Part shown: positions 1-64,000 of the stretch, in pieces
Layout of the letters: each line of letters opens with the position of its first letter
How positions within the stretch are numbered: position 1 is the first letter of the stretch
Made by a program: the position numbers and the translations under genes
NCBI GenBank assembly: GCA_964612945.1
Contig: CAZTFR010000002.1
Coordinates: 7,497-71,496, forward strand
Length of the DNA stretch: 64,000 nucleotides
Source of the DNA: an uncultured Thermoplasmatales archaeon
Lineage (GTDB): Archaea; Thermoplasmatota; E2; DHVEG-1
Direction: 5' to 3'
Notes under the pieces: model-generated
What the model saw: only the letters and a program-made list of their open reading frames with translations
Database searches by the model: none
Told to the model about the DNA's origin: nothing

Positions 1-512
1 TTTGCATGAGTTTGAAGGTCCATAGCGGTGAGAATATCGTTGATGTTTGCTCGGTTTTTGTAGAGTTTTGCAAAATACTCAAGTGTTTCTCGCACGGTTA
101 ATCGCTCAAATGAGTGGAATTCTTGGGGGAGTACACCGATTTTTTCTTTAACGTCGTTAAAGTGTGTTTTAATGTTTTTTCCCAGTAGATTGATGGTTCC
201 AGCGGTGGGTTGTCTGATGGATTCGATCATTTCTACGGTGGTTGTTTTGCCTGCTCCGTTTGGTCCGAGAAAGGCAAAGATGGTGCCTTGTTGTACTTGA
301 AAGGAGATGTTGTTTACTGCAACCAGGTTTCCGTATTCTTTTCGGAGTCCTTTAACTTCGATTGCGTGGGTTTTTTCTGTTTGCTCTCCGGGTAGTTTGA
401 TGCGTCCTTTTTGGTGGCAGTGTGGGCAGGTGACGATTTGGTATTCTCCTGGTGTGCCTGAAAAGGAGGTGATGTGGTTGCATTGTGGGCATTTAAAGGA
501 GTGTTTTGTCAT
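1..512 (-). CDS. ABC transporter ATP-binding protein with N-terminal C4 zinc ribbon (5' part only; C-terminus lies beyond the window start)
   Basis: Manual translation of the minus strand from the ATG at 512 gives MTKHSFKCPQCNHITSFSGTPGEYQIVTCPHCHQ...GLRKEYGNLVAVNNISFQVQQGTIFAFLGPNGAGKTT (Walker A). It is absent from the ORF track because it runs off the edge. Confidence 0.6.
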   Translation of the reverse strand, partial: MTKHSFKCPQCNHITSFSGTPGEYQIVTCPHCHQKGRIKLPGEQTEKTHAIEVKGLRKEYGNLVAVNNISFQVQQGTIFAFLGPNGAGKTTTVEMIESIRQPTAGTINLLGKNIKTHFNDVKEKIGVLPQEFHSFERLTVRETLEYFAKLYKNRANINDILTAMDLQTHA

Positions 513-596
513 AGGTCTTCTTGAAGAGATAACTCTTTTTTTATATTAATTAATAAAAGTGAATAAAAAAAGGTGTATTTATCTGTTCGCACCCTG

Positions 597-1313
597 CTAG
601 AGTTGTTTTTTCTCAGTCATGTTAAGTGATTCATCAAATGTGTAGAGGAGTGGTACGCCGGTGGGTATCTCCTGGTTGGGTATGTCGTGTTCGGAGATGT
701 TTTCGACATGCATAATGATGGATCGGAGGCTGTTTCCGTGTGCAGAGACTAGGACGGTGTGTCCTTGTTGTAGTTGTGGGATGATGTGTTTTTTGTAGTA
801 GGGGATGGTTCGTTCGCAGGTGTCTTTTAGGCTTTCTCCGTTGGGTGGGTTGACGTCGTAGCTCCGTCGCCAGAGGTGGACTTGTTCTTCGCCGTGTTTT
901 TCTCGTGTTTTTTGTTTGTTTAGCCCCTGGAGGTCTCCGTAGTATCGTTCGGCGAGATCAACGGAAATGTAGACTGGTATTTCGGTTGAGGAATCACCGG
1001 TGTGGTGTTCCCAGTCGCGGATGCGTTTGTCTTCGTGGTGGATGATGGGTGTGCGGTCGTCGTTGAGTTCGAGGAGGATGTAATGTAGGGTTTGTATTGC
1101 TCGGAGCATATGGGAGACAAATATGGTGTCAAAATGGATGTCTTTGAGTTTTTTTCCTGCGGTGATTGCTTCGTTGATTCCTTTTTCTGAGAGAGGGACG
1201 TCGACCCAGCCGGTGAATCGGTTTTCCAGGTTCCATTGTGATTGGCCGTGTCTGACGAGGATGAGTTGTGCCATGTTTTTCTTTACCGCCTTTGATTCTG
1301 AGTAGGAGGTCAT
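597..1313 (-). CDS. gpmA: 2,3-bisphosphoglycerate-dependent phosphoglycerate mutase (histidine phosphatase family)
   Basis: 238 aa, LILVRHGQSQWNLENRFTGW...SHMLRAIQT dPGM signature; ends with a TAG stop. Confidence 0.65.
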   Translation of the reverse strand: MTSYSESKAVKKNMAQLILVRHGQSQWNLENRFTGWVDVPLSEKGINEAITAGKKLKDIHFDTIFVSHMLRAIQTLHYILLELNDDRTPIIHHEDKRIRDWEHHTGDSSTEIPVYISVDLAERYYGDLQGLNKQKTREKHGEEQVHLWRRSYDVNPPNGESLKDTCERTIPYYKKHIIPQLQQGHTVLVSAHGNSLRSIIMHVENISEHDIPNQEIPTGVPLLYTFDESLNMTEKKQL

Positions 1314-1674
1314 TGTGTTGGTAGTATTAATTTTTAATTGTACTACGTCAAATTAGATGCTGATGCATTCTTTTTTTTTGAATTCTCTCTGCTGTATGCT
1401 TTTGTTTCTTCTGTTTTCTTCTTTTATTAAACTATGAGACTATTCTGTAAGGTATCTTACATGTTACTGTCCTTACATCATCTGATTAAAAATACTCGTC
1501 GGGAAACATAATTAGTATTATAGGCCCGAGGATAAAACCTGCCATCGTACTGTATTTTAGATTTTTCATTTCGTCTGCATTATATATAACACTAATGTAA
1601 AAAAACCCCAAAGCCTCTCACAGGTGTTCGAATAATTAAAGTCTCACGGGCTTGCATAACATCCTTTGTTCCAT

Positions 1675-2448
1675 TTATGGTATTATTAGGTGATCGGGTC
1701 CATAGGTGAGGACGTCATCTTCAAGCCCAGAAATATGGATTTTCCATTCCACGTTATGAATATCATATTGTCCTTTATTCTGAATTATTGTTGATATATA
1801 GAACAGGCGATTTCTATTTTTCACCGAAATCTCCGTGGTCATATTGATCACAATTGGTTCCGACCAATTGGATTCCAAACCTGGGGAATCCCGTGCCTTC
1901 ACACGGACCTTAAAAAAACCTTGATCATGCCATTTATGACCAAATCGGAAGGGGATATCATGTTCATTCAGAAGGCTCCAACCTGTGGTGGTGCCATCAC
2001 CCCAGTCGATATAATAAGAAACCGGATGTCTCTCCGGGTCTCTTGCAGTCACCCAGAATCTATGGTCATCATGGACTTCTCCCTTTGTCGGCCCGGTGAA
2101 CTCCAGGATCTCCGGTGGAGTACTTTCCTTGATGGTCCCAAAGGCGTGAAGGTAACAGAATTCTGAGGTATGGTGAAAACCAAAAGAGACAACCTACAGT
2201 GTTCCATCTGCGCCGATACAGGGTGCTGCTTCGCCACCATCAGTAAAGCAGAGTGTTTTACGCCATTTTTCTGTTCCGTCGGATCGTATGGCATACAGAA
2301 TGCTGTCTTTATAATATTCATGGTTGGTGACAAAGTAGATGGTACCATCTGGCCTGTTACAGGGTGTTCCTCCTCGGACAATTAATAGCAGTAGTGAGCT
2401 TGGCCTTGACACGATTTTCAATGGAACAATCAAGACAAGTGATCTTAC
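1675..2448 (-). pseudogene. Remnant of a secreted PQQ-like beta-propeller / PKD-domain protein. It is N-terminally truncated and interrupted by an in-frame TAG at 2194-2196.
   Basis: ORFs 2194..2433(-) and 1675..2052(-) are in the same frame. Manual translation across the junction gives ...GADGTL*VVSFGFHH...FWVTARDPERHPVSYYIDWGDGTTTGW...H.W...G.F.V.V.A.D..G..S.WS (PKD signature). The upstream part carries PQQ-like DGT...DGT repeats, and a TAA lies in frame at 2449-2451. Confidence 0.4.
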
Positions 2449-2635
2449 TTATGGAAGCGGTATGTATCGTGTGTATGCGGCGTTGTGTGATCCTGATGGT
2501 GAGGTGTTGGTGACGAGTGATGAGGTGGTGCTTGCTGCTTGGTGGGAGTTTACTGCTGATGTAGAGTAAAAATAATAAGAGACAGTATTTCCCTTTTCCC
2601 CTTTTTTTTGATTTACTTCAGCATGAAAAAGAAAT

Positions 2636-4132
2636 TTATTGGTATATTGTTTTGTATTTGTCTTTCAGATACTCTAAATAGGTTGTAGCGTGAAGGCTGT
2701 TTCCGCAGGCTTTTTTGATGATGTGATCGGCGGTGTGTTTGCGTCCTTGCTGATGGATATGGGTACGTAGCCATTGCAGTATCCTTGTAAAATCATTCTG
2801 TCGAATATCTTCTTCGATGCGAGGATGCCTGGTTTTGAGTGCCTGGTAGAGTTGTGCAGCGTAGATTGAACCTATGGCGTAGGTGGGGAAGTATCCGAAG
2901 CTTCCTCCACTCCAATGCATGTCCTGAAGCACTCCTTCGACATCATGTTTCGGGGTGACACCGAGGTATTCCTGCATTGTTTCATTCCACCTTTCAGGTA
3001 GATCGTGAATGCGTATTTCCCCGTTGATGAGTTGTAGTTCGAGTTCGAATCGAAGGATGACATGCAGGCAGTAGGTGAGTTCATCTGCTTCTACACGGAT
3101 AAGAGATGGTCGTACAGCGTTGATGTGTTGATACCACTCTTCACGTGTGAAAGAGATATGATCTGGTCCGATGATGTGTTGTAGTTTTGGGTAAAATCCC
3201 TGCCAAAAGGGGTAGCTTCGTGCAATCATGTTCTCCCAGAATCGTGATTGTGATTCATGAAGCCCCAGTGAGGGTGCATCAGATATCACGGTGTCTGCGT
3301 ACTCTTTCTGGGGAAGACCAAGCTCGTAGAGGGCATGTCCTGCCTCATGGATGGTTGAAAAAAAAGAAAATAAAGGGCTTTCCTGTTTGTAGTTGGTGGT
3401 GATGCGTACATCATTTCTGCCAAGGGAGGTGGTGAATGGATGTGTGGATTGATCCAGTCGGGCGCAATCGGTAGGAAACAGAAGATCTGATAACACCTGG
3501 TCTCCCATCTGTTGTTGTTTTTCAAGGGGAATTGACATAGGTTTTATTTCTTGTTTTTTGTCTAGGTGAAGCTGTTCGAGGAGGCGTGTCAGCTCCTTTC
3601 GTAGGGTGTGAAACTCACGTTTGAGAACGTCTACGGTCATCCCCTCCTCGTAGTCATCCAGCAGGCTGTTATAGGCAGGTCCGGGGAGGTCGATGTAGGT
3701 GCAGTACTCTTGTTCGAGGGTGATGATTTGTTTGAGATGTGGTGCAAATACGCTGTACTTTTTTGCACTGCGTGCCTGTTCCCATGCCTGGTAGGCAAGG
3801 GTGGTGGTTTTTGCCATTTTTTCGACAAAGCTTGAGGGTATTTTTCGTGCTTTATCGACATCTTTTTTCAATCGGCTGAGTACCAGTTGCTGATCTTTTT
3901 TGAGCTGTTCAAAAATGTCAGGTCGAGTAAGATGAGTGATGTGTTTATAGAACGAATCAGAGGTGACTTTTTCATGGGCCAGACGGCTGAGCAGAGAGAG
4001 TTGTTTTGAGCGATCCGCAGCTGCCTTGCTGGGCATATAGGTCATCTGATCCCAGCCGAGCAGTGCAGAGATTTCACCAAAGGTTCCTAGTTCTTTTTGT
4101 TGTTGATAGACAAAACTAAGGGAGTCTTTCAT
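2636..4132 (-). CDS. Carboxypeptidase Taq-like metallocarboxypeptidase (peptidase M32)
   Basis: 498 aa, HEAGHALYE zinc motif, M32-typical length; overlaps xth by 4 nt. Confidence 0.75.
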   Translation of the reverse strand: MKDSLSFVYQQQKELGTFGEISALLGWDQMTYMPSKAAADRSKQLSLLSRLAHEKVTSDSFYKHITHLTRPDIFEQLKKDQQLVLSRLKKDVDKARKIPSSFVEKMAKTTTLAYQAWEQARSAKKYSVFAPHLKQIITLEQEYCTYIDLPGPAYNSLLDDYEEGMTVDVLKREFHTLRKELTRLLEQLHLDKKQEIKPMSIPLEKQQQMGDQVLSDLLFPTDCARLDQSTHPFTTSLGRNDVRITTNYKQESPLFSFFSTIHEAGHALYELGLPQKEYADTVISDAPSLGLHESQSRFWENMIARSYPFWQGFYPKLQHIIGPDHISFTREEWYQHINAVRPSLIRVEADELTYCLHVILRFELELQLINGEIRIHDLPERWNETMQEYLGVTPKHDVEGVLQDMHWSGGSFGYFPTYAIGSIYAAQLYQALKTRHPRIEEDIRQNDFTRILQWLRTHIHQQGRKHTADHIIKKACGNSLHATTYLEYLKDKYKTIYQ

Positions 4133-4920
4133 GTATGTTCACCTTCAACGTCAAGTTCGATTCCTACAGGGCAGTGATCTGATCCCATTACGTCAGGGAG
4201 GATGTAGGCGTCTTTGAGATGAGGCTTAAGTTCTTTGTTGATGAAGAAATAGTCGATGCGCCATCCAACGTTTCGCTCTCGGGCACGTGTTTTGTAGTCC
4301 CACCAGCTGTACTGTTCAGCTTCTTTATGGAACTGTCGAAAGGTGTCGATGTAGCCATGGTCGATGAAGGTGTCAAGCCAGCCCCGTTCGACGGGCAGAA
4401 ACCCGGAGTTTTTTTCGTTTTCTTTAGGTCGAGCAAGATCGATTTCTTTGTGTGCAGTGTTGAAATCACCACAGACGATGATATGTTCACCCTGTGCTCT
4501 GAGGTTGTCTGTATAGGAGAGAAAGGTATCGTAGAAGTCAAGTTTATACTCGAGTCGTTCCTTGTTTTTTTTGCCGTTAGGAAAGTAGATGTTAAACAGA
4601 GTGAACTGGGGGTATTTGCTAATCAGGATACGTCCTTCGGAATCGAATCGTTCGATGCCAAATCCTTTCAAAACTTCGGTGGGTTGTGGTTTAGAGTAAG
4701 TAGCAACGCCGCTATATCCTTTTTTCTGGGCGGAATGAAAAACAATGTGATAGCCTGGTGTGTTGCGTAGATAGGGGGGTATTTGATCTTTTGAGGCCTT
4801 GATTTCTTGCAGGCAGAGGATATCTGGTTGTTTGTTTTGAAACCAGGTGAAAAGTCCCTTACGATCCGCTGCTCTGATTCCGTTGACGTTCCAGCAGAGA
4901 ATATGCATATAGGTTCTCAT
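4129..4920 (-). CDS. xth: Exodeoxyribonuclease III / AP endonuclease (EEP family)
   Basis: 263 aa, MHILCWNVNGIRA... and C-terminal ...GSDHCPV motifs of ExoIII/APE1. Confidence 0.8.
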   Translation of the reverse strand: MRTYMHILCWNVNGIRAADRKGLFTWFQNKQPDILCLQEIKASKDQIPPYLRNTPGYHIVFHSAQKKGYSGVATYSKPQPTEVLKGFGIERFDSEGRILISKYPQFTLFNIYFPNGKKNKERLEYKLDFYDTFLSYTDNLRAQGEHIIVCGDFNTAHKEIDLARPKENEKNSGFLPVERGWLDTFIDHGYIDTFRQFHKEAEQYSWWDYKTRARERNVGWRIDYFFINKELKPHLKDAYILPDVMGSDHCPVGIELDVEGEHT

Positions 4921-5044
4921 GATTCGTCAGCTGTTTATAAAAATTACATTGTTTGCCGAACTGAATACTTTCAATGAACCCCCCTTGAGATATATAAAGA
5001 ACAAACTCCTTTGCGGGTTTAACATGACGCACGATACGGGGGAC

Positions 5045-5152
<108 letters not shown>

Positions 5153-5191
5153 CACAATTCTTTTTTAATACAAGAAGTATGTGGGGCATAC

Positions 5192-5974
5192 ATGATCATT
5201 CTCAAACTAGGAGGAAGTGTGATCACTGATAAATCAAAAGTGCATCATTTTCATAAAGAAACTATGGCCCGTCTTGCAGCTGAAATCAAAAAAGCAGATA
5301 AGCAGTGTATCGTGATTCATGGTGCCGGATCGTTTGGTCATATTCCCGCAAAGAAATATCAGCTCAGTAAGGGATATGAGAACTCGGATCAACTCCTCGG
5401 TGTCTGCGAAACACAGGGCAGTGTCTTTGCGCTGAACACCTTGGTTGTTTCGGCGTTGCATCAGGCTGGTGTTTGTGCCGTGTCACTGCCACCGCGTGCT
5501 ATGCTCCAGCTCGAGCATCAAAAGCTTAACAAGTTTTCCTTTGATCTCTTCGAAGGCTACCTTTCCCTTGGATTCACCCCGGTAAGCTTTGGAGATGTAG
5601 TACTCGATACCAAACAGGGCTTTGCGATCTGCTCTGGGGATCTTCTCATCAGCACGCTCGTCCGTCATTTCAAACCTGAAAAGGTTGTCTTTGTCTTTGA
5701 CGAGGATGGCCTCTACACCGCAAATCCCAAGCACAATGCCGATGCTACCCTTGTCAATACAATTTCAGTTGATGATTTTCCCCGTGTAGGCCTTCAGGCA
5801 GACACACATGATGATGTCACCCAGGGCATGCGGGGAAAGCTACAGGTCATAAAAGAAATTGCCTCGCAGGGGATTGATAGCTTTCTTGTCAACGGTAATA
5901 TAGATAACAGGCTTTATCATACACTGATGGGAAAAGAAACCATTCATACCAGAATTATTGGAGGGCCCCTATGA
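5192..5974 (+). CDS. ipk: Isopentenyl phosphate kinase (amino-acid kinase fold)
   Basis: 260 aa, MIILKLGGSVITDK...IHGAGSFGH; first gene of an archaeal alternative-mevalonate operon; stop overlaps the next ATG. Confidence 0.75.
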   Translation: MIILKLGGSVITDKSKVHHFHKETMARLAAEIKKADKQCIVIHGAGSFGHIPAKKYQLSKGYENSDQLLGVCETQGSVFALNTLVVSALHQAGVCAVSLPPRAMLQLEHQKLNKFSFDLFEGYLSLGFTPVSFGDVVLDTKQGFAICSGDLLISTLVRHFKPEKVVFVFDEDGLYTANPKHNADATLVNTISVDDFPRVGLQADTHDDVTQGMRGKLQVIKEIASQGIDSFLVNGNIDNRLYHTLMGKETIHTRIIGGPL

Positions 5975-7017
5975 ACATCACGGAGCAACGAAAACGTGAT
6001 CACATCCAGATCTCACTTGATGAAAACATCTCTGCACATCACAACTACTGGGATGATGTCCATCTTGTCCATAATGCATTACCGGAGATCAATGTAGATG
6101 AAATTGATACCACCATCGCGCTGTTTAAAAAAAAACTTAGTGCACCCTTGGTTATATCGGCGATGACCGGAGGGTATGCACAGGGAAAACATATCAATGA
6201 AAATCTGGCTAAGGCCGCCGAAAAATTTCAACTTGCAATGGGCGTGGGATCACAACGAGCAGCCTTGGAAAACAAGGATCTTATTCAGACCTACAGCGTC
6301 ATCAAGGAGTATGATATTCCCCTTAAAATCGCAAACATCGGAGCCTCACAACTCGCACTCTGGGATAAAAAAAAGATATTGAACAATGCAAACGCCATTG
6401 TCGACATGATTAATGCTGACATCCTTGCAGTATGCTTGAATTTTCTTCAAGAAGTCGTGCAACCTGAAGGAGAAGCCCATGCAAAAGGATGCCTGGAAAA
6501 AATCACAATGCTTTCTAAAGAGTTCAACCGACCGATTCTCATCAAAGAAAGCGGCGCGGGCATCTCAGGAACCGTGGCAAGTAAATTACGAAAAACAAAC
6601 ATCGCCGGCATCGACATCGGCGGCCTGGGCGGCACCTCTTTTTCCGCCGTGGAATACTACCGAGCCAAACAAGCAGCTGATGAATTTAACATGCGCGAAG
6701 GACAAACCTTCTGGGATTGGGGTATACCCACCCCAACAGCTCTTCTTCAAACCGGCCAAGCAACCGGGTGGGATCTTCCCCTTATCGCAACCGGTGGCAT
6801 CAGAAATGGTCTTGACGTAGCAAAAGCAATACCTCTTGGGGCAAATGCAGCAGGCATCGCCCATGCCCTCCTCAAACCTGCCACTAAAACCGCAGATGCA
6901 ACCACCTTCGAACTCGAGGTTATCATCAGAGAATTAACCACGGCGATGTTTCTTGTTGGCGCAGAAAAGGTAACTGATCTTTCAGGTGTGAAAGTCCATT
7001 ATGAACCTCATTACTAA
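5971..7017 (+). CDS. fni: Isopentenyl-diphosphate delta-isomerase type 2 (FMN-dependent)
   Basis: 348 aa TIM-barrel, ...VISAMTGG... and Gly-rich FMN motifs; 4-nt overlap with ipk. Confidence 0.8.
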   Translation: MNITEQRKRDHIQISLDENISAHHNYWDDVHLVHNALPEINVDEIDTTIALFKKKLSAPLVISAMTGGYAQGKHINENLAKAAEKFQLAMGVGSQRAALENKDLIQTYSVIKEYDIPLKIANIGASQLALWDKKKILNNANAIVDMINADILAVCLNFLQEVVQPEGEAHAKGCLEKITMLSKEFNRPILIKESGAGISGTVASKLRKTNIAGIDIGGLGGTSFSAVEYYRAKQAADEFNMREGQTFWDWGIPTPTALLQTGQATGWDLPLIATGGIRNGLDVAKAIPLGANAAGIAHALLKPATKTADATTFELEVIIRELTTAMFLVGAEKVTDLSGVKVHYEPHY

Positions 7018-7984
7018 ACTCCAAGAATATGCCGACCAGTTCAACGAGTACTGGGAATCATATCTCCGCATTAAAAAACCACAGACACTATACAAGGCAG
7101 CAGCGCATCTTCCCCATGGTGGCGGTAAACGACTCCGGCCTACACTCAGCATGCTTGCCTGTGAAAGCGTCGGTGGCACACGAAAACAAGCACTTCCCTT
7201 CGGCGCCTCACTTGAACTTACTCATAACTTCACCCTTGTCCACGATGACATCATGGATCATTCACAACTTCGACGAAACCTTCCCACCGTTCATCTTAAA
7301 TACGGCGAACCCACCGCCATTCTCGCCGGTGATCTGATGTTTACCACCTCCTTTCAAGCCATGCAAGATGCCCCAGTTGCATCACATATTTTGAAACAAC
7401 TTAACCAAGGACTCATTGCCTGTGTTCTTGCCATCTGCGAGGGACAACAACTTGACATAGAATTCGAACAAAAAGATCACATCACCGAACAAGAATATTT
7501 CGAGATGATCACCAAAAAAACAGCAGTCCTTTTTGAGTTTGCCGCATACGGCGGTGCTCTTATTGCTGGCGGAACAGAGCAGCAAGCACACGCTCTGAAA
7601 AACTATGGAAGACAACTTGGACTTGCCTTTCAGATCTGGGATGACTATCTCGACATGAGCAGCGATGAAGAAACACTTGGAAAAGACATCGGAAATGACA
7701 TACGCAATGGAAAAAAAACACTTATTGCCGTTTACGCACTTGAACATGCAACAGGCGCACAAAAGCAACTCCTTCAGCGCGTATTTGGCAATGCACAGGC
7801 AACTGATGAAGACATAAGACAAGTATGTAGCATATTCAAAGAAATCGGTGCTATACTCTATGCCCGGGACAAAGCAAGGCAGTTCAACAAACAAGCAAAA
7901 CAAGAACTCGCCATGCTCCCAAAGAGCAAGGCAAAAACAATACTACATGACCTGGCAGATTTTGCCATCGAGCGGGAAACATAA
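7001..7984 (+). CDS. idsA: Geranylgeranyl diphosphate synthase (trans-prenyltransferase)
   Basis: 327 aa with FARM LVHDDIMD and SARM IWDDYLD motifs. Confidence 0.8.
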   Translation: MNLITKLQEYADQFNEYWESYLRIKKPQTLYKAAAHLPHGGGKRLRPTLSMLACESVGGTRKQALPFGASLELTHNFTLVHDDIMDHSQLRRNLPTVHLKYGEPTAILAGDLMFTTSFQAMQDAPVASHILKQLNQGLIACVLAICEGQQLDIEFEQKDHITEQEYFEMITKKTAVLFEFAAYGGALIAGGTEQQAHALKNYGRQLGLAFQIWDDYLDMSSDEETLGKDIGNDIRNGKKTLIAVYALEHATGAQKQLLQRVFGNAQATDEDIRQVCSIFKEIGAILYARDKARQFNKQAKQELAMLPKSKAKTILHDLADFAIERET

Positions 7985-7987
7985 CGC

Positions 7988-9706
7988 ATGTCTTCAAACA
8001 AAAAAATAACAGAAACCGCACGAAAATACGCCCTCCAAAATGCTGTCCACTTCAATGGAACCGCACATCCCAAGGCGGTTATTGGAAAAGTGATTGCCGC
8101 CTTCAAAGATTCTGCGATTCAGCCACAAGAAATTATTCCTATCGTTCAAAAAATAGTCCAAGAAGTAAACACGTTTTCAATTGATCAACAACGACAGGAA
8201 CTGGAAACACTGGCGCCTGAGCTTCTTGTCAAAGAAAAAAAAGAACGTGATTTTTCACTCCCCCCACTTTCTAATGCAGAGAATGGAAAGGTTGTTACCC
8301 GCTTTCCACCTGAGCCAAACGGTTATCTACACATCGGACACGCCAAAGCAGCAATTATCGATTACCAGTATGCTCGACTGTATGAAGGTATCTTCATCCT
8401 TCGCTTTGATGATACCAACCCGGAACATGCAGACCCTGAGTTTTACGATGCACAAAAAGAAGATCTTCACTGGCTTGATATCCAATGGCAAAAAGAGTAT
8501 TGCACCTCAAATAACCTTGAGACACATTACAAACTCGCCGAGCAATTACTCCGCCAGGGAGATGCCTATCTCTGTAAATGCACCCCTGAGACCATAAAAA
8601 AGGGACGCTACTTTGGCAAAGCCTGCAGCTGCCGTAACGGAATCGGTGAAGAAGCGATAGATCGTTGGCATCTGCTCCTACACTCTGGTGAAACCAACGC
8701 AGGGATCCTTCGTCTGAAAGGAAATATGAGCAGTGTGAATACTGCCATGCGTGATCCCACCCTGTTTCGCATCATCGAGTCACCACATCCTCTTCAGGGT
8801 GACAAATATCGCATGTGGCCAACGTATGATTTCGCCGGTGCAGTTGAAGACAGCATCAGCGGGGTAACCCATCCCTTTCGTACCAAAGAATATGAACTCA
8901 GAGACGAAGTCTACTTTCACATTTTAAGCCTTCTTGATCTCCGGTGCCCTCATCTCATGGAATTCTCCCGACTATCCATCACCGGCATGCCTGTCTCAAA
9001 ACGAAAAATCAAACCTCTCATCGACAGTGGACAAGTAGACGGCTATGATGACATCCGGCTGCCAACCCTCCGGGGACTTCAAAAACGCGGAATCTTACCA
9101 GAGGCGATTAAAAACTTTGTGCTCTCCCAAGGCATCTCAAAGGTGGAATCCTCAGTTGACTTTAGCCTTCTTGAAGCTGAAAACAGAAAACTTCTTGACC
9201 CACAGGTTAAACGCCTCTTTTTTGTAGCAAATCCAATCTGTCTTCATGTCACCGATGCACCACATAAAACCGTCTCCTTACCCTATCATCCATCTAATGA
9301 TTTAGGAAAACGAACTATGCAGACGGGGAATACGTTTTTTATCGACCGAACTGATGCAGCACAGATAAACAAAGGTGAGATCTTCCGTCTTAAAGGACTC
9401 TATAACATCCGTTTAACTGAGAAAGGCAAAAATCTATCAGGCGAATTTGCTGGTGAAAAGATTATCCCTGAATCCTCAAAGATACAATGGACACCTGAAG
9501 ATTATATTTCAATGGATGTTAGTATTCCTGATTTGTTGTTTCATAAGGATTCCTTCAATGAAAAAAGTCTTACCCGTATCAAAGGATATGCAGAGCCCGC
9601 AGTTAAAACGGTATCCCATGGGGAACAGGTACAATTTGAACGCTTCGGCTTTGTGCGCATTAGTAAATCTGACAACAAAATCCAGGCCTTTTTTACTCAC
9701 AAGTAA
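7988..9706 (+). CDS. gltX: Glutamyl-tRNA synthetase, archaeal type
   Basis: 572 aa, class I HIGH motif PPEPNGYLHIGHAKAA; length typical of archaeal GluRS; 3 nt after idsA. Confidence 0.75.
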   Translation: MSSNKKITETARKYALQNAVHFNGTAHPKAVIGKVIAAFKDSAIQPQEIIPIVQKIVQEVNTFSIDQQRQELETLAPELLVKEKKERDFSLPPLSNAENGKVVTRFPPEPNGYLHIGHAKAAIIDYQYARLYEGIFILRFDDTNPEHADPEFYDAQKEDLHWLDIQWQKEYCTSNNLETHYKLAEQLLRQGDAYLCKCTPETIKKGRYFGKACSCRNGIGEEAIDRWHLLLHSGETNAGILRLKGNMSSVNTAMRDPTLFRIIESPHPLQGDKYRMWPTYDFAGAVEDSISGVTHPFRTKEYELRDEVYFHILSLLDLRCPHLMEFSRLSITGMPVSKRKIKPLIDSGQVDGYDDIRLPTLRGLQKRGILPEAIKNFVLSQGISKVESSVDFSLLEAENRKLLDPQVKRLFFVANPICLHVTDAPHKTVSLPYHPSNDLGKRTMQTGNTFFIDRTDAAQINKGEIFRLKGLYNIRLTEKGKNLSGEFAGEKIIPESSKIQWTPEDYISMDVSIPDLLFHKDSFNEKSLTRIKGYAEPAVKTVSHGEQVQFERFGFVRISKSDNKIQAFFTHK

Positions 9707-9760
9707 ACTTTTTAAATCTCTTCTCAATTCTTATAGGGAGAAGGGATGTAATCTGTCGGG

Positions 9761-10456
9761 ATGGGAGCAACAATGCACTTTCGAAAAACAATACTGATGC
9801 TAGTAGTTATATCAAGCCTTTTTTACTCTGTAGAAACTGCATCTGCAGGGTTTTTACAACCGGGAACCACAGAGTTTTTTGCACTCAGCATGGTTGTAGC
9901 AGCAATTCTTACCATTGCTGCTTTTTTTGCAATCGCAGGCGGTGTCAAATATGTCACCCCTGAAAATGTGCTTGACACGGAGATTCGAAAAAATTTGTAT
10001 GAATATATTGATGAATGCCCTGGTTCTCATCTGCGAGAGATCGCACGAGAACTTGAGCTAAAACCAAGTAATGCTGCTTGGCATCTGAGAAAGCTTGAGC
10101 AGACCAATCTTATCCGCAGTCGTAACATTGGCGGAAAACGGGTGTACTATCTCGTGGAGGGCGGTATTGAATCCCGCAAGCGCGCTGTTGCTGAGTCTAT
10201 TTTGAAAAACAAAAATGCGCTTCAGATCATCACCTATCTACATGATAATCCTGGTAAGCATCTGTTGGAAATCGCTCATGAACTCGGGTTAAATCATCAT
10301 GTCGTCAAATGGCATATCAATAAAATGACTGATTGTGAGCTTGTAGAAGGGGACATCAGTCACTCTGCATATCCGGTGTATTATCCAACTGATATTGGCA
10401 TCCAGGCGTTACAGATGCATCTTGAAGCAAAAATAGATGCAAAGCAAGCAAGCTAA
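9761..10456 (+). CDS. Membrane-anchored transcriptional regulator with two winged-helix (ArsR-like) domains
   Basis: Two N-terminal hydrophobic helices followed by two HTH units (HLREIARELELKPSNAAWHLRKLEQTNLI and HLLEIAHELGLNHHVVKWHINKM). Confidence 0.5.
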   Translation: MGATMHFRKTILMLVVISSLFYSVETASAGFLQPGTTEFFALSMVVAAILTIAAFFAIAGGVKYVTPENVLDTEIRKNLYEYIDECPGSHLREIARELELKPSNAAWHLRKLEQTNLIRSRNIGGKRVYYLVEGGIESRKRAVAESILKNKNALQIITYLHDNPGKHLLEIAHELGLNHHVVKWHINKMTDCELVEGDISHSAYPVYYPTDIGIQALQMHLEAKIDAKQAS

Positions 10457-10478
10457 ACGGTACAACATCTCTGTTTGT

Positions 10479-10751
10479 TTAGAGTAGGCCTACGTCAACG
10501 ACTTCGACAGAATCAATGTGCTCAATGTTTTTAAGATCCTCTGCAATAGGATCGACCCCGCCTTCTTTGTCGGGCATGGTGATAGTAAGATCAATGCCCC
10601 TAAGTCCAAAGGCAACATTTTTTGGCTCCACTCGCCCAATTTTCACCGGATCTTTTATTCGATTTTTTATGTGTTTAATAACGGTTTCAAGTTCTTCATC
10701 AGAGAGGACATGTCCAGGCATCATTCGAATCAATGCAACAACTGTTCCCAT
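10479..10751 (-). CDS. ef1b: Translation elongation factor aEF-1 beta
   Basis: 90 aa, ...AFGLRGIDLTITMPDKEGG...VDSVEVVDVGLL, classic aEF1B length and motif. Confidence 0.8.
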   Translation of the reverse strand: MGTVVALIRMMPGHVLSDEELETVIKHIKNRIKDPVKIGRVEPKNVAFGLRGIDLTITMPDKEGGVDPIAEDLKNIEHIDSVEVVDVGLL

Positions 10752-10769
10752 AGCTTTTTTGCCTCCGCG

Positions 10770-10934
10770 TTATGGTCCAATGAACTGGCATTTCGGGCAC
10801 ACGTAGCGTACGCTCTGCTCACGGCAACTACTACACCGTCCCAATATCTCATCACATTCTGGACAGTGCAGGGTTGTGGATCCTCGTTCAAGAAGTCCCT
10901 TTCCGCACGAAATACACCGGTCAGCCTTTTTCAT
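10770..10934 (-). CDS. Small Zn-ribbon protein conserved upstream of aEF-1beta
   Basis: Manual translation (below the 60-aa track cutoff): MKKADRCISCGKGLLERGSTTLHCPECDEILGRCSSCREQSVRYVCPKCQFIGP*; four CxxC pairs. Confidence 0.6.
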   Translation of the reverse strand: MKKADRCISCGKGLLERGSTTLHCPECDEILGRCSSCREQSVRYVCPKCQFIGP

Positions 10935-10995
10935 AGGATTGGCGAATACGATATCTATTATTAAAAGGTGACGCCCACTGTTAGAAGAAAGAAAC

Positions 10996-12072
10996 CTATG
11001 ATGATTCTTTTTTTTTCACCATATCCATTGAAAACGAAGCAACTGATTTGAAAATCCGGTATTGAAAAATCGCACCTGCAATCAAATTCATATGATACGT
11101 GATGAATCGAAATAGAAGGACAAACACCCATATAATCTCCGCTCCAATCAATATACTGTACAACCCATAAACACCAAATTCGGTCACTGCAGCACTTCCT
11201 GGTGTTGTGGGAAGCATGACTAGTAAGATCAACAAAATTTGAGCGGCATAGGATTCTATAAAATGAGGTGGCAGTCCTAATCCCATGAGAATAAACGAGG
11301 GCATCATAAAACTGGTAAGCCACATCAGAATTGTCAATATCCCCGCTAAAAGAAGGCCTTTTTTCCCCTCCTTTGCAAACACCACCATGCTGGTATGAAA
11401 ATTGTCTACCTCCCTGTTGATTCGCTGGACCACTCTGCTTTTTCCCCCTTCTTTTTGTCCCTTTGAAAAACGGCTCAATTTTATATCAAGCCATACAAGA
11501 AATGACTTAATCTTTGCAGGGTTTGCAATAATCCATAAAAAGAGTACAATAGCAATACCAAAAACAATCATTCCCACAGTTAAGGCGATGTTAAACCATG
11601 GATTTTCAATATTATCTTTAAAGATTAAAAAACCAACAGGTACAGCACATATAATAAAGACAGCATCCAAGAGACGTTCTCCCAGAACTGAGGCAGTTGC
11701 TCCACCAAGGGTCATGCCGTCCTTGTTCAGCAGATGAACACGCACCGGCTCACCACCTGCCATAGACGGAGTGATGCCTGCGAGAAATAAATTGGCAATC
11801 ACAATCTTTGTAGCACTCCATAGACTAATATGAACGTCTGGATCAATCGTGTTACTCAGCACCTTCAAACGGGCACCCCACACCGTCCAAAAACAGATAT
11901 TGATAATCATTGCGCCAAGAAAAAACTCATATCGAATGGTCTCATCGGATAGATATGTAATGGTTTCCGGTTCAATCGTAAAAACAAGTATAGCAAGAAT
12001 CAACCCTATACTTAAAGCAAGACTTGCAATAATAGAATACTTAACGGTCTTGGGTTTGTCCCTTGAGGCCAC
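10996..12072 (-). CDS. UPF0104 / flippase-like (LPG-synthase TM-region) family integral membrane protein
   Basis: 358 aa polytopic protein with the AGGEPVR hallmark; the family is commonly linked to glycosyltransferase loci. Confidence 0.6.
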   Translation of the reverse strand: MASRDKPKTVKYSIIASLALSIGLILAILVFTIEPETITYLSDETIRYEFFLGAMIINICFWTVWGARLKVLSNTIDPDVHISLWSATKIVIANLFLAGITPSMAGGEPVRVHLLNKDGMTLGGATASVLGERLLDAVFIICAVPVGFLIFKDNIENPWFNIALTVGMIVFGIAIVLFLWIIANPAKIKSFLVWLDIKLSRFSKGQKEGGKSRVVQRINREVDNFHTSMVVFAKEGKKGLLLAGILTILMWLTSFMMPSFILMGLGLPPHFIESYAAQILLILLVMLPTTPGSAAVTEFGVYGLYSILIGAEIIWVFVLLFRFITYHMNLIAGAIFQYRIFKSVASFSMDMVKKKESS

Positions 12073-12183
12073 AGAGAAGATAACCTTGCAGCGATATATG
12101 TCTGTTATGGTTTAGAAAAGTAAAAAACCTTATCACAGAGCAATGGATACCACGACAAAAAAATAACCACTCGAGTTTTCCCA

Positions 12184-13134
12184 ATGAAACGATTACCTCT
12201 CTTAAAATATCTACAAACCACCCGATATGCGTTTACAAATTATGCCAAACGAGAGTGCATTTACCCGTTTTATGCCTCCTTTAAGGTTACTCACCGATGT
12301 GGTCTACGATGTGACTTCTGCAATGTATGGATGGAAGGCACGCCTGATCTTTCTAAGAAGGATGTTTTTACCGTTCTTGACAATATTGGCAACTCAAGCA
12401 TTGTCGTCTTAAGCTTGGAAGGTGGGGATCCATTGATGCGAAAGGATCTTGGAGAAATCCTCCAGTACGCGCATCACAAACCCTTTTACCTTTTCTTCAC
12501 TACCAACGGCCATCTTTTGAATAAACGACCTATGAAAGAATACGGACAACATATCGATTATCTACACATTAGCATCGACGAAGGACACAACAATCTCCAG
12601 TTTTTTGAAAGACTGGAAGAATTCCAAAGCTATGGGCCGGAAATCTGTATCCAAACTGTTGTCACCAACGACACCCTTCCAAATATCGAAGAGAAAGTAA
12701 AACGCGTCTATGAGGTCAATGCACGCACTGTTATTATGCCTGCTTGCCATCTCGACGGTACCGACGATTACTACCCGGATCCACAGAAATTCAGAGCAGA
12801 AATTCTCCGTCTTAAAAAGAAATATCCCAATACTATTACAACGCCAAGAGGATTCCTAAACAACATCAATAAACCACATGGCTGTTCCACATCCTCCGTT
12901 ATTATTGACTCCGATGGAGGGCTGTTTTATCCCTGCCGTACCATTGGGAAACGACTGTTTAACTTCACAGAGGGATCATTTATGGAGTTTCTTCATACGC
13001 CAGAGGCATCGCAGGCTCGAAGGCAAATGATGGAGTGCAAAAGACGGTGTGGATGGTATCAATATTTTGCCACTGATGTTTTTGCAAGTCCCCTATCAAT
13101 TCTTTCTTCATTAAAACCCTATCTTTTCAAATAA
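12184..13134 (+). CDS. Radical SAM enzyme with C-terminal SPASM-like Cys cluster
   Basis: CGLRCDFC (CxxxCxxC) near the N-terminus; additional cysteines at ...HGCSTS...YPC...CKRRCGW. Confidence 0.6.
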   Translation: MKRLPLLKYLQTTRYAFTNYAKRECIYPFYASFKVTHRCGLRCDFCNVWMEGTPDLSKKDVFTVLDNIGNSSIVVLSLEGGDPLMRKDLGEILQYAHHKPFYLFFTTNGHLLNKRPMKEYGQHIDYLHISIDEGHNNLQFFERLEEFQSYGPEICIQTVVTNDTLPNIEEKVKRVYEVNARTVIMPACHLDGTDDYYPDPQKFRAEILRLKKKYPNTITTPRGFLNNINKPHGCSTSSVIIDSDGGLFYPCRTIGKRLFNFTEGSFMEFLHTPEASQARRQMMECKRRCGWYQYFATDVFASPLSILSSLKPYLFK

Positions 13135-13140
13135 AGCAGG

Positions 13141-14259
13141 TTAGCACTGAATAGAAGAGTGAGAGGAAAGAACATCCTCATACACCTGTTCTGTTTTCTG
13201 TGCAACCTCCGTCCAACTCATGGTTTGAAGTATATGCTCTCGGGCTTTTTTCCCCATCTCCAACGCGGTTTCTTTGTTGGTAAGCAGGTATTCTATTTTT
13301 TCTGAAAGTTCCTCAGCTGTATCATGTTCAAGAATCATTCCTCTCTCGTTTTCTCCAAGAAGCTCCCCTGCTTTTCCAACATCAGATGAAATCACAGGTA
13401 ATCCACAAGCCATCGCCTCACCAATGACAAGACCCCAGCTCTCACCTCGCGAAGGAAGAGCAGCAACATCAGCGCCACGAGCATACTCAAGAAGCATATC
13501 ATGGGGAAGATACCCTGTAAAAATGATATTTTCATTTCCCTTAGCAACCTTCTGGAGCATTGGCCGATCTGGTCCTTTTCCAATGATTACAAGCTTTATG
13601 TCAGCATTATCAAGAATTTGAAAAGCTTTGATAAGCAGTTGAATGTTTTTTTGATATCCAATTCTCCCCCAGTATATCACAAGATGTTTACATCCAAGCT
13701 TCTGTTTAATATCCGAGATTCCTGGAGAGTATTTTTCGGTGTCAATACCATTTGGTATAAACGCTAGTTTCTGCGGATCAATACCCCACTCAACATAGGT
13801 CTCTAGATAGTCATTGTTGACACAGATGAGTTTATCAACAGCGCTTGCAGAGAGAAGCGTCACCCATTTGATGATTCCTCGATAAAAAAAGGAGAAGATT
13901 TTATTTCCCTTGAAATCTAATATGTAATGGGTTGTCATCACACAGGGCAGTTTTTTTGAGCGCAGGATGCCCCAACAAAAGGTAAACAAGGGTCCATGAA
14001 GATGAACAAGATCAATCTTATTTTTTTTAAAAAGCCTAATAATCTTTCGGTAGGAACCGGGTGGATTTATGAAAAATATTTCCCAAAATGAAAAAAGGGT
14101 TGGAATATGAAAGAAGAGGTGGTCGTTTTCTTTTTGATAGCCTGATTTCTTTGTATTCCCACTGATACAGAGTGTTGTAACCTTCATTCTTTTCACAAGC
14201 TCTACTACGTGGGTATATACCCCTCCCTCCTTGTATGTGGTTATTTCAGCAACGTTCAT
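13141..14259 (-). CDS. Glycosyltransferase family 4 (GT-B, retaining)
   Basis: 372 aa, EX7E region LPSRGESWGLVIGEAMACGLPVI. Confidence 0.7.
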   Translation of the reverse strand: MNVAEITTYKEGGVYTHVVELVKRMKVTTLCISGNTKKSGYQKENDHLFFHIPTLFSFWEIFFINPPGSYRKIIRLFKKNKIDLVHLHGPLFTFCWGILRSKKLPCVMTTHYILDFKGNKIFSFFYRGIIKWVTLLSASAVDKLICVNNDYLETYVEWGIDPQKLAFIPNGIDTEKYSPGISDIKQKLGCKHLVIYWGRIGYQKNIQLLIKAFQILDNADIKLVIIGKGPDRPMLQKVAKGNENIIFTGYLPHDMLLEYARGADVAALPSRGESWGLVIGEAMACGLPVISSDVGKAGELLGENERGMILEHDTAEELSEKIEYLLTNKETALEMGKKAREHILQTMSWTEVAQKTEQVYEDVLSSHSSIQC

Positions 14260-16145
14260 GGAAACCAGATTTTTGATATTAGCGTACTTTCATTTCTTCG
14301 TTCGTAGTTCAGATACGTCCAGTTGACTTCGTAGAGTTCTGTCCAATGAATTTCTTCGAGGTCTTCATTAACAGTTGCATTACGATAAATGCTGGTGAAA
14401 AGTGGTGGTGCAAATTTATCATAGGATTCATTGGTCATATATTCAATATTGGCAAAGCCGACATGAACTACCCGTTCCCGCATAATATCATCAATAATGA
14501 CATGAGTAATTCTGGAATATTTTTTATCTTGACCGGTCAGTTCCTCGATATAATCAGTGAGATTTTCAGTAGACCAAATCATACTGGCATCGTCCAGAGT
14601 GGTGTTAAAGCCATTGGCTTCTGCAATACGAGCAAGTCGATGATCTGAGGCGATAACTGTGGTGTTTCTGTCCAAGTTTTTACTCATCCAATCAATAACG
14701 GCCAAGTTCTCATCAGTGATTGATTCATAGGATGCATTCAGTGCGACATGAGATGGATAGACGGAGACCGCATTCGTGGTTACTAAAATCAGCACAATGG
14801 CAACAAAGACGAGCTGTCGGTTATGCATGACTTGTTCCTTGATTTTTTCTATATTCCACTCCCATGAGAACTGTACATCGGAGATTTTTTGTCGTAACCC
14901 TGAAGAAAAGTCGGCATGATCAACAAGACCCCGCAGACCATACACGGCGATAACACTCAAGGAAGCCATGATGTATTCGAGATGACGATGTGGAAATAAA
15001 ATAGCGCTATTGGTCATGAGTGCGTACACAAACGAGGCGGAAATGGCAAGAAGCCATCCACGTATAAAATAACCGTTTGGAATAAAACGGGTGGACCGAA
15101 ATCCTGCTACCCCCAAGCCGATCATAAGAACCAGGGGTGTTGCGTAGACGATAGAAAGAACAGTGAAGCTAAAATTAGTCCACGGCATCTTTACAAGAGT
15201 AAATGCAATCATTGCAGAAAAACAAATACAGATTGTCACAATAAATCTAAGTAGATGCTGCCGGAAGCGTAAAGGATTTTTTGATTGAAAGAGCCTTAGT
15301 TTTCTTTTCAACCAGATAATGCCAAAAAGGGAAAAAAAGAGCACATAGAATACCAGGATAGTACCGTTTGCACCAAGAGACACTGGACCAATGGTAAGAC
15401 CATATCTCATAAACATTTTATACACCGGTTGAGCGATTATTGCCCAATACGAAAAGACAATGCCACTTGCAATAAGAACGTAGAGTACGTCTTTTTTCAC
15501 CGAGGGTGTCCATTGTTTTGCCCCTGCATTTTCAAAAAAGATAATAAACACCAGAGTAAGCATGTAGAAATAGGTGGTGAGATGATGAGACATTACAAGC
15601 AGTATGGTGCTGATGAGAAGAGGAATAAGATAGATTGTTTTTGTTCGATATTTTACAAAAATAAACAAAGAGAGCATGAAGAAAAAATGTCCCATGGTCA
15701 GTGGTGATGCATGGCTCGTTTGATAGACATGAAAGGGCATGACGGCAAGAAAAAGACTGGAGAGAAGTGCTATTTTTCTGTTTTTAAGGAGTTCATTGAT
15801 AAGAAAGTAAAAGATAAAGATGGTGAGTCCACCAAAGATAGGGGCAAGTTTTGGCATAATCACCAGCACATCTATTCCTGTAATCCAATGAACAAGCCCG
15901 GTGATTGCATAAAGAACCGGGAAATACTCATACGAATTTCCCCATCCCGTATAAGGAGCGAATAACTCCCCGCTTTTCACAAAGGAGTTGGTAAGCCCAT
16001 AGTAAATTCCAAAATCACATCCCCAGGCTGCATTGGTCCAGGCGGGAATTGATCGGATGAAGATAGCAATTCCAGTAATGAGTAGGAGGTACATCTTCCA
16101 ATTTGTTTTCAACGCAGAGAGGTGTGTGTGAATCGTTTCGTTCAA
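14256..16145 (-). CDS. GT-C fold membrane glycosyltransferase (ArnT/PMT/DUF2298-like)
   Basis: 629 aa: ~12 TM helices in the N-terminal two-thirds, then a soluble C-terminal domain; 4-nt overlap with the downstream GT4 gene. Confidence 0.5.
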   Translation of the reverse strand: MNETIHTHLSALKTNWKMYLLLITGIAIFIRSIPAWTNAAWGCDFGIYYGLTNSFVKSGELFAPYTGWGNSYEYFPVLYAITGLVHWITGIDVLVIMPKLAPIFGGLTIFIFYFLINELLKNRKIALLSSLFLAVMPFHVYQTSHASPLTMGHFFFMLSLFIFVKYRTKTIYLIPLLISTILLVMSHHLTTYFYMLTLVFIIFFENAGAKQWTPSVKKDVLYVLIASGIVFSYWAIIAQPVYKMFMRYGLTIGPVSLGANGTILVFYVLFFSLFGIIWLKRKLRLFQSKNPLRFRQHLLRFIVTICICFSAMIAFTLVKMPWTNFSFTVLSIVYATPLVLMIGLGVAGFRSTRFIPNGYFIRGWLLAISASFVYALMTNSAILFPHRHLEYIMASLSVIAVYGLRGLVDHADFSSGLRQKISDVQFSWEWNIEKIKEQVMHNRQLVFVAIVLILVTTNAVSVYPSHVALNASYESITDENLAVIDWMSKNLDRNTTVIASDHRLARIAEANGFNTTLDDASMIWSTENLTDYIEELTGQDKKYSRITHVIIDDIMRERVVHVGFANIEYMTNESYDKFAPPLFTSIYRNATVNEDLEEIHWTELYEVNWTYLNYERRNESTLISKIWFP

Positions 16146-16210
16146 CTCCTCATCCGAAATGTGATAAAAAGCGTAATATTCTTAAGATATATTAATACAT
16201 AGTGGTGTAC

Positions 16211-17299
16211 TTATCTAAAAGGGCTTGTTTTATCTTTGTAGATTATATCAAGGATGTTTTCCACTGTTTTATGCACATCACAACGCCGGGTAATACCCGT
16301 TGTTTGCTGTGCCTTTTGTACATCAGAAGCAAGATCCATATGCTCCTGGTGTACCGCGTAGAAGGTTCCTTTTTTTGTATGATAGGAGGCAAGGTATTCC
16401 TGTTCGATTTGTCCTGGTGTTGGTGTCATAAGTGCTTTGGTGTTGAGAATAGCGAGGTCCATGATCGTTGAGTACCCACTTCTTGAGATGATCAGCTGCG
16501 CTCGGTTCATCAGTTCTTCTCGTTTTTGTTTGGACAGATAAGAGTAAATTTTAACGTTATCGCAGTCACTTTTTTCTTGTGCTTCAGTCTTTCCAAGGGT
16601 TACGACAATAGAGCCGGAAAGATCGGGGAGTTGTGACAGTATTTTTTTTTCCAGCATGCTGCGTTGTGGTTCCGGTCCGGATAGAGAGACAAGGTAGTTG
16701 ATGTCTTTTTTAGTTCTTTGTTTGTTGAAATCAGAGAGAACTCCGACATAGTGAAGTTTGTTTTCATCGATTTTTTTGAGGTTATGTGAGAGATCACCGG
16801 AGAGATCATCGGTTGTGTAGTCGGGGATGATAATACCACGGAATCGTTTAAAGAAAAACAGGTTGAATGTTTCGCTTCCTCTTTCAAGAACACGCATACG
16901 TAGCGGGTTCATGATGCGTGGTTGATGGGTGATAAAATAGGAGGGAATGCTTCTGCTATACATATCGTAGCGTGCATCTGAGATGATTCGGTCGCAGGGT
17001 GTGTGTTCAAGTATTTTTTTTAAATAGCGAAAACCGTGATGAATGCTTTTTATAAACGTTGGCCAGTAGATCATGCTTTTTGCCATGAATTGTCGTGCGT
17101 TGTTGGAAAGAAGCATCGGGTAATCCGGAAGATCAATGTAGGAGGCCGCATCTCCAAGTTCTTCTTTGAGCAGATGGAGGCTTCGGCCGTGGGTGATTAT
17201 AGTGAGCGTGTGATTTTCTGTGAGGAGTTTTCTGATAACGGGAAGTGATCGGGTCGCATGGCCAAGTCCCCAGGAGCAGATTCCATAAAAGATGTGCAT
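16211..17299 (-). CDS. GT1/GT28-like (UDP-glycosyltransferase/MurG-type) glycosyltransferase
   Basis: 362 aa, N-terminal GICSWGLGHATRSLPV (G-x-G-H-x-x-R) motif. Confidence 0.55.
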   Translation of the reverse strand: MHIFYGICSWGLGHATRSLPVIRKLLTENHTLTIITHGRSLHLLKEELGDAASYIDLPDYPMLLSNNARQFMAKSMIYWPTFIKSIHHGFRYLKKILEHTPCDRIISDARYDMYSRSIPSYFITHQPRIMNPLRMRVLERGSETFNLFFFKRFRGIIIPDYTTDDLSGDLSHNLKKIDENKLHYVGVLSDFNKQRTKKDINYLVSLSGPEPQRSMLEKKILSQLPDLSGSIVVTLGKTEAQEKSDCDNVKIYSYLSKQKREELMNRAQLIISRSGYSTIMDLAILNTKALMTPTPGQIEQEYLASYHTKKGTFYAVHQEHMDLASDVQKAQQTTGITRRCDVHKTVENILDIIYKDKTSPFR

Positions 17300-17389
17300 G
17301 AGCAGTCAGGGTGAATATTTGTTGTGCTGTTAAATACATTTGTGACATGGTATTGATTTATATAGGGGGATGTCTTTGCGTCGATGTAG

Positions 17390-18211
17390 ATGAGGTTTGT
17401 TGAAAAACTACATCGGCGGGTGAACAAAACTGAGAGTCTGCTGTGTGTTGGTCTTGATGTAGACTCAAGTCGCATACCCTCGTTTCTTTTTGATACCGAG
17501 TCTGATCCCCTCCATATCTTTCTTCAAAAAATTATTGATGCAACGAAAAATAATGTGTGCGCGTATAAACTGAATCTGGCATTCTATGAAGCCTTAGGTG
17601 TTTCTGGATTTGATCTATTACAGAAAACGATTTCCTCTATTCCTTCTGATATCGTGGTGATTCTTGATGGAAAGCGCAATGATATCGGCAACACCGCGCA
17701 AAAATATGCCCAGGCTCTGTATGAAACGTTTCATGCTGATGCGGTAACCATAAATCCATATCTGGGAAGCGATAGTGTTCATCCGTTTCTTACCTACGAG
17801 GATAAATACAGTTTTATTCTCTGTAGAACCTCTAATCCCTCGGCAGCAGATTTTCAAGATCTAATAAGCGATACAACGCCATTATATCAGCATGTTGCCA
17901 CAAAAATAAAAGAGTGGAATGCAACAGGGAACTGTGGGGCAGTTGTTGGTGCAACCTATCCCAAAGAGCTCAAAACCATCCGCTCTATTGTAGGAGACGA
18001 TTGCGTGCTTCTCATCCCTGGTGTTGGCGCACAGGGCGGGTCTGTTGAAAAAGCAGTTGTGTATGGAACAAATCGCAACGGAGAACATGCCATCATCACA
18101 TCCTCACGAGGAATTATCTATGCCTCCTCTGATGAAACATTTGCTCAAAAGGCACAACACAACGCACACCAGCTTCAAAAACAAATCAACTCCTTCCGAA
18201 CTACTGCGTAG
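17390..18211 (+). CDS. pyrF: Orotidine 5'-phosphate decarboxylase (long/type-2 form)
   Basis: 273 aa, LCVGLDVD...ILDGKRNDIGNT motifs. Confidence 0.75.
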   Translation: MRFVEKLHRRVNKTESLLCVGLDVDSSRIPSFLFDTESDPLHIFLQKIIDATKNNVCAYKLNLAFYEALGVSGFDLLQKTISSIPSDIVVILDGKRNDIGNTAQKYAQALYETFHADAVTINPYLGSDSVHPFLTYEDKYSFILCRTSNPSAADFQDLISDTTPLYQHVATKIKEWNATGNCGAVVGATYPKELKTIRSIVGDDCVLLIPGVGAQGGSVEKAVVYGTNRNGEHAIITSSRGIIYASSDETFAQKAQHNAHQLQKQINSFRTTA

Positions 18212-18460
18212 AAGAGACATAACGTTAAAATACAAGGATACTATCTTTTCTTTCTGCCTTGATTCGAAGATCTTCATGATATCGTGATTGAAGAAGCAAG
18301 GTCAAGGCGACAACCTGATGCCGACAATAGGGTCCCTCTTTGATCAATCCGACGTACCGTCAAGAAGTGAAAATGAGGACAACCACGGTGTCAGAAAGCT
18401 GTCGCGACATGTGATGCAGCTTGATCTTTCTGCTGCGTTATAAAGGTCATGCTGTAGCAA

Positions 18461-18492
18461 CACCCAACACTCTATTTTTTGTGTGTTGGGTG
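18461..18492. other. Perfect 10-bp inverted repeat (CACCCAACAC-N12-GTGTTGGGTG) in the 609-bp pyrF/glycogen-cluster spacer
   Basis: Read directly; T-rich loop, T6 run 20 nt downstream (18511-18516). Confidence 0.45.
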
Positions 18493-18820
18493 ACAGCGAC
18501 AAATACCGTTTTTTCCTCCAATTTTTATTGATACATTCAGATAGGGTTATATTCCAGAGATTCATATCAAAAAGAAACCATCGTTGATGAAATAGGTTTT
18601 CTTTGAGAGGTATATAGCGTACTATCTCCCCAGACAAAGGATGATAAAAAAACGAAAGGTTTAAAGTGATTAAGCGTTTCACTCAACTGGAATTGTCCTT
18701 ATCGAGGGCAGATAATTCCAGTTACTGCTGGGAAGGTTTGTACTGAGGAGACGCAAAGCGCTAGTGTGAGCTGAGCTACTGAAGACAAATAGTAAGCAGT
18801 GAAGATAAGGAAGAAAAAGT

Positions 18821-19927
18821 ATGAAAGTTGCGATGCTCGGCTGGGAATATCCCCCATTCAAAGTGGGAGGGTTAGGAACTCATTGTTATGGGTTGACTCG
18901 AAGTCTTGCTGATAAAGAGATCCATGTCGATTTTTATATGCCGAAAACCAAGCATCGCGCCAAAAGTGATAATGATCATTTGAAGATTATTGAAGTTGGT
19001 GAAACCGAGATTTTTCCCTATGATAGACCTGAGGATAAAGCGCTTGCGGGTCATTTTTTTGAAAGTGTTCACCGGTATAATGAGCTGCTGGTACAGAGGG
19101 TAAAAGGGACCTATGATATGGTTCATGCCCATGATTGGTTGACCATGGAGGCCGGTGTTGGCATCAGCGAAAAAGTAGGTATTCCTTTGGTGCTCACGGT
19201 GCATTCGACCGAGTATGATCGGTCAGGGTGGTTGCATCCCAATGAATGGTTTATTTCTATGGAACGCCGGGGGATGCAGAAGGCGCAGCGTATCATCGCA
19301 GTCAGTGAGTTTACCAAGCGGGTGATTGTGGAAAAGTATGGGATCAACCCAGATAAGATTTCAGTGGTACATAATGCAGTATATCCGATTGGCCACGGCA
19401 AGAAGAAAAATATTGTACTGTTTCTTGGCAGGCTCACCATTCAGAAAGGTCCTGAGTTTTTTTTGAAAACTGCAAAGAAGGTTCTTGAGTATGAGGATAC
19501 CCATTTTGTGATGGCGGGTATGGGCGATATGCTGCCGCGTTTGATAGATCAAGCCGTTGAGTTGGGAATTGCAAATAGGATTATTTTTACCGGGAAGCTC
19601 ACTGAAGATGAGGTGAAACATATCTATAAGCTATCCAGTGTGTATGTGATGCCATCGGTCAGTGAGCCGTTTGGCATTACCGCGCTTGAAGCAATATCTG
19701 CAGGGACGCCCACGATTGTTTCCAAAACTGCAGGTGTATCTGAGGTATTTCAGAATTGTTTAAAGGTTGATTTTTGGGATACTGATGAGATGGCAAATAA
19801 GATTATTGCGCTGCTTCGGTATCAGCCGTTACATAAGACGATGCAGGAGAATTCGCAAAAGGAGATCGATTTATTTACCTGGGATCGTGTCGCTGATCGG
19901 ACCATTGACGTCTACAAAGAGGTTTAG
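18821..19927 (+). CDS. GlgA-like glycosyltransferase (archaeal glycogen/alpha-glucan synthase family), short form
   Basis: MKVAMLGWEYPPFKVGGLGTH N-terminus, as in archaeal glycogen synthases; EX7E motif SEPFGITALEAISAGTP. Confidence 0.6.
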   Translation: MKVAMLGWEYPPFKVGGLGTHCYGLTRSLADKEIHVDFYMPKTKHRAKSDNDHLKIIEVGETEIFPYDRPEDKALAGHFFESVHRYNELLVQRVKGTYDMVHAHDWLTMEAGVGISEKVGIPLVLTVHSTEYDRSGWLHPNEWFISMERRGMQKAQRIIAVSEFTKRVIVEKYGINPDKISVVHNAVYPIGHGKKKNIVLFLGRLTIQKGPEFFLKTAKKVLEYEDTHFVMAGMGDMLPRLIDQAVELGIANRIIFTGKLTEDEVKHIYKLSSVYVMPSVSEPFGITALEAISAGTPTIVSKTAGVSEVFQNCLKVDFWDTDEMANKIIALLRYQPLHKTMQENSQKEIDLFTWDRVADRTIDVYKEV

Positions 19928-21120
19928 TGGGTATGCCTTCGGTGTGTTGTTATTTTGAGGTTCATCAACCGATGAGATTGAACCGTTTTTCGGTGTTTAA
20001 CATTGGAAAAAAGGATGATGCATTTACTACCTATTTTGATCATAGTTTAAATGAGGAGATTTTTCATAAGGTTGCCACCAAGTGTTATCTTCCTACCAAT
20101 CGGCTTTTACTTGATTTAATCAAAGAAACCCGGGGTGCATTTCGTCTCTCGTTTAGCCTTACCGGGACCTTTGTGGAGTATTGTGAGCGGTTTATGCCTG
20201 AGGTTTTAGACTCTTTTAAGGAGTTGTTTCGCACGGGTGCGGTGGATTTTATTGAGGAAACCTATTATCATTCCTTGTCATCGTTGTACGAACAGCTTGA
20301 TGAATTCGAGGATCAAGTTCGGCTGCACGGTCAGCTGATGAAGGAGCTTTTTAATTATCAACCACGAGTATTTCGAAATACTGAGGCAATTTATGATAAT
20401 CGTATCGCACAGAAAGTGGCAGATCTTGGCTATGAAGGAATTATTACGGAGGGATCCACCAAGATTTTGGATTGGCGATCTCCAAATTATTTGTATAAAC
20501 CAGTGAATGCTGATATTAAGGTATTGATGCGTAATTATAATCTCAGTGATGATGTAGGGTTTCGTTTTTCATCCTGCAACTGGCCGGGATTTCCTTTAAC
20601 TGCTGAAAAGTATGCTTCATGGATGGCACAGAGCACCGGTGATATCATCAATATTTTCATTGATTATGAGACCTTTGGGGAGCATCAATGGACAGAAACC
20701 GGTATCTTTGATTTTCTAAAACGCTTTCCCCATGAAGTACTCAACTATGAACATCTTGATTTTGTTACCGTAAGTGAAGCAGTGGATCGCTTTCAGCCTC
20801 GAGGCGAAATTGATGTGCCCACCGCGATTTCTTGGGCAGATGAAGACCGGGATGTTTCCACCTGGCTTGGAAATGACATGCAGATTGCCTGTTTCAACGA
20901 ACTCAAAGACATCGGACAAAAAATCCGGCAGCAACACCAACCAGAACTTACAAAAATCTGGCGACTCCTGCAGACCTCTGATCATCTCTACTATGTGTCC
21001 ACTAAAGGCTTTGAGGATGGAACCGTGCATGCCTACTTCAGTCCATACGAGGTCCCTTATGAAGGATTTATCAACTACATGAATATTCTTCAGGATCTCA
21101 AACAACGAATATTTTCATAA
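19927..21120 (+). CDS. Glycoside hydrolase family 57 protein (alpha-glucan active)
   Basis: 397 aa with GH57-like N-terminal catalytic region; overlaps the preceding stop. Confidence 0.55.
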   Translation: MGMPSVCCYFEVHQPMRLNRFSVFNIGKKDDAFTTYFDHSLNEEIFHKVATKCYLPTNRLLLDLIKETRGAFRLSFSLTGTFVEYCERFMPEVLDSFKELFRTGAVDFIEETYYHSLSSLYEQLDEFEDQVRLHGQLMKELFNYQPRVFRNTEAIYDNRIAQKVADLGYEGIITEGSTKILDWRSPNYLYKPVNADIKVLMRNYNLSDDVGFRFSSCNWPGFPLTAEKYASWMAQSTGDIINIFIDYETFGEHQWTETGIFDFLKRFPHEVLNYEHLDFVTVSEAVDRFQPRGEIDVPTAISWADEDRDVSTWLGNDMQIACFNELKDIGQKIRQQHQPELTKIWRLLQTSDHLYYVSTKGFEDGTVHAYFSPYEVPYEGFINYMNILQDLKQRIFS

Positions 21121-21163
21121 ACATAGACTGCATACCCTTTGTTTTGAGGAGAGAGCACACACA

Positions 21164-22441
21164 ATGAAAATTGCACATTTCTCATGGGAATACCCTCCAG
21201 TTTTATATGGCGGTCTGGGAACCTTTGCCATGGAGATGACCCAAAAGCAGGCAGAGCTGGGTCATCACGTCACGGTATTATCCCTAAACGAGGCAAACAA
21301 ATACCCTGTCGAAGAATCCAAACACAATATCAACATCTATCGCCCTCGCATGGTCAACTACAAGGATGTGCTGTCGCTGTGTGTCTCTGAAAATCTACGC
21401 CGCTGGGGTGAACATTTTCAATTCTTCTCCGATGTACTCAGCTATAATTTTCTTGCCGCCGATACCTTTGTCAGCACCTTACTGCAGAAAAAAAGGCAAA
21501 CCTTTGATCTTATTGATGCCCATGACTGGCTCGGCGTCCTCGCAGGAATTGTGGCCAAAAAAGAAACACAGCTTCCTCTCGTCTTTCATATTCATTCCAC
21601 CGAGACCGGACGATCCCTTGGCGGTGGATCTGCAACCATCAAAGACATCGAACAAAAAGGTGGAGAAACCGCCGATTGCATCATCACCGTATCCCATGCC
21701 ATGAAAGAGGAGCTCATTGAGCTCGGATTTCCAAAAGAAAAAATCCAGGTCTGTTGGAACGCAGTCGATCCAGAAAAATACAAACCGGAAACCATCACAC
21801 CTGAAGAAAAAGCACAGCTACGCAAACGCTACGGTGTCGCAGAGCATGAAACCGTCATCTTTTTTGTAGGAAGACTAGTCACCGTCAAAGGCGTAGACAA
21901 ACTCGTCGAGGCTATGCCGGAGATACTCGCAGAATACCCTGAGACGAAACTGGTGATTCTTGGCATCGGTGACATGGAACAAGACCTTCGCATGCATGCA
22001 GCATCAGCAGGGATAGAGGATCATATCATCTTCCGATCTGAATTTGTCTCCGAACACGAACGCATCAGACATTTCGCCTTTGCCGACGTGGTCGTACTCC
22101 CCTCCCTATATGAGCCCTTCGGCATCGTCTGCACCGAAGCGATGGCCATGGCAAAACCCGTCGTCGTCGGCGCACGAGGAACCAACGGCATGCGCGAACA
22201 AATCATCCCCTCAGGAAAAAACCAATGCGGCATACATATCAACCCCTATGATCCCTCGGATATCGCCTGGGGAATCAACCAAATCCTTGCCATTCCTGAC
22301 AAAGGCAAACAGATGGGTCTAAACGCCCGTAAGCGCGTCCTGCAGGAGTTCACCTGGGATATCATCGCCAAAAAAACACTTTCTATCTACCAGCAAACAA
22401 TCAACAAAACAACCCCTATGGTAACCCAGAAGATATCATGA
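21164..22441 (+). CDS. GlgA-like glycosyltransferase (glycogen/alpha-glucan synthase family)
   Basis: MKIAHFSWEYPPVLYGGLGTF N-terminus, paralogous to 18821..19927; EX7E motif YEPFGIVCTEAMAMAKPVV. Confidence 0.6.
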   Translation: MKIAHFSWEYPPVLYGGLGTFAMEMTQKQAELGHHVTVLSLNEANKYPVEESKHNINIYRPRMVNYKDVLSLCVSENLRRWGEHFQFFSDVLSYNFLAADTFVSTLLQKKRQTFDLIDAHDWLGVLAGIVAKKETQLPLVFHIHSTETGRSLGGGSATIKDIEQKGGETADCIITVSHAMKEELIELGFPKEKIQVCWNAVDPEKYKPETITPEEKAQLRKRYGVAEHETVIFFVGRLVTVKGVDKLVEAMPEILAEYPETKLVILGIGDMEQDLRMHAASAGIEDHIIFRSEFVSEHERIRHFAFADVVVLPSLYEPFGIVCTEAMAMAKPVVVGARGTNGMREQIIPSGKNQCGIHINPYDPSDIAWGINQILAIPDKGKQMGLNARKRVLQEFTWDIIAKKTLSIYQQTINKTTPMVTQKIS

Positions 22442-24297
22442 AAGAATGGATTGTAACAAACGGACTCGGCAGCTACGCCTCTCTGACTACGGATCATAAA
22501 AACACCCGAAAATTCCACGGGCTTCTCATCGCAAGCCTGAGACCACCCACACAACGGTGGATGTTTCTCTCCAATCTGTTTGAAACTCTGGTCACAAAAG
22601 AAGCAACCGTTCAGCTTCAACAAACACCCAGTCAGTTCAGCTTTAACCACTTCCCTCGCATCACCTATACCTTGCCCTCATGCACGCTCACCAAAACCGT
22701 TGTCATGCCTCATGATCAGAACACCGTACTTCTCCGCTACGATATCAATACAGACAAACCTGTCACCCTTCTGCTAAAACCAGTGATAAACTCTCGGCAT
22801 TTTTATGATACTACAACACCTGAAGCATTCTCTGTTGATCAACACCACTACAAAAACGGCATCACACTCACCCCCAGCAACATCGATAAAAAACTCCATA
22901 TCACTCTACCTGATGCCACCTATCAACCACATGGTGTATGGATACAGACCTATTATCAAAAAGACCATTATCGAAAAGAAAGCTGTATTGACTTCAACTA
23001 TATCTCCGGAGAATTTCAGAAGCAGATCACCGGTTCTTGCTCCTTTGATCTTCTCTGCACGTTAGAAGATGAAGTTGCTTTACCTGATTCTCTTTTTATA
23101 AATGAACAACAACGAAAAAATACGCTTCTTACCCAGGCAGATCTGCCAAAAGAATGTTCGCCACTGGTTCTTTCATCGGATCGCTTTATTGTGCAAAAAA
23201 ACTCGGGGAAATCCATTATTGCTGGTTATCATTGGTTTGCTGACTGGGGCCGAGACACCCTGATTGCGCTCCCAGGTCTCGCTCTAGTTCCCAAACGTTT
23301 TGGGGATGCAAAACAGATTCTTCATCAGTTCAGCAGCTACAGAAAGCAGGGGCTCATTCCTAATGCCTTTATGGATCGAGATTCAGAACCCGTCTATAAC
23401 ACTGTTGATGCCTCACTATGGTTTATCGATAGAGTCTATCAATATATGAAATATACAAATGACATGGAGACATTGCAGAAGATTTGGCCGGCACTCGCTG
23501 AAATCATCCAGTATTACACGCATGGCACCCTCTATGATATTCATATGGATACTGATTATCTCATATCACATGAAAAAGGACTCACCTGGATGGATGTCAA
23601 ACTTGACGAGTACTACCCTACCCCCCGGGCATACAAAGCAGTAGAAATTCAGGCTCTCTGGTACAATGCACTGCAGATTATGAGCCAGTTTGCCCGCATT
23701 CTTGATAAAGAAGACATCTATCACGAACTTGCTGTACAAGTAAAAGATCACTTTGCCAAGGCCTACGATCAAAATTATGATGTTCTTGATTCGAAAGACT
23801 GCAGCATCCGACCGAATCAAATCTTTTTAGTCTCTCTTGATTTTTCAATGATTCCAGATAGCAGAAAGCAGCAGGTCGTATCAACGGTTCAAAACCATCT
23901 TCTTACGCCCTTTGGTCTTCGTTCACTTGCTCCATCTGATCCAAACTATAAAGGAACCTATCTTGGTCCGTATAACCGTGATGAAGCCTATCATAATGGG
24001 ACGGTGTGGGCCTGGCTTCTTGGACCCTTTGTGACTGCGTATGTGAAAATCCATAAACACACCGCCTCTGCACGAAATGATGCATATGAAGAGTTTCTCC
24101 AGCCGATGTTTCAGATTTTTGGTGATGAGTGGGATGGCAGCATTTATGAAATTTTTGATGGAAATCCGCCATTCATCCCCCGAGGGTGTATCTCTCAAGC
24201 GTGGAGTGTCGCAGAGATCTTACGCTGTTGGGTGGAAGATATTAAAAATATTCGGCCCGAATATGAGGACCTTTTTTTACATAAAATACGCGTTTAA
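22438..24297 (+). CDS. Amylo-alpha-1,6-glucosidase / archaeal-type glycogen debranching enzyme (GDE_C, six-hairpin glycosidase)
   Basis: 619 aa; GYHWFADWGRDT motif typical of the GDE_C family; 4-nt overlap with the upstream GT. Confidence 0.6.
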   Translation: MKEWIVTNGLGSYASLTTDHKNTRKFHGLLIASLRPPTQRWMFLSNLFETLVTKEATVQLQQTPSQFSFNHFPRITYTLPSCTLTKTVVMPHDQNTVLLRYDINTDKPVTLLLKPVINSRHFYDTTTPEAFSVDQHHYKNGITLTPSNIDKKLHITLPDATYQPHGVWIQTYYQKDHYRKESCIDFNYISGEFQKQITGSCSFDLLCTLEDEVALPDSLFINEQQRKNTLLTQADLPKECSPLVLSSDRFIVQKNSGKSIIAGYHWFADWGRDTLIALPGLALVPKRFGDAKQILHQFSSYRKQGLIPNAFMDRDSEPVYNTVDASLWFIDRVYQYMKYTNDMETLQKIWPALAEIIQYYTHGTLYDIHMDTDYLISHEKGLTWMDVKLDEYYPTPRAYKAVEIQALWYNALQIMSQFARILDKEDIYHELAVQVKDHFAKAYDQNYDVLDSKDCSIRPNQIFLVSLDFSMIPDSRKQQVVSTVQNHLLTPFGLRSLAPSDPNYKGTYLGPYNRDEAYHNGTVWAWLLGPFVTAYVKIHKHTASARNDAYEEFLQPMFQIFGDEWDGSIYEIFDGNPPFIPRGCISQAWSVAEILRCWVEDIKNIRPEYEDLFLHKIRV

Positions 24298-25992
24298 AAC
24301 GTATTGCTGTATCATGCGGTTGGTGTTAAAAAATGAGGCATTAATAGCGATGCAGCTGCGCATGGTGCGTATCCAGTTGTCTCGGTCGGTGTAGAATTTT
24401 GGTATGATCCAGTTTTCCAGTTTGTTGTAGAGATCATTCCGATCGATTTCATCATCTGATGCTTCTTCTTGGGTTTTTTCAGGGCCGATGGACCAACCGG
24501 TGATGTTTTCGATGCAGCCTTCAAGCCACCAGCCGTCCAGGGTGCTGAACTGGGGAACACCGTTGTGTGCGGCTTTCATGCCTGATGTTCCTGATGCTTC
24601 ATAGGGACGTCGGGGTGTGTTGAGCCAGAGGTCGACGCCTGAGGTCATAAGTTTTGCAATGGTGATATCGTAGTTGTGGATGTAGGCGATTTTTACGTTG
24701 CCCTTGATGGTTTTCATGGTTTCAAAGATTTTTTTGATGGTTTGTTTTCCTGAGGTATCCTTTGGGTGTGCTTTTCCTGCGTAGATGATTTGTATGGACC
24801 CGACTCGTTCTGCGATTTCTGAGATGCGGTTGGGATCTGAAATTAAAAGATCAGGTCGTTTGTAGGCGGTTTGTCTCCGTGCAAATCCGATAGTGAAATG
24901 ATCGTAGTTCATGCCGACGTTGTAGCGGCTGTTGACAAAGTCAATAAGGTTTTTTTTGGCTTCCATGTGTGCATTCCAGACTTCTTCTTTGTCCATGCTG
25001 AATGCAGATCGGAGGATGTAGGGGTCTGATCGCCAGCCGGGCATATGTTTGTCGAAGAGTCGTTGGAAGGGGTCTGATACCCAGGTGGTGGTGTGGACGC
25101 CGTTGGTGATGGAGTCGATGGAGTAACCGGGGAACATGAGTCGTGAGACTTCGCCGTGTTTTTTTGCAACGCCGTTGACGTAGTGGCTGAAGAAGAGGGC
25201 AAGTCGGGTCATGTTGAGTTTGTTTTCGAAGGTGATTTCATGGATGAGTGATTCGGGGAGGAGTTCGGCGATCATAGGTTTTGCAAAGGAGAGATCAAAT
25301 TGGTCGTGTCCGGCGGCGACAGGTGTGTGAGTGGTGAAGACGCAGCGTTGTCGTACTTGTTCGATGTCTTGGAGTTGTCGGTAGAGTTCGAGTGTCCCAA
25401 GGGCGGCGTGTCCTTCGTTCATGTGGTATTTGTCGATGGTTTCGTAGCCGAGTGCCTGGATTGCGCGTACACCGCCGACGCCGAGGATTATTTCTTGGCT
25501 GAGCCGGTATTTTTGTTCTCCTCCGTAGAGGTGTTTGGTGATTTCTCGGTCTTGTTCGCTATTTTCTTCAAGGTTGGTATCAAGAAAGAAGACGGGAACG
25601 ATGTAGTTGTTGATACCTGTGATGAGGTAGTACCAGATTTGGATGGCAACAGTTCGTCCTTCAATGGTCACATTTGTTTTGGTGGGAAGTAGGGTGAGAA
25701 AGTCGTTGATATTGAAGTTGATGGGTACTTCGATTTGGTTGCCGTCGTTGTCAATTTTTTGGTAGAAGTAGCCTTGTTCGGAGAGCAGGGTCATGCCGAC
25801 GATAGGAATGTTGAGATCGGCACAGGATTTAAGGATGTCTCCGGCAAGAACTCCGAGGCCGCCGCTATAGGTGGGAATGCGTTTGTCAAGGCCGATTTCC
25901 ATGGAGAAATAGGCGATTTTTGGGTGAACGTCCAATGGGGTTTCTTGTACTTGTACGCTTTCTTCTGTTTCTTCAACGGTTTCTGTTTCCAT
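24277..25992 (-). CDS. Alpha-glucan (glycogen/maltodextrin) phosphorylase, short GT35 type
   Basis: 571 aa; PLP-lysine region EASGTSGMKAAHNGV; convergent with the debranching enzyme gene. Confidence 0.7.
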   Translation of the reverse strand: METETVEETEESVQVQETPLDVHPKIAYFSMEIGLDKRIPTYSGGLGVLAGDILKSCADLNIPIVGMTLLSEQGYFYQKIDNDGNQIEVPINFNINDFLTLLPTKTNVTIEGRTVAIQIWYYLITGINNYIVPVFFLDTNLEENSEQDREITKHLYGGEQKYRLSQEIILGVGGVRAIQALGYETIDKYHMNEGHAALGTLELYRQLQDIEQVRQRCVFTTHTPVAAGHDQFDLSFAKPMIAELLPESLIHEITFENKLNMTRLALFFSHYVNGVAKKHGEVSRLMFPGYSIDSITNGVHTTTWVSDPFQRLFDKHMPGWRSDPYILRSAFSMDKEEVWNAHMEAKKNLIDFVNSRYNVGMNYDHFTIGFARRQTAYKRPDLLISDPNRISEIAERVGSIQIIYAGKAHPKDTSGKQTIKKIFETMKTIKGNVKIAYIHNYDITIAKLMTSGVDLWLNTPRRPYEASGTSGMKAAHNGVPQFSTLDGWWLEGCIENITGWSIGPEKTQEEASDDEIDRNDLYNKLENWIIPKFYTDRDNWIRTMRSCIAINASFFNTNRMIQQYVLNAYFM

Positions 25993-26064
25993 AGCTCTCC
26001 TTCCACTACGTCAAGTAATAAGATATTGTTATTAAAAGATTGTAGGTTTGATTCTTTTTTTTTA

Positions 26065-26373
26065 TTAGGAAAACATGGGTCCATCATAGTCTTCTTGGAT
26101 GGGCTTTTTCTTACTTGTTTTGTGTTTTATGAATTTTTTTTGGCGTTTTTTCCCGACAAATCTGATGTCGGATCGTTTCAGTCGGATGTAGATGGTGTCG
26201 GGGAGAGGCTCGAGTTGGACGACTCCGTTGACTTGAAGTTTTTGGAGCACTCGCATGATTGTATCTCTGGAGAGATGAAGGTTTTTTTCAAGATTTGAGA
26301 CGGTAACCGGGTAGGTTTTTTGCATTATTTTGATGATTTGTTCCTCAAGTGTTCCGGTGACAATTTCTATCAT
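26065..26373 (-). CDS. Small winged-helix DNA-binding protein
   Basis: The track ORF 26065..26556 overlaps the purF 3' end in another frame. Trimmed to the internal Met: MIEIVTGTLEEQIIKIMQKTYPVTVSNLEKNLHLSRDTIMRVLQKLQVNGVV... Confidence 0.4.
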   Translation of the reverse strand: MIEIVTGTLEEQIIKIMQKTYPVTVSNLEKNLHLSRDTIMRVLQKLQVNGVVQLEPLPDTIYIRLKRSDIRFVGKKRQKKFIKHKTSKKKPIQEDYDGPMFS

Positions 26374-26398
26374 ATACCAAAACTCGGTTTCTATTTTT

Positions 26399-27829
26399 TT
26401 AGCATTCGTAGGCACGTTGTCCGCGTCGTTGTTTTTCGTAGAATGTGATGACGTCCTGATGCATTTCTTCGGGGTAGCCGGTGGGGAATTGGATGCATCC
26501 TTTGCAGATATCAAAGCCGATGGCCTTTCGGAGTCCCTCGATACTAAGATACGCAAGGGAGTCTGCGCCGATTTCTTTTGCGATATTGTCCCATTTTCTG
26601 ATGTTTCCTTTTGTGTCGCGGGCGATGAATTCTTTTTTGCTTCTCATGTCAATGCCGAGGTAGCAGGGTGCGATGAGGGGTGGACAGCCGATGCGGACGT
26701 GTACTTCTTTTGCACCAGCATCTCGTACTCCTTTGACGAGTTTTCTAATGTTGGTTCCGCGGACGATAGAGTCATCGATAAGAATGACGCGTTTCCCGCC
26801 AAGGACCGACCGGAGAAAGGACAGTCCTTCTTCTACCACTTTATCGCGTTCCTCTTGTGTTTGATGGATAAAGGATCGTTCGTCTTTGTCTTTCATGAGT
26901 CCTTCTTCTTCGGGTATGCCTGATTCTCGTGCGTAGCCGGTGGCGTAGCGTCGCCCTGATTCGGGGACGGGAACGACGATGTCTGCGTCAACGGGGTGTT
27001 CGGCGGCAAGGATACGTCCGATGTCGACGCGGGTGTTGTGTATGGATCGTCCTTTGATGCGGGAGTCGGGTTTTGCGAAGTAGACGTATTCAAACATGCA
27101 GGGTCGTTCTGGTTTTTTGATGAGTTGTTTTTCGAAGATGTTTCCTTCTTGGTCGATGGTGATGACGGATCCACCGGGAATGTCTTTTATGTAGTCGAAG
27201 TTGATTTTTTTAAACACGCGTGTTTCAGAAGTAAGACAGTACATGCCGTCTGATTTTCCAAGAACGAGTGGTCGTATTCTGTAGGGGTCGGTCATGGCAA
27301 ACAGGTAGGGGTGTTCTCCGGAGTCGGTGAGAAAGAGTGCGGAGTAGCTTCCTTTGAGTTTGTGCATGACGACGTCTGCGGCGTTGAGGATGGTGGATTC
27401 GTTGATTTCTTTTTTGTAGAGTTGATCGGCAAGAAGCAGTAGAGGCCATTGGATGTCGCAGCTGGTGCGCGGGGTGCGTTTTGTTTTTTGTGACAGTTCT
27501 TGGCAGTTGTAGATGTTACCGTTGTGTACTCCTGCGAGAAAGGGGTTGACGAGGTATTCAGGTTGGGCGTTTTTTTTCAGTGATTTTTGATCGTCCATCC
27601 CTGCGGTGGAGTAGCGGGTGTGCCCGAGGCCTGCGTTTCCAGGTGTTTCGATGCGATCTCCGCTGTCGAAGACGTCTCGGACGAGGCCGATGTCTTTAGT
27701 GACGTGTATGTTCCCATCGTAGGTGAGTTTTCCAGCAGATGATTGACCACGGTGCTGGATGGAAAAGAGGCTGTGGAAAATAAGACGTGAGACGGGTTGC
27801 CCACCGATAATGCCGACGATACCGCACAT
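26399..27829 (-). CDS. purF: Amidophosphoribosyltransferase
   Basis: 476 aa, MCGIVGIIG Ntn-cysteine start plus PRTase domain. Confidence 0.85.
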   Translation of the reverse strand: MCGIVGIIGGQPVSRLIFHSLFSIQHRGQSSAGKLTYDGNIHVTKDIGLVRDVFDSGDRIETPGNAGLGHTRYSTAGMDDQKSLKKNAQPEYLVNPFLAGVHNGNIYNCQELSQKTKRTPRTSCDIQWPLLLLADQLYKKEINESTILNAADVVMHKLKGSYSALFLTDSGEHPYLFAMTDPYRIRPLVLGKSDGMYCLTSETRVFKKINFDYIKDIPGGSVITIDQEGNIFEKQLIKKPERPCMFEYVYFAKPDSRIKGRSIHNTRVDIGRILAAEHPVDADIVVPVPESGRRYATGYARESGIPEEEGLMKDKDERSFIHQTQEERDKVVEEGLSFLRSVLGGKRVILIDDSIVRGTNIRKLVKGVRDAGAKEVHVRIGCPPLIAPCYLGIDMRSKKEFIARDTKGNIRKWDNIAKEIGADSLAYLSIEGLRKAIGFDICKGCIQFPTGYPEEMHQDVITFYEKQRRGQRAYEC

Positions 27830-27894
27830 GGTTGGGCTGCTTAATAGATGATTTATTATTTATAGGTTTGGAGAAGAAAAGTTCTGGTGTTTTC

Positions 27895-29103
27895 TTAGAG
27901 ATATTTTCGTACAGTAAGTGATGCGATATTGAAGTTTCCTGCGGTATCATAGGCGACGACATAGAGTGTTTTTTTATGGTTGGTTAGGATGGGTTGATTC
28001 CAAAGCCAGGTGTAAGGTTCGCTGTAGTCGGACCATTGCAGATTTGGGTTTCCTTCGATGTAGAAATCTACTTTTTCTATAGATGATTGAGTGTCGGTTG
28101 CGGTGGCTTGGATGGTAATTCTTCCAACGATAAGGGTGTGTTGTCTGATGACGAAGGGAAGGATGCGTCTGTCTCTGAGGTAGATGCCGTTTTGTGGTGA
28201 GGTGATGAGCAGGTAGGGTGGAGTGGTGTCTTGTGTTTCATGGGGGCTCATGAGCGGGTATTCATCTTGGTTTATACCGCCGGGGATGTCATAGGGTATG
28301 TCGCCGATGCCGTTGCCATCGGCGTCCAGGCCGGTGTAGTCGTCCCAATAGTTGCCTCTGTTGCGTATGGGATGATCCCAGAGGTTGTGTGCATTGTCAT
28401 AGGCATGGTGTCGGTTGGTAAGAAAGTTGTTTGAGTGGATGTTGTTATGGGAGCAGTCGGTGAGGTGTATTGCGGTGTAGCCGTTGTTTTGTAGGGTGTT
28501 ATTTTTGATGGTGTTTTGGGTGCTGCATGCTTGGAGTTGTATGCCGTTCCAGGTGTTATTTGCAATTGTTGCGTAGGTTATCGTGGTTTGATGTGTGTTG
28601 TGAAATGTGATGCCGTGGTAGTTGTGGTGCATTGTGCAGTGGGTGATCGTGGTATTTGTAGTATGGAGAAGGATGCCGGTGTTAGAGGGATATTGTCCAC
28701 TGTTTTGTATAGTGAAGTTTGCTATGGTACAGTGTGGTGCGAGGACAGTTACAGGGTTATGTGAGTGGTTGGCATCAATGATGGTTGTTGAGGTATCTTC
28801 CCCTGTTATGGTGAGTGTTTTGGTGACGGTGATGTATTCGCGGTAGGTTCCCGAGAAGACGAATATAGCATCGTAGGGGGTGGCGTTGGTGATGGCGTCT
28901 TGGATGTATTGAAAGGGGTGATTGAGGCTTCCATCCCAGGGGCCGACTGTGTTGTCATCGTCAACATAGAGTATACAGCAGGCGGCGTTCTGATGAGAAG
29001 AGAGATGAGAGGGTGTTGCAGAAAGCGGTACGAGAATGCTGCTACCTGCCAAAAAGAGGATCACTGCGAACAGTGTATAAGGGGTATTTTTGAGTGTAAT
29101 CAT
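27895..29103 (-). CDS. Secreted right-handed parallel beta-helix (NosD/pectin-lyase-fold) protein with C-terminal Ig-like module
   Basis: Signal peptide; many N/T/H-rich beta-helix rungs (NNTLQNNGYTAIHLTDCSHNNIHSNNF). The C-terminus (PPYLLITSP...PYTWLWN...AYDTAGN) is shared with the M14 and M28 proteins. Confidence 0.55.
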   Translation of the reverse strand: MITLKNTPYTLFAVILFLAGSSILVPLSATPSHLSSHQNAACCILYVDDDNTVGPWDGSLNHPFQYIQDAITNATPYDAIFVFSGTYREYITVTKTLTITGEDTSTTIIDANHSHNPVTVLAPHCTIANFTIQNSGQYPSNTGILLHTTNTTITHCTMHHNYHGITFHNTHQTTITYATIANNTWNGIQLQACSTQNTIKNNTLQNNGYTAIHLTDCSHNNIHSNNFLTNRHHAYDNAHNLWDHPIRNRGNYWDDYTGLDADGNGIGDIPYDIPGGINQDEYPLMSPHETQDTTPPYLLITSPQNGIYLRDRRILPFVIRQHTLIVGRITIQATATDTQSSIEKVDFYIEGNPNLQWSDYSEPYTWLWNQPILTNHKKTLYVVAYDTAGNFNIASLTVRKYL

Positions 29104-29232
29104 GTGCTTGTTTCTCCTGTTAGTGTTTTTGGGGTGTGTTTCTAAAGGAGGGCAGGTAGTACATATTATGCCACCTATTTAAATATTACTTGGAAAATAT
29201 TAGTGAGAGAGTTTGGGTGCTTTTTTTTTGGG

Positions 29233-30342
29233 TTAGACAAAGTGTCCTTTTTTGTAGATGAGCTTGCCATCTGCGTAGACTTCTCCTTGTTTTCGAAGAT
29301 CAAGCATCATGTCCCAATGCAGGCTTGATTTGTTTATGCTTCCTGTTTCAGGGTAGCCGCTTCCAACGGCGAGATGAATGGTTCCTCCGATTTTTTCGTC
29401 AAAGAGGGTGTTGAGGGTATACTGTTTGACACCGTAGTTGGTTCCAAAGGCAAATTCACCAAGCCGTCGTGCCCCGGGGTCCATGTCAAGCATGGTTTTA
29501 AGGAATTGTTCTTCTTTGGATGCTTTTGCTTTGACCACTTTTCCTTTTGAAAACCAGAGTTGTACGTCATCGACTTCGCGTCCTCCATAGGAGATGGGAA
29601 ATGAGTAGTGTATGTGTCCTTCCGCAGAGGTTTCCACGGGTCCGGTGAAGATTTCACCGTCGGGGAAGTTTTCTTTTCCGTAGCAGTTGATCCATGTTCG
29701 GTTTTCCACGGACAGAGTGAGATCGGTGTCTTCGGCGATGATTTGGATCTTTTTCTTAGTCTCCAAGCGTTTTTTTATGGTTTCTTGTTCTTTTTGCACC
29801 TTTCTCCAGTGGGCTATGGGGTCTTTTTTATGGGTGTGTGCGGCCTTGTAGACAAAGTCTTCGTATTCAGACAGTGACATACGTGCGTCTTGAGCTGAAG
29901 CGTTAGTGGGATATTGGGTAACGCACCAGCGGAGTTCTTTTGTGGCTGCTCGTTTGAGAAAGAGATCATGGAGTTCTTTGTGTGCGACGCTGCTGATGGC
30001 TTGTTTTTTAGGATCAATGTTGGTCATGTTTTTTGTGTTTTCTGGGCTGATAATGGCCAGTCGTGCGTCTATATGCTTGAGTTCGTAAGTATCAATGGGG
30101 TTGACATATTTGAGTTGATGGTCAGCTGCGTTTTTATAAAAGAGTTCAGCAAGACCTGAAACGCCACTTTTGATGTAGGGATGTGCACCTATGTGAAGTG
30201 CCTCTCTGTAGACTTCTCGTATGAGGGGTGCTGCGAGATGGTTTCCAGAGATGACAAAGAGATCATTTTTTTTGAGTTGCAGGCTGTGATGGGTGAGAAT
30301 GTAGGCAAGTTTTTCCACTCGTTTGTCTTTCATAACAATCAA
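29233..30342 (-). CDS. Aminopeptidase, peptidase M29 (AmpS/PepS family)
   Basis: 369 aa; C-terminal ...HLAVGSGYPETGS...HWDMMLD motifs typical of M29. Confidence 0.65.
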   Translation of the reverse strand: MIVMKDKRVEKLAYILTHHSLQLKKNDLFVISGNHLAAPLIREVYREALHIGAHPYIKSGVSGLAELFYKNAADHQLKYVNPIDTYELKHIDARLAIISPENTKNMTNIDPKKQAISSVAHKELHDLFLKRAATKELRWCVTQYPTNASAQDARMSLSEYEDFVYKAAHTHKKDPIAHWRKVQKEQETIKKRLETKKKIQIIAEDTDLTLSVENRTWINCYGKENFPDGEIFTGPVETSAEGHIHYSFPISYGGREVDDVQLWFSKGKVVKAKASKEEQFLKTMLDMDPGARRLGEFAFGTNYGVKQYTLNTLFDEKIGGTIHLAVGSGYPETGSINKSSLHWDMMLDLRKQGEVYADGKLIYKKGHFV

Positions 30343-30438
30343 ACCTGATTATGACATAGTGGTGGTGATGAAATAGTTTTTTCTTTAATAAATAAAAAAA
30401 GCATCTTTTTTGTGCATTACTTATAGGGATTCGTCTGT

Positions 30439-31680
30439 TTAGATATCCTCCCATTCTTTCAAGACTGATTCCCATTTATAATCCTTAATGCCTTTGATTT
30501 CTTCGATGCTTCGAATGATTTTTTCATAGCCACGTACTAGTGTTCGGGTTTGAATTTTTACGATGAAATCATAGGGTCCGGAGACTGCGGTAACCCGGGC
30601 GACTCCATTGATATTCCAGAGGTTCTGCATAATGTCATCAATTGAATACCCGGGTTTCATATGAATGAAAATATAGGCTTTTACCTGGGTGATTGCGTAG
30701 GAGACAATGCCAAGGACAATTAGGACGGTTCCAATGATTTTTAGAAGAATCATCACCGGGTCTGCAGAAACTGCAGGGGCAATAGCAAAATAGGACAAGA
30801 GAAGAGAGAGTGGGATGGTAAACAGAATGGTAGATGAGCGTACTGCTTGGGTCACACTTGCTTTTCCTATGCCAAGGGCGCGGATATAAAACACGTAGGA
30901 AAAAAAGGTAATTCCCATGCTGAGTGAGACAATGTTAACATGAGCAAATGCCTCCTGAAATCCCTCGATGAGATGGGTTGTTCCCATGAGTGCATCAAAG
31001 AGTATACTGATTCCAATAATAATGATACAGGAGAAGAGGACATTCCAAAAGCGGATGTTCATTGCGTCATTTGATCTTCGGTCAATTTTCAGGCGTTTCA
31101 GCTTCCGTTGGTAGATGGAAAAGAGCATCCATGCAGGGTTGACGACGAGAAACACAATCAGCATCGATTCAAGGGTGATCGTTCCAGTGAGACTAATGGA
31201 TCCCAGAAGGGCACCGAAGGTGACAATCATGGCTGATTGCACCTCAGGGAGCGTGGGGATATTTTTTTCCACCACTGATTCGATAAGTACAATGTAGAGA
31301 ATGGCGATTTGCGAAAAAGGAAGCACTGTTGAGGGATCACCCATCATTGACATTAAGGTGAGAAATCCAATAGTGAGAATGGCGTTTCCCACTCCGGCGA
31401 CAAGCTGATAGGAAATTTCTTCTTTTCGTATCAGTCGGAGACGCGTAAAGGAGGGATCGATATATCGTGCTCCCAGACTTTTTCCCTTCACTTTAAGAGA
31501 TAAGATGCTAATAAGCAGAAGCGAGATGGGAATTCCTACCAAGAAATTTGCCAGGGCAAACGCCCAGGCATTGGGGATAAATAAGGCAGAAATTGTGGCA
31601 TCAATGGTGGTCACAATAGATATTAAAATAGCAGAAGAAAATGCGAGCGCGTAAAAAAGATATTTTTTTCTTATTTTCAT
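30439..31680 (-). CDS. DMT/EamA-like 10-TM permease fused to a C-terminal Lrp/AsnC RAM ligand-binding domain
   Basis: 413 aa. ~10 hydrophobic helices are followed by AYIFIHMKPGYSIDDIMQNLWNINGVARVTAVSGPYDFIVKIQTRTLVRGYEKIIRSIEEIKGIKDY, a betaalpha-betabeta-alpha-beta RAM-domain pattern. Confidence 0.55.
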   Translation of the reverse strand: MKIRKKYLFYALAFSSAILISIVTTIDATISALFIPNAWAFALANFLVGIPISLLLISILSLKVKGKSLGARYIDPSFTRLRLIRKEEISYQLVAGVGNAILTIGFLTLMSMMGDPSTVLPFSQIAILYIVLIESVVEKNIPTLPEVQSAMIVTFGALLGSISLTGTITLESMLIVFLVVNPAWMLFSIYQRKLKRLKIDRRSNDAMNIRFWNVLFSCIIIIGISILFDALMGTTHLIEGFQEAFAHVNIVSLSMGITFFSYVFYIRALGIGKASVTQAVRSSTILFTIPLSLLLSYFAIAPAVSADPVMILLKIIGTVLIVLGIVSYAITQVKAYIFIHMKPGYSIDDIMQNLWNINGVARVTAVSGPYDFIVKIQTRTLVRGYEKIIRSIEEIKGIKDYKWESVLKEWEDI

Positions 31681-31916
31681 AGGGCGATTTCTTTTTCTAT
31701 GACATGAGTGGTGGTTTTTCGTACCCCCTCAATCATCTGTAGCTCTTCGGTCACTTTCAATAGTTTCTGAAGTGTGCGTACTTGCACGCGTACTACGATA
31801 TCATGTTCCCCGGCAACGATACTGATTTTACGAATATTTGATATTTTCCTCATCTGTCCGATTGCTTTATCGGTATTTCCGGGTTGCATGGCGATCATGA
31901 TATAGGCATGAATCAT
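31677..31916 (-). CDS. Stand-alone Lrp/AsnC-type RAM (ligand-binding) domain protein
   Basis: 79 aa: MIHAYIMIAMQPGNTDKAIGQMRKISNIRKISIVAGEHDIVVRVQVRTLQKLLKVTEELQMIEGVRKTTTHVI; 4-nt overlap (ATGA) with the permease start. Confidence 0.6.
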   Translation of the reverse strand: MIHAYIMIAMQPGNTDKAIGQMRKISNIRKISIVAGEHDIVVRVQVRTLQKLLKVTEELQMIEGVRKTTTHVIEKEIAL

Positions 31917-32045
31917 AGTCTTTTTTCACCTGTGATTTGAGGGCGAATATAGATGTCTCTTATAAATTTATGTATGTAATTTGATTTAATTTAGTTTCGT
32001 AGATAGCAATATGCTTATCAAAAACAATGTGTTTGTCGGTTATGC

Positions 32046-33752
32046 ATGGTCTCTGTTGCGATTCTTGATGGCTATGTCGATGAGCCGACCTGTCTTGGTG
32101 TACCACCCTATATAAGTCCGTATCCTCGGTATCTTGCAGGATCGGTGTATGCCTTTGATGCTCATGCGACGGTTCAATATGTAACGATTGATCAGCTTCG
32201 CATGCAACCCGCGCTTGGAAACAAGCTATCTGCATCTGATGTACTAGTTGTCATCGCAGGGATGCATGTGCCAGGGCGGTATCTCAGTGGGTATCCGGTC
32301 AGCCCTGGTGAGCTGCAGCGGTTTCTCCCCCGGATTTCTGGTCCCGTTAAAGTGCTTGCTGGCCCTGCGGCACAACGAGGATTTGGACTTGCTGGTGGAA
32401 AAAGAAGTGTGGACACGTCGACGCTTTCGCATCTCTTTGATGTCATTACCGTCGGTGACGGTGAAGCAGTTCTACCTGAGGTACTCTCAAGACTGCCTAT
32501 GATTGATTCTGTTGATTCCTCCCGCTGTCGCACACAAGATATGCTTCATGATTCTGCAGTAAAGGGTGCCTCTGTAGTCTCACAGCATCCCTTTTTCCCT
32601 TCATATCTTATCGCCGAAATTGAAACCTACCGCGGGTGTGCACGAAGTATTCGAGGCGGGTGCTCTTTTTGTAGTGAGCCATTGAAAGGATCACCACAGT
32701 TTCGCCCGATTCAGGATATTCTCGATGAAGTTTCCGCACTGTACCTCCAGAGGGTACGTCATTTTCGTCTGGGTAATCAACCCTGTCTTTTTAGTTATCT
32801 AGCCCATGATGCTCAGAAAAAAGAATTTCCGCGACCCAATCCAGAAGCACTTGAACAGCTATTTTCCGGTATCAGACAGGTCGCTCCTGATCTGAAAACA
32901 CTGCATATCGACAATGCAAACCCAAAGATTCTCTCCTTATATCCTGAGGAATGCACAAGGATTGCACAAACCATCCTTACCTATCATACTTCTGGTGATG
33001 TTGCTGCGTTTGGAGTGGAAAGCGTCGATCCAAAAGTCATCAAAGCCAATAATCTGAAGGCAAACCAGCAGGAGGTATTTGATGCAATAAGGCTCCTCAA
33101 CCATGTCGGCCGCAAACGTGGCAGCAATGGCCTCCCTGAGCTTCTTCCTGGGCTTAACTTTGTCTTCGGTCTTCAAGGTGAAACAAGGAAAACATTTGAT
33201 CTGAATCTTCAATTTCTTAAACAGATACGAAAACAAAACCTGCTTGTGCGAAGAATTAATCTCCGCCAGGTCATGCCACTACCCGGAACACCGATGAGCC
33301 GGTTTGGAGAAAAAAACATCCGCAAACACAAAGCATCATTCAAACAGTTCAAACGAACGGTTCGAGAGATCATTGATCGCCCCCTCCTCAAGCGGCTAAT
33401 CCCCGAAACAACAGTGCTTACTAATGTGTTCACAGAACTCTATCGTGGAAAAACAACCTTCGGACGTCAAATAGGAAGCTACCCCCTCCTCATAGGGATA
33501 CCAGGAATCCTTCCGCTTCATCAGTTCATCAACGTCAAAGTCATCGGATACGGCTATCGATCACTCACCGCGGTACCCTACCCCCTTGACATCAACACCA
33601 CCTCCCAAGAGACACTTACCGCCCTACCAGGAATTGGAAAAAAACGAGCCCTCCGAATCCTACGCAGCCGCCCCTACGAATCCACACAACAGCTGCTGCA
33701 AACACTGGATGATCCCACCGTTGCACAGACCTTGATGGAATACATAAACTGA
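32046..33752 (+). CDS. B12-binding-like / radical SAM protein (COG1031-type) with C-terminal helix-hairpin-helix
   Basis: 568 aa; N-terminal Rossmann-like B12-type domain; Cys cluster YRGCARSIRGGCSFCSE; C-terminal HhH LTALPGIGKKRALRILRSRP. Confidence 0.55.
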   Translation: MVSVAILDGYVDEPTCLGVPPYISPYPRYLAGSVYAFDAHATVQYVTIDQLRMQPALGNKLSASDVLVVIAGMHVPGRYLSGYPVSPGELQRFLPRISGPVKVLAGPAAQRGFGLAGGKRSVDTSTLSHLFDVITVGDGEAVLPEVLSRLPMIDSVDSSRCRTQDMLHDSAVKGASVVSQHPFFPSYLIAEIETYRGCARSIRGGCSFCSEPLKGSPQFRPIQDILDEVSALYLQRVRHFRLGNQPCLFSYLAHDAQKKEFPRPNPEALEQLFSGIRQVAPDLKTLHIDNANPKILSLYPEECTRIAQTILTYHTSGDVAAFGVESVDPKVIKANNLKANQQEVFDAIRLLNHVGRKRGSNGLPELLPGLNFVFGLQGETRKTFDLNLQFLKQIRKQNLLVRRINLRQVMPLPGTPMSRFGEKNIRKHKASFKQFKRTVREIIDRPLLKRLIPETTVLTNVFTELYRGKTTFGRQIGSYPLLIGIPGILPLHQFINVKVIGYGYRSLTAVPYPLDINTTSQETLTALPGIGKKRALRILRSRPYESTQQLLQTLDDPTVAQTLMEYIN

Positions 33753-33788
33753 TACATTAAAAAATGATGTCCGTATTTCACCTGTAGC

Positions 33789-34250
33789 ATGACCCTCAAA
33801 AACTATGAAATCTTAGAAGACGCCATAAACTATCATTTCACCAACAAGGCACTTCTTGAGGAGGCATTAACCCATAAAACCTATGCATTTGAGTCACCAA
33901 CACCGATTCAATATAACGAACGGCTCGAATTCCTTGGCGATAGCATCCTCAATTTCATCGTCGCCGAACAACTCTACAAAAGCAACCGCTACTTCTCCGA
34001 AGGAGAACTCACCCGACGACGTGCCTCTGGGGTCAACAATCGCTTCCTTGCAGATATCTCAAAAAAACTGGGAGTCGGTTCCTATCTCAACCTGGGACGA
34101 GGAGAAACCAAACAACATGGTGCAAAAAATAGAACCAATCTCGCCAACGCACTCGAAGCACTCATTGGCGCGATCTATTTGGACTCCGACATTGACACCG
34201 TCCGCGACTTTATTTTAGATACAATCTTTTCAAAACAATTTGTCTTTTAG
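33789..34250 (+). CDS. Mini-III-type ribonuclease III (catalytic domain only, no dsRBD)
   Basis: 153 aa with the RNase III signature ERLEFLGDSILNFIV and downstream acidic residues; too short for a dsRBD. Confidence 0.6.
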   Translation: MTLKNYEILEDAINYHFTNKALLEEALTHKTYAFESPTPIQYNERLEFLGDSILNFIVAEQLYKSNRYFSEGELTRRRASGVNNRFLADISKKLGVGSYLNLGRGETKQHGAKNRTNLANALEALIGAIYLDSDIDTVRDFILDTIFSKQFVF

Positions 34251-34500
34251 GTCACTAAAAACCGAATCGCACACCCTATTAGAAACACCACCGACAATGT
34301 GAGCAGATAAAACAGTGTCGTTTCCCATTTTTCATCGAGCAGTAACTGCACCCTTTCCTCACCACCACAGGAATTTTGTAGCAACAATAAATACTTTTCT
34401 ACTCATTTTACGACAGCTGACGAAAAAATAGAAAAATAAGCAAACGATAATGTATAATTAGGTAAAACACGATAACCTACTGTAGGAGCCGGATGCAACG

Positions 34501-34935
34501 ATGTTTGTAAAAGATGTAATGACCAAAGATGTTGTCACCATCGAAAGTAACAAAACTATATTTGAAGCCTGTCAAAAATATCAACAATACGGCGTCAGCT
34601 GCCTTGTTGTCATGACCAACGGCGTTGTCTCCGGAATTATCACAGAACGAGACATGATTGAGCGGGTCATCATCTCAGAAAAAGACCCCCTGAAAACCAC
34701 GGTAAATGAAATCATGTCAAAAAACATCAAAATGGTTCATGCATCAGCAAAAATTGAACAAGCAGCAGAGATGATGAAGGAAAATAAAATCAAGAAACTT
34801 CCGGTCATCCTCAACTCGGAAATCGTAGGCATCATCACTGTCACCGATCTTGCCAACTCTATGCCCAACCTTGCAAAAGAATTCGGAGTGACAAGTCAAC
34901 CCTTCAGATTCATCGGACCAACAGACGCAGACTAA
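34501..34935 (+). CDS. CBS-domain pair protein
   Basis: 144 aa, two CBS repeats (VMTKDVVTIE... / IMSKNIKMVH...KIKKLPV). Confidence 0.7.
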   Translation: MFVKDVMTKDVVTIESNKTIFEACQKYQQYGVSCLVVMTNGVVSGIITERDMIERVIISEKDPLKTTVNEIMSKNIKMVHASAKIEQAAEMMKENKIKKLPVILNSEIVGIITVTDLANSMPNLAKEFGVTSQPFRFIGPTDAD

Positions 34936-35158
34936 CATCAACACTAGAACGATACAATTTTTCAAAGATGTCGAAACGGAACCTATATAATTTTTATAGA
35001 GTACTTTAAAAAAAGACGAGTATAGACTATATATAATGTACACACCGTACTCTTTTATATCATCATGTTCATCACTAAAATAGACCATACGCGGTTCGAT
35101 ATTTAAGGGAGAGGACATAACAAAATGTCACTCTCCAATCCCTTAGGGATGAGATGAC

Positions 35159-35269
35159 ATGATAGCCTATATGAAAAAATGCCCCGGCTGTGGTTTAGGC
35201 GTGTTACAACAACTAACAATCTGCCCATATTGTGCAGCAGCAATCAACCAAATAGCACACCACAAATAA
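35159..35269 (+). CDS. Putative 36-aa zinc-ribbon peptide
   Basis: Manual translation MIAYMKKCPGCGLGVLQQLTICPYCAAAINQIAHHK*; two CxxC pairs; lies in an otherwise empty AT-rich spacer. Confidence 0.3.
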   Translation: MIAYMKKCPGCGLGVLQQLTICPYCAAAINQIAHHK

Positions 35270-35327
35270 TTACAAAAAAGATGCTAAAAGTCTCCTCACT
35301 ATATTATTTGTTGGCGAACGAGTTTTT

Positions 35328-35939
35328 TTAATCAGTATAGTTCCAGTTTTTATAGGTGTTATTTCGAATGATCTGCTGTTTGGTTTGCCCATCTAATTCT
35401 TCTGAGGAGAGCCGGTCAATAATGGTGCCTTCGGTATCTCGGACAAGAATGCTGCTCTCATCGGCGTTGTAATCTGTTGTATAAATGGTTCCATTTCGAT
35501 AAATCAGTCCTGCTTCTGAGTCATAGATGGGTTTTCCACCGAGCTGTAACTCCGGGTCGGCATCTTTGATGTCTTGCAGATTTTTCAGCTGGTAGGCGTC
35601 TTCGGCCATGGAAATCATGGTTCGAAATCGCTGGATGCTTTTCGGGTTTTTTTCATGTTTCAGCTGGTTTTTCACTAATGAGATGATCGCGGGGATATGA
35701 TTTTGATCTGATTCAAGTAAGATTTTTTTCCAAAACCAGTTGTAAATCTTACTTCCCCGTGCGTTGATATGCTCTGGCGGTTTTTCGGGATAGAGAATAA
35801 TGCGTCCGCTTAAGGTGCGGTGTTTTTTCCGCCATTCGGTGCGTTGCCGGTCAAGTTGTTTTTTCCTTTCCTTGTTGCGGCCCATTCTAATAAATGATGC
35901 ATGTTTCAGGATATAAAGCTTGTGGATGGGTGACTGCAA
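35328..35939 (-). CDS. Hypothetical protein (basic N-terminus)
   Basis: 203-aa ORF, no recognisable motif. Confidence 0.35.
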   Translation of the reverse strand: MQSPIHKLYILKHASFIRMGRNKERKKQLDRQRTEWRKKHRTLSGRIILYPEKPPEHINARGSKIYNWFWKKILLESDQNHIPAIISLVKNQLKHEKNPKSIQRFRTMISMAEDAYQLKNLQDIKDADPELQLGGKPIYDSEAGLIYRNGTIYTTDYNADESSILVRDTEGTIIDRLSSEELDGQTKQQIIRNNTYKNWNYTD

Positions 35940-35995
35940 GTACTTGTAGAGAATCTTTTAAATGAGGTATCTGGATATATTTTTCGTGTGGCACT

Positions 35996-36859
35996 GTGGA
36001 TGTCATTGAAACGTTTGATTTAACAAAGTATTATCGTAGGATTCGAGGAATCGAAGGGATTTCACTTTCTGTTCAGAAGGGTGAGATTTTTGGTTTTCTT
36101 GGTCCGAATGGTGCAGGGAAAACTACGATGATTCGTACCCTGCTTGGTTTTCTGAAGCCGACTGGTGGTCATGGTACCATCTTTGGCTTAGATATTGTCA
36201 AGGATTCCACGGAGATTAAGCCAGATGTGGGGTATATTCCTGGTGATTTGAGTTTTTATGGCTATATGACGGGGAGGCAGTTTTTATCCTATTTTGATGG
36301 TCTGCGTGGCTTTAATGGGTTTCTTCTTGAGGATCTTCTCAGCCGGTTTGATCTTCCTCTTGATCGTAAGATTAAGGGATATTCAAAGGGGATGAAGCAG
36401 AAGTTGGGGATTGTGCAGGCATTTATGCATGATCCAGAGTTGGTGATTATGGATGAGCCTACTTCGGGTTTGGATCCGTTGCTGCAGCAGGAGTTTTATG
36501 AGTTTCTTTTGAAGGAAAAGGATAAAGGAAAAACTATGTTTTTTTCGTCTCATATCCTCAGTGAGGTGGATAAGATTTGTGATCGGGTGGCAATTATTCG
36601 TGATGGTGAGCTGGTTGCCCTTGAGGATGTGGACACCTTGAAGGATCGGCGGGGGAAGAAGTTTCGGGTGCGCATTAAAGAGGATCCGTCGTCGTTTTCT
36701 GGTCCTTCGGAGATGACCATTCGGGATGGATGGATTGAGTTTACAAGTGATGATGATATTGATCGATGGGTGAAGAAGCTCTCCCGTTTTACGGTGCTTG
36801 ATCTGGAGATTCAGGAGTTTAGTCTTGAAGATATTTTTCTGCGGTACTATCGGGGGTGA
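35996..36859 (+). CDS. ABC transporter ATP-binding protein (ABC-2 type)
   Basis: Walker A GPNGAGKTT, signature LSGGMKQK-like YSKGMKQKL, Walker B VIMDEPTSGLD. Confidence 0.8.
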   Translation: MDVIETFDLTKYYRRIRGIEGISLSVQKGEIFGFLGPNGAGKTTMIRTLLGFLKPTGGHGTIFGLDIVKDSTEIKPDVGYIPGDLSFYGYMTGRQFLSYFDGLRGFNGFLLEDLLSRFDLPLDRKIKGYSKGMKQKLGIVQAFMHDPELVIMDEPTSGLDPLLQQEFYEFLLKEKDKGKTMFFSSHILSEVDKICDRVAIIRDGELVALEDVDTLKDRRGKKFRVRIKEDPSSFSGPSEMTIRDGWIEFTSDDDIDRWVKKLSRFTVLDLEIQEFSLEDIFLRYYRG

Positions 36860-36863
36860 TGAG

Positions 36864-37664
36864 ATGAGTGAGGTGTTTGCGTTGCGGGTGATGAAACAGA
36901 CCATGCGTGATCTGTGGAAGATTTCTCTTATGTTGTCGCTTCTTTTTGCAGGGATGGCGGTGATGTATTCTAGTGCATTTCCGTTGTTTAAGGAGAATCT
37001 TGAGGAGTTTGCAGAGGGTTTTGGTGGGTTTCCGTTGCGTGGTATGTCCGATTTTACCTCCTATGCTGGGTTTTTGAATTTGGAGTTGTATCAGATTTTT
37101 TGGCTTCTTATTTTAGGGTTGTTGATTGGGTTTCTTTCTGCATCATTGGTCTCCCGGGAGGTGGAGGGAAAAACCATTGATCTGGTGATGGCAAATCCGA
37201 TTTCTCGCAAACAGTTTATTTTCGAGCGATATCTGGGAATTTTGCCGATGATTCTTCTCGTTAACGTCGTCACTTTTTTTGCGGTGTATGGCATCACCGT
37301 TGCCATTGATGAAACCGTGGATGTGGGTAATTTAGTGTTAACTCATGTGGTTTCGATTCCTTATTTTTTTGCTATTGCAGCTGTTGGGCTTTTTGTGTCT
37401 GTTCTTTTTGATGAAAAAACCAGAGCGGGTATTGTAACAGTGGGCATTCTTATGGGGATGTATATTGTTCAGACGATTAGTCTTCTCTCTCCGGATTACG
37501 AAAATGTTGCTTATCTGAGTCTGATGCATTATTTTGATCCTTCGGAGACTCTTTTGTCTGGCTCTGCTGATGCATTTGGCCTAGTGGTGCTAATCGTAGT
37601 TACCCTTGAATGTTTGCTGGTCTCCATTCTTTTCTTTGAGAAAAAGGATATTGCGGTAAGCTAA
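36864..37664 (+). CDS. ABC-2 family permease
   Basis: 6 TM helices; start reset to MSEVF (ATG 36864) immediately after the ATPase stop. Confidence 0.6.
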   Translation: MSEVFALRVMKQTMRDLWKISLMLSLLFAGMAVMYSSAFPLFKENLEEFAEGFGGFPLRGMSDFTSYAGFLNLELYQIFWLLILGLLIGFLSASLVSREVEGKTIDLVMANPISRKQFIFERYLGILPMILLVNVVTFFAVYGITVAIDETVDVGNLVLTHVVSIPYFFAIAAVGLFVSVLFDEKTRAGIVTVGILMGMYIVQTISLLSPDYENVAYLSLMHYFDPSETLLSGSADAFGLVVLIVVTLECLLVSILFFEKKDIAVS

Positions 37665-37742
37665 AGCAGGGGTAGCTTGTTTTATACGAAACGTTTATAT
37701 CATGATAATGATGTATATTAGATATAAATAGGGGAAATTTAT

Positions 37743-40028
37743 ATGAAGAAAAGTGTAGTATTTTTCGTGGTCGTAGGAATCCTTATTGGCACAAGTTTTC
37801 TTGGATTTGCAGAAACGATACCTGATACATCTGCCGCTGTATCATCAGATGCGGCATCTGCATTGGTTCGCTTATATGTTGGTGATGATTTAAGCCGTGT
37901 CCCTCGTGAGTTTGAAAAGGTCGCCCGACATCCTGGGGAATCTGTTGATGTGATTCTGTCATCAGATCAGTTGGAAACTCTTGGTATGCGTGATGGTACC
38001 TATGAGGTGTTGATTTCTGATGTTGATGCCTATGATCGAACTGTTGCAGCTTCTTATCATAGCTTAGCAGAAACCGAGCAGATGCTTGCAGATATCGCTG
38101 ATGATTATTCGCAGATCACACAGTTGACTAGTCTTGGGAAATCCTATCAAGATCGGGATATCTGGTGTCTAGAAGTTTCTGATAACCCTGGTGTTGATGA
38201 GGGTGAGCCTGGTGTGGTCTTGTTGGGTCTTCATCATGCCCGTGAGTGGCCGAGTTTAGAGATTTGTTTGTATATCGCAGATACCTTGACCTCTGAGTAT
38301 GGATCAGATACCCAGTTGACCTCGCTTGTTGATTCCCGGCGGATTTGGATTGTTCCTTGTGTTAATCCTGATGGATACTACTATGATCATGATCAGGGCC
38401 ATGATTGGCGGAAAAACAGACATTATTTCCCAGAGTTTGGCACCTATGGTGTTGATTTAAACCGAAATTATCCGGGGTCCTGTAATGGTGATCCTACTGG
38501 ATCCTGGGGGTCTATTGGTATTGCCTCTGCGACTCATAACCCTGCGTATAGTACGTATTGTGGCCCAGGTCCGTTTTCAGAGTTGGAGACACAGGCAGTA
38601 CAACAGCTCTTTCTTTCAAACAATGTAAGTGCCTGTATCACCTGGCACACCTATTCTGAACTGGTTCTCTGGCCATGGGCATATTCTACTATTGCAAAAT
38701 CGCCGGATGATAGCTACATGAAACAAGTCGGTCAAGAAATTGCCTCACGGATTACTCGTCAGAGTGGATCTGGAACCTATACACCAAGTCAATCTTCAGG
38801 CTTATATCCTACGACGGGTGATACTACAGACTGGACCTATGGACATGCACATTATATCCTTGGTAGACCCACCTTTTCCTACACGATTGAGGCATGTTCC
38901 TCGTTTCATCCCTCTTCATCCTATCTTGATCAAATTGTATCAGAAAACTTTGATGGCGCACTTTACCTGTTAACGGAAGCTGAAAATATCCAACAGGTCG
39001 TCCCACGAGTTATTCCGCCACGGCTTCAGGATATTTCGTATAGTGAAACAGGTGATTACACCGTACAGTGGGAGGAGGTGAATCCTGCTGCTCAACCAGA
39101 TGTCTTTCAACTTGATGAACTGTCGGGTCTCTCGTATCATGTTGATGATGCTGAGACTCCCTCATCATACTGGGAGCTTGAGCGTTTTACTCTTTCAGAT
39201 GAACGAGCTCATTCTGGAGCACAGAGCTACCAATCACATCAGGGCAATGGCCGCATTTCCACGATGACCAGTATCATGCCACTTCCCATTCTGAATGTTA
39301 GCACGGTGAGTTTCTGGACCTGGTATAATATTGAGGAAAACTGGGATTTTGCCTTTTTTGAGGTAAGCAGAGAAGGCCGCTGTTTCGAAGTCATTGACTC
39401 CTACACGGGGTCCTCTGATGAATGGCAATACAAAGAGTATGATCTCTCTAAATATTATGGGGATTCTGTGTTTCTCCGATTCCGCTATTCCACCGATGAA
39501 GAAGTTACCGGGGAAGGATTTTATGTAGATGATATTTCCCCTCTTGCGCAGTTTGAAATAGTCGCCACTCTATCTGATACACTCACCACGGATTCCTATG
39601 AGATAACCGGAAGGCAAAATGGAACCTATTTCTATCGTATACGTGGAGAAAACAGCGAACACGGATGGGGTGATTTCAGCACCCTGCAATATGTATTAGT
39701 AGGAGATGCACAAGACACAGAACCTCCCTCTCTGACTCTGAGCAGACCGGCTCCGAATCGTCTCTATTTCAATAATCGAAATCTGCTTCCATTCTTTGCA
39801 ACAGTAATCATCGGTGAGATTACCATCGAAGCAGAAGCCTTTGACCCCTCAGGTATCAAAAAGGTAGAGTTTCTGATCAATGGCGACGTTCGGGAAACTG
39901 ATAGTACACCACCATACAACTGGACCTGGAAAGATAGTACCTTCTTAAAAAAGGAAATTAGCATACGTGCCAGTGATTATTTCGAAAACAATGCTGAGCA
40001 GCAAATTACTATCTGGAAATTCTTCTAA
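37743..40028 (+). CDS. Secreted zinc carboxypeptidase (peptidase M14) with long C-terminal extension ending in an Ig-like module
   Basis: Signal peptide; GLHHAREWPS zinc-ligand motif; C-terminal ~95 aa homologous to the C-termini of 27895..29103 and 43043..44350. Confidence 0.7.
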   Translation: MKKSVVFFVVVGILIGTSFLGFAETIPDTSAAVSSDAASALVRLYVGDDLSRVPREFEKVARHPGESVDVILSSDQLETLGMRDGTYEVLISDVDAYDRTVAASYHSLAETEQMLADIADDYSQITQLTSLGKSYQDRDIWCLEVSDNPGVDEGEPGVVLLGLHHAREWPSLEICLYIADTLTSEYGSDTQLTSLVDSRRIWIVPCVNPDGYYYDHDQGHDWRKNRHYFPEFGTYGVDLNRNYPGSCNGDPTGSWGSIGIASATHNPAYSTYCGPGPFSELETQAVQQLFLSNNVSACITWHTYSELVLWPWAYSTIAKSPDDSYMKQVGQEIASRITRQSGSGTYTPSQSSGLYPTTGDTTDWTYGHAHYILGRPTFSYTIEACSSFHPSSSYLDQIVSENFDGALYLLTEAENIQQVVPRVIPPRLQDISYSETGDYTVQWEEVNPAAQPDVFQLDELSGLSYHVDDAETPSSYWELERFTLSDERAHSGAQSYQSHQGNGRISTMTSIMPLPILNVSTVSFWTWYNIEENWDFAFFEVSREGRCFEVIDSYTGSSDEWQYKEYDLSKYYGDSVFLRFRYSTDEEVTGEGFYVDDISPLAQFEIVATLSDTLTTDSYEITGRQNGTYFYRIRGENSEHGWGDFSTLQYVLVGDAQDTEPPSLTLSRPAPNRLYFNNRNLLPFFATVIIGEITIEAEAFDPSGIKKVEFLINGDVRETDSTPPYNWTWKDSTFLKKEISIRASDYFENNAEQQITIWKFF

Positions 40029-40050
40029 AAAATTCGATACTAACATGGAT

Positions 40051-40908
40051 TTAGTGGAGAAAGAGGATTGAATACGGGCAGCTCTCCGCTATTTTCTTTT
40101 TCACATCACGAGCGGGAAGACTGAGCAGTGTTTTTTTCTTCTGCTCACGACCAATAATTACCAACTGCGCCTGCATTTTCTTTGCCGCTTTCACCGTTTG
40201 CTTTTCCAAGGACCCTTTTACCAGTTCCACAGGGACGTTTTGTTTCTGCATTGAGGTGACAAACTGTTTTCCACGAATGCGAAGGTCTTCCTCTGATCGG
40301 GGTGATGATCGTCTCCCTGCGACATCCACCTCCACACGATCCTGGGTGTCCACCACATACAGCATCTGAAGCTGCCACTTGAAAAGCCGGGCGAGCTGCA
40401 GACTGATCTCGGGAACCTTCAGGTTAGGGGCAAGATTCGAACACACTGCAAGGGCTTTCTTTACCGGGTGGCCTACATCAACCCAGATGGGAATGGGAGC
40501 ATCTCGAAACAACCGATACTGAAGCGTACATTTTTTATCAAATCCCATGAGAATCAGATCATAGCCATTGTTGCGTACTTCTTGATGAATAACCGTGCTG
40601 AATTCTCCCTGGGAAATCTGCTCCTCGAACGGAATTTCATGTTTTGTAAAGTAGCGTTTGGCATCATCAAACACAATAGAATCAGCAGAATGCACGTATT
40701 GACTGATGATTTCCTTCTGCGTTTGTCGTTGATCATGTGCGGTGCGATAGGACGTTGAGATTTTATCTGTTTGATGTAAGGTTTTCTGCTCAATAATATA
40801 CAGAAGCTTGAACTGGGGTTGAATCTTTTTATGCAGCATCAATGCTGTTTTGAAAAGATTTCGCTGATAAAACTCCGATGAGATCGGAATCAACACATTC
40901 TTAAACAT
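40051..40908 (-). CDS. Tandem universal stress protein (UspA) domain protein
   Basis: Two USP-like halves (VLIPISSE...DLILMG; ...AQLVIIGRE...). Confidence 0.45.
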   Translation of the reverse strand: MFKNVLIPISSEFYQRNLFKTALMLHKKIQPQFKLLYIIEQKTLHQTDKISTSYRTAHDQRQTQKEIISQYVHSADSIVFDDAKRYFTKHEIPFEEQISQGEFSTVIHQEVRNNGYDLILMGFDKKCTLQYRLFRDAPIPIWVDVGHPVKKALAVCSNLAPNLKVPEISLQLARLFKWQLQMLYVVDTQDRVEVDVAGRRSSPRSEEDLRIRGKQFVTSMQKQNVPVELVKGSLEKQTVKAAKKMQAQLVIIGREQKKKTLLSLPARDVKKKIAESCPYSILFLH

Positions 40909-40934
40909 AGCCTACAAACCCTCCATTTCATGTT

Positions 40935-42362
40935 TCAAAGATGCAACACCTCCATCCAGTAGAAGATGGCAACACAAAAGATAATGCCAATACAGATAAG
41001 ATTGGCGATACTACCTGCTTTAAACAAATCACGGGTGGAAAAATACCCAGAAGAATAGGTAATAGCATTTCCCGGGGTAGCAATAACAAGCATAAAGGCA
41101 AGACCACCACTTAAGGCAACAATCATCGAAGCAAGTAGCGGACTAATCCCTGGTACCTCTGAGGCGACCGCAAGCCCTATCGGAAGCAGTATTGCAACGG
41201 CCCCAATATTGGACATGACATTTGTTAATAAAATCGTGATAATAATCAACATAAAAACGAGGATGTATACCTCAGATCCGACAAGGGCAAACAATTGCTG
41301 GGCAACCCAACTACCTGCACCGGTCTGCTGCATCCCAATACCAAGAGTGATCGCACCACCATACAGCAAAATAATGCCCCAGGGCACTCGCTCTTCAATA
41401 TCCCGCCAGGTAATTGTTCCAAACAAAAATAAAAGCACGCCGGAAAGAATCGCAATCACTGCCAGACCAAAGTATTGATACGAGGAAAAAAACACCCATA
41501 ACCCAATGGTTAACACCAATACAGTCAACACAACGACACTTTGCATTGTCATCTTCCCTGCAACTGCAACCTGATTATTAATCTCGTTTTTCGCAAGCGT
41601 GATATCTTTTATTTCAATAGGAAAAATCAGCTGTAAAACAATCCATACCAAAGGAAGAGATAGAAAAACCACTGGCATCGCATACAGCATCCATTCAAAA
41701 AACGAAACCGATACTCCCACATTAGAAAGCGCGGCGATTGTCAAGGGATTCCGTGCACCGCCTACAAGGGTTCCCAGACTGCCGATCGAACACCCATAAG
41801 CAACCGATAGCATACTGACCTTTCCGAAGTTACTCTGCTTGGGAACAATTTTCATCGCGATAAGCACGGAGGCAACAATGGGGAGAAACAAGGCAGCAAC
41901 GCCATGCTCGGGCATAATAAATGATAAAAAGGCACAGATACACATAATGCCCAGCGTAAAAATCCGAGGGCTTAATTCAAAAAACCGCAGAAACGTCAGC
42001 GCAATCCGTCGGTGCACTCCATGTTTTTCGATAGCACTAGCAAGAATAAATGCACCGATTAAAAAGAATACTGCTTGATTTCCAAATGATGAAAATACCG
42101 ATGCAGCGTCACGTACCCCAAATAAGGGTTGGATAATCATAATGAGAAGGCCGGTGACCGCAAGTGGTATCGGCTCGGTGATCCATAAAATTGCGCCCAT
42201 GACAAGGATACCTATCATAATCTTTCCTTCTTGGGTCAATCCTTCGGGTGTTGGCAGGAGGTAAAATAAAAAAACAATGGCAAATGCAAGGATAATGTAC
42301 GAAATATTTTTTTTTTGAAAGATTTCTGGTAGTCCGGACACCGGTGGTTTTGTTGTGGTCAC
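40935..42362 (-). CDS. Anion/Na+ symporter-type permease (ArsB/NhaD / DASS superfamily)
   Basis: 475 aa, ~12 TM, internal repeat architecture typical of the ion-transporter superfamily. Confidence 0.5.
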   Translation of the reverse strand: MTTTKPPVSGLPEIFQKKNISYIILAFAIVFLFYLLPTPEGLTQEGKIMIGILVMGAILWITEPIPLAVTGLLIMIIQPLFGVRDAASVFSSFGNQAVFFLIGAFILASAIEKHGVHRRIALTFLRFFELSPRIFTLGIMCICAFLSFIMPEHGVAALFLPIVASVLIAMKIVPKQSNFGKVSMLSVAYGCSIGSLGTLVGGARNPLTIAALSNVGVSVSFFEWMLYAMPVVFLSLPLVWIVLQLIFPIEIKDITLAKNEINNQVAVAGKMTMQSVVVLTVLVLTIGLWVFFSSYQYFGLAVIAILSGVLLFLFGTITWRDIEERVPWGIILLYGGAITLGIGMQQTGAGSWVAQQLFALVGSEVYILVFMLIIITILLTNVMSNIGAVAILLPIGLAVASEVPGISPLLASMIVALSGGLAFMLVIATPGNAITYSSGYFSTRDLFKAGSIANLICIGIIFCVAIFYWMEVLHL

Positions 42363-42503
42363 AAGTCAACAAATCCCAATTTTTTAATAGAAAGGGATAT
42401 TGTGGTAATCGTTTTTGTTCTTTCCCATTCTTCTCAAAACAATCAGATATGATGTAAGTATGGTGGGTAATATTTATCAAAGAGGCGGTGTTCTTTCTTT
42501 CGG

Positions 42504-42980
42504 ATGCGTCATTCGGTACAGACTGGTTTTAGCTTTGGGTTGACCTCAGGGATTATTACAACTCTTGGTCTTATCGTTGGGTTGTACTCAAGTACCAATG
42601 ATCGCCTTGTGGTTATCGGAGGGATTATTACTATTGCGATTGCTGATGCTTTATCTGATTCATTGGGTATTCATATTTCAGAGGAATCAGAGTGTGTGCA
42701 TACTGTTAAGGAAATTTGGGAGTCTACGTTGGCAACCTTTTTTTCAAAGTTTGTCTTTTCTTCTTCGTTTCTGCTTCCCGTTGTTTTCTGTGATCTTCTT
42801 GTCGCAATTTATATCAGTGTCATCTGGGGTTTTTCCTTGATTGCCGTTTTTAGCTATCTGTGTGCTACACAGCAGAACAAAAGTCCGTGGGAGGCTATTG
42901 TCGAGCATCTGAGTATTGGTACTGTTGTGATTGTGGTGACGTTTCTTGTAGGTCGATGGGTTTCACATACGTTTGGATAA
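42504..42980 (+). CDS. Short VIT1/CCC1-family-like membrane protein
   Basis: GFSFGLTSGIITTLGLIVGL...IAIADALSDSLGIHISEESE resembles the VIT-family TM1/cytoplasmic acidic loop. Confidence 0.4.
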   Translation: MRHSVQTGFSFGLTSGIITTLGLIVGLYSSTNDRLVVIGGIITIAIADALSDSLGIHISEESECVHTVKEIWESTLATFFSKFVFSSSFLLPVVFCDLLVAIYISVIWGFSLIAVFSYLCATQQNKSPWEAIVEHLSIGTVVIVVTFLVGRWVSHTFG

Positions 42981-43042
42981 AGTTTTTACCGGCCAGGGGA
43001 AATATTTATATATCTTTATAAAATTTAATTATATGATTAGAA

Positions 43043-44350
43043 ATGCATGTGAACAGCTCTGTTGTTTTGTTTGTTAATTTTCTTCTGTTTTGTAGTATGC
43101 TCTCTGGGCCTGTTGGTGCCGAATCGTTCTCAACTGATACGATTAATCCTGTGAGTGTGGCGTCATCGTTTATGGAGGAGATTGTGGCACAGGTTGATGA
43201 GTCCTTGGTTCGTATGTATCATGAAAATCTTATGAGCTTTGGCCCTCGTTATACCGGCTCGATTAATTGTACGCTTGCGGGACAGTATTTGTATGAGTGT
43301 TTTGAGGAGATGAATCTGTCTGTTGCGTTTCATGAGTGGGAGTATGATGGGTTTCATAGTCGAAATGTGGTGGCTACTCTTGAGGGAACTGATCCGGATC
43401 GTCATGGATATTATGTGGTGAGTGCGCATTATGATTGCACGCCGGGTTCTCTTGGTGCTGATGATGATGGCTCTGGTGTTGCTGCGGTGCTTTCGATTGC
43501 CCAGATTATGAGTCAGTATCAGTTTAATAATACCGTTCGTTTTATCTTATTTAGTGGTGAGGAGGTGGGAACGTATGGGAGTTTTTCTTATGCCTGTGAT
43601 TGCTATCAGAATGGTGATGATGTTCTTGGAGTGATCAATCTTGATATGATTGGGTATGCAAATACGACGAAAGGGGGTCGTCTTATCCGGTTTCATTCTC
43701 CTAAGCGGTCGGAATGGATTGCAGAGTGGGCATCTGAGGTGAGTATGCGGTATTCTGATCTTCTGCATATGGGTGTGGAGCTTCGTCCGAACTATATTGG
43801 TGCGGATCATCAGGGGTTTGTGCAATTTGGTTATGATGGTGTCTGGATTGCTCATCACGATGGATACCCCTGGGGGAACACTCCGCAGGATACTCCTGAT
43901 CATTTAAACTGGACGTATCAAATTAAGGCAACTCGGTTTTTGCTTGCGTTTGTCGTCGATCTTGCCCGGACATCTATTCCTATTCAGGTGCATCTGCGAA
44001 CGCCTTATGAGGGTTCGTTGTCTCTGTTTGATCGATCGGTGTGGTATCTAGATGGGGGTAAACCTTGGTATTTAGAGCTGCGTGGGGTGACCCTTCTTAT
44101 TGGGGGAGCGACTGCCCTATGTGAGGTGTTTAGTAAAGATCCGGTTGAGCAGGTTATCTTTTGTATTGATGATGATTTTCTCCGTGGGGATTCTCAACCA
44201 CCGTATGAATGGAAGATCCAAGGGAAGTTCTTTCCCCTCATTGGGCGGCATACGTTGCGGGTGTTTGCCTATACGACAACAGGGGAGATGGCCACTGATG
44301 AAATGGATATCTTTATTGTTACCCTTTCCTGTCAATATGGGAGATTTTAA
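43043..44350 (+). CDS. Secreted aminopeptidase, peptidase M28, with C-terminal Ig-like module
   Basis: Signal peptide; M28 zinc ligands (...HYDCTPGSLGADDDGSGVAAVL...FSGEE...); C-terminus PYEWKIQGKF...RVFAYTTTG shared-domain signature. Confidence 0.7.
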   Translation: MHVNSSVVLFVNFLLFCSMLSGPVGAESFSTDTINPVSVASSFMEEIVAQVDESLVRMYHENLMSFGPRYTGSINCTLAGQYLYECFEEMNLSVAFHEWEYDGFHSRNVVATLEGTDPDRHGYYVVSAHYDCTPGSLGADDDGSGVAAVLSIAQIMSQYQFNNTVRFILFSGEEVGTYGSFSYACDCYQNGDDVLGVINLDMIGYANTTKGGRLIRFHSPKRSEWIAEWASEVSMRYSDLLHMGVELRPNYIGADHQGFVQFGYDGVWIAHHDGYPWGNTPQDTPDHLNWTYQIKATRFLLAFVVDLARTSIPIQVHLRTPYEGSLSLFDRSVWYLDGGKPWYLELRGVTLLIGGATALCEVFSKDPVEQVIFCIDDDFLRGDSQPPYEWKIQGKFFPLIGRHTLRVFAYTTTGEMATDEMDIFIVTLSCQYGRF

Positions 44351-45073
44351 ATGAAGAAACAGCACGTGATGCACGCAGGCGGCCTATTGCTTTGTCTGCT
44401 TGTTCTTAGCTCAAGTGGTTTGTCTACTTCTTTTGATGATTCTGGTGGGTCTTGTCGTACTGTTGCATCTGATGAACCTGTTGTTGTGGTGATGGGGTTT
44501 GAACCATTTGATGTCTATAAGGTAAATCCATCGCAGCTTATTGCTGAGGCACTGCAGAATACAACAGTTGTAGATGCTCGTGTTATTGGAGTGGTGCTTC
44601 CTGTGGAGTATGAAGCCTCTGTAGAGCAGGTAGTTGAGGCCATTGAGCAGTATGATCCGGTGTTGGTGATCAGTACGGGTCTGTCTGCAGATGCTAAGGG
44701 TGTGGAGGTTGAAAAAGTGGGGGTGAATCTGAAAACTGTTGTGCGAGATGATGGGCGCTGGTCGCTTCCCCGTCGTATCGATACAAGGGGTCCCTTGTTT
44801 CGTTTGTCTCCTTTTCCAGTGTGGTCGCTTGTTCAGATGTTGTCAGAAAAGGGGATTGCTGCATCAATGAGTGTTCATGCTGGCCTTTATATTTGTAATG
44901 CGGTATTGTACGAGACACTGGGATATATCAGTGAGCAGGAGATGGATCTTCCCTGTGGATTTTTGCATGTTCCTCTGCTTGATTCTCAGGATCCTGAGGG
45001 GATGGCATTGGAGGTGATGATTGATGCTGTGGAGCAGACGATCATCTACCTGCGTACCACCGCTGTTATGTAG
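44351..45073 (+). CDS. pcp: Pyroglutamyl peptidase I (peptidase C15) carrying an N-terminal signal peptide
   Basis: 240 aa; Pcp-like core (VVVMGFEPFD...; Cys in LYICNAVLYE; His in GFLHVP); N-terminal MKKQHVMHAGGLLLCLLVLSSSG signal; starts directly after the M28 stop. Confidence 0.6.
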   Translation: MKKQHVMHAGGLLLCLLVLSSSGLSTSFDDSGGSCRTVASDEPVVVVMGFEPFDVYKVNPSQLIAEALQNTTVVDARVIGVVLPVEYEASVEQVVEAIEQYDPVLVISTGLSADAKGVEVEKVGVNLKTVVRDDGRWSLPRRIDTRGPLFRLSPFPVWSLVQMLSEKGIAASMSVHAGLYICNAVLYETLGYISEQEMDLPCGFLHVPLLDSQDPEGMALEVMIDAVEQTIIYLRTTAVM

Positions 45074-45116
45074 CGTGTTTTGTACGAAAATTTATAAGGA
45101 TTTAGCATCTGTCGGT

Positions 45117-45419
45117 ATGGTGATGAGAGAGCTTACTAAGGCCCAGTTGATTATTGGGTTTCTTGCGTTTTTTTCCACGGTTGTCTTGATCCTTCGTCCA
45201 TCTGAGAACGGGCTCACGCTTATCGATGTCATCGGTAATTTTTTTCTTCAACTCGTGTTAGTCTTGGTGCTTTCCTATGCGGTGCTTGCTCTTCTTGAAT
45301 GGATTCGTTTATTTGAGCTGAAAATAAATGCAGTGTTAACCTATTTATTTCTAGTGACCTTTGTGTATCTTGCCAATTTTGTTAATCTGTTACATGCTGA
45401 TTTGATTGTTTGGTTGTAA
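45117..45419 (+). CDS. Small 3-TM membrane protein
   Basis: Track ORF trimmed to the Met after the pcp stop; hydrophobic throughout. Confidence 0.3.
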   Translation: MVMRELTKAQLIIGFLAFFSTVVLILRPSENGLTLIDVIGNFFLQLVLVLVLSYAVLALLEWIRLFELKINAVLTYLFLVTFVYLANFVNLLHADLIVWL

Positions 45420-46368
45420 GGTGTTGAACGATACTGGTGAGTTCTTGTTGTTCGTTGAGAATGGGTGTTGCGGTGACGGTGAGTGTTTGTTGTATGGAGG
45501 GCTCGTAGAACTCTAGAGTGGTTGCTTGTTTGGATTTATAGACGGTGTTGCAGGGGCAGGAGTCTTTAGGAGTATTGGTGCCATGGACGATCTGCCAGCA
45601 TTTCTTTCCAATGCAGTCTGCGGGTTGTTTGTTAAAAAGCTGTGCGCAGGCTGCGGTGACCCGTTTGATGGTAAAATTGGTGTCCAGGACTAGGATTTTT
45701 TCCTGCAGAAGGTTGAGGGTGATGGTCCATTCTTTGGTGATCTGCTTGAGTTTGTGTTCAAGCATTTTTTCTTCGGTGATATTTTTAATGATAATAGTGA
45801 CGCCGGGTTCTCCGTTGTCGAGGGTGGTGGGGATGTGTTGTATTTCAAGGTGTAGGATGTGGTTGTTTCGGTGTAGCGTGGTTTGCAGTTGGGTTCGTTT
45901 TCCCTCGAGTGCGTGGTAGATGTTGGGGATGAACTCGGGGCGGGAAAAAAGTGATTGGGAGAGGTGTTCGATGTGTTTTCCGATGATGTCCTCTTTGGTG
46001 AGGTCGAGAAGGTCGAGGAGGCCATCGTTTATTTGGATAAATTCAAGGTTTTTGTCCAAGAGTAGTGAGTAATCTGCGGTGATGTTGAGCATGGTGGAAA
46101 GCGGGATGCGTCGTGAGGGAAAGTAGACTTTTGCGGGACCAAAGGTGATCATTTCGGCATGTCCTGAGATGAGTAAGATGTCTAGATATTTGGCTACAGA
46201 GTTGCGGTTGATGCCGATTTCTCGGGCGATATCGGTGACAGTCATGCCTTTCGGGTTGTTTTTTAATATAGCCCGGATTCGTCCTAGTTCCTTTTGATAA
46301 CTCTCCACACAGTCAACATCTGCTGGTTTGTATAAATGCATTTCGTTTTTGCCAACCACTTTTGCCAT
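45382..46368 (-). CDS. Winged-HTH (TrmB/Bat-like) transcriptional regulator with two PAS domains
   Basis: N-terminal MTVTDIAREIGINRNSVAKYLDILLISG HTH, then two PAS-like segments, the second with a Cys cluster CWQIVHG...SCPCN. Confidence 0.55.
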   Translation of the reverse strand: MAKVVGKNEMHLYKPADVDCVESYQKELGRIRAILKNNPKGMTVTDIAREIGINRNSVAKYLDILLISGHAEMITFGPAKVYFPSRRIPLSTMLNITADYSLLLDKNLEFIQINDGLLDLLDLTKEDIIGKHIEHLSQSLFSRPEFIPNIYHALEGKRTQLQTTLHRNNHILHLEIQHIPTTLDNGEPGVTIIIKNITEEKMLEHKLKQITKEWTITLNLLQEKILVLDTNFTIKRVTAACAQLFNKQPADCIGKKCWQIVHGTNTPKDSCPCNTVYKSKQATTLEFYEPSIQQTLTVTATPILNEQQELTSIVQHLTTKQSNQHVTD

Positions 46369-46833
46369 GCAAAAGGGAAAAGTTTTATATACTAAAAATA
46401 TGATACTGCATGTGCCAGGCGTTAATGCAAGGCAAAGAGGGATAGGGATAAAATATGAAACTTACTCGATCCGGCCAGATGGCTGGATATCTTCGTCGCA
46501 CCACATGGCTTCCATCACATCCAGCAAGCCATGTGTTTCTCTCCATCGTGCATCGCATCCCTTTTTTTCCCACTCTCCTGCATGCATTGCCCTGTCATCC
46601 TGGCATACTTTCCTCCTATAAAACCGTGAGGTACCTCCTGAAAAAGCATGCATCCCATCTACCTTTTCCAATAGGGGGTACCTCCCACACCATTTTTTTT
46701 TTTTTGTCAACATCTCTCTTTTGAGAGATCGTTTTAGCAATTGAACTATTCAGATGAAAAAATGAACAGATATCTCTTATGACTATAGTCTTATATATGG
46801 GAGGTAACTATTGGTATTGCTTGGGAGGATAAA

Positions 46834-47586
46834 ATGTTCGGATCTAATTCCTATTTGAGATATATGTCTCTGGCTATGGTTGTTTTACTGTTGGGTGTTG
46901 CAGTAGTACCAAGTATCAACGCGAATGTAGATTCCAAACTTATTGAAATTAAAACAAATTATATTGGCATATCTAGAATAAGACCTCATACTGTAAAACT
47001 TACACAAAAACAAAATATAGAATTGGACCAATTATTTAACAATATTAAAAAAGATTTAGAAAAAGCAGAGAATAGAGCAGAATTAGAAGAATCATTCAAA
47101 AATGCATTTATTCAACTTGAAAAATTTGGCCTTATTACCCATGAAAAACAATCTGTTCAAATAAATAATCGTATTCTAATAATTGGATTTGCACATTGGA
47201 TTGATTTTTTCATTCACCCAGATATTATCTCAAGTGGCATATTTCCCAGGTTTTTCAATTTTTTACATACTCCATCTTTATTAGTATATTTATTACCATT
47301 AAAATTTAATTCAACTATATCATTTGGAACTCGTTCAGGAAGCCTTGGTGGAGGTGCTCTCACTCACGAATCAAATGGTTGGTTATTTTCAACAGATTTG
47401 CATGAGAAAAAGTATTGGAACGGTTCTTTTGTAGGAGGCTTAGATACTATTGAATTTCGGGGTAGTTTTAGTTGGATAATATATTATATTGGAGCAAAAG
47501 GTTTCAAAGGTATTAATATAGCTCGTCCCGAAAGGAATACATTTTTGATAGGAACTGTTGATAATGTAAATTTAGATCAATTCTAA
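46834..47586 (+). CDS. Secreted hypothetical protein (AT-rich gene)
   Basis: 250 aa, signal peptide MSLAMVVLLLGVAVVPSINA; no known motif; has a decayed paralogue immediately downstream. Confidence 0.45.
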   Translation: MFGSNSYLRYMSLAMVVLLLGVAVVPSINANVDSKLIEIKTNYIGISRIRPHTVKLTQKQNIELDQLFNNIKKDLEKAENRAELEESFKNAFIQLEKFGLITHEKQSVQINNRILIIGFAHWIDFFIHPDIISSGIFPRFFNFLHTPSLLVYLLPLKFNSTISFGTRSGSLGGGALTHESNGWLFSTDLHEKKYWNGSFVGGLDTIEFRGSFSWIIYYIGAKGFKGINIARPERNTFLIGTVDNVNLDQF

Positions 47587-47589
47587 ACT

Positions 47590-48130
47590 CAACACCACAA
47601 CAATCATTCTGCTCCTCCTTGGCGTAGCCGTTGCTCCTTTGATGCAGGCAGAACTAAAACTCCACGAATCAGATTATATTGAAGTCCAGACAGAATTCTG
47701 TGGACTTTTTAGAAAACCACACACCACACAGCTTACACAGAATGAGGCAATGGAACTGGAACACCTCATTGAAGACATTGAAAACAGGTTGTTACAGACG
47801 GAGACGCGATAGCAGACAGTAGAAATTTACCATGAAACACTTGACAAATTTCATAACTATGGTTTAATTGAGGATACCTGTTTTAATCAGTTGAAGAGAA
47901 ATATAATTTTTCCCCCTCTGAGAACTATGGTTATTGGTTTTGCCCATTTGATTCACTTTATACTGATACAATATATGTAAATTGGAGGAAAATTCGTTTT
48001 ATAGGAGATCCTAATATTAGGGTCAGGGCAAAAGATATACATGAGACTATTGGCCCATGGGAATATCTAAAAGTTTCTCTTTCCAAAAACTATCCTTCAG
48101 ATAATATTTTCTCCAGGACACGAAATGAAA
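47590..48130 (+). pseudogene. Decayed tandem paralogue of 46834..47586
   Basis: Translation gives LLLGVAVAPLMQAELKLHESDYIEVQTEFCGLFRKPHTTQLTQNEAMELEHLIEDIENRLLQTETR*QTVEIYHETLDKFHNYGLIEDTCFNQLKRNIIFPPLRTMVIGFAHLIHF. This is colinear with ...RPHTVKLTQKQNIELDQLFNNIKKDLEKAE...FIQLEKFGLITHEKQSVQINNRILIIGFAHWIDFF of the upstream gene, but carries an in-frame TAG and frame breaks. Confidence 0.45.
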
Positions 48131-48280
48131 TATATTGCAGTTCACTCAAGAAATAGAAGATATTCTATATAGTAGAGAGTTTTTATTCAATAGAGAATTA
48201 ACAATAAAATACTTGGGATTAAGAAACAACTATTTTCCTTTAAAAATGTTAAAATATGATATCATATATCCAAAAAAACA

Positions 48281-48487
48281 ATGCATTATCAAAAATGGAG
48301 TAAGATGTATACATTCGGCTTTTTTCTGGGAAGTGCTGTTGGAGCTGCAATATTATTGATTCTTTGGTTTCTGGGATTTGACACGTCGATATCCTATTTT
48401 GCTAAACTCTTTTTATTTCTCATCATTGTGATCTCATTTAGTATTGGTGTATGGTATTATGAATTGAGGAAAAATAAAAAAAAATAA
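48281..48487 (+). CDS. Small 2-TM membrane protein
   Basis: 68 aa, two hydrophobic helices, Lys-rich tail; AT-rich. Confidence 0.3.
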   Translation: MHYQKWSKMYTFGFFLGSAVGAAILLILWFLGFDTSISYFAKLFLFLIIVISFSIGVWYYELRKNKKK

Positions 48488-48883
48488 ACTGTGAACTGTA
48501 GAGTATATCACGTGAGTTTAGAAAAAAGATAAATACTTTGAAACAGAGCGTACGTTGGGTAAAAAATGGGTAGAAAAAGATGGCTTGGGGTTTTTGTTGT
48601 GTTTATGATTCTGAATATTATTCTGATTCCAGTGACCATGTTTAATGTTCTATCAATAAATCTTATAGCTTTACATTTGATACGAGGTTGCCTGATATTT
48701 TTTGCTCTCGTTGCACTACTCATAGCAGTTCTATCAAAACAATAATATGATTTTTATTTCGTGGATATTCATAATTAATTCTATAAACGGAGTTTGATAC
48801 GTTCCACTTTTTTCCCCAAGCATCCTTTAACAAAGAAAAAAAGTATATGTACACCAATACATACAACACCTTCAGAGGATCAA

Positions 48884-50848
48884 ATGAAACGTAGTCTTAC
48901 CGCTCTGGACATCACGGCCATCTCCTACGAGATGAACCAGTTGAGCGGAAGCTACATCGACAAAATCTACCAACTCAGCCCCAGCGAACTGCTCATCAGA
49001 ATCAACAATACAAAAACCCGGCAAAAAGAGCACCTCTACATCCAAAACGAAACACTCATCGCACTTACCACGCAGTCCTTTGAAACACCACAGAAACCAT
49101 CTGTGTTTGCTCAAACCCTGCGAAAATACCTGCTGAATGGAAGAATAACACATGTCACCCAACACCCCTTCGATCGTATCATCCACATCATTATCACCAA
49201 AAAAAGTGTCTACACAATCACCATTGAACTCTTCAAAAATGGAAACATCCTGCTTCTCAACGAAGACAACACTATCCTGCTTCCCCTCCGAAATCAACAC
49301 TGGGCACACCGCATCATCAAACCCAACCATCCCTATACCCCGCCACCTGCTCAACAAAACCCGTTCGCTCTCACCAAAGACCAGTTCACTCAGCTTCTTA
49401 AGCAAAGCAACAAAGATCTCGTCCGCACCTTGGCAATCGACCTCAACTTCGGTGGCACCTACGCCGAGGAACTCTGCATCCGAGCAGACCTACAGAAAAA
49501 CACCGAAACAAACAAGCTTTCCCCTCCGCAAATAGCTTTGCTGTACACCACCATGCAGCAGCTACTCGCACCCTTCAAAACACACACCTACTCCCCCCAA
49601 CATGTCTACCACAACGACACCCTCATCGACATCATCCCACTTCCCCTCCAAACCTACCACCAGTTCACCCTCAAACCCATACAAAGCTTTCTAGCAGGAT
49701 TCACTCCGCTTATCACCCCGCCAAAAAAACACGACACCACCACCAAGGCATACCAAAAAAAGAAAGATAAACTCAAACGACAACTCACCCAGCAACAAAA
49801 AACCATACAGACCTACCAACAGCACATCAAAGAAAAACAACACCACGGAGACCTGCTGTATCTACATTTCCATGAGCTTGAGCCGCTTCTCAACCAGATA
49901 CAAACCATCCTCAAACAAAAAGAAAAACAAGACGACATCACCAAAATCCAACACCACCCCCTTGTTAACACCTTTGAACCCGAAGAAAATACTCTCATTG
50001 TCACCCTCACCGACAAAAAAGGAACCAAAACAAACATCTCTCTTGACTTTCGAAAAACCATTGCAGATAACGCAAACCAAGCCTATCAACAGGGAAAAAA
50101 ACTCCGCAGCAAAATACAGGGAGCACAACAAGCCGTCAAACAAACCAAACAAAAAATCCAGACTCTGACCAAACAACAGATAAAAGAACAAGAAACATCT
50201 CCCACCACATCAAAACAACACTTCTGGTTTGAACGCTACCGCTGGTTCATCTCCTCAGAGGGAAATCTGATTGTTGCGGGAAAAGATGCAAAAACCAACG
50301 ATCAGGTAGTCAAAAAATACCTCACCGAAGGAGACCGCTATGCACACGCCGACGTTCACGGCGCACCCAGCTGCGTGATCAAACACACCGATTACACCGG
50401 AAAATCACTCGACATATCAGACAAAACACTCTCTGAGGCATGCATCTTTGCCGCAGCCTACTCAAAAGCATGGAACCAATTTGCCGAGGCACAATCTTAC
50501 TGGGTCCTCCCCGAGCAGGTCAGCAAAACACCACAAAGCGGCGAATTTGTCCCCCGCGGCGCCTTCATCATCCGTGGAAAACGAAACTACTACCAATGCA
50601 CACTCGAACTTGCCATCGGAGAAATACAGCTTGATGACACCAAAAAAATAATGGGCGGACCAGTCAGCGCCGTACAAACCCATGCTGAAAAATATGTGGT
50701 CATAAAACCTGGTGTCATGAAAAAAACAACGGCGGTCAAAAAACTTTCCACACTCTTCAACGCATCAACAGAACAACTACAACAAGTACTTCCTCCAGTA
50801 GGAATTACAATAACTGAATCAAAAGGCATCACCTTTGAGGGGCGGTGA
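48884..50848 (+). CDS. NFACT-family protein (archaeal Rqc2/FbpA homologue, ribosome quality control)
   Basis: Start reset to MKRSLTALD. NFACT-N (LTALDITAISYEMNQL..., FKNGNILL), long coiled-coil middle region, and NFACT-R/C-terminal DUF814-like (WFERYRWFISSEGNLIVAGKDAKTND...HADVHGAPS). Confidence 0.65.
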   Translation: MKRSLTALDITAISYEMNQLSGSYIDKIYQLSPSELLIRINNTKTRQKEHLYIQNETLIALTTQSFETPQKPSVFAQTLRKYLLNGRITHVTQHPFDRIIHIIITKKSVYTITIELFKNGNILLLNEDNTILLPLRNQHWAHRIIKPNHPYTPPPAQQNPFALTKDQFTQLLKQSNKDLVRTLAIDLNFGGTYAEELCIRADLQKNTETNKLSPPQIALLYTTMQQLLAPFKTHTYSPQHVYHNDTLIDIIPLPLQTYHQFTLKPIQSFLAGFTPLITPPKKHDTTTKAYQKKKDKLKRQLTQQQKTIQTYQQHIKEKQHHGDLLYLHFHELEPLLNQIQTILKQKEKQDDITKIQHHPLVNTFEPEENTLIVTLTDKKGTKTNISLDFRKTIADNANQAYQQGKKLRSKIQGAQQAVKQTKQKIQTLTKQQIKEQETSPTTSKQHFWFERYRWFISSEGNLIVAGKDAKTNDQVVKKYLTEGDRYAHADVHGAPSCVIKHTDYTGKSLDISDKTLSEACIFAAAYSKAWNQFAEAQSYWVLPEQVSKTPQSGEFVPRGAFIIRGKRNYYQCTLELAIGEIQLDDTKKIMGGPVSAVQTHAEKYVVIKPGVMKKTTAVKKLSTLFNASTEQLQQVLPPVGITITESKGITFEGR

Positions 50849-50854
50849 ACTGAA

Positions 50855-51904
50855 ATGAAAATAGTCCACACCGATCTCAAACATGGCGAAATAAAAATTG
50901 TCCCTGAAAACCTGGATGATATCTGGCATCTCTACAACATAATAGAAGAAGGAGATCTGCTCCGCGCGGTGACCTTTCGAACCGATGAACAAAAAGCAGA
51001 TCAAATTCGTTCCAAAAAATCAGAAAAAAAACGAATGAAATTAGGAATCCGCGTGGAAAAAATTAGCTTTCATGAATTCAGCGACCGACTCCGCATCACC
51101 GGTGTGATTGAGGAAGGACCTCAGGATCTTGGCTCCTATCATACCTACAATATCGATGCAGCAAAAATGGAAGCATTCTCTGTTGTAAAAGAGGAATGGA
51201 AACACCATCAGCTGGATCGATTAGAAGAAGCCGTTAAACAGCGAACTGAGTCACTCTTGTATTTTGTCTCCCTTGATGATGAGGGGGCAACAATTGCTGC
51301 ACTCCGGCAGAGTGGTATTCAAAAAATCGCTGAGGTCAGTTCCAGCAGATCAGGAAAGTTGTATGAGAGCGTGGAGACAACACATGAATATTTTGGCGAT
51401 ATCGTAGGAGTGCTTCGACATGCAGAGATTGGTGAAGCACCAGTTGTGGTAATTGGACCGGGGTTTACCCGTGAGCATTTTCTTTCCTTTGGAAAAACAC
51501 ATGCATCTGAGATTTTTTCTCATGTCCACAGTCATCCAACAGGGCATGCCGGTATGAATGGCATTCATGAGGCGATCAAAAATGGTGTTGTTGATCAAAT
51601 CACAAAGGAAAACCGGGTATCTCTTGAGACGCAGCTTGTTGAGCGTTTGTTTGAAGAAATTCGGAAAGATGGCGCAGTGGTGTATGGTCAGGATGAGGTG
51701 GTTTCTGCGTTGTCTACAGGTGCAGTTGAGCATTTATTGATTTCTGATGTGTTGCTTCGTAAAAAGGAGGGTGATAAACTGTTAGCTCATGCTCGGAACA
51801 CACAGAGTAAGTATACTGTAATTAACTCTCTTCATGAGGCTGGTAAAAAATTTGAAGGGATTGGTGGGGTGGCGGCGTTTCTTCGCTATAAAATGACTGC
51901 TTAA
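50855..51904 (+). CDS. pelA: Pelota (Dom34) mRNA surveillance / ribosome rescue factor
   Basis: 349 aa, MKIVHTDLKHGEIKIVPENLDDIWHLYNII N-terminal and eRF1-like central/C domains. Confidence 0.8.
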   Translation: MKIVHTDLKHGEIKIVPENLDDIWHLYNIIEEGDLLRAVTFRTDEQKADQIRSKKSEKKRMKLGIRVEKISFHEFSDRLRITGVIEEGPQDLGSYHTYNIDAAKMEAFSVVKEEWKHHQLDRLEEAVKQRTESLLYFVSLDDEGATIAALRQSGIQKIAEVSSSRSGKLYESVETTHEYFGDIVGVLRHAEIGEAPVVVIGPGFTREHFLSFGKTHASEIFSHVHSHPTGHAGMNGIHEAIKNGVVDQITKENRVSLETQLVERLFEEIRKDGAVVYGQDEVVSALSTGAVEHLLISDVLLRKKEGDKLLAHARNTQSKYTVINSLHEAGKKFEGIGGVAAFLRYKMTA

Positions 51905-52650
51905 ATGTAGCGTCCGCATCCGGTGTTGATGATCATACCCAAGGCGGGTGGGGCTTCGTTATCTCTGAAGTCATCAAGATTGCCATTGTTTCCTCCGGTG
52001 TCTTTGATGTCATCGTCTTGTTCTTCTGCGTTGGTGAGCATGAAATATTCGTAGGTGATTTTGAGGTCAAAGTCGTTTCCTTTGTCTCGGATGTATTTGA
52101 GTGGTCTGATGATGCGTTCTCCGGTTTGTATGGCTACTTCAAGGTCAAAGCTGGGGTGATCGGTTTTGTAATATTCTTCTTGGATTTGTTGTAGTGCTGC
52201 ATTTGCGTCGGTTGCTTCGATGCTTTTTATGGTGGGCAAGGAGTTTATCATAAAGGTCATGCTAAATGTTCCGTTTCCTGTGGATTCTTCGCTTTTTGTT
52301 TGTCCCTCATAGGTGATATCTGCGGTGAGAGTGTCTTCTCCTTTGGTTCGGAGCAGACCGTAGGTGGAATCATCGGTCCAGGTAATTTCAAAGGTGACAG
52401 AGATGAGGTTGTCCTCACTGATGGTCATGGTCTCGGTGAAGGGATCGTTTTTTGCTGCAGTGTAGCTCTCTGTTGCATAGGATGAGGTTGTGGAATCCCA
52501 TGATATTAGAAAGGTTTTTGTCTCACCGGTGTCAACATCGTCAAGGTCGGTTTCGGGGGCGGTGTAGACGGCGATTCCAGCTCCTGCGAGGATTATGATG
52601 ATGACTGCGGCAAGAATTATAATTTTATCATTTTTGTGAAGCATGATCAT
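51901..52650 (-). CDS. Membrane-anchored (N-terminal TM) extracellular hypothetical protein
   Basis: 249 aa; single N-terminal helix IIILAAVIIIILAGAGIAVY; acidic Thr/Ser-rich ectodomain. Confidence 0.4.
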   Translation of the reverse strand: MIMLHKNDKIIILAAVIIIILAGAGIAVYTAPETDLDDVDTGETKTFLISWDSTTSSYATESYTAAKNDPFTETMTISEDNLISVTFEITWTDDSTYGLLRTKGEDTLTADITYEGQTKSEESTGNGTFSMTFMINSLPTIKSIEATDANAALQQIQEEYYKTDHPSFDLEVAIQTGERIIRPLKYIRDKGNDFDLKITYEYFMLTNAEEQDDDIKDTGGNNGNLDDFRDNEAPPALGMIINTGCGRYI

Positions 52651-52823
52651 GATGTCACCTGGTAATTTTAGTGTAAGGTGTAATACTTTTTTTTTTTGTT
52701 CTGTGTATTAATATGTTTCGGCCTTTATTAATTTTTTCCTCTTTATATATTAATTTACATTATATTTTATTGTGCGGGCGTCTATTCGCAGTAGTATGGG
52801 TTTTTCCTAAAGTGAGGGCGGGT

Positions 52824-54140
52824 TTATTCTCCAAGGATCATTTCTCCATTGTTTCGGAAGAGACCACGGTAGGGGTAGCGGTCGTTGATTTGTGGTTCCA
52901 TGGCTTTGAATTGTTCCAGATTTGCATCAGTGCGTAGGTGGTATTGGGCATAGTAAAAGGCTTCTTCGACGGAGACCTTACCGTCCTGAAAACGCATTCG
53001 ATATCGAGGGTTTCCTATGTTGAGTATGCCGTTGCGGTATCCATCGGCCTCCCCGGTCTGTAGGCCATGAAACCAGAGGAAGGTGAAGATGGGTCCCTGG
53101 GTGGTGCTTGCGAATCCTGCGCGGTATTTGCTGGTGCCGGCGATGATGATCCGGCCGCTTTTGGGGAGGTCTGAGCGGAAGATGAGGGGGGTGCGGATGT
53201 TGAGGATGGTTTTGTCTGCAAACCCGCCGCAGAAGCAGGCGTCGACGATGAGTGCCATCTTTTTTGATTGCAGCGGTGCAAGCCACTCGCCAAGGTCTTT
53301 GTCACTGACGATTTCTGCGCCGTTGTCTGGATCCCAGAGGAAGATTTGGCTGCTTTCAAAGAGTTTTCCTCCGGTGAGAGAATTGTTAAGATCGCCGTAT
53401 CCATGGTTGAACATCCAGATGAAAACTTCGCTGTCTCGGTGGCGGTTTGATTCAGTGATGATTTGGTTGAAGGTGTTGATGACTGTGTTTTTGGTGGCTG
53501 CGCCGTAGACTACATCGTAGGTGTGTCTGCGTTCCTGGAGTGTTTCGAGGCGTTTTCCGCGTCCGTTGTCTTCGCGGATCCATCCGTCGTCAAAGAGGAT
53601 GAAGATGTTTGAGGTAGCGTAGTTGCATTCTTCGATGAGGTAGGCGGCCATTTCTTCGGCAAGGTAGAGTCCGCCATTTCCGAGTTTGCTGTCATTGTTT
53701 TCTGGAAAGTTGGCTGCGGCGACAAAGACGGCCCATTTGTGGGTGTCACTTTCAACAGCGTCGGGGTTGTCGACTTTGACGGTGATAGTTTCTGTGGTGG
53801 ATGTTTGGTGGTTATCCCAGACACGTACCTGAATGGTATACTGTCCGTCTTGTTTGTCTAAAATGTTCCATTCGTAGCTCCAATGGGTGGTTCCATCAAC
53901 GGTGGTCCATTTTCCGTCATTGATGGAGAGTTCTACGTTTTTTATGGTGTCTGCTCCATCGGCATCATCGGTTGTTCCACTGATGATTACCAGTCGGGAG
54001 ACCGTAGCATCGGGCAGTGGATGGTTGATGTGGATGGTGGGTGGGGTGTTTGGTGGTTCTGAGTCAAATTCAAGGCAGCCTGCGAAGCTGAGACTGAATA
54101 GGAGGAAAATGATGAAGAAGGGTACAAGGTGTTTGTCCAT
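52824..54140 (-). CDS. Secreted lipoprotein: clan CD cysteine peptidase (legumain C13 / clostripain C11-like) with N-terminal Ig-like domain
   Basis: Signal peptide + lipobox-like SFAGC; Ig-like segment (...WSYEWNILDKQDGQYTIQVRVWDNH...). Hydrophobic block before the candidate catalytic His (VFIWMFNHGYGD) and Cys (MALIVDACFCGGF), as in clan CD. Confidence 0.45.
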   Translation of the reverse strand: MDKHLVPFFIIFLLFSLSFAGCLEFDSEPPNTPPTIHINHPLPDATVSRLVIISGTTDDADGADTIKNVELSINDGKWTTVDGTTHWSYEWNILDKQDGQYTIQVRVWDNHQTSTTETITVKVDNPDAVESDTHKWAVFVAAANFPENNDSKLGNGGLYLAEEMAAYLIEECNYATSNIFILFDDGWIREDNGRGKRLETLQERRHTYDVVYGAATKNTVINTFNQIITESNRHRDSEVFIWMFNHGYGDLNNSLTGGKLFESSQIFLWDPDNGAEIVSDKDLGEWLAPLQSKKMALIVDACFCGGFADKTILNIRTPLIFRSDLPKSGRIIIAGTSKYRAGFASTTQGPIFTFLWFHGLQTGEADGYRNGILNIGNPRYRMRFQDGKVSVEEAFYYAQYHLRTDANLEQFKAMEPQINDRYPYRGLFRNNGEMILGE

Positions 54141-54222
54141 TGATGCTACCTAAGTATAAATTTACGTCATTATTATATAAATGGTTTTTGGAACAAGTCT
54201 TACCCAGAAATATAGATTTTTG

Positions 54223-55221
54223 TTAGAAATGATGGGGGCGGAAATGTTCGTATCCCTTGTTTTCAAGACGTGTTGTGGTATCATGTGAGATGCGATGGAT
54301 ACGTTGTGTTTTGGTTACTGTTCCAATCGCTGTAATCTGGTATCCTTTTTGTTGTGCCTTGTTTTGGATGCGTTCAAAATCGTTGAAATCACAGGTGAAT
54401 ACCAGTTCGTAGTCTCCGCCGAAATGAAGCGCGATTTCAAGAGGGTTTAGCTCCGGTTTGTGGTCTGATAGATGTTTAAGTTCTGCTGCGATTGGTATGG
54501 TTTGTTCGTCGATGTCAAAGCCAAGTGTGTTTCTCTCCCCGAGTTGATAAAGTGATGAGGAGAGTCCGTCGGAGAGATCCATGCAGGTGGATATTCCTTT
54601 TTGTTTGGAAAGCAGCTGTCCGAGCGGTAACTGCGGTGTGGGTCTGAACAGATGCTTGGTTGTATCCGGTGAGGCATTGTTGTGTTGGAGTGCGTAGTAG
54701 CCTGCGCCTGCTTTTCCGAGTGTTCCGGAGACTGCGACCACCTCTCCGGGTTTCATGCCGTGTCTTCCGAGATAGTTGTGTTTTCTGACACGTCCTATTG
54801 CAGTTCCACACAGGCTTATTGTTTCTGATTCTTTGAGATCTCCTCCGAGAATCTCTGTATTGTATGTTGTGCAGCAGCAAAGAGCGCCTTTGGTAAGCTG
54901 GGTGAGATAAGAGTCGGTGGTATCTGCGGGGAGGCCATAGGAGAGGAGCAGTCCGAGAGGTGTGGCGCCGCAGCAGGCCAGATCGCTCAGGTTGATTGCC
55001 ACCAGAAACCATCCCAGATCTGAGGGGGTCATCTGTGGGGGTATATGGGTGTGCTGGTGGATCATGTCACTGGTGAGGACCAGGTAGTCTTTTCCATACT
55101 CAATGCGTGCGCAGTCATCACCCAGCTGCCCTGCTGATGGTTGGTCGGAGAGCAGATCGAAGAGGTGTTTGATCGCCTGTCGTTCTCCGATGTCTTGTAA
55201 CCGGTTCACAATAGTATGCAA
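54223..55221 (-). CDS. thiL: Thiamine-monophosphate kinase (AIR-synthase-related PurM fold)
   Basis: 332 aa, GDDCARIEY...LVLTSDMIHQHTHI...DLGWFLVAINLSDLACCGATP ThiL pattern. Confidence 0.6.
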   Translation of the reverse strand: MHTIVNRLQDIGERQAIKHLFDLLSDQPSAGQLGDDCARIEYGKDYLVLTSDMIHQHTHIPPQMTPSDLGWFLVAINLSDLACCGATPLGLLLSYGLPADTTDSYLTQLTKGALCCCTTYNTEILGGDLKESETISLCGTAIGRVRKHNYLGRHGMKPGEVVAVSGTLGKAGAGYYALQHNNASPDTTKHLFRPTPQLPLGQLLSKQKGISTCMDLSDGLSSSLYQLGERNTLGFDIDEQTIPIAAELKHLSDHKPELNPLEIALHFGGDYELVFTCDFNDFERIQNKAQQKGYQITAIGTVTKTQRIHRISHDTTTRLENKGYEHFRPHHF

Positions 55222-55289
55222 CTTTGCATGAATTCAAAAAGTTTATCCATAACGGGGTGATGTTTGTCTGTGTCCAGTGAGGTGTTTCT

Positions 55290-56315
55290 GTGAAAAAAAT
55301 GACCTACGCAGCATCTGGAGTAGATATCAGCAAAGAAGAACATGCTATTTCTGATTTGATTCAGCAGATCAGATTTAAACGTACCGGTGTCGGAAGGCCT
55401 CTTGGTGGTCAGTATGCAGGACTTGTTGATTTTGGTGAACATGCACTGGTACTTTGTACCGATGGCGTGGGTAGTAAGGTGTTGATCGCATCGGCTCTAC
55501 AGAAGTGGGATACAGTAGGAATCGACTGCATCGCTATGAATGTCAACGACGCCCTCTGTGTGGGTGCTGAGCCGATTGCATTTGTCGATTATCTTGCCAT
55601 AGACAACCCTGACCCTGCCGTTACTCGTGAGATTGGAAAAGGCCTTGCCATGGGCGCTCGGCAGGCAAATATCTCCATTGTCGGCGGGGAGACTGCATCA
55701 CTTCCTGAGATTGTCAACGGCTTTGATCTGGCCGGGACCTGCCTTGCCTACGTAAACAAAAAAGACATCATCACCGGTGAACAGATCGCCCCTGGTGACG
55801 TTCTCATCGGTCTTGCAAGTAGTGGTATTCACTCAAACGGCTACAGTCTAGTCCGAAAGATCATCGAGGCGCAGAACCACTCGTATACCGACAGCTTTTC
55901 CGATAACAGGTATCCTGATACTACCATTGGAGAGGTACTATTGACACCTACCCGTATCTACGTTAAACAAATCATGAAGCTTCTCAAGCAGGTTTCCCTG
56001 CATGGACTTGCCCATATCACCGGTGGCGGCCTGCGGAATCTCCTCCGGTTGAATACAAACGTACGATACGTTATCGACTGTCCTCTTCCCCCGCAGCCAT
56101 TGTTTGATACGCTTCAACAGATGGGAAAGGTAGATGACAAAGAAATGTATCAGACGTTTAACATGGGCATGGGATTTACAATTATTGTTGGTGAGGATGA
56201 AAGTAAAAAGGCGCTCTCTCTTCTTAACAGACACAGTGATTTTGATGTACAAGTTGTTGGATATATCGATAAAGGAAAGGGAGTAGTACATCAACCAAAA
56301 AATATTGAGTTTTGA
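55290..56315 (+). CDS. purM: Phosphoribosylformylglycinamidine cyclo-ligase (AIR synthetase)
   Basis: 341 aa, MKKMTYAASGVDISKEE...DGVGSKV PurM N-terminal motifs. Confidence 0.8.
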   Translation: MKKMTYAASGVDISKEEHAISDLIQQIRFKRTGVGRPLGGQYAGLVDFGEHALVLCTDGVGSKVLIASALQKWDTVGIDCIAMNVNDALCVGAEPIAFVDYLAIDNPDPAVTREIGKGLAMGARQANISIVGGETASLPEIVNGFDLAGTCLAYVNKKDIITGEQIAPGDVLIGLASSGIHSNGYSLVRKIIEAQNHSYTDSFSDNRYPDTTIGEVLLTPTRIYVKQIMKLLKQVSLHGLAHITGGGLRNLLRLNTNVRYVIDCPLPPQPLFDTLQQMGKVDDKEMYQTFNMGMGFTIIVGEDESKKALSLLNRHSDFDVQVVGYIDKGKGVVHQPKNIEF

Positions 56316-56463
56316 ATTAGATAATTAAGAATTACAACGTTTTTTCATATCTTTTTTTGCAAATTTCTATTAAATCAGACAAGATATTTTGAGAATATTG
56401 AGTTGATTAATTGAAAATTGTATCAACGAATCATATTACACCTACTCGTTTTGAGCCTTTTGA

Positions 56464-57195
56464 TTAGCTGAGTATAGTAAAAACAAAGATAATCCCAATA
56501 AGAATCGGCTGATGCACAAGATAAATCACCAACGAATGCCTCCCAAGAAAACAAAAAACACCAACCACTCTATTTGGCACCGGCTCAGATAGCTCAAACC
56601 GTCGCGTATTCCCCCAGTATAGGATGCGCCCAAGCACCATACCCAAAAGCACCACCCCAAACCAGGGAAGCAAAGGAAAATAATCAAGGGTATAAAACAA
56701 AGACGGACGAATACCTGCCCACAAAAGCCAAGGAAACTCAACAATAATCCCTTGAAACAGAAGACCCAGCACAACAAAAACCACGGCAAGCTCCACATTA
56801 TACCTCGGCCAGCGCAAAAACGGATAACTCATCATAATACACACCCCAATACAATGCAAAATCCCAAACATGATGAATCCCTCATGCGGATACACATACG
56901 TAATCAAAGTGATCAAAAGCCCAAACCCAAAAATCTTCAACCCCCGCACCACAAATTTCAACGGAATCTCCCGCTCCGATAGATACTGCTGTGCACGCGC
57001 ATAACTCAGCGTCAGCGACACACCCACCAAAAGCAAAAACGTCGTACCAATTGGATACAAAAAAAGACGAACCAGCGGATGATACAAATCAATAAAAACA
57101 ACCTGAAAATAGGTAAGATCAAACAGAATGTGATAGGTAATCATCATACAAATCGCAATACCACGAACAAAATCTACCTCCCAAAACCGAGTCAT
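56464..57195 (-). CDS. DUF1624 / HGSNAT-like acyltransferase-3 family membrane protein
   Basis: MTRFWEVDFVRGIAICMMITYHILFDL N-terminal motif plus multiple TM helices; start trimmed from the track ORF. Confidence 0.45.
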   Translation of the reverse strand: MTRFWEVDFVRGIAICMMITYHILFDLTYFQVVFIDLYHPLVRLFLYPIGTTFLLLVGVSLTLSYARAQQYLSEREIPLKFVVRGLKIFGFGLLITLITYVYPHEGFIMFGILHCIGVCIMMSYPFLRWPRYNVELAVVFVVLGLLFQGIIVEFPWLLWAGIRPSLFYTLDYFPLLPWFGVVLLGMVLGRILYWGNTRRFELSEPVPNRVVGVFCFLGRHSLVIYLVHQPILIGIIFVFTILS

Positions 57196-57268
57196 CACAG
57201 CCTTCAGTACCACAACATCCAAAACAAAACCTCACCATAAAAAGATGCTGACAAAAAAAAAGAGTGAG

Positions 57269-57343
57269 TAGCGGGGAGTGGATTTGAACCACTGATCTAC
57301 GGGTTATGGGCCCGTCGGGATTTCCTGACTACCCCACCCCGCT
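57269..57343 (-). tRNA. tRNA-Met (CAU), initiator-like
   Basis: Hand-folded: acceptor AGCGGGG/CCCCGCU with A1:U72; D-loop with GG; anticodon stem ACGGG/CCCGU with three G:C pairs next to loop CCCAUAA (anticodon CAU); T-arm AGUGG-UUCAAAU-CCACU; discriminator A; no encoded CCA. Confidence 0.8.
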
Positions 57344-57507
57344 ATCAACAACAAACCCGCAGGGAAACAAACCATCAGAGAGTGTAGATGGTGAATAACG
57401 TTTTCATACTTAAAGGTACACCCAAACACCTCTCATGATACCCACAAGGCGTTTGTGAAAAAAGATTAAATACACAAAACAAAATCAGATACCACGGAGA
57501 CACCCAT

Positions 57508-57720
57508 ATGAATACTGAGACCCTTCACTCTCATCTTCTCAAACGAGCAGCAAATGAACCACAAGTCTGCACCAACTGCACCACCCGCATCGAGCCTGGC
57601 ACAATCTACTATCGGGAGGAAGGACATAAAGAACACATCCACTCCCTGATCGCCCGCCGGTTCTGCCAGGAATGCTACGCAAAATACGGCGAAAAAAAAC
57701 TTCTCAAAGGAACAAAATAA
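57508..57720 (+). CDS. Small zinc-finger protein (CxxC...CxxC)
   Basis: 70-aa ORF between two tRNAs: ...QVCTNCTTRIE...RRFCQECYAKYG. Confidence 0.35.
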   Translation: MNTETLHSHLLKRAANEPQVCTNCTTRIEPGTIYYREEGHKEHIHSLIARRFCQECYAKYGEKKLLKGTK

Positions 57721-57798
57721 ACAGCCATTTATGTCACCATACTGCTCACAAAACATTTTTGATAGCCTCCTCTATTTCTGATGCACCATCCTTTTGAT

Positions 57799-57881
57799 GC
57801 AGGGGTACCCGAGCGGTCAAAGGGGCAGGGCTTAGGACCCTGTGACGTAGGTCTTCGAGCGTTCGAATCGCTCCCCCTGCA
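57799..57881 (+). tRNA. tRNA-Leu (UAG)
   Basis: Hand-folded 83 nt: acceptor GCAGGGG/CCCCUGC + A73; anticodon stem CAGGG/CCCUG with loop CUUAGGA (U33, anticodon UAG, G37); long variable arm; T-arm GAGCG-UUCGAAU-CGCUC. Confidence 0.8.
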
Positions 57882-57916
57882 CTTCACCCACACAAAAAAA
57901 CAGTTCGTGTTCGACT

Positions 57917-58474
57917 ATGAAAATCATCGCATTCACCGGTATGCCCTTTTCCGGAAAATCAGAAGCAGTAACAATCGCACAACAAACAGGAATACCAGTT
58001 GTCCGCATGGGTGATCTGGTCTGGGATGAAACCAAACAACGCGGCCTTCCACTCACCGATGAACACGTCGGACGCGTCGCAACAGAAATGCGAAACATCC
58101 ACGGAAAAGACATCTGGGCAAAAAAAACAACAGAAAAAATACACACACTACAAAACCAAGACATCGTCATCATCGACGGTATCCGAAACAAAGAAGAAAT
58201 CATCTATTTCAAACAAAAACTCGGCACCGATTTTGTCCTCATCGCTATAACCGTACCCACTGATCTACGCAGAAAACGAGGCAGAATGCGAGGCCGAACA
58301 GATGATAGCACAAAACTACAGGATATCAAAAAACGAGACCAGCGAGAACTCAGCTGGGGACTGGGCGAGGTCATCAACACAGCAGACATCACCATTAACA
58401 ACGCAGGGACACTCAGCGAGTTTCAACTTCAGGTTAAACAAATCCTACACGCCCTCACCGAATCGATACATTAA
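57917..58474 (+). CDS. P-loop nucleotide/nucleoside kinase of the archaeal UPF0200 (AMP/CMP-kinase-related) family
   Basis: 185 aa, MKIIAFTGMPFSGKSE P-loop at the extreme N-terminus. Confidence 0.5.
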   Translation: MKIIAFTGMPFSGKSEAVTIAQQTGIPVVRMGDLVWDETKQRGLPLTDEHVGRVATEMRNIHGKDIWAKKTTEKIHTLQNQDIVIIDGIRNKEEIIYFKQKLGTDFVLIAITVPTDLRRKRGRMRGRTDDSTKLQDIKKRDQRELSWGLGEVINTADITINNAGTLSEFQLQVKQILHALTESIH

Positions 58475-58508
58475 TCTATACTTTTTCTGATGGCACGCAC
58501 GAAATAAC

Positions 58509-58760
58509 ATGTATGAAGTACACGTCAAGATCGCCCTCAAAAAAGGTGTATCCGACCCTGAAGGAGCAAACACCCTCAAAGCACTACATCTTCTTGGATA
58601 TGAAACCGTCACCGAGGCAAAAATCATCCGCACAGTCGTCCTCACACTTGACGAACCAAATAAAGACACCGTCCAACAACAAGTCAAGCAAATGTGTCAA
58701 CGCCTACTCACCAACCCAGTGATCCATCATTTTGATATTTCCATTACAAGAAAGGAGTAA
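58509..58760 (+). CDS. purS: Phosphoribosylformylglycinamidine synthase subunit PurS
   Basis: 83 aa, MYEVHVKIALKKGVSDPEG...; immediately upstream of purL. Confidence 0.75.
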   Translation: MYEVHVKIALKKGVSDPEGANTLKALHLLGYETVTEAKIIRTVVLTLDEPNKDTVQQQVKQMCQRLLTNPVIHHFDISITRKE

Positions 58761-58766
58761 CCACCT

Positions 58767-61136
58767 ATGGGGGGAGCAACAACAACCCAAGAACGCTTGT
58801 TCCAAGACAAACACTACCCTTTCAGCTGCTTTGAAGTCGACATCAGTGCTGCCACAGACAACGAACTCGTCGAGATCAGCACCCAGATGGGCCTTGCCTT
58901 GTCTCTTTCAGAGATGAAACAGATTGCCACATACTTCAAAGAAAAAAACAGAAAACCTACCGACGTCGAACTTCAAGCCCTCGGACAAGCATGGAGTGAA
59001 CATTGCTGCTATAAATCAAGCAAAATTCCACTTCAAAAACATGTATTTGGAATAGAAGAACAAAAAATAATTGCCCGAGAGGATGCCGGCGTCGTCACCT
59101 TTGACAACGACCATTACTACTGCGCCGCCCTCGAATCACACAACCATCCCAGCGCCATCGAACCCTACGGAGGAGCAGCCACCGGCATCGGTGGCATCGT
59201 CAGAGATATCGTCTGCATGGGCTCTCAACCCATCGCCTTCATCGACCCTCTCTTCTTTGGCACCCTTGATCAAAAATTCAGAGACCTCCCCAAAGGAGTC
59301 AAACACCCTGTGTATCTCTTCAAAGGAGTCGTCGATGGCATCCGCGACTACGGAAACCGCATCGGCATACCCACCCTCTGCGGCCAAGTCTACTTTCACC
59401 CCGGCTACACCGGCAACTGTCTCGTCAACGTCGGATGCATCGGCGTGATGAAGAAAAAAGAACTCATACACAGCCGCGCAAAAGCACCCGGAAACATCTA
59501 TGTTTATGTGGGTGGAAAAACAGGACGCGATGGCATCCATGGAGTTACCTTTGCCTCCGCAGAGCTCACCGATGACAGCGAAGAAAGCAGCCGATCTGCC
59601 GTCCAAGTAGGAGACCCTATCACCAAAGAACCAGTGATTCATGTCACCCTGGAATGCAACCGCAAAGGACTACTCGAAGGACTCAAAGACTTCGGCGGCG
59701 GCGGACTTTCCTGTGTCTGCGGAGAGCTTGCCTATGCCGCAGATCTTGGCTGTGAAATCCATCTTGACAATGTCCCCCTCAAAGAAGAGGGACTCTCACC
59801 CTGGGAGATCTGGGTCTCAGAAAGCCAAGAACGCATGATGTTTCTGGTCAAACCCGAAAACGTCGACAAAGTACTTCACATCTGCAAGCAATGGGATGTC
59901 ACCGCTGTTCCCATTGGAGAAGTCATCAAGGATCAACTCGTTCGAGTGTATTACAAACAAAAACAAATCCTTGAGATGGATCTGGAGTTTCTCACCGGAG
60001 GACCGATCTATGATTCCTGCACACGACCCTATGTTGCAAAAAAAATCGATGAACAGATTCCCACGTTTGATCCGCCAAAAGATCTCTCAGAAAGTCTTCT
60101 CTCTATTCTCAGTTCCCCATCAGTTGCCTCCAAAGAATGGGTGATCCGCCAGTATGATCACGAAGTCCGCGGGAACACCGTCATTAAACCCCTACAGGGC
60201 CGACTGGGCCAGGAGGCCCATGGGGATGCCGCAGTCATCAAACCCTTGGAGAATTCCTATCGTGGTCTTGCCGTCACCGCAGATGTCAACCCCCAGTTCA
60301 TGGAACAACACCCTTACCATGGTGCCCGCTCCGCAGTTGATGAAATCTGCAGAAACTTAACTGCGGTGGGCGCCCGTCCAGATGCCTTACTTGACTGCCT
60401 GAATTTTGGGAACCCGGAAAAACCAGAACGCATGGGGGAATTTTATGAGGCATGCAGAGGGCTTGGTGATATGGCCCGAGCACTGAAACTTCCCTTTATG
60501 TCTGGGAATGTGAGTTTCTACAATGAATCCACAAAAACCGCGGTTCCGCCCACTCCTGAGCTCGTTGGAATTGGCATTGTTGATGACATCCGCAGTTGCA
60601 AAACAGCGGATTTAAAACAAGAACATTCTCTTCTGTATCTCATCGGTGGTCCCACTCAAAACGAGCTGGGTGGCTCAGAATATTTTAAAACGCGAAAGAT
60701 ACAGGGGGGAAAAGTACCTCGAAGTAATATTTCCTTGCTGAAACAATGCATCAAAGGCCTTCTAAACGTTATTTCTGAGCAGTATGTCTTATCGTGTCAT
60801 GATCTTAGTGAAGGCGGACTGGGTGTCTGTCTTGCAGAAATGTGCATTGGCGGTAACATTGGTGCCACCATTGATCTGGGAATACTGCAGGCAACACTTC
60901 GAGATGATATTCTGCTGTTTTCAGAGTCAAACACCCGCTGGGTGGTCGAAGTTGATCCTGCAGAAAAAGCATTGTTTGAACACGCACTACAAAAACAGAA
61001 CGTACCTATCTGTCCTCTTGGAAACGTAACGGGTGGTGCATTGCAGGTGAACCATGATGAAAACCAACGGGTTAGTTTGTCCGTAGATGATCTTCGATCT
61101 GCCTGGTCGTCTCCGCTATGGAAACGGATGGGCTAA
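58767..61136 (+). CDS. purL: Phosphoribosylformylglycinamidine synthase II (small PurL)
   Basis: 789 aa, two PurM-like repeats (GAATGIGGIVRD...; ...SGNVSFYNES...). Confidence 0.85.
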   Translation: MGGATTTQERLFQDKHYPFSCFEVDISAATDNELVEISTQMGLALSLSEMKQIATYFKEKNRKPTDVELQALGQAWSEHCCYKSSKIPLQKHVFGIEEQKIIAREDAGVVTFDNDHYYCAALESHNHPSAIEPYGGAATGIGGIVRDIVCMGSQPIAFIDPLFFGTLDQKFRDLPKGVKHPVYLFKGVVDGIRDYGNRIGIPTLCGQVYFHPGYTGNCLVNVGCIGVMKKKELIHSRAKAPGNIYVYVGGKTGRDGIHGVTFASAELTDDSEESSRSAVQVGDPITKEPVIHVTLECNRKGLLEGLKDFGGGGLSCVCGELAYAADLGCEIHLDNVPLKEEGLSPWEIWVSESQERMMFLVKPENVDKVLHICKQWDVTAVPIGEVIKDQLVRVYYKQKQILEMDLEFLTGGPIYDSCTRPYVAKKIDEQIPTFDPPKDLSESLLSILSSPSVASKEWVIRQYDHEVRGNTVIKPLQGRLGQEAHGDAAVIKPLENSYRGLAVTADVNPQFMEQHPYHGARSAVDEICRNLTAVGARPDALLDCLNFGNPEKPERMGEFYEACRGLGDMARALKLPFMSGNVSFYNESTKTAVPPTPELVGIGIVDDIRSCKTADLKQEHSLLYLIGGPTQNELGGSEYFKTRKIQGGKVPRSNISLLKQCIKGLLNVISEQYVLSCHDLSEGGLGVCLAEMCIGGNIGATIDLGILQATLRDDILLFSESNTRWVVEVDPAEKALFEHALQKQNVPICPLGNVTGGALQVNHDENQRVSLSVDDLRSAWSSPLWKRMG

Positions 61137-62252
61137 TTAGAGCAGGGTATGTGACTGTTCGCAGACAAACAGGTTCACACCGACATGTTTAATGCAGGCA
61201 TCAAGCACCGTCTGTGGATTGAGTGGTGCCCGGCTGGGGCAGAGCTCAATGGTGTAGGCAAGAATTTGATGTTCTGCGTACAACCAGTTTTCTGATGTTC
61301 CAAGAGTGCCACAAAACCTGGGTATGAGATACTCTCGGGTGCCGTATTGTCCGTAGATCCGTAGTTCGTAGCCGTTGATATCAGCCATACCGCGTCCAAT
61401 GGAACGGAACAAATGCTCATGTGGGGTTCGTCTGCTGGTATGCATCCATGGAAAAATCATCCATTCGCCATAGTCATGGTAGGAAAGTGACAGGACGATA
61501 TCATAGGTGTCGGCAACCTGTTTTACTGCTTGTGATTCAGGCTCGGAGAAGGGCTCTGGTCCACGGTAGATAGGGCTACTTTCTCGTGAGGTCCACTGAT
61601 TGTTATACCAGGCGGGAAAGATTTTGTAGAAAATCCATCGATGTCCATAGTTACGGTTCAGATCAACACCATAGGGTGCTGCCCCGTTTTTGCGAGTGTT
61701 TGCTTCTACACCATCTGGGTTTACCATTGGTATAATGTAGAGCTCAGTGGAATCGATGATTGAGTGGATGCGTTCTTCTGAAGGGTCTTCATCGACGGCC
61801 CCATCACCATCATTGTCTCTTCCATCCAGATGGTCCTCATTTGTTTTTCCATCAAGGTCATTATCGATGTTCTGTTGGGTGTAGTTTTGGGTGATACTGT
61901 CGAGGAAATAGAGAAGGACTTCATAGGATGGTTTTTCGTTTCCATGGTGTGCACCCATAAGAAGCACTCCAGGTTCATCTGGTTCTTCTTGATCGGGGTT
62001 ATCTGAGAGTTTGACCATCCAGATATCTCGGTTTTGATGTGTGGTTCCTATGGAGGTGAGTGTGAGAATGTCTGAATAGTTTTCTTGGAGTTGATGAAGA
62101 AAGGTGGTCATTTCATCATAAGTGTAATACTGATAACTTGGAGCCTGAAGTGGGGCTTGTGTTGCCGAAATTGAAACGCTTGTTAGAAATAAAAGAACGC
62201 ATAAGACGAGTACGCTAAGTCTTGTGTAATATTTTTTTGGTTGATTTACCAT
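61137..62252 (-). CDS. Secreted zinc carboxypeptidase (peptidase M14)
   Basis: Signal peptide; GAHHGNEKPS (HxxE zinc ligands); convergent and abutting purL. Confidence 0.65.
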   Translation of the reverse strand: MVNQPKKYYTRLSVLVLCVLLFLTSVSISATQAPLQAPSYQYYTYDEMTTFLHQLQENYSDILTLTSIGTTHQNRDIWMVKLSDNPDQEEPDEPGVLLMGAHHGNEKPSYEVLLYFLDSITQNYTQQNIDNDLDGKTNEDHLDGRDNDGDGAVDEDPSEERIHSIIDSTELYIIPMVNPDGVEANTRKNGAAPYGVDLNRNYGHRWIFYKIFPAWYNNQWTSRESSPIYRGPEPFSEPESQAVKQVADTYDIVLSLSYHDYGEWMIFPWMHTSRRTPHEHLFRSIGRGMADINGYELRIYGQYGTREYLIPRFCGTLGTSENWLYAEHQILAYTIELCPSRAPLNPQTVLDACIKHVGVNLFVCEQSHTLL

Positions 62253-62332
62253 TATTCCCCCAGAATTATATTACAATTTGCTGTATTTAAAGCTTTGTAC
62301 TGCAGTATTTCTCTTCCTATTTTTGATTATTT

Positions 62333-62393
62333 TTAGGCATACCGAAATTTATTTATAGTCCTGAAACGTAATACAATATTTAGGCATACCTAA
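62333..62393. promoter_or_regulatory. Two copies of a TTAGGCATACC(G/T)AA box, 17-77 bp upstream of feoA; candidate DtxR/IdeR-family iron box
   Basis: Direct repeat TTAGGCATACCGAA (62333-62346) and TTAGGCATACCTAA (62380-62393). The second has palindromic arms TTAGG-N4-CCTAA resembling the TTAGG...CCTAA halves of the DtxR consensus. Confidence 0.4.
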
Positions 62394-62409
62394 CTTTATT
62401 GGTGACCTC

Positions 62410-62652
62410 ATGAGCACACAAATAATTCCCCTCACTGACGTGCCCCTCTATAAAACAGCACGCATACAAAGCATTCGCGGCGGCTTTGGCCTCCAACGAA
62501 AACTCCGCGTCATGGGCATACGCGAAGGCGAACGCATCAAACTTCTCAGCCGCCAACCCCTTCGTGGACCACTCACCATCCATGTCTGCGGATGTCAGAT
62601 GACCCTTGGCAGAGGCATGGCACGACACATCCTCGTGGAAGTGATCGAATAA
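62410..62652 (+). CDS. feoA: Ferrous iron transport protein A
   Basis: 80 aa SH3-like FeoA domain (...GFGLQRKLRVMGIREGERIKLL...). Confidence 0.75.
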   Translation: MSTQIIPLTDVPLYKTARIQSIRGGFGLQRKLRVMGIREGERIKLLSRQPLRGPLTIHVCGCQMTLGRGMARHILVEVIE

Positions 62653-62666
62653 AAAAAATAGTCCTC

Positions 62667-64000
62667 ATGGGAAACCCCAATGTGGGAAAAAGCGTGGTCT
62701 TCTCACGCCTCACCGGAGCAAACGTCATTGCCTCCAACTACCCCGGGACCACCGTCGACTTCTCCAAAGGAAAAATACGTCTTGACACGGAACGCGCTGA
62801 AGTCATCGACGCACCCGGCACCTACTCACTTGACCCCTCAAACAAAGCAGAAGAAGTCGCCGTACAAATGCTTCAGGATGCAGACATCATCATCAACGTT
62901 GTTAACGCCACCAACCTCGAACGAAACCTCTACCTCACCTTAGAACTCCTTGAACTGGGAAAACCTATAATCATCGCCCTTAACCTCTGGGATGAAACCC
63001 ATCACCTCGGCATCGAAATCGACATAGAACAACTCACCGAGCTTCTTGGCGTCCCTATCGTTCCCACCACCGCTCTCACCGGACAGGGAATCAAAGACCT
63101 CGTCACCCACCTCACCAAAATCGGGCCTGCCACACCAAAAAACATCACCGATGATGATGAACGATGGAAAGAAATCGGCCACATCATCAAACAAGTTGAA
63201 ACAATCACCCATCGCCATCACACCCTCCGCGACCGCCTCTCCGATCTCACCATACGACCTGCAACCGGCCTTCCCATCGCCGCAGGAATCATCCTTGCCG
63301 CCTTCTGGATCGTTCGCTTCATCGGAGAAACACTGATAACATATTTCTTTGACCCCATTTTCAACACCTACTATCTTCCCCTCATCGAACAACTCAGCGA
63401 AATCCTGGGCCCTGGCATCCTTCATACGATTCTCATCGGCGAATACGGAACATCCATCGATTTCATCGAATCACTCGGCATGCTCACCACCGGACTCTAC
63501 GTCCCCCTCGCAGCAGTCCTCCCCTACATCATCGCCTTCTACTTCATGCTCTCCGTCCTCGAAGACTCCGGCTACCTCCCACGGCTTGCAACCATCCTCG
63601 ACAACGTCTTTCATAAACTCGGCATGCACGGCCACGGCATCGTCCCCCTGTTCCTCGGACTCGGCTGCAACGTACCTGGTGCCCTCTCCACACGAACCCT
63701 TGAGACACGAAAACAACGATTCATCTCCGCAACACTGCTTGCCATCTGTGTCCCCTGCATGGCACAAATGGCCATGGTCTTCGGCATCCTCGGACAATAC
63801 GGCGTCCTCTACATCGGTCTGGTCTTTGCCACCCTCGCAGTTCTCTACCTCATCCTCGGCCTCATCCTCAACCGCTTCATCAAAGGAGAAAGCCCTGAAA
63901 TCTTTCTTGAGATACCATCCTACCGACGGCCAAGCATGCGCGCCGCCCTCAAAAAAACATGGATGCGCATCCGCTGGTTCCTCAAAGAAGCAATACCCTT
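62667..64000 (+). CDS. feoB: Ferrous iron transport protein B (5' part; continues beyond window end)
   Basis: Manual translation MGNPNVGKSVVFSRLTGANVIASNYPGTTVD... (G1/G2 motifs of the FeoB GTPase), then the membrane domain. Absent from the ORF track because it has no stop in the window; minus-strand ORFs inside it are spurious. Confidence 0.8.
   Translation, partial: MGNPNVGKSVVFSRLTGANVIASNYPGTTVDFSKGKIRLDTERAEVIDAPGTYSLDPSNKAEEVAVQMLQDADIIINVVNATNLERNLYLTLELLELGKPIIIALNLWDETHHLGIEIDIEQLTELLGVPIVPTTALTGQGIKDLVTHLTKIGPATPKNITDDDERWKEIGHIIKQVETITHRHHTLRDRLSDLTIRPATGLPIAAGIILAAFWIVRFIGETLITYFFDPIFNTYYLPLIEQLSEILGPGILHTILIGEYGTSIDFIESLGMLTTGLYVPLAAVLPYIIAFYFMLSVLEDSGYLPRLATILDNVFHKLGMHGHGIVPLFLGLGCNVPGALSTRTLETRKQRFISATLLAICVPCMAQMAMVFGILGQYGVLYIGLVFATLAVLYLILGLILNRFIKGESPEIFLEIPSYRRPSMRAALKKTWMRIRWFLKEAIP

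Follow-up and report, generated by a model that had tools for sequence, protein, structure and literature searches.

The 64-kb window (the whole 64,000-nucleotide stretch of DNA analyzed here) encodes a predicted ten-helix DMT transporter that ends in a cytoplasmic RAM domain and is accompanied by a co-translated and probably obligate partner consisting of a free RAM domain. As read from its sequence, this module most likely functions as a metabolite-gated, and probably amino-acid-gated, DMT transporter with the free RAM protein as an obligate subunit. Operation as a substrate-activated efflux valve is the specific form that we favor, with confidence that stands at about the halfway mark.

Both open reading frames are on the minus strand (all coordinates are positions in the window). 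The upstream gene (31677-31916) specifies the 79-residue free, or stand-alone, RAM protein, identified by PF01037, by its AF2 model and by Foldseek; the downstream gene (30439-31680) specifies the 413-residue DMT-fold transporter with its fused C-terminal RAM domain. Residues 1-330 of the latter (30691-31680) constitute the membrane part, with ten TM helices in the DMT fold, and residues 331-413 together with the stop codon (30439-30690) constitute the cytoplasmic RAM tail. The two genes are translationally coupled through an ATGA stop/start overlap (31677-31680, minus strand). The preliminary description had reported these two reading frames and their overlap, which are present as given, and had proposed that the pair is translationally coupled, a proposal that comparison with related loci bears out: the 4-base overlap is identical in 73 of 75 pairs, and none of 74 loci has a Shine-Dalgarno-like motif in the 22 nt that precede the start codon of the fusion gene (0/74). 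An SD-like motif of the GGTG type is found 9-18 nt upstream of the free RAM gene at 46 of 74 loci. Its counterpart in the window is GGTGA (31926-31930, minus strand), which precedes the free RAM start by 10-14 nt, and a TATA-like box, ACATAAATTTATAA (31960-31973, minus strand), is located 44-57 nt upstream of the same start. Most related loci have a motif, GATAAnTTTATAA, that resembles this TATA-like box, 40-55 nt upstream; the box is a putative promoter element.

The free RAM gene is found directly upstream of the fusion gene at 76 of 80 loci. Three of the exceptions are contig ends, leaving 76 of 77 informative loci; L024 has a fusion gene with no adjoining free RAM gene. The pairing extends to distant lineages, in which the fusion proteins are only 24-30% identical. 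What these counts show is that the conserved unit comprises the fusion gene and the free RAM gene, translationally coupled and linked near-universally. Termination-reinitiation coupling across a fixed overlap argues that the free RAM protein is made as a stoichiometric subunit, not as a pool that diffuses freely. (Pairwise identities of the free RAM protein correlate with those of the tail at 0.84 and with those of the membrane part at 0.72; although the direction is as expected, these correlations are confounded by shared phylogeny and are not counted as evidence.)

No neighbor besides the free RAM gene is universal among the 80 related loci. In the window the pair is followed by a gene for an M29 aminopeptidase (29233-30342, minus strand; PF02073, 302.9 bits), which in reality probably begins with the ATG at 30333. 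An M29 gene follows the pair at only ~30 of the 80 loci, and it was accordingly rejected as part of the core unit; a purF-like gene is a neighbor at 25 loci, an MTAP-like gene at 10, and elsewhere the neighbors are unrelated. The suggestion that the module fits a peptide-degrading way of life, made at the outset on account of the many peptidases, is consequently sustained in a clade-specific sense but not as a general one.

The 79-residue protein matches PF01037 at 44.6 bits (E 1.3e-11; gathering score 25 bits) over residues 6-73 and consists of a single RAM domain without any further domain, its size being that of the ~75-90-residue class. Its AF2 model, built from the single sequence, has a pLDDT of 86.8 and the beta-alpha-beta-beta-alpha-beta pattern, and superimposes on TTHA0845, DM1, STS042 and FL11 (TM 0.83-0.90 by Foldseek). 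Length is 79 residues in nearly all orthologues and the C-terminal V-I-E-K-E is invariant. G36, D39, T68 and T70 are each present in 73 of 73 aligned orthologues, so that both halves of the amino-acid-backbone clamp of RAM domains, G-x-x-D and T-x-T, are kept and the clamp is complete; its residues are retained in the most distant free RAM partners as well.

The tail of the 413-residue protein is a second, paralogous module, 30% identical with the free RAM protein (E 1e-12). Residues 337-408 match PF01037 at 32.4 bits (E 8.4e-8), and the tail scanned by itself scores 35.2 bits. In the AF2 model its strands and helices span residues 335-405. The G-x-x-D half of the clamp is kept, with G368 in 73 and D371 in 72 of 73 orthologues. 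The place of T-x-T is held by Y/F401-K-W403-E-S405; the alignment of beta5 is uncertain between two registers, Y401-K-W403 and W403-E-S405, neither of which offers a Thr pair. Some deep-branching tails retain Thr residues. The terminal LKEWE is near-invariant.

Neither protein matches any HTH family of Pfam at E<=1, and residues 1-331 of the longer one are taken up by its ten membrane helices. The matches of the fusion protein to the NCBIfam LysM/AsnC/Lrp models are confined to the RAM part and fall far under the cut-offs (27 vs 180 bits); the labels in the source records, 'DNA-binding Lrp family transcriptional regulator' among them, are wrong for the fusion family. In identifying the 79-residue product as a stand-alone RAM domain, the C-terminus of the permease as another, and both proteins as devoid of an HTH, the preliminary description was right on each count.

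Assignment of the membrane part is less direct. The window's 413-residue protein has no match to PF00892 (EamA; gathering score 28.2 bits) even at E<=1, and Pfam and NCBIfam scans assign it to no transporter family whatsoever; the DMT assignment therefore rests on fold and on relatives. Thirteen of 24 diverse family members match EamA at E<=0.01 (best 3.9e-8), one relative, P0133, scoring 28.3 bits, and 2 of the 24 have weak matches to TIGR00950, the carboxylate/amino acid/amine transporter model. (A profile of the 24 members searched against PDB sequences retrieves RAM and Lrp-type proteins only, at E 1e-7 to 1e-11, and no DMT protein.) The protein has the DMT fold, its ten TM helices leaving the N- and C-terminus on the cytoplasmic side, in an AF2 model of moderate quality (pLDDT 72.7; <50 at residues 125-144 and 273-290). 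Its Lys and Arg residues number 22 inside and 0 outside, a positive-inside charge distribution that shows the RAM tail, on that reckoning, to be on the cytoplasmic side. The motifs DPSF, EKxxPTxxE, NDxxNIRxW and YIRALGxGK are conserved and particular to the fusion family. Among the cytoplasmic loops, considered as a docking surface, loop 8-9 alone is conspicuous in its conservation, which is suggestive at best. The protein is thus a predicted DMT-type carrier, with transport as its presumptive activity, and the original designation 'EamA-like 10-TM' survives in its ten-TM DMT fold and in the EamA matches of its relatives but not in a Pfam match of its own.

Is the fusion real? A frameshift, in assembly or sequencing, that ran the reading frame of a permease into that of a RAM protein was the reservation attached to the architecture when it was first noted. 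It is refuted by conservation across independent assemblies and its probability is now negligible: full-length homologues number in the hundreds, the best 120 are all 413-420 residues long at 100% coverage and come from four independent sources (NCBI, JGI, ENA and Logan assemblies), and the fused architecture persists at 24-42% identity. Moreover, in the AF2 model TM10 (308-331) leads in a single frame into the strand at 335-341. A genome scan (with A3, a subset of the diverse alignment A2) finds the fusion gene in 103 species-level genomes, and 23 of the 24 diverse members match PF01037. The family is small, its members in a set of 1.8 billion representatives falling into 67 clusters at 50% identity; its hosts are Thermoplasmatota, Asgardarchaeia, Thorarchaeota and one 'Thermoprotei' MAG.

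How the two RAM modules might work together is suggested by solved structures. The RAM ligand pocket is located between dimers (PMC2995911), and in the Grp-Gln structure the clamp is made of D102 together with T132 and T134 of the neighboring dimer, the Asp contacting the alpha-amino group and T-x-T the carboxylate of the ligand (PMC2504300). A full clamp in the free RAM protein and a tail without T-x-T suggest composite binding sites, and since solved RAM sites pair the G-x-x-D loop with the T-x-T of a neighboring dimer, these would be composed of G368 and D371 of the tail and T68 and T70 of the free RAM protein. Tail and free RAM would form a hetero-oligomer on the cytoplasmic face of the transporter; a cytoplasmic amino acid or close metabolite in the composite site would alter the hetero-RAM assembly, and this change would be relayed straight to the transport cycle, a direct relay being proposed because the RAM domain begins only 2-3 residues past TM10. 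Ligand gating, hetero-oligomerization and the amino-acid nature of the ligand are what we infer; their combination, in which a cytoplasmic amino acid occupies the composite sites of the hetero-oligomer and the transporter is thereby gated directly, is put forward tentatively, at somewhat less than even confidence. Certain archaeal Lrp-family proteins bind no amino acids, and DM1 is reportedly responsive to 2-oxoglutarate (PMC2995911), so the ligand may be something other than an amino acid. The short connection of 2-3 residues to TM10 makes the octamer-like ring of tails that had initially been envisaged look awkward; a small hetero-assembly at the cytoplasmic side of the transporter is the likelier form. 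What stands of that initial reading as a whole is a DMT-fold permease with a RAM tail, no HTH and a coupled free RAM protein; what calls for revision is EamA by Pfam and, probably, the octamer ring.

The RAM modules might instead serve assembly or stability only (dimerization, folding or protection), with no sensing of a ligand. RAM domains oligomerize in every solved case and the Thr pair of the clamp has been lost from the tail, as such a role would allow. On the other hand, a purely structural role would not need conservation of the clamp, and G-x-x-D and T-x-T are invariant in 73/73 free RAM proteins, G-x-x-D is retained in 72-73/73 tails, and the clamp residues are kept in the most distant partners. 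We consider it improbable that assembly is all that the modules do.

An alternative that retains sensing places the output elsewhere. The RAM tail at the membrane would capture or release the free RAM protein according to the state of transport or ligand, and the freed protein would join full-length Lrp-type regulators and change transcription, in the manner of the sequestration of GlnK by AmtB. That sequestration is itself the precedent for a conserved gene pair of transporter and small sensor (PMC10710835), and in vitro DM1, itself a stand-alone RAM protein, assembles with full-length FL11 into hetero-octamers, the role of stand-alone RAM proteins being called unclear (PMC2995911). Against a signaling device of this kind is the mode of synthesis already described (a fixed 4-base overlap and no ribosome-binding motif of the fusion's own), which points to a stoichiometric subunit; moreover, the 64-kb window contains no full-length Lrp regulator or other RAM gene, and no Lrp-type regulator gene adjoins the pair at the related loci inspected. 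The chance that the free RAM protein acts in this way is accordingly small.

For direct gating of the transporter by its hetero-RAM assembly, we are least sure of the direction and of the sign of control. Characterized prokaryotic 10-TM EamA/DME carriers (YddG, RhtA and EamA) are mostly exporters of amino acids or metabolites, and such exporters are typically switched on transcriptionally by Lrp-type sensors. It is on these grounds, and only by analogy, that a substrate-activated efflux valve would be preferred to an importer. Sequence leaves the direction unfixed, and the evidence for an efflux valve fits equally well an importer of the same architecture, with the same hetero-RAM sensor, that is shut at high cytoplasmic substrate (trans-inhibition, as by the C2 domains of MetNI). 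Trans-inhibition has the best-documented precedent: in MetNI and ModABC, fused C-terminal domains stop the transport cycle when the substrate being transported is bound at the interface between domains (PMC10710835). The hosts, moreover, are sediment archaea with secreted peptidases that would import amino acids: a secreted-type M14 carboxypeptidase with MAM and Ig domains is encoded in the window and a C25 peptidase at the related locus L001, and the M29 aminopeptidase of the ~30 loci points the same way. Set against this is the predominance of exporters among characterized 10-TM members, and import is, on balance, unlikely, though less so than the two alternatives already considered.

The known proteins to which the free RAM protein can be compared are P. 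horikoshii DM1 (PDB 2e1a/2z4p), S. tokodaii STS042 (2zbc) and T. thermophilus TTHA0845 (2djw), with which it has size, fold (TM 0.82-0.90), clamp and spacing in common; like it, these stand-alone RAM proteins have no DNA-binding domain. Its invariant V-I-E-K-E C-terminus sets it apart from them, and whereas they have no assigned physiological partner (PMC2995911), it is coupled to a membrane protein with a paralogous RAM domain. The Lrp/AsnC (feast/famine) regulators FL11, Grp (ST1022), LysM and E. coli AsnC have a homologous effector domain with matching clamp residues, but they carry an N-terminal HTH, which both proteins here lack, the RAM domain being attached to a transporter instead. We know of no characterized DMT protein with a RAM domain. 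From the DMT superfamily with its 10-TM EamA/DME-type carriers (YddG, PDB 5i20; also TPT, 5y78, LicB, 7b0k, and the nucleotide-sugar transporters) the window protein has diverged too far for an EamA match.

Among regulated transporters, the closest known way of working is that of the MetNI C2 domain, a small C-terminal ligand-binding domain on a transporter that holds its amino acid at a domain-domain interface (PMC10710835). MetNI, however, is a primary ABC transporter with a regulatory domain of another family and no free copy of that domain, whereas the carrier here would be a secondary one of the DMT type. The RAM tail, with its positive-inside placement and a first strand at 335, is cytoplasmic and contiguous with the transporter, as a fused regulatory domain should be. 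GlnK-AmtB is likewise a conserved pair of transporter and small metabolite sensor, docking 1:1 on the cytoplasmic face (PMC10710835), and the operon linkage across lineages that characterizes such pairs is found here also (76/80 loci and distant lineages). AmtB has no PII-like domain, while the transporter here carries a paralogue of its partner, for which reason a RAM-RAM contact would be expected rather than a pore-plugging loop. Finally, in P. aeruginosa the gene of an EamA transporter is under the control of an Lrp/AsnC regulator (PA2577/PA2576; PMC8707732). The same two protein families are paired there, but the regulator acts on transcription, by way of an HTH and a divergent promoter; absence of the HTH and attachment of the sensor to the carrier imply that control here would be at the level of protein.

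One of the largest families of archaeal regulators senses amino acids through its RAM domains. Ever since their structures became available, the many stand-alone RAM proteins have lacked a clear role in the cell (PMC2995911); with the fusion family one of them gains a defined partner, together with a testable model in which fused and free RAM subunits build the ligand sites jointly. Plug-on domains are recognized as a widespread means of controlling transporters post-translationally and have been characterized for only a few types (C2, CBS, CNBD, PAS and UspA); a 2023 review names neither RAM nor any DMT example (PMC10710835). No description of RAM-transporter fusions, or of a RAM/transporter domain pair, was found in the open-access literature searched, in line with the initial impression that this architecture had not been characterized, and the module probably represents an undescribed mode of control, in which the level of a metabolite acts directly as the switch of a transporter. 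The family also exposes a systematic annotation error, in which membrane proteins are labeled as DNA-binding Lrp regulators. If the proposed mechanism is true, it would provide the first membrane-level, non-transcriptional role of the Lrp/AsnC sensor domain, and a stand-alone RAM protein would for the first time have a defined role in physiology. The module is conserved among sediment archaea, both in uncultured protein degraders whose metabolism centers on amino-acid traffic (MBG-D-type Thermoplasmatota and Asgard) and in Thermoproteota.

The 64-kb window, from an uncultured Thermoplasmatota archaeon, has only two RAM genes, which are adjacent and lie on the minus strand: the ORF of a 79-aa protein (the free RAM, or RAM79; 31677-31916) is followed downstream by that of the 413-aa fusion protein (30439-31680), and the start codon of the long ORF overlaps the stop codon of the short one in an ATGA at 31677-31680, exactly as the preliminary description placed them. 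The RAM domains that it assigned to the C-terminus of the long protein and to the whole of the short one are borne out by Pfam (PF01037, gathering score 25), with matches at residues 337-408 of the former (32.4 bits, E 8.4e-8) and 6-73 of the latter (44.6 bits, E 1.3e-11). Neither protein matches any Pfam helix-turn-helix family, even at E<=1, again as had been claimed; NCBIfam LysM, AsnC and Lrp matches are confined to the RAM part and fall far under their cut-offs.

Searching 5.8 billion proteins yields more than 700 homologues. The best 120 are 413-420 aa long with full coverage at 62-69% identity (the closest being 69% identical) and are drawn from NCBI, JGI, ENA and Logan assemblies; one bears the name of the Thermoplasmatales single-cell genome SCGC AB-540-F20. 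Agreement among four assembly sources leaves an artefactual joining of two genes with next to no probability, and PF01037 is matched by 23 of 24 diverse alignment members (24-64% identity): the fusion is genuine. When residues 1-330, the membrane part without the tail, are the query, an exhaustive HMMER search of 1.8 billion cluster representatives finds only 67 clusters, whose complete members, down to ~26% identity, are 396-426 aa long and have therefore kept the tail; the weakest matches (330-352 aa) are without it. Among genomes, one for each GTDB species, 103 relatives were found and 80 kept, these being Thermoplasmatota MAGs without exception; source names of distant members include Candidatus Asgardarchaeum/Asgardarchaeia, Thorarchaeota and a 'Thermoprotei archaeon' MAG. 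(Members are labelled as hypothetical, as 'Lrp/AsnC ligand binding domain-containing' or as 'DNA-binding Lrp family transcriptional regulator'. The last name, or simply 'transcriptional regulator', is carried by the ten-helix membrane proteins P0026, P0027, P0200 and others; given to proteins with no DNA-binding domain, it is a propagating annotation error.)

Description of the long protein as an EamA-like permease stands in part. It has no Pfam EamA match of its own, but by fold, and through homologues, it belongs to the DMT superfamily: PF00892 is matched by 13 of 24 diverse family members (best 3.9e-8), with homologue P0133 attaining the gathering score, and TIGR00950 ('carboxylate/amino acid/amine transporter') is weakly matched by two of the 24. 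GDP-mannose transporter, PfCRT and SLC35B1 are named beside this assignment; a sequence search of the PDB with the family profile found no DMT proteins.

It is as a pair that the genes are conserved. In 76 of the 80 Thermoplasmatota loci the fusion gene directly follows, on the same strand, a RAM79 orthologue, almost always of 79 aa; three of the others are at contig ends, leaving a single true absence (L024:3700-5242, with a 51-aa non-RAM ORF upstream of the fusion gene and a replication factor C-like gene downstream). The 4-base overlap noted in the window is identical in 73 of 75 related pairs. Fusions with no more than 24-30% identity to the one in the window still have a RAM partner: an 80-aa RAM gene overlapping by 4 bases (P0155), a 91-aa RAM gene 17 bases upstream (P0139) or a partial RAM ORF upstream (P0133); these distant partners score 60-73 bits against the RAM79 profile, as against 27-45 bits for fused tails, and are therefore RAM79 orthologues. 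A TATA-like GATAAnTTTATAA box lies 40-55 nt upstream of the free RAM gene, and a GGTG-type Shine-Dalgarno-like motif precedes that gene by 9-18 nt in 46 of 74 loci but the fusion start in none of the 74. Expression of the long gene thus seems to rely on termination-reinitiation at the end of the short one, an arrangement that would favor equimolar synthesis of both proteins.

The two RAM modules are paralogues (30% identical, E 1e-12). In the Grp-glutamine structure, the ligand's α-amino group is held by D102 of a G99-x-x-D102 loop and its carboxylate by T132 and T134 of a neighboring-dimer subunit (PMC2504300); RAM pockets generally lie between dimers and their backbone-contacting residues are well conserved (PMC2995911). 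Across 73 unique pairs, the corresponding clamp residues of the free RAM (G36, D39, T68 and T70, with DM1-like spacing) are invariant. The tail keeps the loop (G368 in 73/73, D371 in 72/73) but in neither plausible alignment register a Thr pair; at that position it has Y/F401-K-W403-E-S405, followed by a near-invariant LKEWE end. (Some deep-branching tails retain Thr residues.) The modules thus look complementary, in that a complete canonical site could arise from a tail loop and a free-RAM strand. A purely structural role for both modules fits poorly with invariant clamp residues and is improbable. (Genomes with the pair carry several free RAM proteins; in L005 a second stand-alone gene, of 76 aa, lies at 5246-5476, 3.5 kb downstream of the pair and beside a phosphorylase gene.)

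With helices taken from the predicted model, all 22 Lys/Arg of the loops fall on the side of the two termini and none in the five loops that face the other way, so that the RAM tail is cytoplasmic. TM10 ends at residue 331 in the model and the first RAM strand begins at 335, across a conserved V/I-K/R-A-Y junction. So short a link would relay movement directly between the RAM assembly and TM10, and leaves little likelihood of tails forming a free-standing octameric ring. Within the protein, conservation is highest in cytoplasmic loop 8-9 (RALGIGKAS...); the charged membrane residues invariant throughout the family (D27, E146, D205, R210) would suit a polar or charged substrate.

Neighbors other than the free RAM gene are variable. 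The gene directly after the pair is purF-like (amidotransferase) in 25 loci and an MTAP-like phosphorylase in 10; an M29 aminopeptidase gene follows the pair in ~30 of 80, as in the window (29233-30342). There, the stretch that separates the fusion and M29 genes has a T7 run and then GAAAAAACTATTTCA (30369-30400, minus strand); many related loci (L008-L017) have a near-identical GGAAAACTATTTCA motif in the corresponding position. This element possibly combines a terminator with the promoter of M29, or it could be a regulatory site. In L002 and L005 the purF-like gene directly follows M29, whereas in the window a NosD/right-handed β-helix gene with a Big_7 domain (27895-29103, minus) separates the two and so looks to have been inserted into a conserved gene order. 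From 28000 to 30350, on both strands, many long spurious ORFs overlap genuine genes, either opposite them or in another frame (e.g., 28231-28434 and 29608-29877), accompanied at 28-30 kb by a strong skew (GC skew +0.32, AT skew -0.27). A glycogen-metabolism cluster (19927-25992) comprises GH57 (19927-21120), GT4 starch-synthase-like glycosyltransferase (21164-22441), GDE_N/GDE_C debranching enzyme (22438-24297) and, on the opposite strand, carbohydrate phosphorylase (24277-25992); L005 also has phosphorylase and GDE genes near the pair. The 761-aa M14 zinc carboxypeptidase, with InhA-like MAM and bacterial Ig (Big_7) domains (37743-40028, plus), is probably secreted or at the surface, consistent with a protein-degrading lifestyle; a divergent radical-SAM/HhH gene and genes for RNase III, a CBS protein and a DASS symporter are also nearby. 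On L091, the contig of the distant P0139 pair, a gelsolin-domain gene (PF00626; 1896-2618) 1.1 kb upstream suggests an Asgard-archaeal origin, in agreement with the names of other members. The gene after that fusion (5401-6570) weakly matches AstE/AspA (succinylglutamate desuccinylase/aspartoacylase); its predicted amino-acid release is a possible parallel to the window M29.

The components come from known families (RAM domain, stand-alone RAM proteins, DMT fold), and the principle has precedents too: plug-on regulatory domains in the cytoplasm, and gene pairs of a transporter with a small sensor, are described in a review that mentions neither RAM, Lrp, ACT nor EamA (PMC10710835). Nothing relevant on RAM paired with or fused to a transporter domain was found in the open-access literature, a coverage that keeps this absence from being proof. 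Under the scheme proposed here, to which as a whole we give about an even chance, the fused tail and the co-translated free RAM would together form a hetero-oligomeric sensor of an amino acid, or of a metabolite related to one, in the cytoplasm, and through it the DMT carrier would be regulated at the protein level. That the pair might instead be a signaling device, sequestering or releasing free RAM for Lrp regulators, has analogies in GlnK-AmtB and the FL11-DM1 hetero-octamer and is a long shot. Somewhat less unlikely, though still doubtful, is the same RAM device on an importer, acting by trans-inhibition as in MetNI. Most of the EamA-type carriers with ten TM helices that have been characterized in prokaryotes export amino acids or metabolites, and it is partly by this analogy that the gated carrier is favored to be a substrate-activated efflux valve. 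The other ground is that Lrp-type sensors are the usual switches of such carriers at the level of transcription (e.g., PA2577/PA2576; PMC8707732), a control that the archaeal pair would exert on the protein itself.

Follow-up and report, generated by a model that had tools for sequence, protein, structure and literature searches.

Does a radical-SAM gene followed directly by a bacterial-type RNase III gene, in an uncultured member of the Thermoplasmatota, mark two enzymes that act on the same RNA, or two neighbours held together by history alone? In archaea, RNase III is considered to be missing or to occur only sporadically (PMC8708148; PMC3867540; PMC4571572), and the first-pass annotation of the locus, which had described such homologues as not commonly reported there, agrees with this literature. 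The locus lies in a window of 64,000 nt (the whole stretch of DNA that was analysed), and the two open reading frames reported in it are confirmed, 36 nt apart and sharing one reading frame:

32046..33752, + strand: COG1031 radical-SAM gene, 568 aa (Pfam, NCBIfam, JGI name of homologues, AF2 pLDDT 81.8)
33753..33788, + strand: 36-nt spacer between the genes (sequence)
[quoted passage not shown]

Both are real genes, each having more than 100 homologues at 55-75% identity. More than 100 full-length homologues of the first product, at 62-67% identity, bear the JGI name 'radical SAM superfamily enzyme with C-terminal helix-hairpin-helix motif' (COG1031), which places the 568-aa protein in that family. 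Pfam recovered the radical-SAM and RNase III domains that had been proposed for the two proteins and did not recover the B12-binding domain.

The expectation that the two genes remain neighbours in related genomes is borne out in all 69 Thermoplasmatota genomes in which it could be tested, these being GTDB species representatives that were found via the nuclease and had enough upstream sequence. In every one the gene immediately upstream, on the same strand, is the radical-SAM gene, with a gap of no more than 200 nt in 62 cases, at protein identities of 52-67% for the radical-SAM enzyme and 59-75% for RNase III. The flanks, meanwhile, have been scrambled: the next upstream gene is retained at 25 of 63 loci (40%) and the next downstream gene at 7 of 59 (12%), and at one locus (L002) the pair is kept although both flanking genes differ. 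A reverse search via the radical-SAM gene placed the nuclease immediately downstream in 23 of 24 metagenome contigs, bringing the pair to about 90 related genomes and metagenome contigs, and a third homologue search with a diverse profile recovered the same lineage with no additions. From genome names such as SG8-52, SM1-50 and M11B2D, we take this lineage to be the sediment MBG-D or 'Thermoprofundales' group. Gene order at such divergence is normally kept only for genes that function together, and the order seen here suggests a shared RNA substrate.

The alternative that survives best, and that we regard as rather unlikely, is that the genes are neighbours by history only: a fragment of a bacterial rnc gene would have inserted behind a housekeeping gene that is expressed constitutively and would serve as a general decay enzyme for dsRNA or antisense RNA, unrelated to the radical-SAM protein and staying put through dependence on a local promoter or read-through, or because rearrangement is rare. 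In favour of such a history is the distribution of COG1031, an uncharacterised radical-SAM family that is widespread in archaea and that, in every other archaeal lineage sampled, functions with no RNase III. Methanolobus, Methanocorpusculum, Halovivax, Thermococci, Hodarchaeales and Mesotoga all have full-length relatives at 30-50% identity; beside COG1031 in Methanolobus, Halovivax, a Thermococci MAG and three further archaeal contigs there is no RNase III gene, nor do these same contigs have any conserved COG1031 neighbour in common. The function of COG1031 is therefore older than, and independent of, the nuclease. Pairwise distances between copies of the nuclease correlate with the corresponding distances for neighbouring housekeeping genes (r 0.87-0.89), as would fit a gene acquired once and then passed on vertically, and since all paired genomes would stem from that one event, the 69 loci are not independent observations. 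The spacer measures 2-125 nt at 69 of 76 related loci; at the other seven, unrelated genes have been inserted between the pair (an MNT/HEPN toxin-antitoxin pair on the opposite strand, a C1 peptidase or a large surface protein), so that co-transcription must be dispensable there. A mirror-tree comparison over 22 genomes gave a distance correlation of 0.887 between the radical-SAM and RNase III proteins and of 0.84 and 0.874 with an M29 peptidase control; partial correlations of the pair were no higher than those of controls, and the comparison is uninformative about interaction.

The signals around the two start codons also bear on a purely historical association, as the nuclease gene may have a promoter of its own:

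32015..32024, + strand: AT-rich box TTATCAAAAA, 22-31 nt upstream of the radical-SAM start (sequence; related loci)
33756..33765, + strand: AT-rich box ATTAAAAAAT, 24-33 nt upstream of the RNase III ATG (sequence)

The first may be an archaeal TATA box serving a leaderless or short-leader mRNA, and 66 related loci show an AT-rich peak (80-90% A+T) at -34..-24 upstream of the radical-SAM start, often AAGTTTTTTAAA. The second, in a 36-nt spacer that contains no Shine-Dalgarno sequence, is a predicted TATA-like box, placed where a separate leaderless transcript of the RNase III gene would require it; 50 related loci have an A+T peak of 84-94% at -36..-26 before the RNase III start, and a subset instead carries a GAGG Shine-Dalgarno sequence at -12..-6. 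A scan for bacterial-type promoters and terminators returned sites no more numerous than in shuffled sequence. A structured RNA or autoregulatory hairpin was considered and rejected for both the spacer (z-score -0.59) and the 250-nt gap downstream of the pair (-0.01), Rfam found no match in either, and no RNA substrate, conserved RNA structure or rRNA gene was detected in the window. Against neighbourhood by history alone stand the adjacency in 69 of 69 species genomes while the flanks turned over, and the loss of the dsRBD, which implies reliance on some partner.

The second protein is a canonical class-1 RNase III domain, as far as sequence and model comparison go, with its closest counterparts in the rnc products of Escherichia coli and Mycobacterium tuberculosis. 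It scores 115 bits against Ribonucleas_3_3 (PF14622; cut-off 35 bits) and 84.6 bits against Ribonuclease_3 (PF00636; cut-off 27 bits), both above the curated thresholds, and carries the signature motif. Its model has the all-helical RNase III fold and matches 7r97, 2a11 and 3o2r with query-normalised TM scores of 0.86-0.89 and rmsd values of 1.0-1.5 Å, superposing on the E. coli enzyme at 1.5 Å and on that of M. tuberculosis at 1.0 Å; identity to E. coli RNase III is 39%. With the full-length rnc equivalog model TIGR02191 it reaches 157.4 against a cut-off of 166.25, aligning to model positions 2-140 of 219, and thus falls short of a complete rnc product, the dsRBD being missing. None is encoded nearby, as the reading frame stops at aa 153 and the following 250 nt contain no ORF. 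The catalytic motifs are readily placed:

33915..33944, + strand: RNase III signature NERLEFLGDS, aa 43-52 (ERLEFLGDS at aa 44-52) (alignment)
34140..34163, + strand: second catalytic motif LANALEAL, aa 118-125 (alignment)

Signature residues E44, E47 and D51 correspond to E38, E41 and D45 of E. coli, and E123 to E117. Among 104 archaeal copies E47 and D51 never vary, and position 44 is E or D. Bacterial class-1 RNase III shares this nuclease domain, with the same NERLEFLGDS signature and E/E/D/E/E catalytic residues, whereas the archaeal protein lacks the dsRBD, has Asn at the D114 position, carries a six-residue insertion before the signature and ends in an F-x-F tail that is conserved in its family. 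The bacterial gene sits in an rnc-era operon and the archaeal gene does not; the nearest relatives outside the archaea are full-length Methylophilaceae rnc genes located beside era. The nuclease domain is also matched by one PHROG of unknown function.

The acidic catalytic residues on which the first-pass assignment depended are thus kept at E47, D51 and E123, but the substitution at the position of E. coli D114, a metal-binding Asp, had gone unnoticed. This position, N120, is fixed as Asn in 102 of 102 archaeal copies and is Asp in the nearest bacterial relatives, which raises the prospect that the domain is catalytically impaired and serves as a dsRNA-binding or scaffolding subunit instead of a nuclease. 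Such proteins have a precedent, since non-catalytic RNase III-like proteins are known, maize RNC1 among them (PMC8708148). We nevertheless consider an impaired enzyme very improbable, as E47, D51, E71 and E123 are invariant among archaeal copies, which would be unexpected in a dead enzyme. Moreover, the RIIIDa domain of Drosha, an active nuclease domain, carries the aligned Asn (MANCFEAL against LANALEAL in the alignment), and Asn is still able to ligate Mg2+.

The label 'Mini-III' given to the nuclease in the first-pass annotation holds as a description of architecture (one RNase III domain, no dsRBD) and fails by sequence and by fold. Mini-III (MrnC/YazC of Bacillus, cyanobacteria and chloroplasts) shares that single-domain plan and belongs to a different sequence family; membership of it was rejected, with sequence, profile and fold comparisons all against it. 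No Mini-III structure appears among the PDB sequence matches of the 153-aa protein at E<=10 or among the best 50 fold matches listed, and hhalign against a sequence taken as B. subtilis MrnC gave a probability of 5%. As the archaeal protein falls outside the Mini-III family, its dsRBD must have been lost independently. Mini-III, which likewise lacks a dsRBD, needs ribosomal protein L3 when it acts on pre-23S rRNA (PMC3867540; PMC8708148). Lacking a dsRBD, the archaeal nuclease, by analogy with the use of L3 by Mini-III, probably also needs a partner protein, or the setting of an RNP, to select its substrate. A second analogy is offered by Drosha, which needs a separate RNA-binding partner, DGCR8, and to which we would liken the archaeal nuclease in this respect, although Drosha differs in having two fused RNase III domains and a dsRBD within a large eukaryotic protein. 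A special affinity with Drosha was considered and rejected: its top PDB E-value arises because two domains are summed, and per domain the bacterial enzymes score higher (91.7 against 70.1 bits).

The architecture first described for the upstream product, a Rossmann-like N-terminal domain, a radical-SAM core and a C-terminal helix-hairpin-helix (HhH), is upheld by Pfam and by the predicted structure, to which a predicted TRAM-like β-barrel between core and HhH can be added:

32046..32600, + strand: Rossmann-like N-terminal domain, aa 1-185 (predicted secondary structure, weak Radical_SAM_N2 match)
32637..32672, + strand: [4Fe-4S] motif C198-x7-C206-x2-C209 (CARSIRGGCSFC) (invariant in family alignments)
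33399..33584, + strand: TRAM-like five-stranded β-barrel, aa 452-513 (predicted structure)
33585..33701, + strand: C-terminal HhH domain, ComEA-like HHH_3, aa 514-552 (Pfam HHH_3/HHH; PDB 2duy)

The two motifs originally quoted for the protein lie at aa 197-209 (GCARSIRGGCSFC) and aa 527-539 (LPGIGKKRALRIL). Membership of the radical-SAM superfamily follows from the three-cysteine motif, from a Pfam Radical_SAM (PF04055) match of 29.9 bits over aa 192-373 (cut-off 29.5 bits) and from a fold that matches radical-SAM enzymes. No cysteine other than C198, C206 and C209 is invariant in the diverse alignment (A4), and these three are kept without exception in 61 close and 32 diverse members of the family; their CX7CX2C arrangement is a spacing variant of the canonical CX3CX2C, with a four-residue insertion relative to MgmA (9ccb, CX3CX2C). 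The N-terminal domain, which has a weak Pfam match to Radical_SAM_N2, contains a loop, DGYVDEPxxLGVPPY, that is family-invariant across the alignment columns. It had been described as a B12-binding-like Rossmann domain, of which the Rossmann-like fold is predicted and the B12-binding family finds no match in Pfam. The barrel strands span residues 457-466, 469-475, 482-484, 494-502 and 506-511 of the AF2 model. Foldseek aligned the model with MiaB and RimO over about 540 alignment columns at target-normalised TM scores of 0.65-0.69, without a per-residue alignment, and this coverage of most of MiaB and RimO fits inclusion of their TRAM domain. The Pfam TRAM model has no match in the 568-aa protein. 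That only a predicted structure shows the TRAM-like domain counts against a common RNA pathway. The HhH domain is matched by Pfam HHH_3/HHH at aa 514-552 and by PDB 2duy, a ComEA-related protein, with an E value of 1.2e-4.

Three groups of characterised enzymes resemble this protein in part. The best PDB folds for the AF2 model are MiaB (7mjz, E 3e-16), then MgmA, MtaB and RimO, and the MiaB/RimO/MtaB group (7mjz, 4jc0 and 9a6d being the best structural matches) has the same order of Rossmann-like N-terminal domain, radical-SAM barrel and TRAM-like barrel. In these enzymes, however, three N-terminal cysteines (UPF0004 domain) bind an auxiliary [4Fe-4S] cluster and the cluster motif is CX3CX2C, whereas the COG1031 protein has CX7CX2C, an extra C-terminal HhH and no conserved cysteine triad in its N-terminal domain, aa 1-190 containing no invariant Cys in 32 diverse members. 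Its score with TIGR00089 is 17.9 against a cut-off of 251. Methylthiolation, which had been suggested, is therefore unlikely, and assignment as a methylthiotransferase was rejected, because the auxiliary-cluster cysteines are absent. The best relatives at the sequence level are class B cobalamin-dependent methylases (the MgmA/MJ0865 and MJ1487 families), which also have a Rossmann-like N-terminal domain: 9ccb (MgmA) is the best radical-SAM sequence match in the PDB and the second-best fold match, and the fold matches include MgmA, CysS, TsrM and OxsB. They differ in lacking TRAM-like and HhH domains and in that their known substrates are proteins or small molecules, and their family cut-offs stand far above the scores of the COG1031 protein (63 bits with TIGR04013, cut-off 251). 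RlmN and Cfr likewise join a radical-SAM core to an HhH nucleic-acid-recognition domain, but their HhH2 is N-terminal, their core subfamily and mechanism are different, and no sequence match to them was detected for the 568-aa protein. These enzymes combine a radical-SAM domain with HhH2 and act on rRNA and tRNA (bioRxiv 10.64898/2026.08.19.745780).

HhH domains bind DNA as well as RNA, and it is conceivable that the radical-SAM enzyme modifies or repairs DNA via its HhH and that the pair forms a DNA/RNA-hybrid, genome-maintenance or defence module; this we think very doubtful since, although the C-terminal domain is most similar to a ComEA-type HHH_3 DNA-binding domain, the overall fold, TRAM-like barrel included, is that of the RNA- and protein-modifying MiaB/RimO group, RNase III domains cut dsRNA, neither protein is matched by PADLOC defence models, and the surrounding genes are metabolic (glycogen genes, peptidases and an ABC transporter).

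Our preferred reading, held tentatively at a probability of roughly 0.45, is that the locus is a two-gene cassette, specific to this lineage of uncultured Thermoplasmatota, in which a COG1031 radical-SAM enzyme and a dsRBD-less RNase III share an RNA substrate. The 'modification plus processing module' of the first-pass annotation corresponds to this and is something that we infer from gene order; RNA as the substrate, a shared pathway and any physical interaction would be of the same standing. A bacterial-type class-1 RNase III domain would have been acquired in one horizontal event, inherited vertically since and deprived of its dsRBD, with Asp-to-Asn replacement fixed at one metal ligand as in Drosha RIIIDa. 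The radical-SAM enzyme would use its TRAM and HhH domains to bind a structured RNA, in which it would modify an unactivated carbon through a 5'-deoxyadenosyl radical, C-methylation being more likely than methylthiolation, and the RNase III homodimer would cleave a double-stranded stem in that RNA or RNP, for which pre-rRNA or pre-tRNA is the obvious candidate. A more specific proposal, which we hold to be improbable, is that the RNase III dimer and COG1031 form a physical complex in which the TRAM-like and HhH domains replace the missing dsRBD, as DGCR8 serves Drosha and L3 serves Mini-III, and modification is coupled to cleavage of a precursor RNA, most plausibly pre-rRNA. If such a complex exists, an archaeal lineage would have gained bacterial-style rRNA processing, alongside or replacing the bulge-helix-bulge endonuclease route.

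We found no published work that deals with COG1031 or with RNase III in Thermoplasmatota. An environmentally abundant archaeal lineage as a whole carries a vertically inherited and strongly conserved RNase III, whose dsRBD loss is independent of that in Mini-III and whose active site shows a Drosha-like variant. For COG1031, an archaea-wide 'signature' radical-SAM enzyme without an assigned activity, the partnership with a nuclease is the first contextual clue to function, and it points to a structured RNA substrate. Should the enzymes cooperate, they would represent a new way of giving a minimal RNase III its substrate specificity and a rare instance in which dsRNA processing of bacterial type has been added to the RNA metabolism of archaea.

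The first-pass annotation had read the two genes below as an RNA modification and processing module, pairing a radical-SAM/B12-like enzyme with an RNase III, and its ORF positions, both protein lengths and all of the motifs it quoted are present in the window sequence.

32046..33752, + strand, radical-SAM gene (568 aa)
33789..34250, + strand, RNase III gene (153 aa)

The two ORFs share one reading frame and are separated by a 36-nt spacer containing an AT-rich box 24–33 nt 5′ of the RNase III ATG. Most relatives are likewise AT-rich there, whereas some have a GAGG Shine-Dalgarno sequence instead; the box would be compatible with a separate, leaderless RNase III transcript. Searches for structured RNAs, Rfam families and rRNA in and around the gene pair found none. 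The non-coding gap between the RNase III gene and the following CBS-pair gene is unusually long (250 nt, window 34251–34500; ∼540–950 nt in relatives L004, L006, and L009), and its window copy was negative for ORFs, Rfam matches and stable folding.

Scanning GTDB with the nuclease, each species represented by one genome, returned 78 archaeal loci. Where at least 1.8 kb of upstream sequence was available, the radical-SAM gene was directly upstream of the nuclease on the same strand in every case (69/69), within 200 nt in 62 of them, and the spacer measures 2–125 nt (typically 28–50 nt) in 69 of the 76 loci with both genes. The next upstream gene (AsnC-type) is kept in 25 of 63 loci and the next downstream gene (CBS) in 7 of 59. 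Among metagenome contigs found via the radical-SAM gene, 23 of the 24 with room carry the nuclease directly behind it. The lone exception, metagenome contig L109 (1418–1816), has an ORF that begins like RNase III (MKKNTLNQLEKKLDYKF) and continues into unrelated sequence; only a disrupted nuclease N-terminus is present, whether because the copy itself is broken or because the assembly is chimeric. Foreign genes part the pair by 400–2762 nt in seven genomes, including a C1 peptidase, an 862-aa surface protein and, in three genomes, an opposite-strand MNT (nucleotidyltransferase) gene, which in L044 and L051 has a HEPN/DUF86 gene beside it to give a toxin-antitoxin-like pair.

MNT genes inserted exactly between the pair genes in related genomes
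L044:1810-2580, opposite strand, MNT insert
L048:9497-10001, opposite strand, MNT insert
L051:9238-10001, opposite strand, MNT insert

The radical-SAM/RNase III pair has been selectively retained. Pairwise distances of the nuclease follow those of both the radical-SAM gene and a nearby peptidase (correlations 0.87–0.89), which fits one ancient acquisition of the nuclease followed by vertical inheritance, and all of the pairs are descendants of one event. This common descent, together with a mirror-tree signal that is no stronger for the pair than with control genes, leaves some room for a purely historical adjacency; set beside the selective retention of the pair, such an explanation is rather unlikely.

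The 153-aa protein scores 115 bits with Pfam Ribonucleas_3_3 and 84.6 bits with Ribonuclease_3. The NCBIfam bacterial RNase III equivalog matches it slightly under cut-off (157 versus 166) and only over model positions 2–140 of 219, and it is therefore a nuclease domain without a dsRBD, as first proposed. Its best single-domain matches in a PDB sequence search are bacterial RNase III enzymes (7r97, 91.7 bits, then 2a11, 3o2r, and 1o0w), 7r97 being the E. coli enzyme in the fold-match listing; Drosha was rejected as the closest relative, since it heads the list solely because the scores of its two domains (70 + 54 bits) are added. The AF2 model (pLDDT 90.6) fits the nuclease domains of the E. 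coli, C. jejuni, and M. tuberculosis enzymes to 1.0–1.5 Å with 36–39% identity, Dicer and Drosha domains ranking after bacterial RNase III in the fold search. Mini-III structures gave no PDB sequence match even at E ≤ 10 and no entry among the 50 fold matches listed, and profile comparison with a B. subtilis MrnC sequence gave 5% probability. The name 'Mini-III' is therefore right for the architecture, a single domain without dsRBD, but wrong for the family: the archaeal nuclease is a canonical class-1 enzyme that lost its dsRBD independently. Outside the archaea, the closest relatives found are Methylophilaceae rnc genes of full length (224 aa, with dsRBD, 43% identity) adjoining era.

Alignment with an E. 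coli RNase III reference, which agrees in numbering and 39% identity with the 7r97 fold match, equates nuclease residues E44, E47, D51, E71, E106, and E123 with E. coli E38, E41, D45, E65, E100, and E117. The acidic residues that the first-pass annotation singled out (E/D of the signature, C-terminal E) are present; E47, D51, E71, and E123 are invariant among 102–104 archaeal copies, position 44 holds E in 90 copies and D in the other 14, and 101 of 102 copies have E106. In place of E. coli D114 stands N120, which is fixed in archaea (102/102), both bacterial relatives having Asp. Drosha RIIIDa, an active nuclease domain, has Asn at the aligned column (MANCFEAL), which suggests that N120 is compatible with catalysis and that the predicted active site is apparently intact, though variant. 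A non-catalytic RNase III domain, for which the N120 substitution could speak, is improbable beside the invariant acidic residues. The archaeal family also shares a 6-residue insertion N-terminal to the signature motif and a conserved C-terminal aromatic tail, F-x-F or more fully K-E-F-x-F (aa 150–153, window 34239–34250), by which a partner protein might dock.

The radical-SAM enzyme barely exceeds the Pfam core cut-off (29.9 versus 29.5 bits), with a weak N-terminal 'Radical_SAM_N2' signal and a C-terminal HhH (HHH_3/HHH, aa 514–552). Homologues bear the JGI name 'radical SAM superfamily enzyme with C-terminal helix-hairpin-helix motif', equivalent to COG1031, for which no published function was found in the literature searched. 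Searched exhaustively, 1.8 billion cluster representatives gave only 182 clusters at E ≤ 1e-30; named members are archaeal (Methanolobus, Methanocorpusculum, Halovivax, Thermococci, Hodarchaeales) and, in a few cases, bacterial (Mesotoga, Synergistaceae), and an older study counts COG1031 as one of the archaeal signature genes that Thermotoga shares (PMC2464742). Where COG1031 identity is ≤50% (Methanolobus, Halovivax, one Thermococci MAG, and three further contigs), the gene lacks an RNase III within 5–6 kb and has no common neighbour. In Halovivax gelatinilyticus (L087:6972–7385) a 137-aa stand-alone TRAM-domain protein follows the COG1031 gene on the same strand, perhaps a hint of an RNA role for the family.

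In the AF2 model (pLDDT 81.8, pTM 0.84) a Rossmann-like N-domain is followed by the radical-SAM barrel, a second barrel of five strands (aa 452–513) and a helical HhH tail; with Pfam, this upholds the N-domain, core, and HhH originally described. The best Foldseek PDB match is MiaB with RNA (E 3e-16, ∼540 aligned columns, target-normalised TM 0.65–0.69), alongside MgmA (9ccb), MtaB, and RimO, then the cobalamin-dependent CysS, TsrM, and OxsB; these matches place the predicted architecture with the TRAM-containing RNA/protein-modifying enzymes, the TRAM-like barrel being seen in structure prediction only. A DNA-directed role for the pair is improbable beside them, the HhH notwithstanding. The only invariant cysteines in a diverse 32-member alignment are C198, C206, and C209 (CX7CX2C, a 4-residue insertion relative to MgmA). 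Although the fold resembles MiaB, RimO, and MtaB, their N-terminal cysteine triad is missing, which excludes a canonical methylthiotransferase and makes the methylthiolation offered earlier as an example unlikely; cobalamin-dependent C-methylation would be a candidate activity.

Both proteins have their closest homologues in MAGs labelled as uncultured 'Thermoplasmatales/Thermoplasmatota archaeon' (e.g., SG8-52, SM1-50, M11B2D, M9B1D, UBA33), which we take to be the sediment MBG-D / 'Thermoprofundales' group. An NCBI contig of 75.5 kb carries identical copies of the two proteins. Genes around the pair are metabolic (glycogen metabolism, peptidases, ABC transporter), and no defence-system signal was found. 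The glycogen-metabolism cluster (window 18821–25992) encodes two GT4 glycosyltransferases, a GH57 enzyme and a debranching enzyme (GDE_N/GDE_C), and includes an opposite-strand phosphorylase-like gene. At window 30439–31916 (− strand), the gene for a 78-aa stand-alone AsnC/Lrp ligand-binding (RAM) domain protein has a 4-nt overlap with that for a polytopic membrane protein of 412 aa ending in the same RAM domain; these two genes and one for an M29 aminopeptidase are upstream of the radical-SAM gene in divergent orientation, and ∼30 of 76 two-gene loci have all three upstream. The ORF at 27895–29103 (− strand), from inspection of its translation by eye, encodes a secreted protein that is His/Thr/Asn-rich and has beta-helix-like repeats, and in relative L001 a NosD/Beta_helix gene is directly 5′ of the radical-SAM gene. 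Other large secreted peptidase-like genes nearby (e.g., 37743–40028) would be in keeping with a protein-degrading lifestyle.

A shared pathway of the two proteins is our tentative main reading, at a probability of roughly 0.45. The COG1031 enzyme would modify a structured RNA and the RNase III would cut a duplex of that same RNA or RNP; lacking a dsRBD, the nuclease would be targeted by a partner, for which the TRAM/HhH domains of the adjoining enzyme are candidates. The first-pass view that RNase III is uncommon in archaea agrees with reviews that describe it as absent (PMC8708148), 'sporadic' or 'accidental' (PMC3867540), or gained by some mesophilic Euryarchaeota through horizontal transfer (PMC4571572), and an Asgard Argonaute gene is flanked by a full-length rnc with dsRBD (PMC11217426). 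The literature searched contained no report of a lineage-wide archaeal RNase III without dsRBD, of its Asn variant, or of a fixed RNase III–COG1031 partnership. Since each protein falls within a known superfamily, what is new is a variant RNase III and its association with COG1031, not the kind of system as such.

Follow-up and report, generated by a model that had tools for sequence, protein, structure and literature searches.

Introduction

Horizontally acquired islets are recognised by a sharp deviation in GC and oligonucleotide content, by an accessory cargo of secreted or membrane proteins, by another occupant at the syntenic site of a relative and by pseudogene remnants, and they typically come with an integrase, a tRNA target and flanking repeats. 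Surface and secreted protein families evolving by birth and death often occur in tandem or in clusters and include truncated or frameshifted copies. The locus described here lies upstream of the NFACT gene of an uncultured archaeon, within a 64-kb stretch of DNA that was analysed as a whole (the window). It has the compositional deviation, the secreted and membrane accessory cargo, the different occupant in a relative and the pseudogene remnant of an acquired islet. Unlike typical acquired islets, it measures only 2.2 kb, lacks an integrase, a tRNA target and flanking repeats, follows a conserved regulator with an operator-like block and contains a patch of host-like composition. Its secreted proteins belong to a family of about 1,100 representatives which, like the birth-and-death families, is often arranged in tandem or clusters with truncated or frameshifted copies. 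Unlike the described families of that type, it is not represented by any model in Pfam, NCBIfam, PHROG or PADLOC, and neither its sequence nor its fold has a homologue in the PDB.

Results

Composition and borders of the islet

The features of the locus are listed in Table 1. The sharp drop in base composition described in the original prediction was borne out by GC and tetranucleotide sliding windows, which were far from uniform. The islet is the strongest compositional outlier within the 64 kb, with a GC content of 0.318 against 0.447 for the remainder of the window. In windows of 750 nt, the maximum GC within the islet (0.363) stayed below the lowest value found outside it (0.373). The tetranucleotide L1 distance of the islet was 0.499, while the other 2.2-kb windows averaged 0.228 +/- 0.026 with a maximum of 0.311, placing the islet more than 10 SD away from them. 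The pooled GC of host intergenic DNA was 0.40, and short host intergenic regions reached down to 0.23-0.33.

Table 1. Positions of the features of the islet and its left border within the window
Feature	Position	Strand	Evidence or remark
PAS-HTH regulator gene	45382..46368	-	
Conserved non-coding block, left border of the islet, with the TATA-like box of the regulator	46369..46693		collinear with L009 2548-2925
Perfect palindrome GAGGTACCTC, candidate operator site	46628..46637		conserved in L009
Second GGTACC-centred site GGGGTACCTCCC	46675..46686		conserved in L009
AT-rich islet, GC 0.318	46694..48883		T13 run 46694-46706 at left edge; right end at the NFACT start codon (48884)
Copy 1, predicted intact 250-aa gene, divergent short member of a secreted archaeal family	46834..47586	+	family HMM, signal peptide
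Copy 2, predicted pseudogene remnant with signal peptide, N-domain and first beta strand only	47576..47965	+	tblastn, family HMM
Patch of host-like composition in the islet	47587..47820		GC 0.45; A 0.34, C 0.25, G 0.20, T 0.22; GC3 0.45
In-frame TAG of copy 2	47810..47812	+	first Glu of the family consensus 'ETREE' replaced, GAG to TAG
AT-rich stretch, GC 0.28, without recognisable coding content	47966..48280		where the C-terminal half of copy 2 is expected
Candidate small 2-TM protein, 68 aa	48281..48487	+	ORF; called in the source annotation; singleton cluster
Candidate small 2-TM protein, 59 aa	48566..48745	+	ORF only; not in the protein collection

The host-like patch corresponds to the portion of copy 2 upstream of its TAG, and the maximum-likelihood change point fell on 47820 (LLR 8.7), where GC drops from 0.45 on the left side to 0.29 on the right. 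As in a genomic island, the composition differs significantly from that of the host, and the islet is absent from the syntenic position in the relatives compared, which are distant ones (~53% NFACT identity). Integrases, transposases and other mobility signatures, a further mark of genomic islands, were not found within or adjoining the islet, and neither were tRNA, tmRNA or Rfam elements. Flanking direct repeats, for which the original prediction proposed a check, were searched for together with inverted ones, and only short pairs at chance level were obtained. The earlier description as an accessory, compositionally deviant locus is supported.

The intact copy

The call of copy 1 as a secreted 250-aa protein agrees with its sequence: a signal peptide was predicted at aa 1-30 (46834-46923), ending in ...VVPSINA and followed by N, and GGAGG is located 5-9 nt upstream of the ATG. 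The NCBI annotation gives a 240-aa form starting at the second ATG. The GC content of copy 1 is 0.30 and its GC3 is 0.18, while GC3 in the other genes of the window ranges from 0.37 to 0.60. The chance of a 250-codon open frame in DNA of 30% GC, computed from base composition, is about 1e-9, and because an open frame of this length is so improbable by chance, copy 1 is maintained. The family HMM matched it twice, with 93-99 bits at positions 8-111 and 61-67 bits at 185-304, covering the N-terminal region and the C-terminal beta domain, and all five invariant family residues are kept, including the Gly and Phe positions of the C-terminal beta domain. The AF2 model reached a pLDDT of 81, with values above 90 in that domain. 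By these features, copy 1 is predicted to be an intact and expressible gene.

A large family of secreted proteins

The original prediction regarded the 250-aa protein as an orphan with no recognisable motif, which is refuted by the profile search. With the family defined by the profile made in this analysis, 1,102 cluster representatives (50% identity) were recovered at E <= 1e-3 and 799 at E <= 1e-10. The members begin with a Sec signal peptide whose last residues read ...APSINA; a small beta-beta-alpha-alpha N-domain follows, and a hydrophobic linker separates it from a C-terminal beta domain. Only Gly, aromatic, Leu and Pro positions, one Asn and one Cys are conserved, which suggests a secreted, non-enzymatic protein with a binding or structural role. 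The Cys occurs in 106 of 110 members within the motif 'NxxCLIAG', preceded by a linker of about 38 aa. Family genes on other contigs have a GC of 0.28-0.37 and a GC3 of 0.14-0.23, and all family-bearing contigs as well as all NFACT-syntenic relatives have a GC of 0.31-0.37. Tandem and truncated or frameshifted copies were also found elsewhere, at loci L002, L005, L013/L014 and L018.

A predicted structure for the family was of high confidence (pLDDT 88, pTM 0.80) and had no PDB match. Searches of the PDB by sequence profile and by Foldseek with two models gave no match at E <= 1e-3, and the same was found for the viral structures of BFVD. A viral origin was considered and rejected, with no family member in IMG/VR contigs. 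Neither copy 1 nor a typical member nor the small ORFs had a match above noise in Pfam, NCBIfam, PHROGs and PADLOC. The family search in GTDB species representatives gave no match and likewise did not return the window's own genome, while the family alignment, used in a word-indexed homologue search, yielded no more than 7 matches. A taxonomic link between family-bearing contigs and the window was sought in their housekeeping genes, and no gene occurred in both. The literature search yielded general background on sediment Thermoplasmatota only. Judged by these searches, the family is large and unstudied, and has neither a database model nor a known fold match.

The truncated second copy

A collinear second copy after the 250-aa gene, as originally proposed, was recovered by both tblastn and the family HMM. 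Copy 2 lies in the +2 frame and aligned with copy 1 by tblastn over 125 aa with 33% identity (E 5e-15, 47594-47965), while the family HMM matched it at positions 6-117/118 only, in the N-terminal region (HMM 6-118; 90-96 bits, E about 1e-29). The proposed extent of ~540 bp with frameshifts was not reproduced, as the recognisable homology spans ~390 bp (~130 codons) in a single frame and then ends. The in-frame TAG and the GC of 0.39 against 0.30 in copy 1 agree with the earlier description. At the expected start position, the codon is ATC (47576-47578), the remnant overlaps the stop codon of copy 1, and no ATG, GTG or TTG occurs before 47639, a position inside the signal peptide. Like the rest of the islet, the 3' portion of copy 2 (47816-47965) is rich in A and T. 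The C-terminal domain of copy 2 was sought in all six frames, both by HMMER without its filters and by tblastn up to E 10, and was absent; because it is missing in every frame, copy 2 is a fragment. The stretch 47966..48280 showed no match to the family HMM, by tblastn or to M28b, the peptidase gene of relatives described below. A word-indexed homologue search with copy 2 gave no match. Combining family homology with a missing start codon, a TAG and a missing C-terminal domain, copy 2 is predicted to be a pseudogene, in support of the original prediction.

The small 2-TM protein predicted downstream is represented by two candidate ORFs. Homologues of the 68-aa, 59-aa and a 74-aa ORF were found in none of the fetched loci, and neither family nor homologue was found for the 68-aa and 59-aa ORFs.

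Relation of the two copies

Copy 1 and copy 2 share 31% identity in the N-domain, while outside members are closer to either of them, with up to 52% identity to copy 1 and 43% to copy 2. When the copies were aligned at the DNA level, the matches of 9-18 nt did not exceed chance. These results do not support the recent local duplication followed by pseudogenisation that had been suggested. Among the sampled members, a GFAH motif (47936-47947 in copy 2), a very short linker and the loss of the nearly universal Cys are exclusive to the two copies. Both have (I/V)IGFAH in place of 'NxxCLIAG', and the linker of copy 1 measures 9 aa instead of the usual ~38 aa. Since both the Cys motif and the usual linker length are missing, the copies form an atypical subfamily, and because they have these derived characters in common, they are best described as belonging to one subfamily, as old paralogues or as xenologues. 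The contrast in composition between them suggests that they have resided in the genome for different lengths of time. A simple in-situ duplication is insufficient, because the GC3 of copy 1 (0.18) is like that of low-GC genomes, while that of the 5' part of copy 2 (0.45) is host-like.

The slot between regulator and NFACT

The gene order in the relative L009 is M28a-C15-TM-PAS(-)-M28b-NFACT-Pelota, and in the window the islet occupies the place of M28b, which in L009 and L003 is a secreted M28 aminopeptidase paralogue (Peptidase_M28). In L007 a split IS transposase and in L011 a DUF763 gene were found upstream of NFACT. From these arrangements, the region upstream of NFACT-Pelota can be described as a variable slot in a clade of low-GC Thermoplasmatota-like archaea. 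Conservation of the non-coding block with L009 stops at 46693, although the downstream gene in L009 differs. The two GGTACC sites are spaced by 47 nt in the window and by 45 nt in L009, and no other exact match occurs in the 64 kb.

We infer that the PAS-HTH protein may regulate the cargo. A modular slot of sensor, operator and cargo, in which the regulator and the GGTACC pair are fixed and the controlled secreted-protein gene is swapped, with a cargo of novel fold, is a speculative extension that we regard as improbable. An M28 peptidase would then be the cargo in one lineage and a protein of the copy 1 family in another, and the protein swapped in would come from a large family of secreted archaeal proteins whose fold is not yet in the PDB.

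Discussion

Origin of the islet

The reading we favour, at a probability of roughly 60%, is that the cargo of a variable slot was replaced, with a low-GC relative as the probable source of the transfer, together with decay in a family subject to birth and death. The slot, directly downstream of the PAS-HTH gene and the palindrome block, holds about 2.2 kb of compositionally foreign DNA, and its cargo consists of the intact copy 1, the N-terminal remnant of a second paralogue and the two small candidate 2-TM ORFs. Copy 1 and most of the islet would have arrived from a relative of low GC once the GC of the host lineage had risen to ~45%, and such an import appears most likely because they keep the composition of the low-GC hosts usual for the family. 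The host-like 5' part of copy 2 would probably be the leftover of an older resident paralogue, in a family that evolves in clusters by birth and death. Composition, homology, lesions and the synteny difference are direct observations, whereas the direction and timing of the transfer, the secretion and binding role and the regulation by the PAS-HTH protein are deduced. The host genome has a GC ~10 points above all its relatives, and recent imports are therefore easily seen.

Several findings count against transfer. No donor or close relative of copy 1 was found in the databases, the best outside identity being ~50% and in the N-domain only, and mobility signatures are lacking. Information on the slot comes from a single lineage of relatives, L009/L003, at ~53% NFACT identity. 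The stop codon of copy 1 overlaps the expected start of copy 2, a tight junction that looks like a native tandem pair once present together in one genome and that fits an in-situ history or a joint acquisition better than two separate arrivals. The 3' portion of copy 2 is AT-rich like the rest of the islet, and AT-richness of accessory DNA can arise without transfer. In a rival account, which we consider appreciably less probable than replacement, an old tandem duplication took place in situ, both copies are long-term residents and copy 2 decayed later; AT-biased mutation makes the weakly expressed and weakly selected islet drift, and core genes keep a higher GC through selection or biased gene conversion. 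It agrees with the derived traits common to both copies, with the overlapping stop and start typical of native tandem pairs, with the absence of mobility signatures, with the low GC of short host intergenic regions and with the decay of the family by birth and death in other genomes. However, the GC3 of copy 1 is far under that of all other genes in the window, its GC is lower than the pooled host intergenic value, and both are as found for the family in low-GC genomes. Drift should moreover be fastest in the 5' portion of copy 2, which is pseudogenised, yet it is the most GC-rich part of the islet, and the slot of the syntenic relative holds a different gene.

It is very unlikely that assembly of the metagenome-assembled genome produced a chimera in which DNA of a co-occurring low-GC relative was inserted as the islet. 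In favour of such an artefact, the composition of the islet equals that of related low-GC populations, and the sequence derives from one NCBI contig of 75.5 kb whose protein clusters are singletons. However, the DNA on either side is host-like and shares synteny with L009, with the PAS regulator to the left and NFACT-Pelota to the right, so a chimera needs two precise mis-joins in one contig. A host-like patch inside the islet and a conserved intergenic block running directly into it also argue against an artefact. Hardly any credence is given to a functional copy 2, in which the TAG would be read through by pyrrolysine or suppression, or would be a sequencing error in an intact gene. Its frame has one stop only in ~130 codons and is more open than expected by chance, and the N-domain still scores 90-96 bits. 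However, translation could not start before the signal peptide is entered, and no frame contains any of the C-terminal domain, in which all five invariant family residues lie. TAG terminates 6 of the 50 large ORFs in the window and therefore works as a stop there; no pyl genes were noted within the window, and pyrrolysine read-through was rejected. Single-base errors cannot account for three independent lesions, one of which is the loss of a domain longer than 400 nt.

Comparison with known systems

Under the favoured replacement, the islet is a case of ordinary accessory-gene turnover in an uncultured archaeon and involves no new mechanism. The family, with at least 1,100 sequence clusters and no database model, is a candidate for description and structural study; the latter is worthwhile because a high-confidence predicted structure has no PDB match. 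The fixed regulator and palindromes with interchangeable secreted-protein genes would provide a testable regulatory hypothesis for sediment archaea living on extracellular polymers.

The top Foldseek matches to the C-terminal beta domain, non-significant with both models, were lipocalins, NEAT domains and dirigent proteins; with E >= 0.27, probability <= 0.08 and TM-scores of 0.1-0.2, these barrels and sandwiches are a lead only and no evidence of homology or of a common fold. Like eight-stranded ligand-binding beta barrels or sandwiches, the family proteins are secreted and have no conserved residues of catalytic type. The nearest counterpart of the islet in position is M28b of L009 and L003. 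Copy 1 is unrelated to M28b, and no remnant of M28b was found within the islet, but both fill the same slot from the PAS-HTH gene and the palindromes to NFACT and both cargoes carry a signal peptide.

Composition and gene order of the islet

Across about 46.7-48.9 kb the GC content falls from 0.42-0.50 to 0.27-0.36 in the sliding-window profile, and the pair of 1-kb bins spanning 47-49 kb (GC 0.329) is the lowest of the entire window. The AT-rich islet between the PAS-HTH regulator and NFACT genes has a GC of 0.318 against 0.447 for the remainder of the window, and its maximum in 750-nt windows (0.363) lies below the minimum outside (0.373). Pooled host intergenic DNA has a GC of 0.40. The tetranucleotide L1 distance between islet and remainder is 0.499, compared with 0.228 ± 0.026 (maximum 0.311) for other 2.2-kb windows. 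Both measures confirm the predicted drop in composition, which is genuine and far exceeds chance. Across the window, the base composition of the coding strand divides the genes into two classes. One is A+C-rich (A 0.31-0.36, C 0.26-0.34, G 0.13-0.20) and includes NFACT, the PAS regulator and many cytosolic genes; the other is G+T-rich (T 0.34-0.42) and includes a transporter, the M28 and C15 peptidases and two further genes. The two classes cause local GC-skew swings of ±0.3-0.6, e.g., at 42.5-46.3 kb versus 48.9-50.5 kb.

Coordinates of features in the window and on related contigs
Feature	Contig	Position	Remark
G+T-rich genes	window	36798-37664; 56464-57222	
M28 and C15 peptidase genes	window	43043-45073	adjoining, upstream of regulator
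PAS-HTH regulator gene	window	45382-46368	minus strand
Conserved non-coding block	window	46369-46693	matches L009 2548-2925
GGTACC-centred palindromes	window	46628-46637; 46675-46686	only exact sites of the kind in 64 kb
Islet	window	46694-48883	
Copy 1	window	46834-47586	plus strand, 250 aa
Copy 2	window	47576-47965	plus strand
tblastn match of copy 2	window	47594-47965	+2 frame
Host-like patch of copy 2	window	47587-47820	
3' part of copy 2	window	47816-47965	
In-frame TAG of copy 2	window	47810-47812	
57-aa ORF	window	47639-47812	TTG start; ATG at 47642
68-aa ORF	window	48281-48487	called in source annotation
59-aa ORF	window	48566-48745	not in source annotation
NFACT start codon	window	48884	
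Split DDE transposase	L007	7215-8194	directly upstream of NFACT
N-termini matching the family signal-peptide region	L005; L015; L016; L018; L002	228-305; 2912-3007; 5446-5541; 2399-2509; 5101-5196	

The non-coding block beside the regulator is conserved with L009, a contig of a syntenic relative, though the downstream genes differ. Its two palindromes lie 45-47 nt apart with a conserved TGCATCCCA between them. The left border of the islet is sharp, since conservation ends at the last base of the block, just 5' of the T13 run that opens the islet. The block may be an operator for the PAS-HTH regulator or a small RNA, and the islet cargo stands behind this putative operator of the divergent regulator.

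The nearest GTDB representative by NFACT is a Thermoplasmatota MAG (L003, 53% identity), and similar relatives occur among JGI metagenome contigs. In L009 the genes run M28a-C15 peptidase-small TM protein-PAS-HTH regulator (minus strand)-M28b peptidase-NFACT-Pelota. The window follows this order with the islet substituted for M28b, of which no remnant was found in the islet. As the position upstream of NFACT holds the islet in the window, M28b in L009, a transposase in L007 and a DUF763 gene in L011, it is a synteny breakpoint in the clade. The L007 transposase (IS5-like; DUF772 + DDE_Tnp_1) supports a rearrangement hot spot there. The islet and its surroundings contain no tRNA or integrase genes, no Rfam elements and no flanking repeats of note, so the direct repeats for which a check had been proposed did not appear. 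The 68-aa and 59-aa ORFs are candidate genes without a detectable homologue or family match. Upstream of the regulator, the M28 (435 aa) and pyroglutamyl peptidase C15 (240 aa) products both carry predicted N-terminal signal peptides, which would fit an extracellular protein-degrading lifestyle.

An intact gene and a truncated copy

Copy 1 encodes a protein whose hydrophobic N-terminal segment ends in ...VVPSINA/N. In the source annotation the gene begins at the second ATG (240 aa), but the 250-aa form is favoured by our reading of the sequence, as GGAGG stands 5-9 nt upstream of the first ATG and R9, the sole basic residue of the n-region, lies upstream of the second. GC is 0.30 overall and 0.18 at third codon positions (GC3), against a GC3 of 0.37-0.60 for all other large ORFs of the window. 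The protein covers positions 8-111 and 185-304 of the family HMM, with the middle of the model missing, retains 5/5 invariant family residues and gave a confident AlphaFold2 model (pLDDT 81). Copy 1 is most likely functional: at a stop-codon frequency of about 0.08, as expected for DNA of 30% GC, we calculate a probability of about 1e-9 that 250 codons stay open by chance.

One further significant match of this protein was found in the window by tblastn, with 33% identity over 125 aa, an E value of 5e-15 and one in-frame stop. The shared blocks originally quoted are present, and the pair of copies is real. The TAG takes the place of the initial Glu in the family's ETREE consensus (GAG -> TAG). 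The frame begins with ATC directly after a TAG, overlapping the stop codon of copy 1, and has no ATG, GTG or TTG upstream of 47639, a point already within the signal peptide. With six frames searched and filters off, the HMM matched at model positions 6-117/118 only (90-96 bits), with no trace of the C-terminal domain, and no homology was recognisable past about 47965. Copy 2 thus reads as an N-terminal fragment of about 390 nt in a single frame, not the frameshifted 540 nt or so of the original prediction. Its stops (one per about 130 codons) are below random expectation at the same composition, and the abrupt end of homology points to truncation rather than slow in-place decay. The 57-aa ORF, which the protein collection does not contain, coincides with copy 2's host-like GC patch and stops at the TAG; its predicted product is a piece of the N-domain that lacks a signal peptide.

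A large family of secreted proteins

Besides the self-match, a word-indexed search with copy 1 returned only two metagenome proteins (26% identity). Profile A1 was built from these three sequences and run against 1.84 billion cluster representatives. It matched 1,102 proteins at E <= 1e-3, of which 799 reached E <= 1e-10 and 64 reached E <= 1e-30; most are 270-320 aa long, and the gene is no orphan. The consensus opens with MKKLLVVGVIVLFLGLAxAPSINAN at the N-terminus, followed by the N-domain (ELVEITTExCGL..KPHTV.LT.EEAEEVE.LFD.I..RL...ETREE..EIF.EAVVELDKYGLL), some 38 linker residues, the strand N..CLIAG.T..T.F, a hydrophobic segment and, at the C-terminus, a domain rich in beta structure (GW..T.G.NG...W.G.FYG...Y.G..GFTGI.I...YLG.A..V.I.). 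Gly, Phe, Leu, Pro, one Asn and one Cys make up the conserved positions, with no catalytic-type residues among them. No model in Pfam, NCBIfam, PHROG or PADLOC matches the family, and its profile matched no PDB sequence. AlphaFold2 was confident for the typical member P0010 as well (pLDDT 87.9, pTM 0.80); Foldseek searches with this and the copy 1 model against PDB, together with a search of BFVD, gave nothing at E <= 1e-3.

Other contigs often carry tandem or clustered copies along with fragments: a full copy with a 198-aa copy lacking the N-terminus (L002), two adjoining copies with an N-terminal fragment (L013/L014), an intact copy, a frameshifted copy and a 75-aa N-terminal fragment (L018), and a 117-aa N-terminal fragment (L005). 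An intact gene beside a decayed one is hence the normal state of the family. Neighbouring genes often encode secreted proteins too (NosD/beta-helix, Big_7, PKD/PQQ propellers, C25 peptidase). On the same contigs, unrelated NosD/beta-helix and Big_7 proteins match HMM positions 2-38, the signal-peptide region, at their N-termini, and the ...APSINA signal peptide seems to be a conserved secretion leader across the lineage.

Origin of the two copies

A recent local duplication is excluded: the mature N-domains are 31% identical, closer members exist outside (47-52% for copy 1 with P0017; about 43% for copy 2 with P0144 and P0030), and DNA-level alignment gave just 9-18 nt matches, at chance level. 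Yet the copies have three traits in common, a combination found in 0/131 other sampled members. (I/V)IGFAH replaces CLIAG.T, the Cys at this site (kept in 106/110 members) is lost, and the linker is very short against a family median of 38 aa. It has 9 aa in copy 1 by automated measure; for copy 2, which that measure did not score, our own reading of the sequence gives roughly 15-20 aa. Because of these traits, both copies belong to one otherwise unsampled subfamily, as old paralogues or xenologues.

Family genes on other contigs have a GC of 0.28-0.37 and a GC3 of 0.14-0.23, and the contigs carrying them have a GC of 0.31-0.37. All contigs syntenic with the NFACT-Pelota region lie at 0.34-0.37, so the window genome (about 0.45) is a GC-rich outlier of its own clade, which suggests a lineage-specific GC shift. 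It stands some 10 GC points above all syntenic relatives (L003, L007-L012), at protein identities of 53-81%. Copy 1 looks exactly like a family gene of a low-GC genome. Copy 2 is a mosaic, with a host-like patch (GC 0.45, GC3 0.45, A+C-rich coding strand), a 3' part of GC 0.31 and a maximum-likelihood change point at 47820, adjoining the TAG. As synonymous sites of a long-resident gene should track the host GC rise, a later import is favoured, in which copy 1 and its AT-rich flanks would have arrived after that rise and the host-like patch would be left over from an older resident paralogue. We infer this order of events. Against a simple import, the stop/start overlap at the junction resembles a native tandem pair, and copy 2 is AT-rich in its 3' part as well.

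The best reading of the locus is that cargo was replaced in a variable slot, probably by import from a low-GC relative, and that this went together with the birth-and-death decay usual in this large, undescribed family of archaeal secreted proteins. As a genomic phenomenon it is ordinary. Only two aspects deserve pursuit: the conserved block of regulator and palindromes whose cargo is swapped, and the uncharacterised family without a fold match, for which the top Foldseek matches, at insignificant levels only, were the beta barrels of lipocalins, NEAT domains and dirigent proteins.

Follow-up and report, generated by a model that had tools for sequence, protein, structure and literature searches.

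The mechanism of ribosome-associated quality control (RQC) is established for eukaryotes and for Bacillus. In eukaryotes, entry into the pathway runs through Dom34/Pelota, Hbs1 and ABCE1, after which NEMF/Rqc2 acts on the 60S subunit. The existence of archaeal RQC has been suggested (PMC9540759) or assumed (PMC8373112), and no experimental demonstration of 50S binding or tailing by any archaeal NFACT protein was found in the literature searched. Gene neighbourhoods of NFACT were surveyed by Burroughs and Aravind (2014, PMC4075521), whose main text reports a Mut7-C PIN RNase (with a Zn ribbon) and AMMECR1 next to archaeal NFACT, finds no conserved neighbourhood for bacterial NFACT, and mentions neither Pelota nor ABCE1 as a neighbour. 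A linkage between NFACT and Pelota had no prior report in the main texts searched, and an earlier mention may exist.

Here, we describe a locus from a Thermoplasmatota archaeon in which the NFACT gene (rqcH) directly precedes the gene for Pelota (pelA). The two lie in a 64,000-nt stretch of DNA (the window) and probably form an operon that encodes two consecutive ribosome-rescue steps. Both genes are of known kinds and routinely annotated, and they do not constitute a new kind of system. Their features are collected in Table 1.

Table 1. Features of the rqcH–pelA locus (positions in the window; aa, residues of the respective product)
Feature	Position	Strand	Basis or remark
Intergenic region upstream of rqcH, A/T-rich; putative promoter and 5′ UTR	48724..48883	+	read from the sequence
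rqcH, archaeal NFACT/Rqc2/NEMF homologue, 654 aa plus stop	48884..50848	+	profile, sequence and structure matches
NFACT-N domain, aa ~1–160	48884..49363	+	contains D9 and the D97-R98 'DR' motif
Helix-hairpin-helix (HhH) region, aa ~165–233	49376..49582	+	AF2 model; inside the Pfam NFACT_N match
Coiled-coil helix 1 (aa 285–343), middle domain (aa 349–387), coiled-coil helix 2 (aa 393–436)	49736..50191	+	AF2 model
NFACT-R (DUF814) domain, aa 452–565	50237..50578	+	PF05670, 1.2e-32; HADVHGAPS at aa 488–496
Predicted C-terminal alpha/beta domain corresponding to NFACT-C, aa ~576–647	50609..50824	+	RqcH_arch profile, AF2 model
Junction	50844..50854	+	GGTGA Shine-Dalgarno-like motif (50844–50848) over the rqcH stop, then 6-nt ACTGAA spacer
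pelA, Pelota/Dom34 homologue, 349 aa plus stop	50855..51904	+	TIGR00111, Pfam and PDB matches
pelA domains: N-terminal Sm-like aa 1–127, central aa ~137–247, C-terminal aa 258–347			

Both ORFs of the first-pass annotation (48794..50848 and 50855..51904, + strand) are present in the window, and its reading of the first as an NFACT gene with NFACT-N and NFACT-R domains holds. The product scores 598.5 bits against the NCBIfam equivalog RqcH_arch (NF041120; curated cutoff 400 bits), with aa 6–641 covering profile positions 1–642 of 645, and matches Pfam NFACT_N (PF05833, 2.3e-60, aa 8–436) besides the NFACT-R_1 domain. Its closest relatives of solved structure by sequence are NEMF (4.4e-49), Rqc2 (1.2e-26) and RqcH (1e-10); a sequence search of the PDB with the rqcH product returned no archaeal NFACT structure. 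The same three proteins head the Foldseek matches (3.8e-38, 1.4e-29 and 4.3e-24, respectively) of an AF2 model with a pLDDT of 85.3. The length of 684 aa given earlier belongs to a mechanical ORF that opens at a TTG (48794). We instead place the start at the ATG (48884), the coordinate from which the first-pass annotation itself counts the gene, as the resulting 654-aa product is identical to an NCBI protein of that length (P0001) and its N-terminus aligns with those of all homologues.

In the AF2 model, a beta-rich N domain is followed by helices at aa 165–174, 179–186, 190–200 and 214–233, giving the order NFACT-N then HhH, and the N-terminal structures 3doa and 5h3x match it with TM(target) values of 0.78–0.86. 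Residues D9, D97 and R98 are invariant in an alignment of 23 orthologs and align with D9 and D98/R99 of yeast Rqc2 and with the LDR motif of Bacillus subtilis RqcH, where D97A/R98A abolishes RQC function (PMC8373112). The NFACT-R domain carries the D-R-Y-x-H-A-D..G-A-x-S motif, with H488, A489, D490, G493, A494 and S496 invariant in the 23 sequences; the HADVHGAPS-type motif noticed earlier is present. The segment at aa 576–647, predicted to adopt an alpha/beta fold, lies within the RqcH_arch profile and has no separate Pfam NFACT-C match at E≤0.01.

The middle of the protein had been described as a long, unusual Lys/Gln-rich coiled-coil insert, a description that we do not uphold. Between anchors at aa 285 and 448 it measures 164 aa (163–170, median 164, in 22 orthologs), just one window residue falls in a mostly-gap alignment column, and the RqcH_arch profile is matched end to end. 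An insert is thereby ruled out, and the region is the canonical NFACT coiled-coil/M domain: an antiparallel coiled coil that, in the AF2 model, is broken by a small unit of one helix and three strands. Its lysine content is 16% (ortholog median 17%), while glutamine reaches 16% (median 10%, maximum 17%) and threonine 13% (median 4%). The richness in Gln, Thr and His is gene-wide compositional drift on a C- and A-rich coding strand.

The second gene was correctly recognized as Pelota/Dom34. It scores 290 bits against the equivalog TIGR00111 (cutoff 177.65, profile positions 1–351), matches eRF1_1 (4.9e-33), eRF1_3 (8.3e-20) and, weakly and under the gathering score of that family, eRF1_2 (0.0011), and aligns over its full length with archaeal Pelotas in the PDB (3j15_A, 4.2e-66; 3oby_A, 5.1e-56; 2qi2_A, 7.8e-54). 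The 349-aa protein has no GGQ catalytic motif, the mark of aRF1, and its score with the aRF1 model, 56.5 bits, falls far short of the cutoff (234.7).

The rqcH stop codon (TGA, 50846–50848) and the pelA start codon (ATG, 50855) lie on the same strand exactly 6 nt apart, as had been stated before. Such tight spacing is typical of the Thermoplasmatota clade set (80 loci, L001–L080): spacers there have a median length of 3 nt, the genes overlap or lie ≤10 nt apart in 71/80 loci, and a Shine-Dalgarno-like motif, often TAGGTGA, is found at −20 to −1 of pelA in 67/80. In Methanosarcina and Methanoculleus, the two genes overlap by 4 nt (ATGA-type). The short spacing suggests that the genes are co-transcribed. 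Upstream of rqcH, a GAGGA Shine-Dalgarno-like motif (48875–48879) stands 4 nt ahead of the ATG, and TATA-like stretches (e.g. tctataaa at ~48780 and aaagtatatg at 48840–48849) mark a putative promoter, assigned from the sequence.

Adjacency in this genome alone would, by the first-pass annotation's own criterion, have refuted its proposal; the adjacency is not so confined. Pelota directly follows NFACT in 79/79 informative Thermoplasmatota loci (species genomes with sequence downstream of NFACT), even though RqcH identity across these loci is just 39–53%. Outside the clade, the pair occurs in 12/12 metagenome loci of Methanomicrobiales or their likes, and also in Methanocellales (Methanocellaceae), Methanosarcinaceae (Methanosarcina sp., Methanolobus), Methanoculleus and the 'Met12' lineage; in Natronomonas, NFACT and pelota have a single gene between them. 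Over all loci surveyed, the genes were adjacent in 106, near in 4 and not paired in 38, with 19 uninformative, and wherever they are paired rqcH comes first. Adjacency was not found in the sampled Thermococci, Archaeoglobi, Methanothrix, ANME-1/-2, Methanoperedens, Thermoplasma, Methanomassiliicoccales-like genomes and four Thermoproteota. The first-pass annotation had proposed a 'fixed' operon: conservation is borne out in the clade, Methanomicrobiales, Methanocellales and Methanosarcinaceae, but the pair is missing from many sampled lineages, and adjacency is therefore not required for the pathway. Scans of viral contigs for further loci gave no archaeal matches, only two NFACT-like matches in giant-virus MAGs.

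The pair might be kept merely by descent, as neighbours without selection and with no function beyond transcription convenience. General synteny in the Thermoplasmatota clade is fairly high, with a downstream 249-aa gene kept in 52/68 loci and AIRS genes in about 40/80, so the clade alone is no proof of selection; many archaeal lineages, moreover, do well without the adjacency. We nevertheless consider neutral synteny unlikely. The pair persists in every informative clade locus while its upstream flank turns over, with DUF763 in 22 loci, Peptidase_M28 in 18, and others elsewhere. Besides Thermoplasmatota, four lineages of a second phylum, Halobacteriota, carry it between entirely different flanks. 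Most junctions are overlaps of stop and start codons or gaps of at most 10 nt, and in the homologous eukaryotic pathway the two products act one after the other (PMC8373112). In Methanomicrobiales, the cluster gains a third gene with a functional link, that for ABCE1 (Fer4_RLI plus two ABC domains), the known partner of Pelota in splitting; ABCE1 and EMC6_arch adjoin the pair in 10 loci, and rqcH–pelA with ABCE1 is also seen in Met12. In lineages where NFACT does not precede pelota, a search for a single alternative 5′ partner found none, the genes there being a topoisomerase, a primase, an S-layer gene and others. This heterogeneity leaves NFACT as the only recurrent cross-lineage partner. 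With the same strand and order, a short spacer, and distant lineages with different flanks, rqcH–pelA is probably a conserved operon.

Elsewhere in the window, ORFs between ~18.8 and 64 kb include no ABCE1, Mut7-C, AMMECR1, Pth or Vms1-like gene, and no aEF1-alpha, release factor, protease or RqcP counterpart; Mut7-C and AMMECR1 were likewise not detected near rqcH in the 80 clade loci. Searches with Rfam and ARAGORN turned up two tRNAs (57.3 and 57.8 kb) and nothing else, with no ncRNA match in an odd region at 46.3–46.7 kb. The two genes of the pair differ strongly in base composition, with a GC skew of −0.37 for rqcH and +0.15 for pelA. Horizontal transfer or a chimeric assembly is not supported as the cause, because the nearest relatives of both genes come largely from the same genomes (those of L006, L007 and L062) and the adjacency is clade-wide.

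The best reading of the locus is a translationally coupled bicistronic operon for ribosome splitting and the subsequent handling of 50S–peptidyl-tRNA. The gene identities, the tight same-strand spacing with a motif over the stop codon, and the persistence of the pair in deep lineages are observed; the order of the rescue steps in this archaeon would follow that of the eukaryotic and bacterial systems. By this analogy, aEF1-alpha would deliver Pelota to a 70S ribosome that has stalled, where Pelota would enter the vacant A site. Pelota and ABCE1, whose gene lies elsewhere in this genome, would then separate the 30S subunit from a 50S subunit still bearing peptidyl-tRNA. RqcH would then bind the obstructed 50S subunit, its NFACT-N and HhH regions touching the tRNA and its coiled coil extending toward the stalk base, thereby blocking small-subunit rejoining. 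It would probably also direct template-free C-terminal tailing, so that the nascent chain is marked or extruded for degradation. If co-transcribed and translationally coupled, the two genes would supply both factors together.

NFACT may, on a different account, be mainly an RNA-modifying or -processing enzyme whose glycosylase-like NFACT-N domain acts on rRNA or tRNA (Burroughs and Aravind 2014), the link with Pelota then reflecting general ribosome or RNA surveillance and not tailing. The NFACT-N model does match Fpg/MutM-like glycosylase folds (Foldseek, E about 1e-4), the neighbourhood reported in the main text of that paper includes the Mut7-C RNase and AMMECR1, Mut7-C lies directly 5′ of pelota in a Thermoplasma genome, and tailing in archaea is suggested by analogy only. 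We regard this account as very unlikely, however, as the top full-length matches by both structure and sequence are the ribosome-bound NEMF, Rqc2 and RqcH, the conserved D9 and DR residues are those on which bacteria and yeast depend for recognizing tRNA and for RQC function, and the glycosylase-like domain of characterized homologues binds tRNA with no base excision (PMC8373112). Least probable of all is that RqcH, once Pelota and ABCE1 have split the ribosome, does no more than prevent reassociation or mark the 50S subunit, with a hydrolase freeing an untailed nascent chain: Ltn1 and ubiquitin-type marking are absent from archaea and the processivity factor RqcP has no known counterpart there (PMC8373112), but a pure steric block is hard to square with tRNA-recognition residues that do not vary among 23 orthologs sharing ~50% identity with the window protein.

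Retention of this pair of rescue genes in several distant lineages makes a good genomic case for a eukaryote-like quality control of stalled ribosomes in archaea. Together with ABCE1 in Methanomicrobiales, it provides direct genomic-context evidence that archaeal NFACT shares the Pelota/ABCE1 splitting pathway; if so, the eukaryotic order of RQC events would predate eukaryotes. Tractable carriers, namely Methanosarcina with a tight operon and haloarchaea with a spaced version, could open the pathway to genetics.

Several pairwise gene links surround these factors: rqcH–pelA (this locus, five lineages), its extension by ABCE1, Mut7-C–pelA (Thermoplasma), Mut7-C/AMMECR1–NFACT (main text of PMC4075521), and DUF763, which is divergent from rqcH in 24/80 loci and also found near pelA in Thermoplasma. 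Mut7-C and DUF763 are thereby flagged as uncharacterized candidates. We speculate, tentatively and with more doubt than confidence, that such operonic links make up a wider archaeal 'stalled-ribosome' gene network, so far undescribed, with rqcH–pelA at its core. If true, the endonuclease of archaeal no-go decay, so far missing, would be the Mut7-C PIN RNase, and DUF763 would be a new RQC accessory factor, e.g. an archaeal counterpart of RqcP or a release/processivity factor.

The pair represents the same protein families as the eukaryotic entry into RQC, and the gene pairing matches the eukaryotic order of action. By sequence, human NEMF is a nearer relative of the window NFACT than bacterial RqcH is. 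The window NFACT has a predicted C-terminal domain corresponding to NFACT-C, which the main text of PMC4075521 describes as typical of archaea and eukaryotes, and its partner is a Dom34 homologue that has all three domains and lacks GGQ. Unlike eukaryotic RQC, the archaeal version has a prokaryotic operon layout, with no Ltn1, Rqc1, Cdc48-cofactor or ubiquitin components nearby, and aEF1-alpha takes the place of Hbs1 in archaea, according to work on archaeal Pelota cited in PMC6514570. With the RqcH–RqcP system of B. subtilis, it shares the NFACT-N/HhH/coiled-coil-M/NFACT-R architecture and the DR motif, whereas bacteria lack Pelota and ABCE1, and bacterial RqcH (about 570 aa) lacks NFACT-C and has low sequence similarity to the window protein. 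The published association of NFACT with Mut7-C and AMMECR1 resembles rqcH–pelA in being a conserved operonic context that points to RNA or ribosome surveillance, and the position of Mut7-C in Thermoplasma sp. ties the two neighbourhoods together.

We place the start of the window's NFACT gene at the ATG at 48884: the resulting 654-aa protein has the same sequence as an NCBI protein (P0001), and its alignment with 22 orthologs (650–661 aa) begins at the first residue. A mechanically called TTG start giving 684 aa, the length carried by the first-pass annotation, was dropped, as only the ATG version equals the NCBI protein and matches ortholog N-termini. The product scores 598.5 bits against the NCBIfam equivalog for the archaeal 'ribosome rescue protein RqcH' (cutoff 400; profile positions 1–642 of 645), and Pfam finds both expected domains, NFACT_N (2.3e-60) and NFACT-R_1 (1.2e-32). 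Its nearest homologues are in MAGs labelled Thermoplasmatota or Thermoplasmatales (50–55% identity). The next gene is pelota (pelA), as annotated before: it exceeds the TIGR00111 equivalog cutoff (290 bits versus 177.65) and matches three eRF1 domains in Pfam, and a GGQ motif was not found in its sequence.

Features of the window and of compared loci (L numbers), with the predicted RqcH domains
Feature	Position	Strand	Remark
ORF 1	48794..50848	+	mechanical TTG start, 684 aa
rqcH	48884..50848	+	ATG start, 654-aa protein
rqcH stop TGA	50846-50848	+	sequence
pelota	50855..51904	+	ATG start
VIT1	42504-42980	+	near pelota
FeoB	62592-63998	+	near pelota
AIR-synthase-related gene	54223-55221	-	convergent with pelota
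Peptidase_M28	43043-44350		~4.5 kb from rqcH
RNase III-like gene	33789-34250	+	153 aa
tRNA-Met (CAT)	57268-57343	-	
tRNA-Leu (TAG)	57799-57882	+	
ABCE1/RLI	L162:5742-7952	+	downstream, same strand as rqcH-pelA
Upstream ABCE1	L109, L150, L152, L156, L157, L158, L160, L168	-	
Mut7-C	L082:4523-4993	+	Thermoplasma sp.
DUF763	L018:4553-5665	-	divergent from rqcH
DUF763	L082:8074-9153	+	Thermoplasma sp.
NFACT-like region	L088:1016-2584		IMG/VR contig
NFACT-like region	L089:5001-7124		IMG/VR contig
HhH helices	aa 165-233 of RqcH		AlphaFold2 model
Helix before middle domain	aa 285-343 of RqcH		AlphaFold2 model
Small middle domain	aa 349-387 of RqcH		AlphaFold2 model
Helix after middle domain	aa 393-436 of RqcH		AlphaFold2 model
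NFACT-R	aa 448-565 of RqcH		AlphaFold2 model
C-terminal alpha/beta domain	aa 576-647 of RqcH		AlphaFold2 model

The 6-nt, same-strand spacing of the two genes holds at the sequence level, and a Shine-Dalgarno-like GGTGA (50844-50848) overlaps the rqcH stop codon. Aligning RqcH against one genome per GTDB species and keeping the best 80 loci gave only Thermoplasmatota (RqcH 39–53% identical to the window protein), and pelota immediately follows rqcH on the same strand in all 79 that extend past rqcH. After exact assignment of stops and starts, the spacer has a median of 3 nt and is ≤10 nt or an overlap in 71/80 loci; a Shine-Dalgarno-like motif, often TAGGTGA across the stop codon, lies just upstream of pelota in 67. 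Synteny around the pair is partly kept: a convergent 249-aa gene lies downstream in 52 of 68 informative loci, and the gene upstream of rqcH varies (DUF763 in 22 loci, Peptidase_M28 in 18, others).

Pelota proteins of other lineages were looked up, and a metagenome scan queried with a Pelota alignment headed by an Archaeoglobus sequence added 80 further loci; taxonomy was assigned by exact-sequence cluster look-ups. The genes are adjacent in Methanosarcina sp. and relatives (4-nt overlap), in Methanolobus, Methanosarcinales archaeon Met12 and Methanocellaceae, and in 12/12 Methanomicrobiales-like loci, one with an exact Methanoculleus protein; wherever they adjoin, rqcH precedes pelA. Natronomonas-type haloarchaeal loci keep them 0.8–2.5 kb apart, and the annotated one (L154) has a DUF4013 membrane gene in between. 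Adjacency was not found in the sampled Thermococcus, Thermoplasma and Methanomassiliicoccales-like genomes, Archaeoglobi-like loci, Methanothrix, Methanoperedens, ANME-2 and ANME-1, or four Thermoproteota including Saccharolobus; where NFACT is absent from the slot upstream of pelota, no alternative gene recurs across lineages. The overall tally is 106 adjacent, 4 near, 38 absent and 19 uninformative loci, and the adjacent ones fall in at least four separate clades of a neighbour-joining Pelota tree. The suggestion of a fixed NFACT-Pelota operon thus stands as regards a conserved, functionally sensible arrangement reaching well beyond one genome, but not as regards fixity, since many sampled archaea lack it.

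In the Methanoculleus cluster, rqcH, pelA, EMC6_arch and ABCE1 follow one another on one strand, and eight other loci (seven Methanomicrobiales-like and Met12) have ABCE1 and EMC6_arch immediately ahead of rqcH in divergent orientation; the small membrane protein EMC6_arch always accompanies ABCE1 in such linked loci. ABCE1 is Pelota's established splitting partner (PMC8373112; PMC7196836); neither the 64-kb window nor the 80 Thermoplasmatota loci contain it. The two genes might be neighbours simply by descent, without selection, but this reading is weakened by the recurrence of the pair in two phyla with unrelated flanks, its fixed order, the overlapping stop and start codons and the link to ABCE1. 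Our preferred reading of rqcH-pelA is a bicistronic operon with translational coupling that serves consecutive steps of ribosome rescue; the identity of the genes, the signals of coupling and the conservation are observed directly. Pelota, aEF1-alpha and ABCE1 would split the stalled ribosome, after which the 50S-peptidyl-tRNA product would pass to RqcH. By analogy with homologues, the genes are presumably co-transcribed and RqcH may bind the 50S subunit and add tails.

An AlphaFold2 model of RqcH (23-sequence input, mean pLDDT 85.3) predicts the canonical NFACT layout, opening with a beta-rich N domain. In a Foldseek search of the PDB the top match is ribosome-bound human NEMF (9gy4_Z, 3.8e-38), ahead of yeast Rqc2 (8aaf_a, 1.4e-29) and then B. 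subtilis RqcH (7aqc_R, 4.3e-24), and the N domain matches Fpg/MutM glycosylases; searching the PDB by sequence ranks the three alike and returned no archaeal NFACT structure. D9, D97 and R98 are invariant across orthologs; their aligned counterparts are D9/D98/R99 in yeast Rqc2 and the DR motif in bacterial RqcH, and in B. subtilis RQC function is lost with the D97A/R98A substitution (PMC8373112).

The long Lys/Gln-rich coiled-coil insert proposed earlier is absent: the coiled-coil/M region (aa 285-448) has 164 residues versus 163–170 (median 164) in orthologs, and only one of its residues falls in mostly-gap alignment columns. What is unusual is gene-wide composition. The rqcH coding strand has a GC skew of -0.37 (-0.56 at third codon positions) and an AT skew of +0.35; among 74 orthologous genes GC skew has a median of +0.12, and in the co-oriented pelota 6 nt away it is +0.15. 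This excess of C over G and A over T yields a protein rich in Gln (9.2%), Thr (10.4%) and His (3.7%), versus ortholog medians of 4.4%, 4.5% and 1.2%. Many other window genes show the skew more mildly, rqcH being the extreme, and two relatives (L040, L012) have drifted similarly.

Around the pair lie genes for peptidases, for glycogen metabolism and purine synthesis, and for FeoB. M28, directly upstream of rqcH in 18 related genomes, is here separated from it by 44351-48883. This segment, probably a local insertion, contains Peptidase_C15, a minus-strand PAS/HTH regulator and, at 46.4-48.9 kb, a stretch of low GC (0.30-0.37) with ORFs that lack homologues throughout the 80 related loci. An AIR-synthase-related gene, VIT1 and FeoB surround pelota both here and in Thermococcus (L081), though rqcH does not adjoin pelota in the latter; the resemblance may be a remnant of ancient synteny or may be coincidental. 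Elsewhere, an RNase III-like gene (Ribonucleas_3_3, 3.4e-33), of a family that is probably uncommon in archaea, neighbours a radical-SAM/HhH protein and a CBS-domain protein. No RNA genes besides the two tabulated tRNAs were found in the window.

DUF763 (PF05559, ~370 aa), an uncharacterised and highly conserved protein, is encoded divergently, immediately ahead of rqcH, in 24 of the 80 related loci; it is 59–98% identical among loci, while RqcH is only 39–53% identical to the window protein. Thermoplasma sp. also carries it, 2 kb from pelota; the window lacks it. It has no relative in the PDB, hardly any literature covers it, and it may be a further partner of the rescue genes. Two IMG/VR contigs binned as giant-virus MAGs carry NFACT-like coding regions (best-segment identity 28–43%), which may represent contamination from eukaryotes or a viral NFACT homologue. 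Thermoplasma sp. (GCA_008709555.1) has a Mut7-C PIN-type RNase gene whose end lies 8 nt ahead of pelota. Comparative genomics of NFACT described a conserved archaeal neighbourhood with Mut7-C PIN RNase and AMMECR1, and none in bacteria (PMC4075521), so Mut7-C is tied to both rescue genes in different lineages, on the Pelota side at a single locus.

The main text of that study mentions neither Pelota nor ABCE1, and a release-factor evolution paper by the same authors treats Dom34 and Rqc2 separately. The literature searched yielded no experimental work on any archaeal NFACT; a 2022 paper (PMC9540759) goes no further than naming an NFACT protein of Pyrococcus as a candidate component of RQC in archaea, itself hypothetical. 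No statement of an NFACT-Pelota linkage was found in the accessible main texts searched. The linkage is apparently not described but unsurprising, because adjacency in genera with cultured members (Methanosarcina, Methanolobus, Methanoculleus) should show in any gene-neighbourhood database. The idea of an RQC unit is partly supported, in the form of a conserved, functionally sensible, lineage-restricted operon. Both genes are already known and routinely annotated, and the window locus adds a member to their families; as evidence for an archaeal RQC pathway, the conserved rqcH-pelA(-ABCE1) linkage is useful and modestly novel.
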